From positions 38,626,001 to 38,690,000 of the forward strand of contig CM059445.1 of assembly GCA_030390025.1 (NCBI GenBank): a stretch of DNA of 64,000 nt, given 5' to 3'. Source of the stretch: Squalus acanthias. Taxonomy: Eukaryota. The notes beneath the pieces were generated by a model. That model was not told the DNA's origin and did not search any database. It was given only the letters and a program-made list of their open reading frames with translations. Both the position numbers and the translations under genes were made by a program. Of the stretch, positions 1-64,000 are shown piece after piece. The stretch's first letter is position 1. Each line of letters starts with the position of its first letter.

Positions 1-54
1 ACACCTTGTTCATTATGCATGCGTTTACAGACCCAAGCTCAGACTCTCGCTGAG

Positions 55-330
55 CATATCTGAGAGTCCTAAGGGAAGTCACGGAAGAAATACCAGAGGG
101 CCTGACTGTAATTTTTCCCACGGTTTTATGGAACGGAAATTGGGCTCGAAGACTGGAGGGTAGATAATGTGACACCCTTCCGAAAATGAGGAGGAGGCCA
201 GGAAATTGTAGTTCAGTCAGTTTTACTTCAGTTATTGGTAAACCACCAGGAACTGTACAATAGCATGACGTTACTAAACACATGGAGAAATGTGAGTTAA
301 ACAGGGTAAGTATGGGTAAGTTACATTTAT
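55..330 (+). mobile_element. Degenerate CR1 LINE reverse-transcriptase fragment
   Basis: Frameshifted translation resembles the CR1 ORF2 motif RVLKEVAEEI..LTVIF...EDWRVANVTPLFKKG..PGNYRPVSLTSVVGK. Confidence 0.7.
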
Positions 331-697
331 CACAACATATGGAATCATGTGCACAGCTGCACAGCAAAGCTCACAAGTTAAAATCCACAGTGACTAAAAA
401 TTCTTTCTGCTTCTTAACGGTTTCCACACTTAACCTTGAATTGTTTTGAATATTTTTTGCCTGTGTACTTCAGCTTTGAAAAGAGCAATGAACCTCTCTA
501 CAAGATATTTTATCCAGCAATTGAATCCCCATTGCTAGCTTTCTTTTTTACCTTTATCTAATAAACAGGTCAGTTGCATCTTAAAACCCAATGTGCAGGA
601 ATTCTGGTATGTAACACTCTGATGTAATATACATAGTTTTCAACTTTCTGATCTGAAGATAGAATGAATTCTTAGGATTGTCCTCGTTTCTACACGT

Positions 698-2240
698 CAG
701 AATCACAGAGACTTACAGCACAGAAGGAGGCCATTCGGCCCGTCGTGCCTGTGCTAGTTCTTTGAAAGAGCAGTCATGCCTAGTCCCACACCCGCACTTT
801 TTGTCCGTAACCCTATAAGTTCCTCCTCCTCAAGTACCCGTCCAACTCCCTTTGAAAATTATTTATGGAATCAGCTTCCATCACCTTTTCAGGTCGAGCG
901 TTCCAGATCCCCACAACCCTGAGTGAAAACATTTCCCCTCATCTCCCTTATAGCTCTTTTGCCAATGATTTTAAAGCTATAGGGGAAAAAATTCGGTTCT
1001 TTTGTGCCTCCCGTTAGCGCCCTAAGAGGGCGCTAATGGGGCGCAAAGCAACTAGCGCCCGGGCGCAGCGATGTTTGCACCGCTCGTGAAATTCACCAGA
1101 CATTTTGCAGCGGCGCAAAACACTATCACCACGATCTCCTGCGCCTGCAGATCATGACGTCAGTCGAGCGTGCACCGCCCCAGTAGCGCCCCGGACCGAA
1201 TATTGAGTGTCGCCCCCTACCTTTCCGCCTGCTGCTAGCAACGACAGGTTGAGGGGAGCGTTTTGCAGTCGGGAAAGGACTGGGGGGAGCGCTATTTAAA
1301 GGCGAACGCTTCCTGCCTTTTTTTGTCGCCGACATTTTTGCACCACGCATACTGAGAGAGAGACTTCTGGAGAGATTCAACGCTGTGTGAAGGAGTTTTG
1401 GGTACTGAGCAGCACTTTGCAGGTTCAAAATGATTTGACCTTCCTTGCATCGATTTAGAAGAGACTGTGGGGGCTGCACTCTAAGCTCTTTCCCTGGGCC
1501 TCTCCATTGTTTTTTCCAGCAGATTTGATGTACAGGTCTCTCCAGACTGAGATTCAAGGCTACAATAAGCAGGGTGTGGATGGAGAGCAAGATCGACCCT
1601 CCCCTTTAAGAACTGGCCGGCGCCAGTGTGTCTGTGTTCCATTGCTGACTGACATCACATGAGCTTCGCCAGCACTCTGAGGTCGCGCCTCGCTCCTCGG
1701 CGTTAGCGCCTTAAGAGAGGTGTGTAGCGCCTGATTTAGTGCTCCAATCACCTCCAGGGGCGATAAAAGCCAAGTTTGCAGTCGGGGGCGATAATTAGCG
1801 CCAGGCACTAAACTTTGCGCCTAGCCGATAATTGCGCCCCAAACGGGGCGATACCGAATTTCTCCCCCATAACCTCTGGTTGTTGACCCACTCGCCAGAG
1901 GGAATGTTTTTTTCTATCTACTCTGTCAAAACCTCTCATCATCTTGAAATCCTCTATTAGGTCACCTTTTAACCGTCTCTGCTCCAAGGAGAACAGTCCT
2001 AACTTTTCCAACCTCTCCTCATAACTGAAGTCCCTCATCCCTGGTAACATCCTGGTAAACCTCCTTTGTACCCTTTCGAAAGCCTTTACATCTTTCCTGA
2101 AGTGTGGTGCCCAGAATTGTCCACAATACTCCAGCTGAGGTCGAACCAGTGATTTATAAAGTTCTAGCACGATCTCTTTGCTTTTATATTCTGTGCCTCT
2201 ATTTATAAACCCAAGTAACCCGTATGTTTTTTTTTAAACC
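698..2240 (-). mobile_element. 5'-truncated CR1 LINE 3' end, split by the MITE at 982-1868
   Basis: ORF 1808-2170 reads LYKSLVRPQLEYC.QFWAPHFRKDV...ERVQRRFTRM, the CR1 ORF2 C-terminus. The CR1-type 3' UTR lies at 698-980, and the sequence rejoins across the MITE (aagct-ata-acctctgg). Confidence 0.93.
982..1868 (+). mobile_element. Non-autonomous PIF/Harbinger element, family A (887 bp)
   Basis: TIRs GGGGAAAAAATTCGGT and GGGGGAGAAATTCGGT (reverse complement). ATA TSD at 979-981 and 1869-1871. Many subterminal TAGCGCC/TATCGCC motifs. A second copy lies at 45006-45892. Confidence 0.92.
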
Positions 2241-3039
2241 ACTTTATAGGAGAAGGTTTTTAAATAGTTTCCTTGCAGGATATAATTTGTCAAAGGGGAA
2301 TATTATGGAATTGGGTTACTATATTCTAACAAGAGTTGCCAGCTAAACATCTTTTACAATTGATCTATTTAGTCTGTTATGACTCACAAAGTGGCTAGAG
2401 CTGCACAGTCAGTGGGAAATACTTATTTTGTCAACCAATTCAGTGTGTTGGCAAGAAATGATGGTGTTATTCCTGGTACTGGCCAACTGCCAGGCACAAT
2501 TGCCTGGCACAGTGCTGCAGATTCAGTTTGTTCTTTTTTATCCCTGCGTGACTTACTCTCATGAAGCTGGATTGGCACTGAGTGAGAGTGAATAACTGGT
2601 TCAAAGTTTTCTCGTTAATCTGCAACATTGTCCTCTGATGATTCACATAAATAATCAAGTTGCTGTCACTCGAAAAAAGCTACAGGGAAAACAAGTCAAT
2701 GGCATCCATTGTTGTGACTGGCAGAGTGAGGTTTTCATGAACCCTTCCCCCAATAACTGATAATATGATACTTTATGCACTTGTATATCGGTGTGAGGGT
2801 TGAGTCTTCTGTAAAATGGAATTCTCTGGTTTTCTCAAAACATGTCTGGATCAAATGCCACACAGTAACGAAATGCAATAATCTTTACACTTGCCATGAC
2901 GATGCACTTCAAATTGGTGCAGCCCAGTCGATCAAAGAGCTGAACGTTTGAGTCCAAATCATTCATAAGTTCAAGTCGAATGGGTGACTAATCATTTAAA
3001 CTTTACCCAGTTGGGTTATCTTTAGTCACTCTGTCAAGC

Positions 3040-3650
3040 TGCGTTTATTTAATGTTCCTCTTGTGAAGGAAATGTCTCTCAGTATTTTATAAGGGCAGAG
3101 GTGGACACCAAGCAGAAAAGGAAGACATTGGGGAGGAGGTGGAGAGAAACTGAAGACACATTGAAGAGATGAGTTTTCGGAGGTTTTTGAAAACAGGCAA
3201 AGAGATGGCGAGGCAGGTTTGGGTGAGAATTCCAGAGAGAGAGCCATAGTGACTGAAGGATTGGTCTCCGAGATTTGGAATGGAATGAGCAGGGAACTAC
3301 TGGTAAACTGGAATGGACAGTTTGGAATGAGATGTATGATGTCAGAAGATTGCTCGATAGGATGGAGTGAAGTTTAGGATGAAGATTTTAAAATTGATAC
3401 CTCAGAGCACAGAGAATCTGTGTAAATGGAGTAAGGACAGAAGTGAAAAGTGTGTGTGAATTTTTTGAAGGTGAGGACTTGAGCTGAAGAGCTTTGGATT
3501 AGCTGAACTCTGATGGTAGAGGCTGGAAAGCCAGTGAGCACAGGTGAGAAATGTATTTTTGGGATGGTAAAGGCAATGGTTAGGATTTCAGTAGCAATGG
3601 GGAAAGCTGAGGTCATAGATGGAATACTGCAACGTCAGCCATGGATCAGA
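3040..3650 (-). mobile_element. Old L2-like LINE 3' fragment
   Basis: Purine-rich stretch resembling the reverse complement of the L2 ends at 4110-4590 and 59650-60080 (e.g. gaggcaggtttgggtgagaattccagag, gatgaagattttaaaattga). Confidence 0.55.
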
Positions 3651-3789
3651 TATGAGCCAAATAGCCCAGCTTATGATCAAACAATACCAAAATGGTACAT
3701 GGTCTGATTCATCCCAAGAGGGCAAGCAGAGAGATTAGTGTAGTCATAGGTGGAGGCATTTTTTCTTACAAATTTCTTCAATATTCGAG

Positions 3790-4085
3790 GTCTGTTCCTG
3801 TAGTAACTAAATTTTTTGATGACGCAAAACTATCCAGTCAGAGAAAGATCAGTGCAAGAGGGACTGGTGGCAATAAAAGGGATTCTCAATCAATATTGAT
3901 AAATGTTACACACTTTGGAACAGGACACATGAAGGTTGTACATGATCAAGCATGTTAATTAACAAAGGCGTAAAAGAAAAAGGATTTGGATTTGCTAACT
4001 GACCCGTCAGTGTGAATTAGTTGTCATCAAGGGCAGGCCACTCTAGGATGCCTCACAAAGCATTCAATTATTTGTTGAAGCAGGT
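3790..4085 (+). mobile_element. Old CR1 RT fragment
   Basis: ORF 3692-3958 contains TKFFDDAKL (a degenerate KFADDTKL) followed by VTHFG. Confidence 0.55.
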
Positions 4086-4109
4086 TATTTTAAGTATGCT
4101 GAGATCATA

Positions 4110-4590
4110 TTACGTGTGATGAAATTATTTGACTCGCACCACCCCTGTGCTCGCTGACCTGCATTGGCTCCTGGTCCAGCAAACTCTCAAATTTAAAATT
4201 CTCATTCTTGTGTTCAAATCCCTCCATTGCCTCACCCCTCCCTATCTCTGTAACCTCCTCCAGCCCTACAACCCTCCGAGATCCCTGTGCTCCTCCAATT
4301 CTGGCCTCTTGTGCATTGCCTATTTCCTTCATCCCACCATGGGCGGCTGCGCCTTCAGCTATCTAGGCCCTAGGATCTGGGATTCCTTCCCTAAACCTCT
4401 CCACCTCTCTACCTCTCCTCCTTTAAGACGCTCCTTAAAATCCATCTCTTTGACCGAGCTTTTTGGTCACCTGTCCTAATATTTCCTTATGTGGCTCAGT
4501 GTCAGATTTTTTCTCATAATGCTCCTGTGAAGTGCCTTGGGAGGTATTGCTATGTTGAAGGTGCTATGTAAATGCAAGTTGTTGTTGTAG
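4110..4590 (+). mobile_element. L2 LINE 3' end
   Basis: ORF 4129-4479 reads TPVLADLHWLLV...FKILILVFKSLH.L.PPYL..LLQPYNPPRSL.SS. Tail gtgctatgtaaatgcaagttgttgttg. Confidence 0.9.
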
Positions 4591-5316
4591 TTTTGGAGGG
4601 CTTGACTCTCAAAAAGTCATGGATGCATTTGGGAGGTTTCAAAAATGAGTGATAAATTTTTCCAGCACTCTTAATGCACATAAAATATCTCAAAGAGAAA
4701 AAATGAATGCCAAATAGGAGGAAGAAAGAAAGGAGTATAAACATGATTGCAGGATTTAAAACTCCTATTTTACAGATTCAACACATCTTCTACAGTCTGT
4801 CTTTGTTAGCCCCTCTAAGGGTGCTGGGTACTGCATGAAGATTCTATTAGTAACATGAAAGAATCGTGTAATTGTATTTTTAGATATTTAAGGTTTAAAG
4901 CAGATTGATTTTCAAGAGATGTAATAAAACTTATAAATAGCATTGAAGAAAATTCTGTGCTGAAGGAAGATAATGATGGAGAAGACAAGTCCTCTTTAGT
5001 GTTACTGAAACATCATTATTAATTTCTCATTAATCTGTCTGGAAAGGGGGATCCTTGAAACTTGCAAGAGGAAATGGTTTCTTAATGTGCTGCATGGAAT
5101 GAAGAATCTTTGTTTATCGCACCGAAATGGATACAGGTTAGATTATGTGCAGAGAATGGCTTTGCAGTTCGGTCCACATTCCAGTCGGCTTCAGACGATC
5201 TGGTGCAGAGAGAGGGCAGGGGGAGGCTTGTGTATTAGAGATATACTGACAATGAAAAGGTGTATCTTGAAACCTGTGGAATCTGATGTCTTCACCCAAA
5301 GATGGACAGTAATACT

Positions 5317-6052
5317 GGCCCGTATTTTCCGATCCCTACGGGTGTGTGCGCGCTGTGTACACACCCGTAGGGACCTCGCAAGTGCCGGTTTCAGGCATGC
5401 AAAGCGCATGTGCTGAAAATCGGCACTTCCGATCTGTCAAGAATCCTCTTGACAGATCCTCCGCCTGCCCTGGAGAAGGGACTCTGCGGGGGGAGAGTTC
5501 CGCTTTCTGCAGAACCTCCGCCCGCTGAAATCCCTTAAAAATCTTACGCCTGGTAAAAGCAGGCGTAAGGCCTGCTTTTACCAGCATAAGAGTTTAAAAA
5601 AGTAAAAAAATATTTTTTTCACTCATTTATATTTTAAAAATACTTTAAAAAAAGTTAAGTTTATTTTTTTCAAAAAATAAAATTTTTGTTTAAAAATATT
5701 TAATTTAATGTAATTTTAACTAATTTTAAAAACATGCTACATTTTTTTTTTGATGTTTTGATGTGTTTTTTGAGTGATCCCCATTCATACTTTTGACGGG
5801 TCTAAGTTGAGAGACCTGTCAAAAGTATGAAGGAGGATTCCCTTCTTTCATTGGTTCCCCATGGCCCACGTGATCCCAGAGATGCTTGCGAACCGCATGC
5901 ATCCCTGGGATACCTGGGCCCTGCGCTTTTCTTAGAGCAGAGGCCCAGTAGCGGAAATGTCTGGATCACTGGAGCCCTCAGGTAAGGGCGTAGATTTTTT
6001 CCAGCTTGGAGGCCTCCGCACGCAGGAAGCCTCCGATCGGAAAATACGGGCC
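5317..6052 (+). mobile_element. Harbinger-type MITE, family B copy 1
   Basis: Perfect 18-bp TIR GGCCCGTATTTTCCGATC with flanks ACT/AAT. Homologous to 15803-16548 and 37739-38492. Confidence 0.9.
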
Positions 6053-8999
6053 AATTGTGTTCTGATTGTTGTAAAGTGGATGTTCTCTTTTGTTTGTGGT
6101 TAAATGATCAGTAAAGTGGCATCAAACTGACTGAAATCCATGTTCTATCTGTTCTGTATTGATTTGATGAGGGAATGATTAAATATGCTAGTTCTCGTAT
6201 GTGAATAGTTCTTTTAGTTTGACATTTGACCTTCAAAGGCTATTAATCTGGCGTTGATATGTGTTAATGCATGTTTCACATGGACTCCTGAAAGGGCAAT
6301 ATTCCTTAATTGCTGTTCTTTGCAGTAGAAACACGAGGGATTTGTCAGTTAAGAACATATAATTGAATTTATTTTTAATTATTGATTTCCAGCAGTGTGG
6401 TACACCTGTGAAGCTGCTGGGGTTGTCACTCTCTCAGTGTGGGTGGGCTGAGCAGATTGTTGTCTGCAGCTGCAAGTCCTGACCTACCTGCAGCCAGACT
6501 CCGTCCTGTGGAGTGGCTGTGGTACGAGGTCAGAAACAAGAGGCTTGCCAAAAAGTTGAGCATTCCAGTTGATCTGGGTAAAACTGCACAGCGATAATGG
6601 TCAGACAAATGCCACTTTATCAATATGTGAACTTCACTCTGCCAAGGTGAATAAACCCTTCTTCAAAATTCTTCTTCAAATACACTCCATAGCAGTCTCT
6701 TTCAGGTTCCAGATGACAGTATAGCATTGCATTTAGGGAATTCTTTTGAAAACTTAGCTTGTGATCAAAACTCACCTCCAATGTTACAGCAAATCTCCAA
6801 TCTACAACATTTTCAAATGAACTGATCGCTAGATGAAGATGAAGATGGGTCCTTGCAGATTAATGCAGATGTACATTATATCTTAAGAATGACCATCTCA
6901 AGCAAGAGGAATAGCTTCATTAATTGTTCCAATCTCTTGTGGAAAAGAATGATTAGTGAATTTGAAGAAGCAGAAGCTGACTATATTATCACTGATGAGG
7001 TTATTCCTATCATTGCAGTAATGGATTGGGAAGACAGATTGCATCTCAAACCGTCATTAACTCCTGTTTCACATTTGCCTGTTAAATGCCATTGAAATGA
7101 TTGTCATCAATTTTGAAGGTATCATTTGGGAGATTGATTGACAAAGATGCTCTTCAAGCTTATCTTTTTAACTTTACCAATTTTTTGAAGATGTGCTCCT
7201 CTAAAAAAAATTCAAGGTTAAAGTATTGTACAGGGCATTCTTTACTCATCGCCACAACAGTGGCAGGAGTGTTTAAATTTCGGAAATGTCCGCAGTGAAA
7301 TAGTGTTTGGGCGACATTTGGTTTTGGTACTCAAATTATTTTTGAAATAAATTGCAGCAGTTTAAACCATATGTGACTTCCACATTTTTAGTTTAGATCC
7401 TGTGGCTTCGGAGTCTCAACTGTCAGGGCAGGAAATGCTTTTGAGTCTAAAATATATGCAATCTTCACCTCTCCTGCCAATAGTTCCTTGCACTTGTTCT
7501 GCACTCCCATTTACTCCATCCTCCATCCCATGTTTGCTGCTTTGCTTTGCTCAGATTTTGATGTATTTTTTCTTATGAGATTAACTAATGGATATATTCT
7601 GTAATTGGGCCGATAGATTGGCTGGGAGAAGTGGGTGAGACAGGTGTTTTGTTCATTCTTGCGTTCCTTTTCACTTTTATTTTTCTCCTTCTTCAAACCA
7701 CTCTCCATTCCATGGATCTCCCTGATTTGATCTGACAGTCAAAGCAAGTCCTGAACCTTCTGCTGTGAGTCAATGGGCCTCAACAGTGTTGTACAAAACC
7801 ACTATCCTCCTAACCTTTGTCCAAAAATGTTTTTTGGAACCAGCGCTTTAAAAAAAAAAGACAAACCAACATTTTCTCATTTGAAAAACAAATACTAAGC
7901 TCCACATGTGGTAGAAATGAAATACAAATTGGATTAGTGGTGAATTAGAGGAAATAAACAGTTTGCACTGTGGCCATTCTTGTCCTGCAGATTATGTTTG
8001 CTGCAAGATGTTTCTTCCACAACGCACCACTTTCTATATTACTCTCATATGGAGAGGTAGCAGTGGAGATAAAACCACATCTCTACAGGTGCACTGCAAT
8101 AATCCCATCAATATCTCTGCTGCTACTTTGTTTTTCTTGCTTGCAGCCTGTGATCTTTGCGCCTTGAAACCCAAATATGGCCTCGGATTTGTAAGAAGCA
8201 TTGTTATTGTACCAAATAAAGCTGAAACAACAACTTGGGCGATATTGCAGCACAAAAAGCTCATTCTAGAGATTGTTTGCATTCTCTTATTACAAAGGGA
8301 CTCTGCTGATAAAGGTCTTTGCTGCAAATGTCAGCAACTGGGAGAGTCAGAAATAGGTTTGTCCAGCGCAAGTATTTTAATTGTGAATTTTTTCCCTTTT
8401 CTGTTAAACATTTAACACCATAACCGCATTTTAAAATGGATGGTAAGCTGTTCCAATTTGTTATTTCTACAATGCACCTTGGTCTCCTTGTCAGGATGAT
8501 GGAATGTCTTTCGCCTTCCCATCCATTTCAAGTATCACTCCCACATTTGTGCACTTAAAAATCAACTGTACTGGCTGGGTTGTTTTCTCTTTAAGGAAGG
8601 AATAATGATCTTTTTGCAATGCTGTCGAAGGACCCACTGGAAGTAACTGCAATAAAGATAGTTGTCACAGTAATGTGAGTCTGGTGTTTGCTGGAAGGAC
8701 AGACAGAGGTGGGCCTGAAATTATGCTGTGGGATACAAGAAAGATGCATTTGCCTTAATTACACTTCTGCTATTTTATTGAAGTGTTAACCTGTTTACCT
8801 TAAATGGGGCATTGCCACCTCTAAAATGGCAGAAAGGAATTTCAGATCAATGCATTAACGCTCATACTAATGTCCCACAGCATAATTTTAGAGCGTTAAA
8901 TAATTTGCAGGGGGCTGTCAATAGGACTTCAGCCATAATGTGTGTTCCAACGACCCAGGCTCACCAGCTGATGCTTGCCTCTGCATTTGAATTTCTCTT

Positions 9000-9370
9000 C
9001 CATTTTCCTCCTCTTCTGAAGGTGCTGGGGTACAGGAGGTAGCAACCATCTCTGCAGCTTGCCCACTTTGTCAGTCTTCATGTGTGACTCTAGACAGTGC
9101 ATGTTGGTGGTTTAGTTAATTAAGGGGCGAAATCACAACCAAAGTCAATCCTACCTTCACCCAACCTACTTATATATTTACTTTCAGCAGGGGTCAATGG
9201 ACAGCAGCCAGGCGGAGGCACCATGGCCAATTCTTTTGTCTAGCCTGGGGACACTGATGCTATTTACAGCATTCCACTGCTACCTCAACACAAACCAAGG
9301 ATTGAGCCCAAGGCCTTCCTCATGTGTGTGGTTCTGTGACACACCAAATAGTTTCTTTACCAGTAACTCA
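9000..9370 (-). mobile_element. Old SINE-like repeat; related pieces at about 13900-14090, 17830-18280, 23540-23840 and 49030-49390
   Basis: Shared blocks recur among these loci, e.g. cagcaggggtca here versus tgacctctgctg at 18073. Confidence 0.55.
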
Positions 9371-9954
9371 TCAGGGAAACTTTTGTATGTGAATTGCTAC
9401 ATACAACGGACAGCGTTGTTGGTGCAGCAAGGGCTAGGAAATCGTTCCACATGCAGAAGTTTCTCTGCTGGTTTTCAATGAAGACTTTATGAATTGATAG
9501 ACAATGTGCAGTGGCAGTAGGTCATGCGTTCCTGACATAAAAATGAAATGTTGGCTTCAGCACTTGAAATACATATATTGCAGCAAACTGACTCCCATGA
9601 ATGTGATTACACATGGCTACCCTGTGACTTGATGATAGATCTATCCCATGATTTATTATCTGTCTACCCCATGATTTATGAACAATGTAGTTAATTTTCA
9701 GAGAAGTTATAATCTCAGAGCTTAAAGGCAAGGAAGAATATGTAATGAACAGCATGTGCATTATATTTGACCTGCTCGTTTGTCCTTTAGTCACTTCAGC
9801 CTCAAAGTATTAAGTTCAATATAATAGTGCTATTCCTAAACAATTCCATGGTGTATGTACATCAGGGCTGTATATCATCATAAGCTGCTAGACTATGTCC
9901 CTGCCTCTTCCTGCCCCACCCCCACCTCCCAAAAACAGATGAAGAACAACCTAG

Positions 9955-10365
9955 ACCTTGCCTCTGAGTCAGAAGGTTGTGGTTTAAAGCCCCATTTCAG
10001 GGATTTGAGCACATAATTCAGGCTGATACTTCAATGTAGTATTGCATTGCCAGAGGTGCTGTTTTTGGATGAGACATTAAACCAATTGAACATTGAACCT
10101 GCCTGTTCAGGTAGATGTAAAATATTCCTTGGCACAATTCAAAGAACAGCAAGGGAGTTCTTCCATTGTCTTGGCCAATGTTTATCCCTCAGTCGACACT
10201 TCCCAAAACAGATTGAGTGCTCATTTATCACATTGCTTATGGTGGTACCTTACTGTCTACTAATCAATGGAGGCTAAATTTCAGAAGTGCTTCATCAGCT
10301 GTGAAGCACTTTGCGATGTCCTAAGGATGTTAAAGGTGCTATATAAACACAAGTTCTTCTTTGTT
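9955..10365 (+). mobile_element. tRNA-derived SINE with Deu-like core and L2-type tail (SacSINE1-like)
   Basis: Head gcctctgagtcagaaggttgtgg, core ggatgagacattaaacc...gatgtaaaa, tail gtgctatataaacacaag. Confidence 0.75.
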
Positions 10366-13177
10366 TCTTTCAATCCTGTTGGGGAAAGAGTGTGACGGAA
10401 TTCTGTGAAGGATGCATTTGTAAATAACCTGGTGCCCACTTATTTAATCCGACTTTCATTGTGGCTTTTTATTTTGTACAAATTCCAAATCATCTCTATC
10501 TGATAGTGTCACTTTCTATTGTCAAGTACTGTTTATCATCACTTATAAAATAAAACACAAAATCTTTTCTGCACATATGTATCTACATCATTCTGTGCCA
10601 AAGCAGCGAGTGTTCCAAATGGGCTCTGTCATCAAAATCTTGGCAAGCTTGTAGCAGCTGTCAGAACAAAATGTGACGGGCTTATTTTACAAAGTCAATG
10701 CGCACAGCTTTTGATGCTTGCAGTCAAATGAACACAACTAAACTAATCATGGCTGGTCCCTGAATCTTATCAAGCCATCAGTGAAAACAGGATTTTCAGT
10801 TCCTGTCATAAATCATTCCATCACTCCTGAAAAAAACAGGAATGATTCTTTCATTTGCAAAATTCATTGTATTTTACAGCCGATATATTGACAATGAGTG
10901 CAACATCCAAAATAGTCACAATTATATTTTTTTTCTTTGTCATGTGAGGGGATACTCATTTTACCTTTCTATGATTCTATGAAATAAAGGATAACAAAAT
11001 CATGGGTGAGAAATGGTTTTGTGGCCCATTATATTCCTGTAATACAGAGGTTTTTTTTTTAAAAGAAAGAAACATTTTTTTTTAAGCTGTTATGTTCCCA
11101 TAAGAGAGAGTGCTGAGTTGACCAATTACATAAACAGCAAATAACAACCTAATATTATTAGAACTGTTGTCAACATGGTATCGCTGATGTTAAATGGTGC
11201 AATCCCAACTAAATTGCTTCTGTATGGAAATCACATGGTTTAATTGCCTCAAATATGGTGTTATAGTGAAAGTACTGGCAGGCTTAAAGCTCTATTAGAC
11301 AGCTTTTGCAGGCAGGTTTGCTCAGGAATTGTTGGCTTGTACGGTGGATATTCCTCAACAATACCCCTGGAACAAAGATTTGAAGTGATTTATTGAAAGA
11401 TTAATCTGTCTGATTGGAGTATCGTGCTTCTGGTTTTATCATGTCATTCCCTACTGTTTAACACACTAATGCATCAGTTTAGTGGTCGTATAGTGCACAA
11501 GGGAGCTGAATAAAGGTGTTATAAAATCAGAGGTACAGATCTCCAGCGGGATGTATAAACGTGTATTTGCTCACAATCTACCTTTGCCAAATGCTAAATC
11601 CATAAATCTTATAGATTTTGTTTGCTTCAGATTGTAGAATAAAAAAAGGAACTATGAAGGGACAGGCAAGGTTTCACTGAAATATTGGGACTCGCTGCCA
11701 ATGCATTCTTCCTTGGCCTTTCCTAATTGCAGACTAATTGAAGCAGGATGATGAAACAAGTCCAGACAGATCTGATTAATAGCACTTATTTAACGAAGCT
11801 GATGACATTATTGCTTCAAATAACGCAAAGCAAAATTACATCAGCTAATTATCGACTGCAGAACTACTTTTAGCTGGCGTCTCGGCAGACGATGCAATTT
11901 ATTAAACAGAGAAATTGGTTTCAATTAAAGGGGCTTTGTCACCTTGCAAAAAATGGAAATCTAAGATGGCATTGTCACATCGTCATGGCTACGCGCCGTA
12001 CCAGGCTAAATTCAAATAACAAATTGGCTGTTAAAGGGGCTGTCCTGGGCAGATGTTTCTCTGAAAGCCAGAAAAAAAAGCCCTGTTCTGAAAACTCTGC
12101 TGGGATCTCACTATGCTGGCTGCCAGGCAAGTTTTGTGTTGCTCTATCTGTGGTATTTTTGTGAATGCAGTTACCACAACTTAGTTTGTGTTTGCTTGAA
12201 CTATGACCGTTTACAGTGGTAGACGTGAAATCAGCAATGGTTTCATCGCACACTGTGTATATGAAATACAGTAAAGTGTGCTTTGATCAATTTCCAAAGT
12301 TAATTGAGTGTAAAACACAAAGGGGTGAAGTTCATGCTGTTCGCTTCAAAATAGCAAACTGTGCTGCAAACTTTATGGTGGAAGCCGTCAAGTAATTAAG
12401 CTCAGTGGAGCCTCTTTGCTTGGATGTCATTGCCACTTTAAAGGCACCTTATTGGTCTAACATGGTGGTGTTGAGCATTCGCCCATTACTGCTGAGTGAC
12501 ACCGAGCACGTTCAAATCTCACTGCTTTTGGTTTCTAAGTGGCTGGGTGAGCGGGCACAGCAGAATCTTCCAGCATGAATGGGAACAAGTTGAAGGGGAG
12601 ACCCATGTGCAGATACTTTCTGGTGCCTCTTGGCATTTTACGTGTTCTAGGAGCAGGCTTCTCATCCACAGATGTATGAAAATATGAAAAAAGGATACCT
12701 AATAACGCAGTTTAGAAGAAAACAAAGCAATGCTTCTTAATATTGTTACTGTTGCATTTTGCACTGTTTTCTACTCTGATGCCCTCAAAAACTTTGCACT
12801 TTCACACTGAGTTGAGCACCCATGAAATGGAGGACATATTGCAGACCCAAAATGACAAAATTATAACTGTGTGACAAACATAGGTAAGAAATTGCCATTG
12901 CTTTGAATAATGAGATCCGCATCTAACAGAAAATATTTTTAGATTTTAATAAATCAGCTTTCTTTTTCTAGTTACTAATATTTGCATTTTGAGCTTCTTC
13001 TTGAGGTCTCCCCTCTCCATTTCACAAACATAAGGATGAGTAGACAACTTACTTATCTTGTCTACTTATGAGTAGAAAATCCCACCATTCTTTGCCATCC
13101 TATAAGCAGCCCTTCGGTACAAGGTAGTGGCTATGTATGGCTCCCTGTTGATCAGCACCTAGCTTGTGCTCGATATA

Positions 13178-13605
13178 AGAACATAAGAACATAAGACGTA
13201 GGAGCAGGAGCAGGTCATTTGGCCCCTCGAGCCTGCTCAAGGCTTCAAAAAGATCATGGCTGATCTGATCTTGGCCTCAACTCCACTTCCCTGCCCACTC
13301 CCCATATCCCTTGACTCCCTTACCTTTCAAATATCAGTCTATCTCCACCTTAAATATATTCAATGACCCAGCCTCCACAACTCTCTGGGGAAGAGAATTC
13401 CAAAGATTCACGACCCTCTGAGAGAAGAAATTCCTCCTCATTTCTGATTTAAAAGGGTGCCCCCTTATTCTGAAATTATGCCCCCTCGTTCTAGATTCCC
13501 CCACGAAGGGAAACACCTACCCTGTCAAGCCCCTTCAGAATCTTTTATGTTTCAATAAGATCCCCTCTCATTCTTTTAAACTCCAATGAGTACAGGCCCA
13601 ACCTT
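13178..13605 (-). mobile_element. CR1 LINE 3' fragment
   Basis: ORF 13334-13516 reads GESRTRGHN.RIRG.PF..EMRRNFFSQRVVNLWNSLP. (ATAAGAAC)n tail. Confidence 0.92.
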
Positions 13606-14094
13606 TCTGATGAACTTGCAGAGCTAAGAAACTTTCTATGAGGAGAGCCATTGGTACAAACCCATAGCCTAAAACTCCATCGTGCACCAGTGAGAACAAG
13701 GTCATGACTCTACTGCATAGGTTCCTTCAAATCTGAAGCAAGTTTTTGAAAAATCAATATGTCAGGCAGCCATTTTGAAGGGAATATTTATAAAATGGCA
13801 GCCTTTTATTTGTTTTAATTTTTCTCTTTGTCATTTGAAGATGTTGCAATAAAGTTTCAGAGACACTTATAACCGCTCATAATCCAAATGACCACTCTTC
13901 ACATATGAAACCAGATAGTCAGAATTACTGAACTGTTTAACAGTATATGGGCATTACCACTGAGCCCAATCATGTCTTCACTCAACATATGCATACTTTT
14001 TAGTAAAAGTCATTGGATAGGAATCGGGGAAACCCTGCCTGATTTTCCCCTCTTCAGCTAAGGTATATTGCAGTCAGTTATTGTATCACCACCT

Positions 14095-14388
14095 TTTTTT
14101 AAATTCATTCACGGGATGTGGGCATCAGCATTTATTGCCCACCCCTAGTTGCCCTTGAGAAGGTGGTGGTGAGCCTCCTTCTTGAACCGCTGCAGTCTGT
14201 GCAGCGAAGGTACTCCCACAGTGCTGTTAGGTAGGGAGTTCGAGGATCTTGACCCAGCGATGGTGAAGGAACTGGGATATATTTCCAAGTCAGGATGGAG
14301 GGTGACTTAGAGGGGAACTTGGAGGTGCTGGTGTTCCCATGCACCTGCTGCCCTTGTCCTTCTAGGTGCTAGAGGTCATGGGTTTGGG
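14095..14388 (-). mobile_element. 3' end of a second CR1-group LINE family; other pieces at 44195-44470, 46718-46870 and 62530-62592
   Basis: Recurrent end ...gggcaataaatgctg...cccacatcccgtgaatgaattaaaaa. ORF 44195-44461 contains LSTIYKAQV....YSPLAWM. Confidence 0.75.
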
Positions 14389-14394
14389 ATATTT

Positions 14395-15025
14395 TGCCCT
14401 GTAACTTGCTGGAAGTACGAGCTGATAACGGGGAATCTGGGACCGTAGTGAACAACAGGACCAACAGTCTACTATCTCCTTAACCAATGTAATTTAAGCA
14501 TTGAGAAAGAAACAGAGGAACAACAGAAAAGGTGATTGAAGTAGCATCATTAGGTAAAGAAAAAGAAATAAAGAGAGGGGAAGAAAAATTAGATTAAGAG
14601 TGAGAAAAAGAGAGTCATAAAGGAAAATAAGAAAAAAAATGTGAAAAATCTCTAACAGCAATTTACTACCTGTAGGAATGAGACTCCACAGTTTACATTG
14701 TTACCTTTCTGGGCTGAAGGGGTTGATAGGCATTGCAGGAATTATAATTATAAAGGTCATTCCGCTGTTAATTACCAGCCCTAACTTTCTGCAGTGAGTT
14801 TAATGGGCAATTAATGCACAAATGCAACCACTTCATGAAACTCAGGGGAGGTTGAGGGCGAGCTGTCGTTTTCACAAGGCTACCTTAAGCAAATCGTCCA
14901 GAAACTTGTGGTGATTCGCAATTTGCGGGGTATCGTTTCCTCACCACAAGTTGTTAGACAATTTACACATTAATAATGGCGAGCATCATTAAACTCACCG
15001 TTATTTTGGCAGCAAATTCTGGGCC
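14395..15025. mobile_element. Harbinger-type MITE, family D copy 1
   Basis: Right end cagcaaattctgggcc, degenerate left end. Body is homologous in reverse orientation to 61292-61915. Confidence 0.7.
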
Positions 15026-15065
15026 ACTGTCTTATCTGAGGGAAACAATTTCCACCTCACAGCTA

Positions 15066-15141
15066 CTCTACCTGAGGAAGGAGCGAACAGCTCCGAAAGC
15101 TTGTAAAATTAAATAAATCTGTTGGACTATAACCTGGTGTT
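15066..15141 (+). ncRNA. Minimal type-I hammerhead ribozyme motif in a PLE terminal-repeat fragment (family P2)
   Basis: TAC-CTGAGGA-A-GGAGC(gaaca)GCTCC-GAAA-GCTT-GTA at about 15069-15105. Downstream sequence matches the palindromic element at 18356-18540. Confidence 0.7.
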
Positions 15142-15802
15142 CACCAAGCATTAATCAAGAGTTTTAATACATGTATGCGTCAGCCCCAAGTCCAAGTGGA
15201 ATTGTTACCGAAAGCTCGGCCATGCAGCAGTGCACGTAACAATTTTTGTTATTTGTGATGATTGTATTGCTTTGGCACTGGCATCTCAGCTGATAATACA
15301 ACAACCATCCTTTCAGCCCAGAGTGGAAATGGGGGAATACACCAGAAATTAGCTTGTGCCTCCCTCCCCAAGTAAATAACACAGTTCCTAGCACCTAACT
15401 TTTACCTCCTTTGGTCTGTACAGATGCAAACATTCCATTTGTTTAAGCATTGGGTCCAAGTGTGCCAAGCATGTTTGTGTTCTGATAGCATGTGGGAGAT
15501 GATGTCCTGTACGACACGAAACATATACCATCTTTGGAAATTGAAAATAAAATTGATTATCTGAGCTTAATAAGCTGTGAAGGTTTAGACAAATGCATTT
15601 GTTATAGGTGTCATCTGTAGTCAGTGACCCTTTTATAACTTTCCTTTAATCATTTGAATTATAACACAGTCTGCGAAATTGAAGTATATAAAATATCTAT
15701 GAAACATTTTAAAACTTGTGGTCATGCAGACTAAAATGCCTGTACTTTGTCAGTTTGAAGAGTCTGTCTCCTCATAATCGGCGTCTTCTTTAAAAAATCA
15801 TA

Positions 15803-16548
15803 GAGCCAGATATTCCGATCCCTACGGGTGTACCCACCCATAGGGACATCGGAAATGCCGGTTTCAGACATGCACTGCGCATGCGCTGGAAACCGGCATT
15901 TCCGATCTGTCAAGAAAGCTCTTGACAGATCCTCCAGCTGCCCTGGAGAAGGGCCTCTGGGGGCGGAGAGTTCCGCTTTTTGGAGACCCTCCGCCCGCAG
16001 AAAACCCTTACAATTCTTGCGCCTGGTAAAAGTAGGCGTAAGGCCTGCTTTTACAAGGATAAGAGTTGAAAAAAGTTTTTTTTTTTTAATTTCCACTGAT
16101 TTATCATTTAAAAATACTTTAAAAAAAGGTAAGTTTATTTTTAGCTCCGTAAAAAACTTAAATTATTTTTTTGAAAAATTTAAAGTTTTGTTTAAAATAG
16201 TTAATTTATTGTACTTTCAAATCATTTTTAAAAACGTGATTTTAAAAAAAAATTATTTAAAGTTTTACTATGTTTTGGGGGTGATCTCCATTCATATATT
16301 TGACAGGTCTTCCTGTCAAATGTATGAAGGGAGACTCCCTTCTGTGATTGGCTCCCCATGGCCCACGTGATCCCAGGGACGCTGTGAACTACCTGCACCT
16401 CTGGGATACGTGGGCCCTGCACACCGGCAGTTTGGAGAGGCCCAGCACCGGAATTGTGCGCCTCCCGGGAGCCCTCAGGTAAGGGCACAGATTTTTCCAG
16501 ATCGCAGTTCTCCGCCCGCGGGAGGCCTGCGATCGGAATATCTGGGCC
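15803..16548 (+). mobile_element. Harbinger-type MITE, family B copy 2
   Basis: TIRs GAGCCAGATATTCCGATC and GGCCCAGATATTCCGATC (rc). ATA TSD at 15800-15802 and 16549-16551. Confidence 0.92.
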
Positions 16549-16569
16549 ATAGAGTTTTAAATGTTCATG

Positions 16570-16900
16570 TTCGTCTTTCGGATGAGACGTTAAACCAAGG
16601 CCCCGTCTGCTCTCTCAGATGGATGTAAAAGTTCCCGTAGCACTATTTTGAAGAAGAGCAGGGGAGTTCTCCCCGGTGTCCTGGGCCAATATTTCTCCCT
16701 CAACCAACAGAACAAAAACAGATTATCTGGTCATTTTCACATTGCTGTTTGTGGGACCTTACTGTGCGCAAATTGGCTGCCGCGTTTCCCACATTACAAC
16801 AGTGACTCCACTTCAAAAAGTACTTCATTGGCTGGAAAGTGCTTTTGAGACGTCCGGTGGTCGTGAAAGGCGCTATATAAATGCAAGTCTTTCTTTTTTC
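16570..16900 (+). mobile_element. 5'-truncated Deu-core SINE
   Basis: gtctttcggatgagacgttaaaccaaggccccgtctgc...gaagaagagcaggggagttctccccggtgtcc, with tail gcgctatataaatgcaagtc. Confidence 0.85.
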
Positions 16901-17874
16901 TTTCTGTTAACTGTTTTGAATATTCTTCTTCAAACTGTGAGCACTGCTGACTATCACTGTGGGAATTAACTGGGTGGAGTTGGTGATCTGAGCTGCATGA
17001 AGGATTTGTATTAAGCGCAGATAGTTGAAGTGACAAGATCACTGAAGCACTCTCAGCTAATGAGTGTGTCTACCGATGTTAATTCATTTTCGTCACACTA
17101 TAGGGTTCAGTAACTTCTCACAGCCAACTCACATGCCACCCTCCCTTGGATGAAGTAATAATGTTTGAGAATAAATATTCATAAATCAACAGGGGGAAAA
17201 CATCCAAAAAGGATGTTAAGTTTATTCAGTGTGTGATTGTGAGACTCCCCTTTAATTTACAGAGATTAATTTATGGATGACTGATATTTCCCATTTATGT
17301 ACTCAGTATTACTTATAAAGATGTCAATGCTGAGAAAAATTATCCAAGACTGCTATGTAACTTTTCAGTATATATTTTTCTTCCTACAGCTGAAATGTAA
17401 GTTACATTTGCAATAAAAAAAATGTACATGATTGAAATTTTGCTCAAGATTCTGGCTAATCATTTCTCAGAGATGAGTGCAACAAAAAAAAAAGTTTGGT
17501 ATCCTTTTGGTAATGGCACAGTGGGTGTAGTACCTTGAATTCACATCTAAACTGTGCTTACGTTTCGCAGGTCTCTTCTGGGCATGGGAAGGAAAGCCGT
17601 GGTGGAGATGGGGAAAGCCAAGCAATTGAGCGAAGGCAGCAAGGAGATGGGTTTTCTGCTTTTCTGATGCCAGCAATGCAATGTCCTGTCCATTCACTTT
17701 AGCGGACAGAAAATTGCAGGTGGACCACAAAGGTGGAATATCTGGACTTGAAATGTGGAAGAGGAGATGTAATGGGGGATAATCACAATCACAAAATTAA
17801 TTGTAAAAAATGCACTACGCCATAAGTACCATAAAGTCCCAGGTTCAGTTATCAATCTGACATGAATTAGTTGA

Positions 17875-18016
17875 AATAAAAACAGAAAATGCTGGAAATA
17901 CTCTGCAGCTTTCCATTAACTCTGTTTCTCTCTCTACAGATGCTGCCTGACCTGCTGAGTATTTCCAGCATTTCCTGGTTTTATTTCAGATTTCCAGCAT
18001 CCGCAGTATTTTGCTT
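17875..18016 (+). mobile_element. PLE terminal fragment (family P1) with short inverted arm
   Basis: 13-bp TSD ATGAATTAGTTGA at 17862-17874 and 18017-18029. Body matches the 3' end of the PLE at 63493-63973. Confidence 0.85.
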
Positions 18017-18355
18017 ATGAATTAGTTGATCTGTGCAGGGGTAGGGGAATCTCATCTCTGATTTCTAACCAGTGACCTCTGCTGGAAAGTGTACATGTGG
18101 GCATTTGGTGAAGACAAATCAGGCTTGGCGCTGATATTCCCCCCCACGCCCTCCTCCCCCAAGTTCTGTTAACAATTCTTAGATTCACACGAGACGAAAT
18201 TGGCCACTTGTGTGAGCTACTGGAGAAAGACCAGTGTCGACCTCAACAAGAATGAATGGCTACAGGAAGGGGGAGAATGGGAAAAAGAATCAATTTCTTA
18301 TGTTTTTATCTCCTTTTTAATTCCTCATCCTTAACGCACTGTATACCTTCATCTA

Positions 18356-18540
18356 GACAAAAATGAGAAGTCTCACAACACCAGGTTATAGTCCAACAGT
18401 TTTATTTGAAATCACGAGCTTTCGGAGCGCAGCGCTCCGAAAGCTAGTGATTGCAAATAAAACTGTTGGACTATAACCTGGTGTTGTGAGACTTCTCATT
18501 TTTGTCCACCCCAGTCCAACACCGGCATCTCCGCATCACA
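18356..18540 (+). mobile_element. PLE fold-back insertion (family P2) containing a 151-bp near-perfect palindrome
   Basis: Arms 18356-18429 and 18433-18506, centre GGAGCG-CAG-CGCTCC. Flanking repeat TTCATCTAGACA at 18348-18359 and 18541-18552. Confidence 0.85.
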
Positions 18541-19524
18541 TTCATCTAGACAGTAACAGGTAACCTGTCTTTGTTGTGTATCTGGCCACACGAGGTATGT
18601 GGAAATGTCTCAGGGTAACTTAGCTGTTCATTTCTCTCCCTCTCCTTTAAGGAAGTGCTTGGCCTATTTTACCCCCAAGAATGCAGATGAGAAGTAGGGT
18701 TTTGCATGTGAGGGAATCACAAGTGACAATCCCATTGCAAACAGGCTGCCTCAGTGCCAGTCCGAGCAGAATGATGGGGTTTGTACAGTTTTTACAAGTA
18801 ATAACTGAGCTACAACTGAAATAAATAATTATAGAGAATGTGCAGTACAGAAACAGGCCATTGGGCCCAACTCGTCTGTGCCGGTGTTTATGCTCCACTG
18901 TAAGGGTTTTTTTGGATCGTGCTTGTATCGCAGCCGGTGCTGGTGCGGGGTTAGGCCTTCGTTGCCTAATACTATTGCTTGCTCTGGTCTCCGGCCAGCC
19001 TTGTTGCAATAAGCACCTGTGAGTGGTTCGACCCACTCGCCCTTACGGTTCTAACGCTGGACTTAGGTGCGAGAGCAATAATGCAGAGAAAACTCAAATA
19101 GACCCGGTTGAATAGTACGAAATGGAAATCTTTATTGCATAGCGTCTAAAATCATGAAGTACATGTCATAGGCACAGATTAACGATAGTACAAGTAAACA
19201 TACATTCATAAAGCTTGGTCTATGGTAATGAAGAACGCACGGCACATCGTAGAAAGGGGAACACATTATAATTTATCCTTAATAAAAACCACCCTCCCCT
19301 ATCAATCCCTACGCTATATCTAGATTTGTAGGATCGGGAAGCATGCTCACCACTCGTGATATTTCGGAGGATTTTAAAGTGAGGCGTTTGGCTCGTTTTG
19401 CTGCAGCGCCTGACTGTCACGTGTTTGGAGGGGTCTCTGTACGCCTCTTGTTTATCTTCTCTGCTGCGACAAGCAGGCCAGATCGTCTGTTGTCATGAAG
19501 AATTCTGTAGACCTCGGACACGTT

Positions 19525-19635
19525 GGTAAAATTCGAAGAAGAGTCTTCCTGTACCGACACCGGTTGTCGGTAGAATTCAAAGAAGAGTCTTTGCCCGGTT
19601 CGTGTAGTAACCGGTAGAGTTCAAAAATGAGTTTT
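19525..19635. repeat. Three 23-bp repeats at 44-bp period separated by dissimilar hairpin-forming 21-bp spacers
   Basis: GGTAAAATTCGAAGAAGAGTCTT at 19525, GGTAGAATTCAAAGAAGAGTCTT at 19569 and GGTAGAGTTCAAAAATGAGTTTT at 19613. Confidence 0.8.
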
Positions 19636-20088
19636 ATATTTTCGGGCACGGTCGGGGTTTACTGACCGCGGCGGCACGTGGCTTCTTCTTCTTCTCGTCT
19701 CATCTCTTCGGGCCTTCGGGTCCAGACACCGTTTACCGACTCTCGATATGGTGCACCCGGGCACTTGCCTTTGTTGAGGCGGCTCGTTCCGTTTGAGCTC
19801 CACCCAACATTCGAATAACCGACAGGTACGGCTAAAAGTCAACAAACTCCAGCAAAGACACAAAAGGCTGCTCGTCCAGCAGAGCCACACCCGAGGATCA
19901 GGATAAGGGAATAAGAGACCGATGGACATTTGTTCACTATAGTTATAGTGCTGTGTCTCCTTATCTCCCGCCCAAAACTTAATGTCTTTTTCTTTGTGAA
20001 ATATTGGCGCTCCATATTCTCAGCATGGGGCGATTCTTGTCTTTAATGGGTTTCGGTAGCACTTGAAACTGGTCAAATACCCGTTAAT

Positions 20089-20832
20089 GGCCCAGAAATT
20101 GATCCCGCGACGCGAGAGTACGCACTGCGTACTCTCACGTATTCCCACTCCAATTGCCGGTTTTCTGCATGCCCTGCGCATGCGCTGAAAACCGGCAATT
20201 GCTCTTTTGAAAAGGGGGCGGTTCCTCGGTGCATCGCGTGCGCGCTACAGGCTGCGCGCACGCTGTGCACTTCATGCTTTGGACGCGCAGGTAAGTACGG
20301 AAGATTTTAGAAATGGAAAAAGGAGGAGTAAGACCCACTTTTAAGAAGGTAAGTAGTGAATTAAGTATTTTTTTGAATTTTTTTTAACAGGTATATCTTT
20401 TTTAGAGACTTTAAAGACAGGTAAGTTTATTTTTATAACTTTTTAAAAGATTTTAAATTTTTTCAAAAATTTAATTTTTTATTTAAAATGGTTAATTTAA
20501 TTAACTATACTTATTTTATTAATGTGATGGCTTTTTTTTTTAATTTAATTGAGGTTTAGCTGTTATTTTGGGGGGGTGTAAGATTCATAGATTTCACAGC
20601 ACGTATGTGAAACTTATGAATGGAAGATGGTGTGCTGCCATTGGCTCTAACTGAGTCACGTGATCCCACAGCTCGCACGAATTCACTACGCCGGTGGGAT
20701 ACGCAAGCACTGCCCAGCTGATGTCTGGAACATCAAGTTCGTGCGAGCTGGATCTGAAAAAGCACAAGCGGAGTGAGAGATCGCGGGGAAGCCTTACCCC
20801 CGCGGGAACAGAGCGAGATCAATTTCTGGGCC
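20089..20832 (+). mobile_element. Harbinger-type MITE, family C copy 1, nested in the solo LTR
   Basis: Perfect TIR GGCCCAGAAATTGATC with flanks AAT/ATT. Inverted homolog at 52842-53584. Confidence 0.9.
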
Positions 20833-21723
20833 ATTGTTTTCCCCATTGTTGATCCAGCCAGGATCGTCTGAATCGTCTCTCTGACTGGTTTTGGGGGCCC
20901 CCGAATACTCGTTTAATCACCCGAGAATGGCTCTCTCATTGTAGAGCCGTGGGGATAATTGTGTATTGCTCTGTCTGGATGGGCCTTCGATCGCCCAGTA
21001 CAATGAGCCTTACTTGTGCATGGAAAACGATTCCAGCACTCATATCTATTGCTATTGTTTCGAATGCAAACAGGTTGCATCCTGTCTTTATCAATGTTTG
21101 CTGAATATTATCCAATCTTATACTGAAATGTTTATTCGAACGCCATCTTGTCTGCCCACTGAAAACTCTGGAAGCTTCTGTCACGATGCGTGGCGGCCAT
21201 TTTACAGGCTTCTTGTGTCCGTTTTAATCATGACAGCCTTTCGTTTAAATAAACTGATTAAACGAATCTGTTTCTCTCTCTCGTTATTTTGAATCGTGAT
21301 ATTTGCGAACTTTACACCACACCAGCCTCATCCCACCGCTCTTCATCTAACCCTAGCAGCACAGCCTATTCCTTTCTCCCACATGTGTTTATCGAGCTTC
21401 CCCTTAAATACATCTGAGCTAATTGCCTGAACTGCTCCTTGTGGGAGTGAGTTCCACATTCAAACCACTCTCTGGATAAAGAAATTTCTCCTGAATTCCC
21501 TCTTGGATTTATTCGTGACCATCTTATATTTATGGTCCCTAGTTTTGGTCTACCTCACAAATGGAAACCTTAAAGACACCCAAGGATGGGTTGGGTGGGT
21601 GGGTGGGGGGGGAGAGGAGTAAAATTCCTTTGGTGGTTAATTTTATCAAGAGGAAACTGCTAAAAATGAACAAATGGAATTTTACCCCACACTTTAAAAA
21701 AAAAATGTATAACACGGACAGAC

Positions 21724-21765
21724 CTTCTGTGTGAACTCACACAACTTCTGTGTGAACTCACACAA
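21724..21765. repeat. 21-bp tandem duplication
   Basis: CTTCTGTGTGAACTCACACAA occurs twice in tandem. Confidence 0.9.
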
Positions 21766-24700
21766 CATATAAAATTCAGATCTCTTCAGATGTGGCTTGA
21801 ATAATTAATGATGTGGTTCAAAACCACCATGAACAATTATGACAGCTATTGGATGAAAGTTCTTCATACAGCACAGATGTGTCAGAGTGACAGTCCAATT
21901 AATTTTTTCAAAAGATGAATCCGGCTTTGAGCTGCTCGGTTTTGATTTGGGGGGTCATTCGGAATGGTTCCTTTTGACCTTGTTGTAATGCTGTCCTTAG
22001 ATTATAGATAAAGTACATTCTAATGAGGGGTATATAGTAGAGTGTTTGATGAGGTTTTTCCAAATAGCACAAGCAATATATAATGTGACCTTCAATCCCT
22101 TTGTCTTTATATTATTGATACTAATCTCATCATTGCTTCTCTGTATCTTTCTCTCTCGTTCCTCATAAGCGCCAAAAGCTCATGCTGTTCCTCCTCCCCT
22201 CCCCCCCGCCCCCCCTCCCTATATTTCCACTCTACTGAAATTAAGGCTAATTGCACTATGTCTTAGTGTAATCTATTCTTCTCTCGGACCTGAAAACTAG
22301 GGATCTCCTCACCTCACTCAGCCTTACAGTTCACAAGGTTTAAAATGCAAACTTGTCATCATCTGACTGCTAATTCATGATTGTCCTCATCTTCTTTCTT
22401 ACTCTTTTCAACCTTGGTGGGGCCTTGCACTGAACTGACCTCGCAAAAAGTGAAAGTTATACCAGATAGTAGCTGGTGTCTTTATGCGTGTATTTGTAGG
22501 ACATATAAGTCAACTGCTACCAGCAATAAGTGCAGACACAGTAGGCAGTGGAATGATGTATTGTATTTGGAGCATCAAAGTATACTTCTACTGAGTGGTG
22601 GGACAAGTTTAATTCATCATGTTAATAAATTCCCAATCTCGGCTGTCACTATGGGGAGACACCCAACAGAGGACAGGTGCCTTATTGTGGAGAACAGTGA
22701 AAAATTGGAGATAGTGATCCCCAGTCTAATCTCAAACACCCTTCCTGGGGGTCAGTTTGAAACACAGCCGTTTGCCCTCTTGATTGCAGTTACTGCAGAT
22801 AGAATGTAGACTTAAAATACAAACCCTGAACTGAGCAAAATCACACACATAATTCACAGTTTCTAGTGTAAAATTAAATAACTATACTGGATTAGCTACA
22901 AGGCAGTTTTTTCATCTTAGCTTTGGATGATTGATAGAACACCTTTTGAATCACTCAAGAAGAATATGCCTTGTAAGGATTTCACCTGAGTTATTTTCCA
23001 GTAGTCAACTGTATATTGTAATTCAGAAAACTTCCAGTGACCGTGGTTTGGGAATAGTTTAACACTTCAGGCCTTGAGTTTGGCCATGGGCCTTGTGCGC
23101 TTTCTTGCTTCCTGCTTTCTTTATTGTGGTCTTCAGTTCTTTCTGGCAATTGTTCTTGGTTACTTTCTGCAGTATTTGTCATCATTTGTTGAAAGTTCCC
23201 ACGTGATTTCCTGCACTTCAGCCTACTCTGAGCAACAAAAGCTGTAACCACATAGGAGACATAAGGCGTTGCCTACTTGGAACTGTATTGAGATTGTCCC
23301 ACAATAATATAACTTAGGACTTTTATAGCCATCAGTTTGGGCTGAATTCAAACCCAGATGCAATGTGTGAAAGCCACTGCACCATCCAGATCCCCTCTGC
23401 CGTGTTCATCTTAAACTCTCTGGCTGACTAAAGTGTAGTCACATGGTTTAAATAGTTTAAAGGTTACACTGTAAATCTAGCATGTGTCAAAGCTGGGCAT
23501 TATCTTAACTATCTACCAAGGGGCTCACCTGATTGCACAGAGCTCATAGTGTGACTGAGGCATGCAGATCAGAAAATGCTAAGCTCAAGGCCCAGTCTTC
23601 ACTGAGTTAGTTAACCTCAGCCAGTGTATTATTTGGAGGGCGACAATGGGCTTCAATGTTTTTCATCCATGGAATGTGAAAAAAAACGTTTGTGATTGAT
23701 TTCTCATGAACACTCCAGGAAATACAAATGCGTGGACATGAAAGGCTGAGCTGTGACACCACCGATGATCAAGTATACCTCAATGTTTGGCCTCACGTGA
23801 AGAATAGCTACTTGGGCGAGATACCAGAGGGTTACTGACACTCATGAAAATAGGTCACAAGGGTTGGTGCCTTCAAGAGAGGAAAAGACTCTGACTTATG
23901 GATTGTCACGGCTAAAATTACACTTCCAGTTACCACTGTTAGACCTTGGAGAGATAAGGAGGCATAAAAATAATCTGAAACTGCAATAATTGGCTTTAGG
24001 AAAATCTTTTGTTTCATTTACTTGAGATGATCCTGACTATAATGTTTCAAGTAAAAAAAAAAAATAGACTTCTGTCACCAGCAGGGCAGTTCCAGTACTT
24101 CTACTTGCAGCAGAAACACTATTTTGATAATATAGAAAGTATGTATGACTGGTGTTGTTGTTTTTCTAACTGATCTTAAAAGAGGCAACAATAGCAGAAG
24201 AAAACAAGCACAGTCGATATCAATAGGGAATATAAAGAAGCATTACAGTAAAAATGTAGGCAGTGTGCCAGAATAGTGATAAAATAATGTAGGAGTATCA
24301 GCAGAGGACAGGCAGCGAATTCTCGTAACACTTAATCCATTAAAAATTTATCCCAGTGTTCACTTATTTGCTTTGACACTCATCAGCCCCTTGTTGAGAG
24401 GTTGTGGTAGTAGAACAGTAGAGCTCTGATTCTGTGACTGCAAGTGCTCATATGTTTTGGGAATTTGTTAATACTGGATATGGGAGTCTAACTAAATTGC
24501 TCATTTTTTTTTAAACTTTCATAATTAGGAAAATAGGATATGGGGCAGAATAACTACAAGGAGTTTAGAAAACAAAACCGAGCAATTACTGTTTGCAAAT
24601 TAGCATCTCAGTACTTAACACATGAGTATGGCATTCATCTGTCTGCTATTTTAACAGAGACACTAACTCATTTAAAATAAACTCTTCGATGCCCCCATTA

Positions 24701-25514
24701 AATAGTGGGCCACGGAATGTCATACAAGTACGTCAAGTTCTTGTCGACTAATTGCGAGACAATATATTCTATTAGTAATTGCACCTACCCAAGCTTTCAC
24801 TCAAAATTCGAGGCGTGAATGCTTCTAGTTCATATTTCAAGTGCAACTTTGACAATCTATTTAACTTTTTCATTCATTTTAAATCTGCATTCTAAATTTG
24901 CACGCGCGGTTGGAGGTTGTTACCGCTGTTGTTGCAAGAATATCTTCAGGGCTCATATGGATCCTGGGTCATTATAAGTGTGCCATCATTTAGAAGGCTT
25001 TTTTTACTTACAACAGAATAAATTTGAAAATAAATGAGGTCTTCTCAAAACAAAAGTGATCATGACGGAGTCGTATCTTAAAGCAAACTTTGCTCAGGCT
25101 TGCTTCAGCTGGTGGTTGGCTCTGCACTGGCCTAATCATTTTCCACAGATTATTCTTGCCAGTCACATGATCTGGACACAAGCATAAATTCAGGAGAACT
25201 TGTTATTTAGCATTTGTATGTACGTAAACTTTTCTTTACATTCCTACAGCATTGAACCACACTGAGTGGCAAAATAATAGAATGGCAGCCAGGAAGCACC
25301 AACATGGCTTATATTAGCCTCTGCCCTCTTAGTCTCTCTAGATGATTTGGCCACTTTGGCTTAGGGGCAGGTAGGTGAGTTGCTTCCATGCCTCTGGCAT
25401 TGTTCATTGGCTGATGCTGGAAGATACTTGAGAGCACACCAGCAGTAGCACTCACTCTGATTTTGAATCCCTCTTTGTTCCTTTTGCTATCTCCCTGCAG
25501 TGCTACACCTAAGA

Positions 25515-26066
25515 GCATAAGAACATAAGAAATTGGAGCAGGGGTAGGCCATTCGGCCCTTCGAGCCTGCTCTGCCATTCAATGAGATTTTAGTGTAGTC
25601 TCCCAATCTACCATGGCCAACTTGTCCCTCATACCCTTGTAGTTTCCTCTATTTAGATTGAAGACCTTAGTTTCAGATTGGACTACATCACTCTCAAACT
25701 TAATGTAAAATTCAATCATATTATGGTCACTTGTCCCTAAAGGCCCCTTTACCACAAGATTATTGATTAGCCCTTTCTCATTACACAGTATACAGAATAG
25801 CCTGTTCCCTGGTTGGTTCCTCCACATACTGATCCAGGAAACCATCTCGCATGCATTCCAAGAATTCGTCCTCCACACCATTCGTGGTAATTTGATTTGC
25901 CCAGTCAATATGTAGATTAAAGTCCCCCATGATTACCGTATTGCCCTTGTTACATGCACTTCTGATTTCTTGATTAATGCTGTGCCCTACATTACCACGA
26001 CTGTTTGGTGGCCTATACACAACTCCCACCAATGTTTTCCACTCTTTGCTGTTTCTTAGCTCCACC
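25515..26066 (-). mobile_element. Internally deleted CR1: endonuclease region fused to the extreme 3' tail
   Basis: ORFs 25781-26065 and 25579-25908 read VGVVYRPPN...VIMGDFN...IDW...FLDQYVEEPTR...PLGTSDHN (APE endonuclease). CR1 tail at 25515-25588. CACCTAAGA is repeated at 25506-25514 and 26063-26071. Confidence 0.85.
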
Positions 26067-27869
26067 TAAGACTGGGAACTCAGTGGAGTAGGGCAGAGGG
26101 GGGGAAGGAAGGAAGGAAGGAATCATGTCTGTACGTCCCCACTCTGTGACACTGTGCATTGACGTCTCGTTTGTTTTTGGGATGAAAGTAGTTTTACTTC
26201 TAAATTGCTCACGAGATAAATCAACTAAAATGCTATTGAAACGATTGCAAATGGTTGGTTTCATTGAACCGAGACAGGGTTCAAATATGAAAAATTATCC
26301 TGCTCAGAAAACGAGAGAATCGTTATGCGTTGAATGACTAATTCATTCCTCACTGCTTTGACAATGGCGGGAATGTTGCATCGATCATATCAAGGAGAAA
26401 GGAAGAGTTATTGCTTTGCTTGCAATGGTTCACAACAAATTTATATCTCAATTATCTTGCGCTGAGGTCTAGTGTCCCAGCACTGAGGTGTTAACCAAAG
26501 CAGTTTTAACGTTGGTTGGGGAAATGTCAATGAAACTGTGTATAATCTAATTAATTTCCTGTGCAGAATCCATATTAGTGGACCTCTAATCATTACAATT
26601 TAAGAGTGTTGAATTGAAAATTCCCAAAAAGCAATCACTTGAGTCTGCTCTATTATTTGGTCGCTTCGAAATCAGAGTAACTGAGCACAAGCTGACTTGC
26701 AGGTGCCCCAATGTTCCATATTCAGAGTTTATGATTTATAATAAGGACCCGTTAATAAATCATTCCCTTAAATTAAAATGCAGCCAAGTCCACAGAGGGC
26801 TTGGAATACTCCAAAGTAGATTTATAGACACACACAGAGCATTTGCTCATAATTTCAGTTGCTGAACATTAATCATTATGCATGCAATGGGAGTTCTGAT
26901 ATACCTCTATTTTCTGAAAGTGCATTGTTCAGCACACAAAGCCAGAATATGAAACCTAATTACACCAGTGAACATTGGAGAGACAGGATTAATATCACCT
27001 TAATGTGTGCCACTGACCAGCGTGCAGCAGTTATTATGATGAGGTGATTATTTCGGTAATCAAAATAAAATCAAGGTATCCACAATATTGCAGAGAAAGG
27101 GTTTCGGGCTGGAAAGCTTTCAGCATTCTAAGACTTGTTTGTTATATGCAACAAAAAAAAAGCATCCAAGTAAAGCAAACAAAAATTAAATCCTCTGTAG
27201 AGTTTTGACAAAAATATTGAAGCAGCTGGGACAGTGCACAAGTGCATGATAATATTTCAAACCACCCTTGTTCCGAAAAAATAAAATGAGTAAAAGTGCA
27301 GAATGTACCAAGGTTTCCTCCACTTTCTTTTCTCTCCTTTCCACCACCACCCCCCCCCGCCCCCACCCCCCGCTCCCGTATCTCCAGTTTCCATAAACTG
27401 AAGTCAGGGTAACGATTGATTTCTCTGTCGTGCGGTTTATTTATTTTTTTACTGCTAATTTATACGCAAGGTTCCGAGTAATCTGAAAAGGATAGTCAAG
27501 GTCACCTGTCTGTAAGTTGTACCGTTGAGAGGTTGAAGCAGAAATATGTTAATAACCATGTAGACAACCCCGGAGCAAGGAGCTGTGGGTGGGTTACTGT
27601 CCAACACATCCAGTACTGTGAATGTACTTGTAACCGGTTCAGTTATTCATTGTATTGTGTTGCAGGTGAATCGCATGCTGAATGCTAAGGGAAATGATTA
27701 ATACTAATGTAACTTATATTCTGTATGATCCCAGGCTTATATTGATATGTTGAACTGGGTGTCACATTTGTAGCAGAAGGCTTCCCCTCCATAAAGAATT
27801 TTGAAAGGCTATTCTACATTTACGTCAAATATTATCAGCACCGAAGCTGAGGCACTCTACAGGGTCAGG

Positions 27870-28200
27870 TGTACAGTGCTTTTATTATAACTGTATTGTA
27901 AGGGTGCTTTTATATTGCAGTTTGAGATTGGTAGCACTATCGAGAGGACGAGAGGGATGAGGAGGGATAGCGGACAATAGTTGCAGAGAATGTTATTTTT
28001 GATATTAGCTAAGGAGATCTCAGTGCTGTGGCAGGGCAGATTCTTGAACAGATTCAAAAAGGGAGTTTTGGGAGAGTTCAGCATGAGGTTGGGTGGCAAT
28101 GATCTGTTCAAAAACCTTGGGGAGGAAAGTAAGATTCTGTATGGAACAGCAACTAGACATCATAAAGGGTTCAGAGTGTTTTTTTTGAGGAGGAGGAGGG
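27870..28200 (-). mobile_element. Old L2 RT fragment
   Basis: Minus-strand translation resembles L2 RT (lpflskil...HSTEI.L..I.N.IL...SLL..L). Confidence 0.55.
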
Positions 28201-29412
28201 TGAGAATTCCCCCCCCCCCACCTCCCCTGCCGCCCTACCCTCCCAATTTTTTTTTTTTCCCATTTCCTCCTATGCCCTCTCTGAGCTCATCTGGTCCATA
28301 AGACCCACCCTCTGCTCCCTTGACTTCATTTCCACTAAAGTGCTGGCCACCCAACTTCACTTCCTGACTACCCTGCTAGCATTGTAAAAGAATCCCTCTT
28401 CTCAGGTACTGTCCCCTCCCTTTCAATACTGCTGCATTCACCCTCTCCACAAAAACCTACCCTCCACCCCCTCTGCCCTTGCAAACTACTGCCCCCATCT
28501 TCAACTCCCCTTTCCTCACCAGAATCTTTGAACATATTGGTACCTCCCAGAGCTGTGCTGATCTCTCCAACTATTCCCTGGTTGAATCCCTCCACTTAGG
28601 TTTACACACCTCCTCTGAAGTTCTGAAATGGCCTTAACCAAAATCATCAATGATATACTCTGTGATTATGACCATGTCACTTTCACATTCTCCTTAACCT
28701 CTCTGCAGCCTTTGATACAATTGACCACACCATCCTTTCTTCTGTTACCCAGCTCGGTGGAACCTCCCTTGCAAGATTCCACTTTAACTTTCTGATCATA
28801 ACCAGAGCATCTCGACCAATGGCTTCTTTTCCCACCCTTGCATTGTCGTGTCGGGAGTCCAGCAAATGATCCATCCTTCGCCCTCTCCTCTTCCTCAGCT
28901 ACACGTAGCCCCTTGGTGAAAAAGACATAGGGGGAGAAATTCAGTTGGTTAGCGCCTCCCGTTAGTGCCTGGCGGGGGCGCTAATGAAGTAGCGCTGGGG
29001 CGAGGCGAATCCAGCGCTGCACGTCAAATCTAGTCGCCCCTTAGCGCCGCCGCTAACAGTTAGCACGTGGGGCTTTAGCGCCAGGCAGATCGTGACGTCA
29101 GTGAGCATGCAATGCTCACTGAGCGCCCGATCTGCCAAATTGATCATCACCCCCTGCCTTAGCGCCTCACCCCGACAACGACAGGGAGAGGAGGCATGAA
29201 GCAGGCAGATGGTGGCTCCAGGGGCGATATTTAAAGGGATCAGTCGCAGCTGTCAGGTTAGTGCTGTTTCACTGCTTCCTTGTCAGTTTGCGATTGTGCA
29301 AGAGTTTAATTCAGTCATTTAAAGGTTCTTTAGTATCAGGAGTGTTGTGGCTACTAAAAATTAGTTATATTTATTCTGACAAAATTTCAAAGTACAACAC
29401 ATCATTACATTA

Positions 29413-30582
29413 ATGGGGGCTGTACTGGCAGTCGACCTCGCCCTCCAGGATCTACTGCGGAGGGAGCAGAGAAAGATTGCAAGATGTGGCCAGAGGGAGG
29501 AGGAGGGCCATCAGGGCTCTCAACAGGAGTCCTTACCCTCCGAGGGAATTCCGAGAGCACTTCTCCTATCGCTAATTAAGCAAGGAGCAGCGCATTACAA
29601 GGCTCCGCTTCAGCAAGGATGTGGTCACCGAACTCTGCCCACCTCCTGCAACCAGACCTCCAGCCTCAGATCAGCTCGACCACGGCTCTCTCAGTGGCAG
29701 TCAAGGTCACTGTCGCCCTCAATTTCTTCGCCAGCGGTTCCTTCCAGTCTGCAACAGGAGATATAGTGAACATCTCACAGTTCGCCGTCCATCGCTGCAT
29801 CCTGGAAGTCACAGAGGCTCTCTACAGTAGAAGAAGGGATTACATTTCCTTCCCCATCACCAGAGAGAAGCACGGCCAGACGTGCATGTGGCTTTGCCAG
29901 GATAGCGGGCTTCCCCGTGGTGCAGGGCTACATTGACTGCACCAACTTAGCTTTGCAGGCACCGCATAACAATCCTGAGGTCTTCTGTAACTGCAAAGGC
30001 TACCACTCACTTAATGTGCAGTTGGTGTGCGACCACAGACAGCGAATCCTCAGTATGAATGCCCGCTATCCTGGCAGCAGCCTCGTTGCCTTCATCCTGC
30101 ACCAGACCAGTGTGCCAGCACTCTTCCAGCCACTACATCAAGCTCACGGCTGGCTGATCGTAGATAAGGGCTATCCGCTCTCCACCTGGCTCATGACTCC
30201 CCTCCCCAACCCCAACACTCCTGCCCAGCACTCATATAATGAGAGCCATGCTGCCACCAGGAAAATCATCGAGCAGACCATCAGGGTGCTCAAGCACCAG
30301 TTCAGCTGCCTTGACCACTTGGGAGGAGCCCTCCAGTACTCGGCTGAGCAGGTGTCCCATTTCGTCATGGTCCGCTGAATGCTCCACAACTTGGCCATCA
30401 TGAGGGCCCAGCCCTTGCCACCAGGGATTGTGGGACCACCTCAGGAGAAGGAAGAGGAAGACAAGGAGGCGGAGGAGGATGAGGAGGAACAAGAGCGAGG
30501 GAGGAGGCAGCCACTGAATCGGTGCTCACCACATCCCCATCATTCCATCCCTGTCGCAGGCCATATCACAGCGCAAAGCTGA
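29413..30582 (+). pseudogene. Harbinger DDE transposase (HARBI1-family), frameshifted
   Basis: Motifs KVTVALNFFASGSFQ..TGD..NISQ, VQGYIDCT, KGYHSLNVQLVCD, ARYPGS, DKGYP..WLMTP, YNESH..TR.IIEQ and LHN are spread over several frames, with a stop at 30376-30378. The expected GSxHD reads GSSLV. Confidence 0.92.
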
Positions 30583-30666
30583 AATGAGAGACACCACAAA
30601 ATCATCCAAAGCCAATTAATAATTTATTCATAATCAGTGAACACATATTCACAACAACAATATTAA

Positions 30667-32438
30667 CTATTCACCCTTGTGCAATCCTTTAGTGCCTCTC
30701 GTTACTGTGCCTTTGCCTACTCTAGTGCTCCTACGAAGTGTTGGCCCAGTGGCTGCAGCAGGGCTGGTGGAAGGCTGCTGAGTGTCTGTGCAGGAGACTT
30801 CAGATGGCCTTGCAGGACGCCCTCGACCAGCTCTGGGTCTGGAAGGCCCGGCTGCAGACTGCACCCCCTCAGCATGGGCGGCAGCAGTCTGGGCTGGCTG
30901 GATGACAGGCAGCGACAAAGGACAATGGCGAAGTGCCAGTGGTGGGAGCAGGAATGCTGTCATCCAATTGGCATCACTACCAGTCTGCTGGAGCACAGAT
31001 TGCTGGCCTGCTGCGACACCATGAAAGTCCCGGTGGACGGTCATCGACCCAGCCTATGATGGCAGCAGTCAGAGCTTGCGTGGCATCAAGCTGAGACTGC
31101 ATGAGAGCAGTCTGAGAATCAATGGCACCAAGCATAGACTGCATTACAGCACTAAGACATTGCGTGGCTTCCACCTGTGCTGCAATGGAAGCTTCGACAT
31201 CGCCCATCACACGCAGCATCAGGTCTGGGTCGCCACGGTCTCTCTGGGAGTCCACCATCCTTTGCAGACTGGAAATGGTGGGCTCCATGGTGTGCGCAGA
31301 GCTCTGTGCAATGTTGGAGACGGACTCCTCCACGCTCCTTACCATTATGGACAGGCTCTCAGGCACCCTTGCCATTGCACATATCATCTTTGTGTGCATG
31401 CCCATCACCCTTCTTCTAAAGGCCTCCCCATCGAGGTCCTCATCTGAGTCTTGTGCAGCAGAACCCGCGCGTGAACTCGCCCTCCGGGGAGCTGGCCTCC
31501 GAGCTACCCTTTCCCCCTGGCCTTGCTGCAGCCCACTCATCCCCAGTGCCTCACCCTGTGTAAAGAACGCGTAGTGTCAGTATCTGAGGTAGTGCCTGCG
31601 GGTGAGACATGCAGTGACGCGGTGTGTTCTTCCTTCTCCTCTTCTTCTGCCTCGCTGTCTATGGTGCCCTCAGGGACAGGGTGCTCAACTGTTTGCTCAT
31701 TATCTGAAAGTATAAAGGCACAAGTGTCGGGTTAAGGTGAGGGGAGGGGGACAGGAAGGGAGAAAGGCCACAAAGTGGGAAAGGCTTGTGAAGTGAGGAG
31801 GAAGTGGGATGTGAGAAGGAGTAGGGATGAACATCCCGTTGTTGTCCCCAAGGGGGTCAACGTCTCCGGTGGCCACGGCACCCAATGATTTGCAGCACTC
31901 TTTCCTCCAGCTCAGACAGTGGTTGGGTGTCAGGTTGTCCCCCGCCTGTGCGCTCCTGCTCCCTCCTGTTGTGAGCGACCTTGGCCTGCAAGAGAAAGGA
32001 AAGTGTGTGAGTGAGTGTGGAGCAATGTTTTTGGGAGATGTGAATGCCATAGTTGAATAGCTGTCATTGTTTGCAAGGTGTGAGATGTGGGTGTGAGTGT
32101 TGGTGGGTGAGTGCTGGGGGTGTGGTGCTTTGGCCAGTGTGTGCAGACTGTGGTTCAGATGGTGGTATGTAGCATTTGTTGAAGCCTTGACTCACCCTGA
32201 CCACCCGAGTGAGGTTGTTAAATTTCTTCCTGCACTGTGTGTGGGTCCTGGGGACCACAGTGCTGCCCGAGACCTGCTGGGCTACCTCCCTCCACATGGT
32301 GCAGAAGACTTGTGGCGAGGGCCTCCTGCCACTCGCCGGGTAGAGCACCGCCCTCCGTCTCTCCACAGCGAGGACCAAGGCCTCCAATGCTTGGTCGCAG
32401 AATCTGCGAGCTTTCTCCCTGGGCCGTTGATCTGCCAT
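30667..32438 (-). pseudogene. Harbinger Myb/SANT-like DNA-binding protein, three predicted exons
   Basis: Exon 1 at 32438-32196 (ARRF.D.ALEALV..V..RR.VLY...W.EVA..V......RT..QCRKKFNNL) ends at a GTGAGT donor. Exon 2 starts at 31985 (AKVAHNRREQERTGGG.P....LSELEERVLQIIG). Exon 3 starts at 31703. Frameshifts occur downstream. Confidence 0.88.
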
Positions 32439-32845
32439 AATGACACCTCCTTTAGTGGTCCGGTTCCTTCTCCTTGGCCTTCTGCTGCTTGCTGAGACAG
32501 CTGCAGAACCAGCAATGCGGAGAATGAGGTTCTGCAGCATGATTGAACCTCCCCTTTAAGAACTGGAAAGACCCTGTGGCAATGATGACCAGCGATTAGA
32601 CTGCACATGCAGCGAGATTCATTAGCGTCTGGCGCTAAATCTCAAACTTTTCAGAAGTTAGCGCCCATTGCTGGGCTACAATGAATTTCTTCCCCATAGG
32701 ATCAGCTTTCACATGTATGCTGATGACACCTGGTTCTACCTCTCCACCACCTTTCATGACCCCACCACCCCCTTTGCTTGTCTGCACCCAGTTTTCAACC
32801 AACAACAATTTCACCCCACTAAATATTTGGAAGAACAAAGACATT

Positions 32846-34206
32846 GGCTGGAATTTTCCTTACCTTGGCGGGTCTGGTGCGGCCAGGTGTCTGTGGCGGG
32901 TCCCGACCCCGCTGCTGGCTCCATCCCGCTGTACAGAATGAATTTACCTTAGTGGGGCCTATTAAGCCCGCCCAGCGCGTTACCCAGCCCAATTAGATTG
33001 AGCAGGTCTGGTGACGTCATTCATAACACGTTTTAAGCCGGGATCCTTAAAGGGACCCTGGCCACATAATATTTTAAGTTTAATCTAACATGGTGGGTGT
33101 TGAATCTTTACTGTACAATCATATAATAAAAGTTATATATGAGTGGCAAAGAAATATTTAAATAAAATTATTAAGTAATATGACTCCATCTACAAAGACG
33201 ATCAAGAACATAATTAAAAAAGTACATTAATTGTGGAAGTTATTGGTGCTTTAGTCACAAATCTATAGACTTTTGTAACAGTAACTGGTACAAATAAATG
33301 ATGTGTGTGTATAGGTAATACATAAAATTAAGCAGATTCTAAATGTCATTGTAACGGGGTGGATTTACAATCTTATGCAAGTTCAGCGGAACAGCTGCGG
33401 AATCCCTGACAAACAGTGTAAGTGGTGCTTATGTGTTTCTGGGATTTCTGCAGCTCTTCCGTTGAAGTTAACAATGGACAAGTGAAAGAACCTCCGCAGA
33501 AATTCACCCTAAAATCTCAGATTGAAAAATTAAATTAGTCATATTCAGGGACTGAAAGCAAATTGAACCAGTGGAATAAGTGACGCGAATAAAATTGTTG
33601 TGGTTGATGACTTGATTTAATATGTAACTGGACAATCACAGTATACTGTGAGAAAAAGCCTGACCAGAAACAATACAAATTTATTTAAATGGTATATGTC
33701 ATTTTTTATAGTGCAGATCAATTCACTGCAATTACTGTTGAGTTGGAAGGCAACAGCCGAGAATGGCCAGTGAAAAATTAACATTTACGAGTAGCTTTTC
33801 AAGTAGAACAGAATCTCCACCAATCTGTTAGCTGATGTAATCAATATGTTTTTATTTTGGTTTGTTTTCCATGCAGTCAAATAATCAGCTGGAGCAATGG
33901 CCATGGAACTCCTGCCTCAGGTTGACAGACGTGGTTCCCGAGCTGTGTGAATCCTGTGGCCCTGCAGGGAAATTTAAAAAGTAGGGGGGAAAAGGTTCTT
34001 AAGTGCCTGTAAAGTACCTCCTAATTATTTCAATTGGGTGCCTCGCCACTGCAGGTCAGATCGGCTCCAAGCTGACAGACTTGCCCGTGTGAAAGGCGGG
34101 TGGGAGTGAGTTGACAGCAGGTTCCTGACCTGCTGTCAAAAAAAATCAACTTTCCCACCCGACCCGCCACCGATCGCGCCCGCTACCACCACGGAAAATT
34201 CAGCCC
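32846..34206 (+). mobile_element. Non-autonomous Harbinger element, family E copy 1 (1361 bp) with AT-rich interior
   Basis: TIRs GGCTGGAATTTTCC and GGGCTGAATTTTCC (rc). ATT TSD at 32843-32845 and 34207-34209. A second copy starts at about 62661. Confidence 0.9.
33356..33510. mobile_element. Mini-MITE nested in family E (also at 63107-63264)
   Basis: GGGGTGGATTT...AAATTCACCCT ends, with flanks AAC/AAA here and AAA/AAA in copy 2. Confidence 0.65.
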
Positions 34207-37200
34207 ATTGTCTTCAGACCCCATCACAAATTCCATACCCTCGCCACCAACTCCATCTCCTCCCTGGCTACTATCTCAGGCTCAACCTTGGTATTCTGCT
34301 TAACACCAAGGTAGCTTCCAACCCCAGGTGTTCTCCTTTAACAAGAGTGCCTACTTCCACATCGATAACATTGCCTGCCTCCATCCCCAACTCAGCAGAT
34401 CTGCTGCTGAAACCTTCAACAATGCCTTTGTCACCTCCAGACTCAATTATTCCAGTGCTCATCTGGCCCGCTTTCCATCCTTCATATCCCTGAACATCAG
34501 CTCATTTAAAAGTCCGTATTCTATCCCGCACCAAATTCCATTCACCCAGCACCCTGTCCTATATTGGCTGCTAGTCCCTAAAGGCCTCAAATACTGCCCC
34601 ACCCCCACCCCCCCAACCCACACTCTCTGTTCTTTTGACTCCAGCCTCGTATGTATCCCCCCTCCCTACGCCTCACCATTGATATTTACCACTTTGGCTC
34701 AGTGACCATATTTTTGCTTCCACTTCTGTGAAGGACTTTGGGACATTTTATTTATGCTGTAGGCACCATAACAATGCAAGTTGTTGGCGAGGCTTTCTTG
34801 TAAAGATCAGGATTAAGAATAATAGTTATGTTTGGTTGAAGGGTGATAGACAAATCGTGCTTGATTCAAACTGATTTCATCTCCAGACGTCTGCGTTCTA
34901 CCTGTCTAACAACTCCAGTGACGCTAGCATCTACAAACACATTCTTCGCTACCTTCACAGAAATCTTCGGTCTGAATTTCTCCCTGTGCGTGTATGTTCC
35001 CCCTCAATGTGGGTGGCATTCATGTGGTGTTCTACACGGCAGATTGACATTGGCATAATGAAGCTTGCAGAAGATTGACAGGCCTACGCTTACAGATTAA
35101 GAACGAACATAAATCTGTAATTTATAAACAATAGGCAGTATCTGTCACATCACCAAGAGCTGGAAATGACGATGTGCATTGAGAATATGCAGGAGATGTT
35201 GTTAAGTGAAGGAAAATAATAAGACTGCGTTGAACCTTAATCCTGTGCTGAGGAGGTCTGGAAAAACAACCCAACCAAGTTATTTAGTTTCCAAATAGAT
35301 TTGTTGTTGCAGTGAAGCATTATGTCAGGTATAAAATTAGAATAACATTAATACTAATAGTCAGCAGCAATACTCACCAGAGTAATCCTTACAGTGACTA
35401 ATACCTGCATAATATTGCCTTCATTAACTCTTGTGGACTGTTAATACTTAATGAGCTTTCCTTCTGATCCCTGTGGGTTTCACTGGGAGTTGGTTTAAGG
35501 CAGTCAGTAATGAGTTCCAAATGTATCTTTATCTTGTACTGTATTTGTAGTGGAGCCATTAAATCGTTTAATGGATAGTCAATTAGGGCAGAATTGGCAG
35601 AATGTAGAGTTTGTGTCCATATTTATTGCTTACTAAACTTCACGGCATTGATTGTGAAATATTGCAAACATGTCTGAATGCGTATAAACTTGGATATCTT
35701 TACAGCGCGTTAAATAAATTTTGTGCATTACATGAGAAGAATCGGTGATTCCGAAGAATTTGAGCAGGTGAGTCCAGCTTTAAGCTTCGCTGATTGAGCT
35801 GCCATCATCAATTCCATTTTGTGTTGAGCAAATGCATCACTTGAGCCAGGATATGTTGGACAAAATAAATGCCTGCTTCCAGCAGCCTGAACAGGCTGTC
35901 TGCAGACCATTCCCAGCTTGTGCGCTGGTTATAGTTGAACTTAACCCAATTGTAACCTGAGCAGGGGGTCAAAAGAATTAGTCAATTAATTGGCTGCTCT
36001 CAGCTGCCATGCCTTCAGTGTCCTCGGGTGTTTTTTTTACAGCAATCTCAGTTTGTTATTTCACTCTGAAATATTCTCAAAAGACGACATTATAACTGTC
36101 TTTGTAAACATGAAAGATGTTCAGTGGTTCACAATAGAATTGCATTTTTGTCCATTGAATGAGGAAGGCTGTAGTGATAAATATAAAAATCGAGTTCCTC
36201 TTTGTGACTTCTATTTGATTCATTACTTAAATTGAAAAATAGTTGACTTATTTAAAAAATACTTTTCGCATGTCGGCCGTTTTAATAGACCTCTCTTCAG
36301 ATCTGTTCGGCTGCATACTTGACATCCCCCCAAGTGGAGATTTAGGTTGAACAATGTTATGATAAGATAATTGTACTCTTGGTCACGGAGCCAATGAGAC
36401 CTTAAGCTCTGTAACTGAATTGTACTTCAAACATATAAACCTTAGAATCATTTTGAAATGCAGTGGAGATGATGTAAATATTGACATTACTATCAATACA
36501 GTCAACCGCAGTGCATGGTTTTCAGTGCAGAAATCATTTTTAATAAAAGAATTTGCATTTTTCTACTATGGATCAGTCATGGAGCTAAAAATTCTCGCTT
36601 GCTTTAAGACCACCAATTCAACTTTCTTAGCTTTGATGAGGGAAGGTGACAGCTGACATCACTTAACCTCAATCCCTCTTTAAAAGGCTTTTGAATATGG
36701 TGGTTAAAGGACGATTAGAGTCTATTTCCAACAACCCAGCCTCTCGTCGATGCACTTGCTAAGAATAATTCTCATTAATTCTATGATTAGTTGGAGAATA
36801 AAAAACAATCATAGGATTAAATCTGTACAATTAGTATAATGCATATAAATTGAATTGTCAAGAGTGTCAAAAACACACAGTTAAACCAGTGAACTCTGCG
36901 CCAGACTTTATATCTAAAGGATATTATGGCAGCATATTTGACTACCCAGTGGTAAAATGCAAATAAAGTGACAAAAACACATGAGCTGGATATGAGCATG
37001 ATCATCCCTGTTGGTCAGATAATATTCAGCACCATATGAAACTGGTTTAAGGGTTGTGAAGCAGAAGACCTTTCAGGCTTCTCTTACACATACCACTTCC
37101 TCCTTTCCTATTATCAGACTAGGCCTTGCCCTCAACACCATCCAATTCTCCTCGGTTGAAAATATTGGGCAATCAAGCATATAGACGTATCTCTGAATGT

Positions 37201-37289
37201 TTTTGATGCCAGTCCCTGGTCACTTGGTCTACCATCAGTGAAGAGGTGTCACCTGGTCTCTAATAAAGCTCCTGTCCGAATATGAAGAA

Positions 37290-37500
37290 CGAAAAAGAAC
37301 TAGCATTTGCATAATGCCTTCAAATCCTCAAAGCCAATACCCATTGCTTTGAAGTGCAGTCACTCTTGTTATGTAGGCTAACGTGACAAGAATATTGTCC
37401 AGGACAACTGCCCTTTTTTGAACTGTGCCATGTAGTCTCTTAGGGCACTTAAACAGGCAGACAGCGTCTCGGCTTAATATCTCTTTCCAAAATCAGAAGT
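37290..37500 (-). mobile_element. Degenerate Deu-core SINE fragment
   Basis: Reverse complement resembles the core and tail of the SINE at 16570-16900. Confidence 0.55.
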
Positions 37501-37667
37501 GTCATATTTCATTTCTGGCATACGTGGGTCAGGCGGTGGGCGGGGCATCTGCTCTGCCCACCTGATGACATCGGCGGGAGGCGCGATTGATTTTTGTGAT
37601 GTAGGCAGCTTGCCATTTGGGAGAGTGGGAAATCCGGCAGTGCAGAGACTGAAGTGGGTGTGCAGCA

Positions 37668-39179
37668 CGTTGAGATTAACTTATCTCTGGTCTTTCAAAA
37701 AATCAGGATCGAGTGCAAACCAATATGGTGGGTACATTGGCCCGTATTTTCCGATTGCAGGCCTCCCGCGGGCGGAGGCCTGCGATCTGGAAAAGTCTGC
37801 GCCCTTACCTGAGGGGTCCTGGGACGCACGCGCTTCCGATGCTGGCCCTCACCAAACTCCAAGTGCGCAGGGCCCACGTATCCCAGAGGCGCAGGTACTT
37901 TGCAGCGTCCCTGGGATCACGTGGGCCATGGGGAGCCAATCAAAGAAGGGAATCTCCCTTCATACATTTGACAGGAAGACCTGTCAAATATATGAATAGA
38001 GATCAATGAAAAAACATAGTAAAACTTTAAATACATTTTTTTTTAAATCACATTTTTAAAATGACTTGAAATTACAATAAATTAAGTATTTTAAACAAAA
38101 ATTTAATTTTTTGAAAAAAAATGTAAGCTTTTTACGGGGCTAAAAATAAACTTACCTTTTTTTAAAGTATTTTTAAATGCTAAATCAGTGAAATTTTAAA
38201 AAAAAACTTTTTTCTACTCTTATCCTGGTAAAAGCAGGCCTTACGCCTGCTTTTACCAGGCGTAAAAATTATAAGGGTTTTCTGCGGGCGGAGGGTCTCC
38301 AAAAAGCAGAACTGTCCGCCCGCAGAGGCCCTTCTCCAGGGCAGCCGGAGGATCTGTCAAGACCATTCTTGACAGATCGGAAATGCCGGTTTTCAGCGCA
38401 TGTGCTGTGCATGCCTGAAACTGGCATTTCCGATGTCCCTACGGGTGGGTGCACAGCGCGTACCCACCCGTAGGGATCGGAATATCCGGCCCATTGTGTT
38501 TAATCGTAGTTTAAGATGGAACATAACGCACTAGTTATACAGCTAAAACGTATGACCGTGACAAGTAGCTGGTACCGGTCCTGACCGGACAGATGGCTGG
38601 CATGCATGAACAGCTCTTCGTCTTCCTCTCTCTTTCTGAACTGCCCAAGATTGTTAGACCGAAGTCAACATTAACTCCACTCTCAGGAGTCCTTTCTTCA
38701 CCGTCTGTGCTAGGGGCTTTTTAGGTGTCTCTTTTATATCCTTTTTATGGGGTGGACCTGGGATAAAATATTGACAAGTCCATTTAACCTTTAGAGGTTC
38801 CCCTTAAAACAAGGTGCCCAATGGCATGTCGAGTTCTTCGTTTAAACCATGGAAAAAGGGTCAACCCTCATGTTATCTCCCACCTGTCAGGGGTCCTTTT
38901 AGCCATTACACATGGTTTCTGTACCTAGCCAATCATGGCCTTACAGCATGTTGAGTGCTGTTTTCCCCTTATCTCATCCTGTCTTGTCCCCCCCCACCAC
39001 CTCCCCCCCCCCCCCCCAAAGCCTGGAGTCTCTTATCTCATACTCATTTTCCAAGAAAACAAAACCTAAGCAGTTCCAGTAAAACACAACTTATACATTA
39101 ACCCCTTACTTGTCTCACGCTTAAACACAGTATTATCCACGTCACAGTTTCATTCGCATAACCATATACATTTCTAACA
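37668..39179 (-). mobile_element. Solo LTR (about 755 bp without the nested MITE), ERV-like
   Basis: Ends CGTTGAGA (TG apparently changed to CG) and TCTAACA, with AGCA TSD at 37664-37667 and 39180-39183. Minus-strand TATAAAAG near 38735 and ATTAAA near 38500. Confidence 0.65.
37739..38492 (-). mobile_element. Harbinger-type MITE, family B copy 3, nested in the solo LTR
   Basis: TIRs GGCCCGTATTTTCCGAT and GGGCCGGATATTCCGAT (rc). ATT TSD at 37736-37738 and 38493-38495. Confidence 0.92.
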
Positions 39180-40120
39180 AGCAGCACCACAAAGGGGATG
39201 GCTGGAAAGATTTGGGGGAGGAGGTCAATGGAGCAGCAAATTGAAGTGGCAGAGAAATTAAAGAGCACACCAACAGCAAGGAGTTAAACTTAAGGGAACC
39301 TTTCCGGCTTAAAAGTTCCCAAAATAATGATGAAAAATATAGGACTTGTTCCCAGCTTTATACAAATGTAGCTTATGAGCCCTTTAAGGAGCATTGCAAG
39401 TTTCCCCCTCCTGACCTGGTTTGAGGTAGTGAGTCAGTTTTATTTTTTTCTGTAATTTTTGTCGCCCTACCGCCCCAGTTGGGTTCGGATTCTGCAGTTA
39501 ACTGGCCATTTTTTTTGTTGCCTATTTTAAACGTTTGATGCACTTTGTTAATTCCCAGTGAATTTACTTGCTCTTCTGTGGAAACATATGTAGGAGATGA
39601 TTGCTAGATTTGTTGATGGAGTTTCTTGTCCCTCGATGGTCCGGCAACATCTGTTTATTTACCAATACTGCAAGATGGAATATTTTCACATTAGTGAAAT
39701 TTCAGTTAGTGTGCCAATGTGGATAGTTTTCTGTCCTAGTATTGATTTCCATGCTAACAGCTGAACGTCTAATGTTAATATGTAGTAAACTCAATTATTT
39801 TGTGGTACAATATTCAGGCTGAATGAATGCTGCATGGTTGGTTGAGTAGATTTAACATAACCTCCTGTCATTGCTGTACAATAGAGCCAGTCCAACAAGC
39901 TCAAGAAGACAGCTCTGTACCTTCGCTATCTTATCCACAGCTGCAGTTAAAGACTGATTAATGGCATTAATACTCACACAACTAGTTATTGTCGCTTGGA
40001 ACAGACTTTAATGGTATTACCTTCATAGAAATGATTTGGCAAAGGGATAATTTAGTTTTCTACTTATCCTCTAATTCTCAAAGGCCCCTGATGCCAGCGG
40101 CTTGAGATTGAGTGACACAC

Positions 40121-40299
40121 GGGGGGGGGATATTTTAACCTGTTCCGCCTGTCGGGGAACTGATGGGATCGGGTGAAACATTGGTTTTACACCCCCCACC
40201 CTGATTTTACTCTCCATTTAGAGTAATATTAGGCTGGGTGTAAAGCCAACGTTCCACCCGATCCCATGGATTTCCCGCGCATTAAGTTAACATTACCCC
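40121..40299. mobile_element. Small fold-back MITE inside an old tRNA-SINE head
   Basis: Long internal inverted repeat (tgggatcgggtg...tttacaccc / gggtgtaaa...cacccgatccca). Ends ggggatattttaac and gttaacattacccc. Confidence 0.65.
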
Positions 40300-42136
40300 G
40301 TCAGAACGCTATTCTTTCCTTTCAGGAACCTAGGTTTGAATCCAGCTCAAATTCTAGGATTAACCTATCATCTTTATGATGATTGACAGAGTTCTAAGTA
40401 AATCTGAGCCTGGACAACAGCAACCCAATTTCCGGTGAATATGGTGTCACAGCGCAAAATTACCTATAATTTGGAACTAACTGAATAATAAGCAATCTCA
40501 TCTAGAAAGTCATAAGAATTACTGGTGCATGAAATAGAAATATCACAGAATGTGGAGCAGGTGCCTTACTGAAATAAGGGTTAAAGTACATAGCTAGGGT
40601 CGTGAGAAGGATGTTTAACTTATATCTGTCCCAGGATATGCATCATTTGGGAGTGCTCGATATTGATGAGAAGTGAAAAATGCCTCAATCACCATTAGCA
40701 ACATCCCTACGTTTCTGCACAAAAAATTAACCCAAATAACTTTTTCTGGCTTTAAAATGGGCATTTATTGGCACCAATAAAATTCACCATCCATTCAGAT
40801 GGCTAAGCTGAACATGGTAAAATTAGGTGTAAACTTCAAGGTCAGGTGCGGTTCCAGGTGTCATTCGTTGTGCCATCTCTCAACTGGAAGATGAAATAAG
40901 TAAATATCTGTGGTGGCTGTTTTTAACTCGAATTTGCATGTGAATATTATTGCCCGTGCAGAATCATCCAGTGATGAAACTAGAATTTGTTGTTTGACCA
41001 AATAAGCACAATGCAATGTAAAGCAGCAGTACACATATTCACGGTAAAAACAAATTGCACTATATTGTTCTTATTGCGTCGAGACAAAATAAGATGGAGC
41101 TAAACGAAGTATGCACATTGATTGATTATAATCTCTGATTCCAATAACCACTAATGCTTAACTTGGTGCTGCACAAAGAAGGTCTGAAGATTTGAAGTTT
41201 CAAAGCTCTCCTACCATTACATTTTTCTTATCTCTACAGTTGTGGCGCTATAGAATTTCTACTTGCAATTATTTCTTCCTGAAAGCTATCAAAATTGGAA
41301 GCGTACGCTGATATTTCTATTTCTGCAGCAAATCGTTGATAAGCAACAAGAATTACTTATCTCTTGCTCAAGAATAGACACATCAGTTCCCATTTTATAC
41401 CAGTCCTGCAACCTGTCACTAAACAGGAACATCTGAAATGATGTCCCCTTATCTGTGACTGTCCCACACAATTATGTGTTGGTACATCAAGTGAATCTGT
41501 TTCTGTGAAGTTTGTACAATCTGTGCACTCCTTTAAGGGACTTCTGGAGGTGATAACGCTCAAAACCAAATCAATCACATTCGAGCAAAGGCAAGGAGAC
41601 AGGTACACTGTGTGTATGAAATACATTTTAACCACTGACATTGCCCCACACAATTCAATTAAATAAAATAACAGATTAATTTTAAGCATGTTACTTGGCA
41701 CGAGCTGTATAATCAAGGATCCCGGTTATACGCAGTGAGCAAAGAAGCTGGCAGCTTAACTGGAATGTGGGCAACGTTTGCTGATCTTGATCTATTTAAA
41801 GTTCCACACACCAGTTTGAAAGATATGAAATACTGTGCTCCACATCACAACGATGGAGACACCATTTTGGGAAGCTTTCAAGCAGGTTAATTCCCCTTGA
41901 ATAGTTTGAAATGAAAACTTGCGCTTGGAATTTCCGTGGGGATTCTTCCGATGTCCCGCCGTAACGTCGGCCGACGATCGGGAGAAACAGCGTAATCATT
42001 TCCGCCGTCTCTTCAAGAATTCCACCGAAAGAACAGCTTGCAGCCCCACAGAAGTCTCTGCAAGAAATCAAATGCTGAGGGCACTAAGACGCAAGCTTCC
42101 TACTGATGGCAGACAGCATCCAGTCCCCGTGCTGTA

Positions 42137-42460
42137 ACATAGAAACGTAGAAGATAGGAGCAGGAGTAGGCCATTCGGCCCCTCGAGCCTGCTCCGCCAT
42201 TCGATGAGATCATGGCTGATCATCCAAACTCAGTACCCTGTACCTGCCTTCTCTCCATATCCCTTGATACCTTTAGCTTTAAGAAATATATCTAACTCAT
42301 TCTTGAATATATTTAATGACTTGGCCTCAACTACCTTCTGTGGTAGAGAATTCCACAGGTTCACCACTCTCTGGGTGAAGAAATTCTTCCTCATTTCTGT
42401 CCTAAATGGCTTACCCGTTATCCTTAGATTATGACCCCTGGTTCTGGACTCTCCGACCAT
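42137..42460 (-). mobile_element. Young CR1 3' fragment
   Basis: ORF 42230-42460 reads GESRTRGHNLRI.G.PFRTEMRKNFFTQRVVNLWNSLP. Very similar to 49537-49915. Confidence 0.93.
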
Positions 42461-43199
42461 AGTGTACAGCCCACTAATATGTATTCTGCAATCCTTTTAG
42501 GACTAGATGCGTAGACTTACACTGTACACGCCTGGTGAACAGAGAGGATGTTTTACTCCTGGAGCAAAGGAGCAGGCTTTGAGGCAAACCACCGTGGAGT
42601 GAGAAAAACATGGGAAAGGGTAGACAGTAGGCTGGTACGCAACTATAAAGTACTGTTCTGTCTTTAACCAGACAGAGCGCTTTAACTCAACAGTATGAGC
42701 TGTCATTTGAATTGCTTGAGTATGCTCGTAGCCTGCAGGCATTTTCATCCTCCACCTCTCAACCACCGAGGCTTGAGTAAACTTTGAGACTCTTGCTCCG
42801 AGCATGGTTGTTTTTTGAGCCTATTGTCATGTTGTGGCGATGTTTGGATTCTGAAGAGTGTCATGTGTCGGAAGCATCTTTACAACTATTGTAAAAGATA
42901 AAGCAATTCTATGCAATATCCCGTTGTATCCCAAGAGGAATAAGCAAGGGCAGGAGTACAGGGCCTGAAGTTGCGTGCTTTGATTTACCGATGGAATCAA
43001 TCAATCAAACTGTATCCTGTAAAGACAGATAGGTTGATTCAATCATTTATTTTTTAGTTTATAAAAATGGTTGACAAAAAGGTCTAATTTTGATATGATT
43101 TCTTCTCTGGTCATAAAGGACTCAGTGGCTGCAACGAACGAGTTGCAATTCAGGATCTACAGCAGAAAAGAGTGCTATATAATTTTGAATATATAAATA

Positions 43200-43563
43200 C
43201 AGGAAACTCTTTATTAACCGGCACCGACGGGACCGGCGTGGTGCCGGTTAATCAAAAAGTCCGGATAACGGAGAGTTATATCTCCCAACGTACGAGAGCC
43301 CCGTACACACTGACATGCGCCTGCATTCGGAGCTCCGTCTCCCCGGGGACCGCCAGCTGACCATCTGTCGTGTCCGCTGCCTACCCGGGCTGCACATTCC
43401 CCTCCCAATCTACACGCTCCGATACAAGGCAAACGCCTCGGGGTTTTTTTTAAAGTTATTTTTAAAGGAGAGATGAAGGAAAACCCCGGTTACCTACTCA
43501 AGAATTTTGCCGGTTAAGAGAGATTTCCGGTTATTTGGGTGCCGGTTAAAAGAGAGTTTCCTG
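43200..43563. mobile_element. Tc1/mariner (pogo/Tigger-like) MITE, 364 bp
   Basis: 26-bp TIRs CAGGAAACTCT(TTA/CTT)TTAACCGGCACC. TA TSD at 43198-43199 and 43564-43565. Confidence 0.88.
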
Positions 43564-43565
43564 TA

Positions 43566-43832
43566 AATATAAGATAGTCACCAATAAGTCCAATAGGGAA
43601 ATCAGGAGGAAATTCTTTACCCAGAGAGTGGAACTCGCAACCACATGGAGTAGTTGAGGCGACTAGCATAGATGCATTTACGGAAAAGCTGGATAAACAT
43701 GAGGGAGAAAGGAATAGAAAGTTATGCTGAAGAGGAGTGGGAGGAGGCTCGGATGGAGCATAAACCAATTGGTATGGACCAGTTCGGCTGAATGGCCTGT
43801 TTCTGTGCTGTACATTCTATGTAATTCTATGA
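43566..43832 (+). mobile_element. CR1 3' fragment
   Basis: aggaggaaattctttacccagagagtgg...gaatggcctgtttctgtgctgtacattctatgtaattctatg tail. Confidence 0.85.
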
Positions 43833-44741
43833 ATATATATGGCAAGTAAATTCAACCATAAATAGTCAGTTTTTCATAGAAAATATTCTTTTTATCCCAC
43901 TAAAGTATTTTATTTTGGTGTGACCTACTAGCCAATACTAAATTAAGATTGCACATCAATATGTGAGCGCAAAACCACTGCTTTCATAATATTTAAACAG
44001 TAGAAAATAAAATAAGAATAAAGGAGAGGAGGATGATGGTCATCTCCTACAAGACAGGACAACACCATCACCAGTACATGTTTCACTGCCATCATCTGAT
44101 AGATTACATTTTGAGAACATGTTGCTAGCTGTAAAATAATTCTATCTAAAAACCTGCTCCAGCCTTGTAACTTACTCCACACAATACTATAGTTTTACAT
44201 AGGGTTGAGGGAGTGGATGTTTAGGCCAATGGATGAGGTGATGATCAAGTGGACCACTTTGTCCTGGATGGTGTCGAGCTTCTTGAGTGTTATTGCAGCT
44301 GCACCCATCCAGGCAAGTGGAGAGTATGGGACAACACTGCTGACTTGTGCCTTGTAGATGGTGGAGAGGCATTGGAGAGATGGGAGGAGAGCCACTTGTC
44401 GCAGAATACCCAACCTCTGACTTGCTGTGTTGTAGCCATGGCACTTATGTGGCTGATCCAATTGAATTGTGTGAAATAGACGTACACAAAAAGTCGTTGA
44501 AACGTTAGCTCAGTCTTTTATGCTCAAATTATCTTTCTAAGCCGGGCTTAATAAAAGAGGAAGGTATTGGGGCAGAATGTTCGTTATCGAGGGGGTGAGT
44601 CTGCTTCACAACATCACTCATTGTCAGATAGTTTATTAATTTGATAATTCCGTGAAGTTCAAAACATTCTTTATACTGAGAAGCGAAAACTGACATACAT
44701 CTTAGATAGTCAGTAACTTTTAACAAATAGCAGATTACTCT

Positions 44742-44965
44742 GGCAAAATACTGCAGATGCTAGAAATCTGAAATAGAAATAGAAAATGCTGGAAATACTT
44801 AGCAGGTCAGGCAACATCTCTGGAGAGAGAGAGAGAGTTTAGGTCTCTCAACTCTCAGGTCGATGGCCTATCGTCAGGTCACCGACCTGAAACGTTAACT
44901 CTGTTTCTCTCTCCACAGATGCTGCCTGGCCTGCTGAGTATTTCCAGCATTTTCTATTTAGAGAT
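44742..44965. mobile_element. PLE fold-back insertion (family P1), two opposed terminal-repeat arms
   Basis: 15-bp TSD ATAGCAGATTACTCT at 44727-44741 and 44966-44980. The arms meet at ...tcgtcag|gtcaccgacctgaaacgtt... Confidence 0.85.
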
Positions 44966-45005
44966 ATAGCAGATTACTCTACATTTCTCTCCATTGTGAG
45001 ATTAA

Positions 45006-45892
45006 GGGGGAAAAATTCAGTATCGCCACGTTTGGAGCGCAATTATCGGTCGGGCGCAAAGTTTAGCGCCGGGCGTTAATTATCGCCTCCGACTGCAAAC
45101 TTGGCCTCTATCGCCCCTGGAGGTGATTGGAACGCTAAATCAGGCGCTACACACCTCTCTTAAGGCGCTAATGCCGAGGAGCGAGGCGCAACCTCAGACC
45201 GCTGGCGAAGCTCATGTGATGTCAGTCAGCAATGGAACACAGACACACTGGCGCCAGCCAGTTCTTAAAGGGGAGGGTTGATCTTGCTCTCCATCCACAC
45301 CCTGCTCATTGCAGCCTTGAATCTCGGCCTGGAGAGACCTGTACATCAAATCTGCTGGCAAGAACAATGGAGAGGCCCAGGGAAAGAGCTCAGAGTGCAG
45401 CCCCCAAAGTCTTTTCTAAATCGATGCAAGGAAGGTCAAATCAAAATGAACCTGCAAAGTGCTGCTCAGTACCCAAAACTCCTTCACACAGCGTTGAATC
45501 TCTCCAGAAGTCTCTCTCTCTCTCTCTCTCTCAGAATGCGTGGTGCAAAAATGTCGCCGACAAAAAAAGGCAGGATTCGGTCACCTTTAAATAGCGCTCC
45601 CCCAGTCCCTTCCCGACTACAAAACGCTCCCCTCAACCTGTCGTTGCTAGCGGCAGGCGGTAAGACAGGGGGCGCCACTCAATATCCGGTCCGGGGCGTT
45701 GCACGCTCGACTGACATCACGATCTGCGGGCGCAGGAGATCGTGGCAGTAGTGTTTAGCGCCGCCGCAAAATGTCTGGTCAATTTCGCGAGCGGCGCAAA
45801 CATCGCCGCACCCGGGCGCTAGTTGCTTTGCGCCCCATTAGCGCCCTCTTAGGACGCTGATGGGAGGCGCAAAGCAACCAAATTTTTCCCCC
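45006..45892 (-). mobile_element. Non-autonomous Harbinger element, family A copy 2
   Basis: Colinear reverse complement of 982-1868. Ends GGGGGAAAAATT...AATTTTTCCCCC with flanks TAA/AAA. Confidence 0.92.
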
Positions 45893-47039
45893 AAAGTGTC
45901 TAGCTTCCCCTATGGGCCGTAAATTTATCAGCTTTGCAAAAAACTTCGCCATCTGCAGTGAGTCAGGTGAGAATAGTTTGAAAATCAACGATTAGTAAGC
46001 AAAATTGATTTTTTTTTCCTATTCTGTTTCATTCTTTAAATCCTGTTCAAACCATGATTATTGATGAGCCTTTGCTTTTCTTGTCAGGGATAATTTCCTG
46101 CAGGCAGTGTTACATGCAAATGCTGTAAATTGTCCCTGTCTCATTACAGTAGAAGCTCTTTTTGCTTTACTTCCAAAGTAAAAAAAAAAAAGCTCATAAA
46201 ATATGAAATATATTGCTGTGCAGGATATCAGAATTTATATAAACTTCATGACAGTCATGAAATGCGAAACACCACTGTTAACACGTGTGAGTCTTTTCTA
46301 CCCTCTTTACCTTAGATTATTTCAGCTTTAGATCACTCTCATGGGTTAGTCCCAACTCCCTATACTTTCAGGAGTGTCTGTCCTTGACTTGAGATCCAGG
46401 TAAGCTTTTGCTCGCATGCTCAGGGGGAAAGAAAACCGCAAATGCTGTCTGGTAATTGCTTTTAGCTATTGGATGCAACCAGTGCCTCCATAAGATCTCA
46501 CTCCAATCTTCAAAAGTGGTAGAGCATTATATCTAACCACGTTTCAGCTTAAAATAGCAAGCAAATTTATCTTACAAAAGATGAACTGCATTGACAACAG
46601 TCATATGTTATAGTTACATATTTAAAACAGATACCCTTCTCCCGAACTCCTCAAGTCACTAGAATAATAAAATTATTGCAACTCCAAGAACAAAGTTAAC
46701 TCTTCATAAATAACATTTTTTTTTTGTTCATTCACAGAATGTGGGTGTCGCTGGCAAGGCCAGCATTTATTGCCCATCCCTAATTGCCCTTGAGAAGGTG
46801 GTGGTGAGCCGCCACCTTGAACCGCTGCAGTCCGTGTGGTGAAGATACTCCCACAGTGCTGTTAGGTACTGTAATAATACACAATATTTATTTTCCCAAT
46901 ATGCCTTACCAGTGTGAGAGCCCAATTAATCGGTAGTGTTTCTTGCAAATTCAAAGATATTTTCTGTCCTCCAGGAGTTTCAAACTGACTCCTCTGAGAT
47001 CTTCAAACAGATTCTTAGAATTAAGCAGAATATATAAAT

Positions 47040-47250
47040 AAATAGCAAAATACTGCAAATGTTAAGAATCTGAAACAAAAACAGAAGAATCTGGAAGCGT
47101 ACAGGTCAGTCAGCACCTTTGGAAAGAACAGACTGTGTGTAATGAAAGCAAAAAATTCTCGAAGTGGGACTAATTGGATTGCTCTTCCAAAGAGCTGGCA
47201 ACAGGCACGATGGGCCAAATGGCCTCCTTCTGTGCTGTATGATTCGATGA
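47040..47250. mobile_element. PLE end fragment (-) followed by a CR1 tail (+)
   Basis: gcaaaatactgcaaatg...aatctgaaacaaaaacagaa at 47045-47110, then gggccaaatggcctccttctgtgctgtatgattc at 47212-47246. Confidence 0.65.
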
Positions 47251-48064
47251 AATACACAACACATCAGTCTGCATCTGAAAGGGAAGGACAGATTAAATTT
47301 TATTTTACAAATTATTTCCAGATTCTGAAATTTGAAAAGGAACTGGCGGTCAAATACAAACAGAACCAATCTCACAGAACAATCAAACCGATCAGTGTTT
47401 ATGTTTGAACTATCCTCTCTCTAGCCCATAACCGACAAAATTTACAATGTTACACCGAAATAAGCTTTGTACAAGACTCTGTATTACAGTTGTATTTTTT
47501 AATTGCTTATGCTCTGTAAATCGGTTTAAAACAAGAGCTATTAAATCAAAATGGCAAAAATACCTTTTTTACTATAACCACCTGATTATCCATAGCTACT
47601 GTTATCAGGTGATAACATAAAATGGATGAAAAGTAATTGCTGTAAATTATGAATCATTCCTCTAATATATTCAAAGGACAAATAAATAATGTATTTCCAA
47701 AATAATTTTAGGGGTGACAATGTCCTTTTAACTCAAATATTCTGTCTTGTGCAGCAGTTCAAATGTTTTGTGTGACTGTCTGTCCAGAACAAGACAGATG
47801 TCAATAAGTTAGATATTGCTATGATTTTCTTCCACTCAGCTCCTATTGTGCCTTTGCAAAAAAAACAATCTCTGTGTATGATTCTACTTTGCAGATGGAA
47901 GGATTGTACTTGCTGCATCAAGTTCCAGGGACACCTTGAATTACTGTGTTAGGGTTGGAGATATTGCTTATGGGAGTAGTCAACTGCCTAACATGACCAA
48001 CAATCTCTTCAATCACCAGCAGATACTGATTTGAGACCCATTGGGACCAGCCATTTCTTATTTA

Positions 48065-48190
48065 TTTCAGCTCCAATGAAGGGTTACACCTGAAACATAA
48101 CCTGTCCTTTTTCTTCAAATTCCTGCCAATCTGCTGTGTATTTCCAGCTCTCAGTGCTTTTACTTCAGATTTCTAACACTTGCGCATTAT
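48065..48190 (+). mobile_element. Old PLE terminal repeat with decayed hammerhead
   Basis: ccaatga-agggttacacct-gaaacat followed by ctgctgtgtatttccagc...ttcagatttc. Confidence 0.55.
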
Positions 48191-48789
48191 CTCCAATTCT
48201 TATTTATATCTGTGCCTAAAAAAAAGTTGCTTCTAAATAAGGAAGCAGGAGTGACCATCATTTCCGCATAAAACTTGTTTTAAGGTTGCAGTTATCCTGC
48301 CATTTTTGCATCAATGCAGTTTTGGGTGAATAGTGATACAAAAGTGGCCTAACAATTCAGAAGATTACTTATCGCACCAAAACAATGAGATGTGAGACCT
48401 CCCCTCTCCAGAAAGCCATCTTGCATCAATTTGCATTTGCACTGGGTGCAGTATAACTACAGCCCAAAGAGGATTTTTCTTTTCCTCGTGGTCCCATCAA
48501 GATCTCCCGACACTATGCATCATTTGCAGCTCAGAGGACAGGCGACCAACGAGTTTCCATGCGCTTGAAATCGATCTGTGTGGTGGCCAACAGCATTCCA
48601 GTGAAGGCTCTTCCACCCTTCCTGAGTAGAAGTCCCTGGCTTCCATTTGGTGGCACAGCTGAAATCACACATTGGAGTCCTGGGCCATTTCACCACTTCT
48701 GAAGCAATTTGCTGTCCTTGGGATGTGCTTTTATTGTGTTTTGGGAACCTGGGAAAAACTAACTGATGCTGATTGAAACCGATACAAAT

Positions 48790-48955
48790 TAGAATCATAG
48801 AATCATACAGCACAGAAGGAGACCATTTGGCCCATCGAGTCTGTGCTGGCTCTCTGAAAGAGCTACCAATGCGACCCACTCCACTGCTTTTTCCCTATAG
48901 CCCTGCAATTTTTTCCTTTTTAAGTGGAGATCCAATTACATTTTTGAAAATTACC
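48790..48955 (-). mobile_element. CR1 3' tail fragment
   Basis: agaatcatagaatcatacagcacagaaggagaccatttggcccatcg, the same family as 698-980. Confidence 0.8.
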
Positions 48956-49536
48956 AGGTGTATTTTAATATATTATGTGTAGAAACATACATCGTTGTAT
49001 AGATGTAAAAAATTAATGAATATAAGCCTCTGTTTTTTTCCTCGTCACTTTCCTCCCTCTCCTCCTGAAGATGCAAGTTATTCCATGGGTATGGCTGCAA
49101 ATATGTCCCCTCCCTGTTATCTTGCCCAAGTGGACATTATTCCTGTCTGAATATTAATAGTGAGGGTCACTTGCTTTTTTGACTTTGGGGGTATCACAGC
49201 TGAGCTCAATCCCGACATCCACTTCCAATAGCAGTCACGGGATCCTGATCTGGAGCATGATCAATTGCTGTCTCGTAAACAATTTAAGATTGAGGCAAAA
49301 ATAAACTGATAAGATCAATTTTCGCACTCCTCTTGCCACGAAGAATCGAACCTGAGGCTTTAGCGGCCGACAGGGCTAAGTGTGCCTGAAGGGATATTTA
49401 CTAGTCCTAGCCCCTTTAGGGCCACCCCGGATCAGGCGTATTTCTCAGACGTTCACTTTCAACTAAAGTTTGAGGTAGCCAAATCCTAAAGACGCTTAAT
49501 TGGGTCTAAAGGTCCGGGCTATCTCTCCCTAAATGA

Positions 49537-49915
49537 AACATAGAAAACATAGAAACATAGAAGATTGGAGCAGGAGTAGGCCATTCGGCCCCTCGAGCCT
49601 GCTCCGCCATTCAATGAGATCATGGCTGATCATCCAAACTCAGTACCCTGTCCCTGCTTTCTCCCCATATCCCTTGATCCCCTTAGCCTTAAGAAATATA
49701 TCTAACTCCTTCTTGAATATATTTAATGAATTGGACTCAACTGTCTTCTGTGGTAGAGAATTCCACAGGTTCACCACTCTCTGGGTGAAGAAATTCCTCC
49801 TCATCTCTGTCCTAAATGGCTTACCCCTTATCTTTAGGCTGTGACCTCTTGTTCTGGACTCACCCGCCATCGGGAACATCCTTCCTGCATCTAGTCTGTC
49901 TAGTCCTGTTAGAAA
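49537..49915 (-). mobile_element. Young CR1 3' fragment
   Basis: ORF 49640-49879 reads MFPMAGESRTRGHSLKIRG.PFRTEMRRNFFTQRVVNLWNSLP. (AAACATAG)n tail. Confidence 0.93.
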
Positions 49916-52841
49916 CCCAGTTTGTCATGTTTTAATAAGGCCAGAATAAGATAGTGTACTTTTCTGAATAGGTTATATGGCTTATTCCTTCACATGCCAA
50001 GCCAGCAGGAGAGCGCTACCCCTCGAATTTTTAAATATGATTTGCTGTAGTTGAAAGACTGTTGGATGCTCCAGCGCTCCACCAAATGCACTCTCATTTG
50101 CCTGCTTGAAGATCTCAAAGTATTCTCCACCTCAGTAGGGAGATGTGTATCATCTGCTGCACATTTATGTTTGACACACAGTGCCACTGTGTAGCCTATT
50201 CTAAGCTTCCTTCTTAGGCAATAACCTCCAGATACCACAACAATGTCGGGAATTCAATGGCAATTTTTATGACCATTATGAATATCAATAATTCTGCTTT
50301 CTGTATCACTTAGTAGTGGGCTGTACAGTGAGTTACAACCCCCTTACCCCCTGTATTGTGACAGCACTCCATCAGTACTCTATCAGGATCTGGTGATACA
50401 CAGCTGCCACTTAAACCAGAGATGAAGCATTCACCTGCTTAACCAACCAGATCACCATCTGCAATATGTTGATCTGTAAAATCAAATTTCACGTTGAATA
50501 ATCACACAGCTGAAGTCAGCAATTTGCAAAAGGAAAGACAAATTCTTTACACAAGTAATGGTTGTTTAGTTTGGTGTTGTGAGACTGAAGCGCATTGAGT
50601 GTTGCTGACAGAATATTAATGCTAAAATGAGAATGAATTAGCATAAAATACCAAGACACATTAAGCAGCATGTGCTGGAATGATAAGGGGATTAAGGAAT
50701 TCTACAGGGACTCTTCCAAGAATATATCTTTAAATGGAGAAGCGGTGGCAAGATTCTTTTGCAAATGCTTGAACGCAGGGCAAATAAAGCTTACTGGATT
50801 TTATGGAATATTGAGTAACTCATTCACAATTCCAAATGGGTCAAAAGTATCCATGGATATAGGAGGCAAAGGTAGTTTTCAATGTTCTGGTGCTATTTTG
50901 CTGATAAACTGGTAAACAATATGTGTCCCAGTACCTTATATACCCAATCCAGAATCAAGTGCCCCCCAATTCAGTTCTCATGCAGAAATGGGACCAGTGC
51001 TCCAGATTCACAAGCTGCCTGACACCGGACCCAGAATGGTCAAGGTATAGGACTCCTAATGGCATCACCACGATCTCTGACCCCAATATAGATCGGTTCC
51101 AGTTACTCCAAAACCAGCCGGGATCCAGTGCCAGGTCTTTTTTTTTATATAAATCCAATATTAATAGTATGAGCACTGGATCTCAGTGGCAACTTGCTAA
51201 AAGTATGCAGGACAACAGTCTTCTAAAGAGATGATCTCGCTACAGAGGTAATGCTTGCGTCGCTAATGCAGCATATAATGTACATATGTGATACAAATCT
51301 AGTGTCACTCTTCTAATATCAGCCCCAGTATAGGGCCAGTAGCAGTCAGTCCATCCAGATCTGGCACTACTGTCTCTCATACTGGATTGTTGTGTGCATG
51401 ATGCCAGGCTTAAAGGGATCTTGAATGACCAGCCCCTCCAAAGATTATCTGGATTTTTTTCCTCGTTCAGAAACCTTGATGAAGGGCACACCACCTCGGT
51501 TGAAAAGATTAGGAAAGAAGATGAGGTAAATTAAGAACTTAACTGATGGCAAGGTGGTGTTTTAGAAGTATGTAGATTCTATGAGGAGGAAACACAGAAG
51601 GTGGTGAGGATTTGCATAGCTGCATTAGTACTGGGAATGAATGCATTAGAGTGGGATTTGAAGACAGTGATGTTGTAGTTAGGAGAAAGAGCATGTAGGA
51701 TTGGAGTATAATGCCATTTCCTCAAAAAGGTTTTGACATAAACCTATCACCAGTTATCAAATTGTTCTTTATAATTGGCAATAACAGAGACAGTTTTAGA
51801 TAACCTTGACTACCAGATTGTAATACTGCACGCACAGTGATGTGAAACAAGAATGATCTGGATTGGAAAGGGTTAATACGTCTATTGAAAGCCCTCTAAA
51901 ATATCAGCTCTTCTGAGGACTGAGTGACGCAGGAGAGCTAATTAATGGTATCCAGGCACAAATACCTGATGCCGAAGTTGCTATGGATACCCTGCAAGGT
52001 TTTTGCCCCCCTATAGTTTCACTCCTTCAGTAAGATTGGGTCATTTTGATTGCATTGTAACAGGCATTTATTTAGTTTTTTTTTACAATTTAGGAAGTAT
52101 ATGGTGCTTTTAAGAAGGAAAAAAATGACTGCAAATGCCAGAACTCTGAAATTAAAAACAGGAAATACACAGCTGATCGCAAAGAGAAAAGGCACTTTCA
52201 TGTTTTGGGTGTCAATCCTTCATCAGAGCTGGACAGTGGAAAATAAGGGAGCCCCTTAATAGAACTGAAGAAAATGAAAGGGAGGGGGAGAAAAACAAAT
52301 TACAAAAGCAAGTCAGGGATGCTGAGTCCTGACACAACAGGGCAATTTATGGATTTAATGTCCAGGTATCTGTGTGAAATACTGGCAAGAGGTGAAAACT
52401 GATGGATGATATACAGAGATGATCTCAATTAAGTCATGGATAAAAATTAAAAGAATGAATGTATGTGAAGATAGCTGAATGACAATAAAAAGGCTTGGGA
52501 AAGATGCACACACACAACTGCAAAATGGAGATGAACAAAGTGGAAGGTAGATGAGAGAAATGGGCAATGAAATGGGGGTGGTAACGAAGGTTTGAAGTAG
52601 TTATTCGGTGTTCGGACCAGTGGACTGTAGAGTGCCTGGTAGAAAGATGAGATATGTTTGTTGAAGGTAGTGTTGAGCTTAGTTGAAGCAGTGTAAGAGG
52701 CCAAGGATGGAAAAGTCTGAGTGGGAGTGGGAGGGACAGTTGAACTGGCAAGCTACAAGTTTATCAAAGTGGTGACCCAATCTGTGTTTGGTCTCCTCAT
52801 TGTGGAGGACACTCTACCAGGAGCATTGAATGCAGCATACT

Positions 52842-53584
52842 GGCCCAAAAATTCGTGAGGGAGCCTTCGTGCGAGGGTAAGGCTTCCCCGCGATCTCTCA
52901 CTGCGCGCTGGCTTTTTCAGTCCCAGCTCGCACGAACTTGATGTTCTGGACAGCAGCTGGGCAGTACTTCCGTATCCCACAGGCGCAGTTAATTCGTGCG
53001 AGCTGTGGGATCACGTGACTCAGTTAGAGCCAATGGCAGCACACCATCTTTCATTCATAGCTTTCACATAAGTGCTGTGAAAGCTATGAATCTATACCCC
53101 CCCAAAAGAACAGCTAAACCTCAATTAATTTTTTTTTAAAAACCATCACATTAATAAAATAAGTATAGTTAAATAAATTAACCATTTTAAACAAAAAATT
53201 AAATTTTTGAAAAAATTTAAAATCTTTTAAAAAGTTATAAAAATAAACTTACCTGTCTTTAAAGTCTCTAAAAAAGATATACCTGTTAAAAAAAAATCAA
53301 AATAATACTTAATTAACTACTTACCTTGTTAAAAGAGGTTCTTACGCCTCCTTTCTTTATGTCTAAAATGTTCCATGCTTACCTGCGCATTCAAAGCACT
53401 AAGTGCACTGCGTGCGCGCAGCCTGTAGCGCGCACGCGGTTCACCTAGGAACCACCCCCTTTTTAATTCACCAAGTGCCGGTTTTCAGCGCATGCGCAGT
53501 GCATGCAGAAAACCGGCAATTGGAGACAGAATACGCGAGAGTACACAGTGCGTACTCTCGCGTAGCGGCACTAATTTTTGGGCC
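52842..53584 (-). mobile_element. Harbinger-type MITE, family C copy 2
   Basis: TIR GGCCCAAAAATT at both ends. ACT TSD at 52839-52841 and 53585-53587. Confidence 0.92.
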
Positions 53585-53737
53585 ACTATGTTGGAGGAAG
53601 CACATTGAAATTGTTGTCTAAGACAGAAGGATTGTTTTGGGCCCTGGATGATGGTGTTGGAAGAAGGTTTAATCAACAGGTGTTGCATCTGCTACTGATG
53701 CATAGGAAAGTGCCTGGAGAACAGCAGTCAGAAGTCT

Positions 53738-54186
53738 ATAGGAAAAGGAGTAGATCATTCATCTCCTCGAGCCTATACCGCCATTCAGTGAGATCATGGG
53801 TGATCTGTACCTTTATTCTATTTGCCTGCCTATGTTCCATATTCCTTACCAACAAAAATCCATCGATCAGCGACTTGAAAATGTAACTTGACCCAGCACC
53901 CATCGGCTTTTGGGGGAACAAGTTCCAGATTTCCAGTACTCTTTGTGTGAAAAAGTGCTTCCTGATTTCATTCTTAAATAGCTCTAATTTTAAGATTATG
54001 TCCTCTTATTCTGGATTTCCACACCAGAGGAAATAGTTTCTCTGTATCTACCCTATCTAATCTCTCTATCATTTTAAATACCTAAATTAGGTCACCCCTC
54101 AACCTTCTAAACTCAAGGGAGACAAACCAAGTTTATGCAACCTGTCCTCATAGTTTAACCCGGTAAGCTCTGATATCATTCTGGTG
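53738..54186 (-). mobile_element. CR1 3' fragment
   Basis: ataggaaaaggagtagatcattc...ctcgagcct...tgagatcatgg, and aggtcacccctcaaccttctaaactcaaggga. Confidence 0.8.
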
Positions 54187-56559
54187 AGAACACGAAATCA
54201 TCAAAGTGATTAAGAGATTGACAGATGCAGAAAGAAAATGGACATGTGCATAAAGAAGAGAGTTAAGATAAAAGGAGACTAGTTCAGTAGAGCAGACATA
54301 TGCTATAACAATAGGCTTGTTGGTACGGTCCTATATGTGTATCTCAGGGAAGAGGTAAAATGTGGCTAATTGAGGTTGGGGAAACTACTAGATTGAAGGC
54401 AGTGGGAGGAAGAGATAAATTTGGTGACAGGTCAGGAAATTATGATTTAGTGTTAGGTTCTGGGGTCATGGTCCAGAGGTGGATGGGAGGAGGTGTCAAG
54501 TAGCTGCCATTTAGGCTCAGCCAGGTAGAAGTTCTTCTGTTATGCAACAATAGTGCCAACCTTGTCAGCAGGCTTGCAGAGAGAGAAGCTAAAAGAATGG
54601 AGGACAACAAGTCTACAAATTCAGACAGAGATAGACTGGTGTGAGTAAGGGAGTGGAGAAACTCAGATGGCCAATATCATGATTAAAGAAGACAGTGAGA
54701 GGAGACAAGAGATATGGGTTGCGAGAGAGCAGGAAGGTTGGTGACAGGTGAAGGGGGTCATATTGTGGTGATTATGATGCTGTGTTGGCAGCACACCCTC
54801 TGATTATTAAGTGCAAGGACAAATATCAGTAAATCAATGTGATCGTTTTGCATGAATTATTAGACCATCATCTTTTGGTCACTTTTTTCAGTTTATAGTT
54901 TGTTCTTGTAAAATTTATAGACATAAATATGGTGGAATTAGTGACTGTCCTTCAGAGCAATGATAGTAAATTATTACCCCAAAGATAACAGATATACTCA
55001 AAGCTACTGACTGATTATTGGAAATGCAGTGCCTTGGTTGCTTAATCTGAGGGACAATATTTCTCACATATAAACTGAACCTGCACTCCAGAGTTTGATG
55101 AGAGAGTATGAGCTTTTGTTCCATTGCCTGCTGATATTACAGACTGAAGACGACACTCACTGATGTAAATTGCCCTTGCATTAATTCTACCACTCGACTG
55201 CTTTTCAGGTGGTCATCTCAGCAGCGATAGCCTTAGAGTAATGCTTTAATACCACGAGCTGGATTTCCATTACAGAATATAGTCCTACCCATGCTGTGTC
55301 CCTTTATATCAGATCAACCTGCTAATGGCTGCCTGAGGAGGAGAAGTAACATAGCTTTGTGCCAAGGGAAATGTCAAACTCACCAACAGGTTAACCCGTT
55401 AAGTGATTTATAGGGTTTTGGTCTTACGTATAAATGTTATGCTCATTATATTCTGGGTTTAGCCCCTTTTCTATAGTAAGTTGCAAAGTGCAGCTGCAGA
55501 TAACTTCAGCAAATGTTGATCAGTCAGTTGTTTGACACCAGTGGCTCCTGGGAGCAAAGAACGGCTTTGCAAAATTGTTGTGTATCAATAGGCAGGTCAC
55601 AGATTGCCTCGTGCTTGTTCAAACAGACCTAGATCCACAGCAAATCTGTATTAGGGGCAGAGTTTCAGGTGGCGAGGTGAGTGAGTTTTCCACAGCTTTG
55701 CAGAAGATATTTTGTGCAAACGTATTAGACTGTTACAGAATATTGAGGTGCAGCCATGTTGGGCTGGAATGGTCTCTAGCTCTTGTCTTAAAAAGGTCTG
55801 CCTCCAGAATTCAATTGCCTTTTTCATAGGTCCCAGATAATCTTACAAGAATAGCAAAATATGCCTTCTGATCATACTCCAGCATTTGTTACACTGCTTC
55901 AGATCTAGTCTCTTGGTCTGACACCTGCTTCAAAAAAGGCTTCCCATGTTAGTTACTACAGGTAACTGCCATTGAAATTTAAAGGTTATCTTTTGAAACA
56001 TTCCCATTTTTTTTATTGCCGAGACAATTCTTGCCATCAGTCTCGGCCTCGCTGCTCTTATTTCCTCAGCTGGCTTTCTTAATAAATTCCACTTTCATAA
56101 CTGGTTGCATTTGGCATGAATACGAAAGTCGTGGTAAAATGTTAGCAACTTATGGAACTACTAGTCATAATCTGTGAGAGAAAAAAATGATGATGTAGAG
56201 GGTAGACTTTAGCATGGAGTTGACCATCCTTTTCCCGTCCTTTGATCTGCACGGCTTCAGATTGCATTGAATTCAAGAGGGTTTATTTGCGCCTGCCAAA
56301 TAGGGTTACAATATTCTATCACTGGGTGGAGAAAAAGCTATGTAAAATGCTGAAGCCACAGTCAATGAGAAGGAGGGTTAGACTTTCTTGTAGTTCGTCA
56401 CACTTGTACCAACTTTTCCAGTCACCTCTCAGTTTGCCTTACGCTAGATTAAATGAGATTACCAAGACAAGGAGACAAATGCTACCTAAGAGAGGTTGAC
56501 ATTCTTATAAAGTAGAGATGAGAGAGAAACACCATGGTAAATCTTTCTCAGAGGAGTTA

Positions 56560-56800
56560 TTGAGTTGGTCATCTCAGTTCTGCAGATAACATGGTATCCA
56601 GTTCAATCCATATCTGTTGGCATTGGTTTAATCCTACTTGTCTTTCAGATAAGTAGCTCAATGTGCTGCATAGAGTGGCCTGAGTAGCAGAACACCAGAT
56701 CACTTTGAAGATGTCCACCAGGTCATCGATGAAAGTGAAAAATGGAGTGGGCTGAGCAGGCTTCTCTGAGAAATTGTGCAAGGGTGTTGCAGTAAGACTT
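56560..56800 (-). mobile_element. Possible very old PLE reverse-transcriptase remnant
   Basis: ORF 56569-56781 contains QPTPFFTFIDD..DIF..IW, resembling the PLE RT motif P..YFRYIDDIF.IW. Confidence 0.3.
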
Positions 56801-58091
56801 AAATCTATTTAGCAGAAGGTTTCCTGCTCCCAACTAGTCTTTTCTCAAAATGTTCCATTATAGCAATTAACATTGTTTCTTTTGTAGATATAATCAACTC
56901 AGTGTGTAGGGTATCATGAATGCGAGCTATGGGCCTACTTGTTGCTGCTGGAAGTTGCAGTGCTGCAGTGTTTCTGAACTACAGATCCTGAAGCTCCAGA
57001 ACTGAATGCTGCGGGCACTCATATCGCTCTTTGTCATTTCAGCTTAATTCATCTCTAATTTTTGCTTGCTGAAGACCCAGCAGTGATAAAAACATTTCAG
57101 ATAATCACCTTTAGGATTTGTTTCTGATTCTGATCCAGTAACATGGTGAAAATGCTTGCAGCCTTGTTTTCTTGGCAAAGATTGCTTCAGAGGAAAGGCA
57201 ATTCTATGTGGCTGGTATGACCTGATTGTACAGAAAGTGCGCTTGTCTAAATGACAATTCAGAGCTGGAAACAGAATTGTCATAGCTGAAGACAAGGTTG
57301 CCCATAAAGAGCGTGTTTCTCACCAGGGTGACGATGTAAGTTTGTTACATACTTACATATTTCTTCTGCTTATACCAAGGAGTAATTCTCTGCAGGAGAA
57401 GTCAAATCAGATATGAAGTGGAATTGAAGGCTGTAAATATCTGCACATTTGTTAACAGTCTACAGTATCAGGGTACAAAAAATTCTATTGGTGAAAAACC
57501 AAAATAGTGAAATAAACAAGTGACAGTCAATCCCACAGTGATTCTGTGATCCAAGTAACATCAGAAATAAGAGGATGCAAATCAGCACTTCAGTCTAATG
57601 CCATTAAATGGGAGGAATTTATAGTCTATTAATTATTCATATGTGTTCCTGCACAGAGCATGTTGACCTTGTACTTGGGTGATAGCTGCTGCCTGTTACA
57701 TGCACACTTGACTCCTACATCATTCCTCTCTGGTAATTGTGAAAATTATCCACAGTGACTGTGTTCCTTCGAATGCACAGGCCCCTTGATGTATCTATTG
57801 ATGTAGTGTGAAGAATTCAAGAGAGAAAATTAAAAGCACTGGGGCTGGAGAAAATATTTTTTTAATTGAATCCAGTGTATATGCAAGTTTTGAACCTATC
57901 CATCAAGCGACATGCATGTAAATATCCGAGTCATAGTCAACAAAATAATAGTAAAGAGAAAGGGCAAAAAGCCAATCATTTCCAGTGTACTTCGAAGCTC
58001 CCCTAGCAACAGAAAAAGGTACATAAAAATAAAAGCCAATCAGAACTTTAACTGACCTGAGAAGCAGCCAAAGAATAATTTGTTTCTAATT

Positions 58092-58510
58092 GTCAACCTT
58101 GGCTTAATGGTAGCACTCTTGATTTGAGTCAGTAGGTCGTGGCTTCAAGTCCCACTCCAGAGACTTGAGCACATAATCGAGGCTGATACTTCAGTGCAGT
58201 ACTGAGGGAGTGCTGCACTGTCAGAGATGCTCTTTCAGATGAGACATTAAACCATTTTGGTGGATGTAGAAGATTCCACGGCACTTTTTGAAGAAGAGCA
58301 GGGGAGTTCTCCCGGTGTCCTGATCAACATTTTCCCTCAATCAACATTATGGAAACAGACTCCTTGGTCATTTATCTTGCTGTTTGCAAATTGTCTGCCA
58401 TGGTTCCTTACATTGCAACAGTGACAACACTTCAACAATACTTCAATGCCTGTGAAGTGCTTTAGGACGCCTTGAGATCGTGAATGGTGCTGTATAAACC
58501 AAATTCTTTG
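58092..58510 (+). mobile_element. Near full-length tRNA-head Deu-core SINE
   Basis: A-box-like TGGCTTAATGG (~58100), B-box-like GGCTTCAAGTCC (58141), core cagatgagacattaaacc...gaagaagagcaggggagttctcccggtgtcc and an L2-type tail. Confidence 0.85.
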
Positions 58511-58639
58511 GGGCATGCCAAGTCACACACAGCTGCACTTTCACAGCAGAATAATATACTATGTGTAACATGGTAAAAATCTCTCTTTATAAAACCGCAA
58601 ATATCCTAGCTTTCCATGACTAAGCAGCATCATGAGAGT

Positions 58640-60080
58640 CAGTCACACCCTCTCCTCCACTTTAGATGCCCTTGTCCTCATTAAAGCCATTACTTGCTCT
58701 CACCCTCGTCATTCCCCCGATATGGCCCTCAACTCCGCTCCCTTAAGGCCAAGGGAAGCAGACTCCAATAGTGGACAACTGGCTTAACCATCCATCGTAA
58801 GATCTGGTTGGATCACATAATGCATTATCGGGTCCTGCTCTCCTTTGCCAAAATTGCTCACTATTCAAAGATCATCCTGGAATGCAAAGATAACCCCCAG
58901 TTTCCCTTCTCCACCACAAACGGTCTTCTTAAACCACCCTCCTGTGCCACCTCCACACTCACCTCCAATAACAAGTGCAAGGAGCTCATGGACTTTTTTG
59001 TTACAAAGCTTCAGACCATCCATTCAGCTGCCTCTGCCGCTTCCCTCCCTTCCCCAACCCACCAGGCCAAACTTCCCCTAATGTTTCCCGCTGCTCTAGC
59101 CCTGAACTCAAATCTTCCTCTAGATTCTATCCCATCTCCGATCATGCTCTCTCCAAGCTCATCTTGTCCATGAGACCCACCTTCTGCTCCCTCGATCCAA
59201 TTCCCACCAAACTGTTGACCACCCAACATCACTTCCTGGCCCCTATGTTAGCTGATGTTGTAAATGGTTCCCTTTCATCAAGTACTGTCCCCCTCCTCTT
59301 CAAATCTGCCAGCATCACCCCTCCTCAAAAGAAATACCCTTGACCCCTCTGTCCTTGCAAAATACCGCTCCATCTCCAACTGCCCTTGCTGGTTCCATTC
59401 TTGTCTATCGAATCATAACCAGAGAATCACCTGCAATGGCATCTCTTCCCACTCCCGCACCATTACCTCTGGAGTCCCCCAAGAATTTATCCTTGGGCCC
59501 CTTCTGTTTCTCATCTACATGCTGCCTCTTGGCAACGTCAGGTTCCATATGTACGCTGACGACACTCAGCTCCATCTCACCATCACCTCTCTTGACTCTT
59601 CCACTCTCTCTGATTTGTCACGCTGCTTGTCTGATATCCATTATTGGATGACCCATCACCCATGTGCTTGCTGACCTGCATTGGATCCCGGTCCAGTAAC
59701 GCCTCAATTTAAAAATTCTCATCCCTGTTTTCAAATCCCTCCATAGCCTCGCCCTTCCCTATCTCTGTAATCTCCTGCAGCCCTACAAGCCTTCGAGATT
59801 TCTGCACTCCTCCAATTCTGGCACCTTACGCATCCCCGATTTTAATTGCTCCACCATTGGCGGCCGCGGTTTCAGCTCCTTTGGCCCTAAGCTCTGGAAT
59901 TCTCTCCCTAAAGCTCTCTGCCTCTCTTCCTCCTTTAAGATGTTCCTTAAAAACAGCCTCCATCTGTCTTAATATCTCCTTCTGTGACTCTGTGTCAAAA
60001 TTTGATTGATAATGCTCTTCTGAAGCATCTTGGAATGTTTTGCTGTGTTAAATGCGCTATATAAATGCAAGTTGTTCTTG
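58640..60080 (+). mobile_element. L2 LINE with internal deletions
   Basis: ORFs contain CSLDPIPTKLL, LDPSVLAKYR.ISN and ITSGVPQ..ILGPLLFLIYMLPLG..FHMYADDTQL. L2 tail gcgctatataaatgcaagttg. Confidence 0.92.
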
Positions 60081-60199
60081 AGTCTGCTCGTATTAAAACA
60101 TAATTGCACGCTTTCCTAGGTCCTGATATATTACAGGAGGCACGTAATATAACATGGCACCGTATTTGCAGATATGTACATTCAAAGTCTCATGTAGCT

Positions 60200-60570
60200 C
60201 TGTACATTTGAGTGACACCACACAGTGACTGGATCAATGTACAATGTTGAGGGGTAGGCCAGGGTCTCATTGGGTTCAGGTAATATATGGTTCCAATGAG
60301 TGTTTACAAGAGTGCTAAGGTGACTTGTTGGGAAGTTTTGTGGGTGGACGCTCTTCATAGTCAGAGTTTTCTGATCAAGCATGAGCAGTCTGCTGAATAT
60401 GGAAAGGCTGTTTTGGTCCATTTCTGGCCAAATAGTTTCAACGATAAAATATTTACTGCTGAACTCGCCCATCATGCTTAACTGAAGATGTGGTGATAGA
60501 CATTGTGTGCGGATTACATCATGCCATAAAGTGCATTAGGGAACTATATAAACGATTAAAGAAGGTAGTC
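60200..60570 (-). mobile_element. Possible ancient LTR-element integrase zinc-finger remnant
   Basis: Frameshifted minus-strand pieces YIVP...V..., HDG...WPEM...Y..DC..., WNHI follow the order of the Gypsy/retroviral H2C2 region. Confidence 0.4.
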
Positions 60571-61291
60571 TAAGCTGACCACAGTGACCTTAAAAAGATC
60601 ATTTGAGGAAATTATATTTGGGAATACATATAAGAGGAAGAAAATCTGTGAAATGCTCACACCTGGCTAGCTGTTAACTGAAGTTGTACGCAGTCCGTTG
60701 GAGACCTTTTGAATTGAAAGTTCTTGTTTGGAATCATTCAGCATGTTGTGTCTTTAGAAGGATATGGGTTACAATCGCCATCTAGACTATAATATCTAGC
60801 CTTGAGATCGAGCTATGCAGAAGCTGAGCACTGTTGAATGAGTTTTTGTGACTGACTACAAGTATTTGTGCAACAGCATAAATGAATAGTGGTGTGGTAA
60901 ATGGATAGACTGTGCTGTATTGCGGGCGCATTAGTTACAGGGCTCTGCAGGAGTATTTATAGAGTGCAGCTAAAGCCAATAAATGGATTTTGAATAAAAA
61001 TGCATTTCAGGAGGACGAAAAAGAACCTGAAGAATATGTTATGAAACAAAATGCTGCAGCAAAAAGCGGAGAACAATAAAGTGCTTAAAATCTCTATTGC
61101 ATCATCAGTGCAATATTATTTTTTTTACCTTTCAATTTATAATTCAAGGAATACAAAATAGGATTCTAGTTGTTGTCTGTGTATAAACTAAACCCACAAA
61201 ATAAGGAGAAGTATATAAAAAAAATCCTTGACACAATGGGGATCATGTAATCAGCTGCATTCTGTTCACTAAATAATCAGCTCATCACAAT

Positions 61292-61915
61292 GGCCCCGGA
61301 TTTTCTGGGAAATTAACGGCGTTATTGTGAGTAGAAAAAAACATCAATTTGTGGTGAGCAACAGATACCCCACGAGTTGTGAATCACCACAAATTGCTGG
61401 ATGATTTGCACCACTCTGCTGTTAGCCTTGTGAAGACGGGAGCTCGCCCACTACCTGCCCACAAGTTTCAAGAAATTGCTGCACTTGCACTGTTAAAACG
61501 AATTTTAAACCCGCCGCAGAAATTTAGTGCTGGTACTTAGCATCGTAAGGAGCCTTTTAATTAGATTTATGTTTCTGCTTTGCCACAGAACCTCATGCCC
61601 AGAAAGTGAACAACTGAACTGTGCAGTTTCATTCCTGCAGGTTGTAAATTGTTCTGAGAGGTTTATAAAATTTTAAATTTAAATTTTTTTTCTTATCCTT
61701 TCTGTCTCTCTTTTTTTCTCTCTCTCTTGTAATCCAATCTTTCTTTCCCTCAATTTATTTCTCTTTCTCTGTCTAATTTGACTCTAATTCGCCTTATTTC
61801 CTTCTCCCTCATTCCTCTGTTTCTTTCTCTATCCTTAAATCTCATTGGTTAAGGGGATATTCTGTTGGTCCCATCATTCACCAAGGTCCTAGATGCCCCG
61901 TTGGCCTCGCTGCAC
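61292..61915. mobile_element. Harbinger-type MITE, family D copy 2, truncated at a PLE fragment
   Basis: Starts AAT|GGCCCCGGATTTTCTG. Reverse-orientation homolog of 14395-15025. Confidence 0.7.
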
Positions 61916-61957
61916 AGGTTCTGACGAAAGGTCATCGACCTGAAACGTTAACTCTGT
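61914..61957 (+). ncRNA. Minimal type-I hammerhead ribozyme motif with intact core (PLE family P1 fragment extending to about 62013)
   Basis: GTT-CTGACGA-A-AGGTC(atc)GACCT-GAAA-CGTT-AAC shows both conserved core boxes, a 5-bp helix II, a palindromic ACGT helix III and a short helix I. Confidence 0.78.
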
Positions 61958-62660
61958 TTCTCTCTTCATAGATGCTGCCTGACCTGCTGAGTATTTCCAG
62001 CATTTTCTGTTTCACCCAGGATCAGATCACTGCCTTGTAATTCACTGGCAGCCATCACAGGTCCTCAATTCACTTAAAGCGAAGGGTTGAATTGCCATCA
62101 TTTATCCATTCAGTTCTTCCTTAAGTCGATTTTATTTCTCAAATCAAGTCTCCATTACCAGTAATTATTATTGGTAGCAGTCTTTAATTCAATGATGGGT
62201 GTTATGTGCCTGTTGAGTTAGTTATCTTCCCTTCAATAGAAGTTAACAACCAAAGTCACACAATTAACAGGAGTGCTTAAGGTGTAAATAGAAAATGGAA
62301 TAAAAAGATAAAGTGCCTGGAAAACACAGCAGGAATGTCAGCATCTGAGAAAAGATAAATTAATGTTTTGAGTAGTGATTCTGCATCACAACTGGACAGG
62401 GAAGGCAGGAAAATGTCTTTACAGGATGGAAAGGGAACAAAGAACAATAGTAAAGTTCACAGGTCAAATCTGCTAAAGACTAAAATTTTCTTATAGTTCT
62501 TTAATGGGTTTCCCCTATTTCTCAAGTGCAGTTAGGGATGGGCAATAAATGCTGGCCAGCGATGCCCACATCCCGTGAATGAATTAAAAAAAGACTCTCC
62601 TCAAGCCACATTAGCACACCACCTGGTGGCTCATTACAGAACGGTGTTGCTCAGATACTT

Positions 62661-64000
62661 GGGCTGGTATTTTCCTTGCCTTGGTGGGTCCTGTGCGGCC
62701 AGTGTCCGTGGCGAGTTCTGACCCTGCTACAGGCTCCATCCCGCTGTACAAAATGAACTTATCTTAATGGGGCCTATTAAGCCCGCACAGCGCGTTACCC
62801 AGCCCAATTAGATGGAGCAGGTCTGGTGACATCATTCATGACTCGTTTTAAGCCGGGATCCTTACTCTACAATAATATATTAAAAGTTATGTATGAGTGA
62901 CAAAGAAATATTTAAATAATATTATCATTAAGTAATGATGCATCTTCAAATATGATCAAGAACATAATTTAAAAAGTACATTAATCGGAAAGTTATTGGT
63001 GCTTTAGTCACAATTCTATAAACTTTTGTATCAGTAACTAGTGCAAATAAAAGATGTGTGTATAGGTAATACCTAAAATGAAGCAGATTTTAAATGTAAT
63101 TGTAAAGGGGTGGATTTACAATCTTTTGCAAGTTCAGCAGTAGAGCTGCGGAATCCCTGACAAACAGTGTAAGTGATGCTTACAATGTGTTTCTGGGATT
63201 TCTGCAGCTCTTCTGTTGAAGTTAACAATGGACAAGTGAGAGAACCTCTTCAGAAATTCACCCTAAAGTCTCAGACTGAAAAATTAAATACCCATTTTTA
63301 GGGACTGAAAGCAAATTGAACCCGTGGAATGAGTGATGAGAATGAAATTGTTACCGGTTAATGACTTGATTTAATGCAAAACTAGACAATCACAAGTATA
63401 CTGTGAGAAAAACCTGACCAGAAACAACACAAAAATGTATTTAAATGGTATATGTCATTTTTTACAGTGCAGGTCAATTCACTGCAATTACTCAACATAA
63501 GCTCGAGGAACAGCACCTCATCTTTTGGTTAGGTACTTTACAGTCTTCTGGACTCAACATAGAGTTCAACAATTTCAGGCCATAACCTCTGCCCCTATCC
63601 TTTTTTCCATTTATTTTATTATTATTTTTAATTTTTTGTTTTTTACTCTCCCACATGGCAGCTGTCTTTCATTCTGCCAGTGCCATTTACACTTCATCTA
63701 GAGCAATCTTTGCTCTGAACTTGTCCCATTACCATCTCCTTTTGCCTTGCACCATCTCTTAATCTCTCCTGCCTTCCATCCTATCACAGATCTTCCCTTT
63801 TGTTCTTTCCTCCCCTCCCCGCCTTTCCCTTCGCCTGCACTAGCTTAAAAATCTGTTCCATCTCCAGCTTTTTCCAGTTCTGACGAAGGGTCATCGACCT
63901 GAAAAGTTAACTGTTTCTTTCTCCACAGATGCTGCCTGACCTGCTGAGTATTTCCAGCGTTTTCTGTTTTTATTTCACTGCAATTACTGTTGAGTTTCAA
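62661..64000 (+). mobile_element. Non-autonomous Harbinger element, family E copy 2 (runs off the window)
   Basis: Colinear with 32846-33745 apart from a deletion after gggatcctta and a PLE insertion. Confidence 0.9.
63493..63973 (+). mobile_element. 5'-truncated Penelope-like element: GIY-YIG C-terminus, 3' UTR and hammerhead-containing terminal repeat
   Basis: Reads QHKLEEQHLIFWLGTLQSSGLNIEFNNFR. Hammerhead CAGTT-CTGACGA-A-GGGTC(atc)GACCT-GAAA-AGTT-AACTG at 63875-63913. 15-bp TSD TTCACTGCAATTACT at 63478-63492 and 63974-63988, with the empty site visible at about 33722-33736. Confidence 0.92.

Follow-up and report, generated by a model that had tools for sequence, protein, structure and literature searches.

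A palindromic insertion, very probably of a Penelope-like element, that turns inside hammerhead helix II out of register with the stem

Inverted insertions of Penelope-like elements (PLEs) are well described. An inverted, 5′-truncated copy with a tail of 30–40 bases on one end is given as a standard structure in the available portions of two papers (PMC8557442, PMC8969392). Self-priming was inferred by Arkhipova et al. 2013 from palindromes at inverted Penelope junctions, and the same paper, in its available portion, describes repeats whose 5′ ends carry 18- and 38-base palindromes (PMC3846280). In that portion, self-priming is placed on an antisense template and the palindromes are not related to hammerheads. 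Minimal type I hammerheads of metazoan PLEs were described by Cervera and de la Pena 2014, whose accessible text also records them as opposite-strand pairs 100–700 bases apart (PMC4209133). For PAc, the Poseidon element of Anolis carolinensis, the accessible part of Frangieh et al. 2024 reports that both target strands are extended and that hammerhead cleavage is not needed for in vitro insertion; inverted junctions are not modelled in that part (PMC11167929). Beyond PLEs, excerpts on R2 describe cDNA snap-back junctions seen in cells; among the junctions of the transgene assay they form a minor class (PMC11371274, PMC11331408). Twin priming and self-annealing have been described for L1; in its twin priming, according to the available text, another part of the RNA becomes inverted and no 3′-end duplication is left (PMC11702581).

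The locus at 18348–18552 of the window (the whole 64-kb stretch of DNA that was analysed) is a genuine and clean example of a structure already known. With inverted-pLTR insertions of endonuclease-containing PLEs, as presented in the available parts of PMC3846280 and PMC8557442, it shares the head-to-head truncated copy, the tail on one arm, a duplication of variable length, a short junction palindrome and a proposal of self-priming; it differs from them in keeping the last 110 bases only and in its one-base spacer. Its family resembles the minimal type I hammerheads, so far as the available text of PMC4209133 defines them, in having a CTGA-N-GA box, a 5-pair helix II, GAAA, AGCT and a short helix I, whereas the copy at the locus has neither the CTGA box nor the 5′ side of helix I. 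The two start sites that bound the tail in PAc match the bimodal 3′ ends of the family (PMC11167929, available part). An inverted insert copy joined at short matches is also common to R2 snap-back and L1 twin priming, as excerpted (PMC11371274, PMC11331408, PMC11702581). The insertion comprises the following features.

18345–18359, forward strand: left target-site duplication, with an exact core at 18348–18359; in organisms F and G, the contigs of the inferred empty site begin to align at 18541.
18356–18359, no strand: overlap, by its letters (GACA), of the left duplication with the outer end of the inverted arm.
18356–18430, reverse strand: inverted arm without tail; its outer end corresponds to 18502–18506, inside the second cluster of family 3′ ends (18496–18508).
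18424–18438, no strand: 15-base centre, made of the helix-II 3′ strand backwards, a GC overlap (18429–18430), the loop AGC and the 3′ strand GCTCC forwards.
18429–18506, forward strand: forward arm, with the last 2 bases of the helix-II 5′ strand, the loop, the 3′ strand, GAAA, the AGCT palindrome, the helix-I GTGA and downstream repeat sequence.
18446, forward strand: predicted hammerhead cleavage base of the forward arm, following the motif layout in the available text of PMC4209133.
18489, forward strand: rare letter A, with its mirror base at 18373 in the inverted arm; C or T in other copies.
18507–18540, forward strand: tail, carried by a single arm; the main peak of family 3′ ends is at 18538.
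18541–18552, forward strand: right target-site duplication, exact core, from the repeat comparison and the contigs of organisms F and G.

A preliminary description of this DNA had reported a near-perfect 151-base palindrome centred at 18431, the replacement of the upstream catalytic box, a unique 3′ extension and a 12-base flanking repeat, all taken as a PLE insertion with an inverted segment, and these structural claims were borne out. The arms (18356–18430 and 18432–18506) are 75 bases each and pair with one another at 73 of the 75 positions, A18431 being the sole spacer; the mismatched pairs are 18409/18453 and 18416/18446. The DNA fold of 18348–18552 reached −86.8 kcal/mol (z −22.5) and was equalled in stability by none of 200 shuffles. 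It was the only centred palindrome in the window with arms longer than 19 bases, the best arm in 5 shuffled windows being 20, and no second copy of it was seen in the window. The exact 12-base repeat TTCATCTAGACA flanks the insertion at 18348–18359 and 18541–18552, and is 15 bases long with one mismatch if counted from 18345/18538. The tail, 32–34 bases from 18507 to 18538/18540, follows the right arm on its 3′ side, and GACA forms both the final 4 bases of the left duplication and the first 4 of the inverted arm. The CTGA-N-GA box had no match on either strand of 18348–18552.

Taken together, these features make 18348–18552 one insertion, about 190 bases long, in which two arms stand head to head, a tail follows one of them and the target site is duplicated at the flanks. 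The variable-length duplication, the one-sided tail in the range of 30–40 bases and the head-to-head, inverted, 5′-truncated copy follow the PLE pattern, and we are highly confident that the element behind it is Penelope-like. Having lost its CTGA box along with the 5′ strand of helix I, the palindrome copy cannot form the ribozyme and is inert in that respect. No coding part of this family, such as the telomerase-like RT or GIY-YIG endonuclease of a parent element, was seen within the window. Two local observations are added here. The arm difference at 18446/18416 coincides with the predicted cleavage base (A versus C, with T in the copy at 15072), and a 9-pair stem of 18465–18473 with 18513–18521, downstream of the ribozyme, encloses the start of the tail.

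The age of the insertion and the form of its family were examined with contigs from four public runs (X1, X5, X12 and X14, of 24 listed), aligned to 18401–18640. In organisms F and G, the alignment of a 671-base contig started at 18541; its depth was that of a single copy (10 and 12.1), and it continued for 222 and 351 letters, respectively, that did not fit the element. We infer that these contigs are the empty site; the aligned stretch began at 18401, and their upstream part is presumably the left flank. The insertion is absent in F and G and is therefore young. A 382-base contig of run X1 matched the tail and the flank with no difference. In run X5 positions 18553–18640 were without cover, but only about 55% of that run was read, and we draw no finding from it.

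The family itself is very abundant, with 9578, 6567, 1808 and 1711 aligned contigs across the four runs, and has a sharp tail boundary and marker letters. Loose ends, representing family 3′ ends, fell at 18538 in 157, 141, 23 and 27 cases in the four runs among the best-ranked ends, beyond which there were 264 more. Among the ends listed, the distribution was bimodal in all four runs (18538 and 18496–18508), with an additional peak at 18532 in F and G. Letters other than C or T at 18489 made up 0.46, 0.86, 0.23 and 0.69% of depth in X1, X5, X12 and X14, respectively. Depth was lowest at 18433–18440, and none of the 32 listed contig pieces began before 18429.

The preliminary description had equated the centre of the palindrome with helix II. 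Before 18429, the listed loose ends of other copies have the sequence ...CACCTGACGAAGGA in every one of the four runs (25, 10, 5 and 16 contigs), and the commonest family helix II, with 264 further ends beyond those listed, is GGAGC-AGC-GCTCC, 13 bases with its axis at G18432. The centre at the locus is 15 bases with its axis at A18431, that is, two extra bases and one base off the commonest axis; the inverted arm ends in GGAGCGC, the forward arm starts at 18429, and GC is shared at the joint. The 18431 axis is thus within the helix-II loop and out of register with the stem, so the earlier equation is right about the loop, but GGAGCG-CAG-CGCTCC is not the commonest form of helix II. The stem register could be rescued by a 2-base slip after insertion or by a minor variant with a 15-base helix. 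When the loose-end consensus was combined with the letters of the window, a predicted minimal hammerhead could be completed at the family level (box, helix II, GAAA and helix I TCAC/GTGA). No hammerhead family of Rfam was matched in the window, which gave two weak matches to microRNA families elsewhere.

The earlier identification had relied on a comparison with 15072–15102, part of another copy.

15072–15141, forward strand: comparison copy from a related subfamily in which the helix-II loop has 5 bases; over 62 bases it is 84% identical to the forward arm.

Its helix-I letters differ from those of the family at the 18431 locus. Because this copy belongs to another subfamily, with a 5-base loop and another helix-I variant, the 15-base helix had appeared native.

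The mode of turning was compared with that of the other inverted copies in the window, both of a second family.

17862–18029, no strand: inverted insertion of the second family with a 13-base duplication; its junction contains 7 filler bases and lies downstream of the ribozyme core.
44727–44980, no strand: inverted insertion of the second family with a 15-base duplication; its arms join outside the loop, at an AG match that lies between the CTGA box and the helix-II 5′ strand.

Neither of the two has its junction in the helix-II loop. The tail-bearing arm is the longer one in all three inverted window copies (by 3, 8 and 36 bases), and the junction matches are 2, 2 and 0 bases long. The tail-less arms of the second family, at 17872 and 44959, share their end bases with uninverted copies at 63977 and 62012, respectively (2 of 2). 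All 12 joints listed from the read contigs are asymmetric, the shorter arm starting 15–80 bases past the G of GAAA and lacking helix II, but this list is biased: it is cut, lacking two joints that are named elsewhere in the results, the left side of its skip joints is confined to 18420–18430 by the stretch aligned, two of its entries may come from the same locus, and it cannot hold a junction centred on the stem, which would show up as a gap of 2 bases and not as a listed joint. Joints with letters, read by hand, had matches of 0–3 bases or 1–2 filler bases, and three listed joints span the whole ribozyme core to or beyond the CTGA box. At the centre, no 2-base gap reached 1% of depth in any of the four runs; this threshold corresponds to about 540 (X1), 235 (X12) and 260 (X14) times the single-copy depth, and the limit is weak, as copy number cannot be read from summed depth. 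Since the other window copies and the listed joints turn elsewhere, helix II is not the obligatory turning site.

Several further observations were made on these joints and copies. The inverted joint 18422–18454 has a depth of 401 in X1, about 30 times that of the unique flank, and 18427–18464 a depth of 120 in X14, about 10 times single-copy; each is possibly a recurrent junction or a composite unit. In four of the 12 listed joints, two of which may be one locus, the shorter arm begins at 18464–18468, the edge of the 18465–18473 stem. In the left arm of the 44727–44980 insertion, the bases following helix II are replaced at 44820–44856 by inverted pieces of the adjacent TC-rich run, forming an extra hairpin (z −2.2) that resembles a template-switch scar. 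The segment 63478–63988 is an uninverted, tail-less copy of the second family, about 490 bases long, with a 15-base duplication and a short frame at its 5′ end that may resemble the end of a Penelope GIY-YIG domain. A 46-residue frame of the second family (63445–63582) matched no Pfam family and had no homologues. Inverted-repeat structures of unrelated sequence at 40153–40277, 43192–43571 and 5777–5838 are possibly small DNA-transposon derivatives, the first of them having only a weak Rfam microRNA match. Two frames (29770–30378 and 32064–32555) resemble a piece of a Harbinger-type transposase and its Myb/SANT partner.

Among the explanations weighed for 18348–18552, an early stop of reverse transcription followed by snap-back of the cDNA end at a short match is the one we tentatively favour. 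The target would have been nicked by the element's endonuclease, and reverse transcription would have begun at the tail end (18538) and halted after about 110 bases within helix II. The 3′ end of the cDNA would then have re-primed on the cDNA through a 1–2-base match, out of the stem register, and after 75 bases had been copied back the new end would have used the 4-base match, GACA, to join the other target strand. The arm differences would be due to two later mutations, and helix II would be a chance stopping place of this copy and no dedicated primer. Snap-back is suggested by the longer tail-bearing arm in all three inverted window copies, as it predicts, although three copies are few and the pattern would arise by chance one time in eight. 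It is also suggested by the rare A at 18489/18373, which is common to both arms. The shared A excludes unrelated templates; one source locus or later conversion still fits it.

Several points weigh against snap-back. The rare shared A is evidence of a common template or of later arm-to-arm conversion, not of snap-back as such. The outer end of the inverted arm lies in the second 3′-end cluster, and each second-family tail-less arm stops exactly where an uninverted copy does; a snap-back strand would have no obvious reason to stop at such places, whereas a second target-primed cDNA would. The lack of any coding sequence of this family among the letters seen also counts against this account. The observed register is, moreover, a poor intramolecular primer: for a cDNA ending at 18429, the pairing probability of the last base was 0.006 in the observed register versus 0.028 in the stem register, both small.

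Snap-back stands narrowly ahead of twin priming, which we consider quite possible. Here both nicked target strands would prime reverse transcription of RNA from a single source locus, one strand at the tail end and the other at the tail start, and the two cDNAs would halt near the ribozyme core and join at the 2-base GC match. The Anolis protein is reported to cut and extend both target strands from two start sites that bound the tail (PMC11167929, available part), and the bimodal family 3′ ends, with the inverted arm beginning in the second cluster (18496–18508), agree with such a scheme, as do the second-family inverted arms that end where uninverted copies end (2 of 2). The 4-base match at the outer junction fits as well; at least 2 matching bases are given for 71% of L1 twin-primed 5′ junctions in the accessible text of PMC11702581. 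However, the stopping points of the two cDNAs would have to lie no more than 3 bases apart here, and no more than 8 and 36 bases apart in the other two copies. The tail-bearing arm was the longer one in three of three, and the rare letter common to both arms excludes RNAs from unrelated loci.

The use of helix II itself as a recurrent stall site and fold-back primer is quite unlikely as an account of this locus. This earlier model supposes priming in the stem register followed by 2-base GCGC slippage, or a minor subfamily with a 15-base helix. The axis does lie inside the helix-II loop, and according to the folding model a cDNA with the whole stem copied could form a hairpin of 5–6 pairs with its 3′ end paired. 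The rotifer repeats with 18- and 38-base palindromes at their 5′ ends, together with a 15-base overlap at an inverted junction, may lend the model some precedent (PMC3846280, available portion), and two opposite-strand joints among those listed have one side at 18434 and 18441. The centre is nevertheless off register by 2 bases: in place of a junction with a 13-base centre in the native stem register, a 15-base centre with a 2-base overlap was found. Neither the two other window copies nor the 12 listed joints, the latter from a biased list, are helix-II-centred, and the central 2-base gap stayed below 1% of depth in the four runs. Inverted structures also occur in Naiad/Chlamys elements, described without canonical hammerheads in the available part of PMC8557442. 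The proposal that the ribozyme stem itself acted as the primer is not supported at this locus, given the 15-base centre in place of 13 and the pairing probabilities above. Of the earlier fold-back proposal, the cDNA fold-back remains a fair mechanism, with the rare letter present in both arms, but the stem as primer does not, since the stem register would leave a 13-base centre.

Later collapse of a longer structure is very unlikely. In this case longer arms with a spacer would have come first, followed by a deletion between the helix-II copies or by template-switch hairpin correction. Because helix II is self-complementary, its two inverted copies do form a direct repeat, and microhomology deletions are reported in Penelope copies (PMC3846280, available portion); arm-to-arm correction could also account for the shared rare letter. 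A deletion at the 5-base stem match, however, would leave a 13-base centre, the persistence of two arm differences means that correction is not continual, and the insertion is young.

It is most improbable that the palindrome multiplies in its own right, either as a MITE-like hairpin element or as a composite propagated as one unit. The raised depth of the joined forms 18422–18454 and 18427–18464 suggests that some inverted forms may be multicopy, but the tail is one-sided with a 12–15-base duplication, all 32 listed contig pieces start at or after 18429, depth falls to its minimum at 18433–18440, and the window holds no second copy.

A pattern scan for further copies returned no stretches in viral contigs and none in metagenome contigs, and a blastn search of plasmids gave no match. 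Further readings were rejected. A MITE-like hairpin DNA transposon would have many uniform copies and symmetric terminal inverted repeats in place of a one-sided tail, and the centre is crossed by no listed contig piece. A non-LTR retrozyme has complete hammerheads arranged head-to-tail, as given in the available part of bioRxiv 10.64898/2026.07.22.740005, versus the single head-to-head unit without catalytic box seen here. An old second-family repeat as the target was dismissed, its score of 23 being equalled by 19 of 300 shuffles.

With snap-back as the favoured reading, the palindrome probably arose by an ordinary copying accident, of a kind already known, rather than by a ribozyme-primed mechanism. 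The preliminary description had considered the link between fold-back and the ribozyme undescribed. In our literature search no paper tying the inverted junction to helix II was found, PMC6431247 being silent on it in its available part; Arkhipova et al. 2017 and the rotifer sequences of PMC3846280 may bear on the question. The general idea of self-priming at junction palindromes already appears in the available portion of PMC3846280.

A helix-II hotspot is not shown by the 18431 locus. We regard as unlikely the wider view in which the hammerhead core acts as a roadblock to reverse transcriptase, helix II is a preferred site of stalling and snap-back, and a measurable share of inverted insertions are stem-centred palindromes. 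If true, such a hotspot would give the hammerhead fold a cleavage-free role in second-strand priming, and it would connect the origin of inverted copies with the retention of a hammerhead that is dispensable in vitro.
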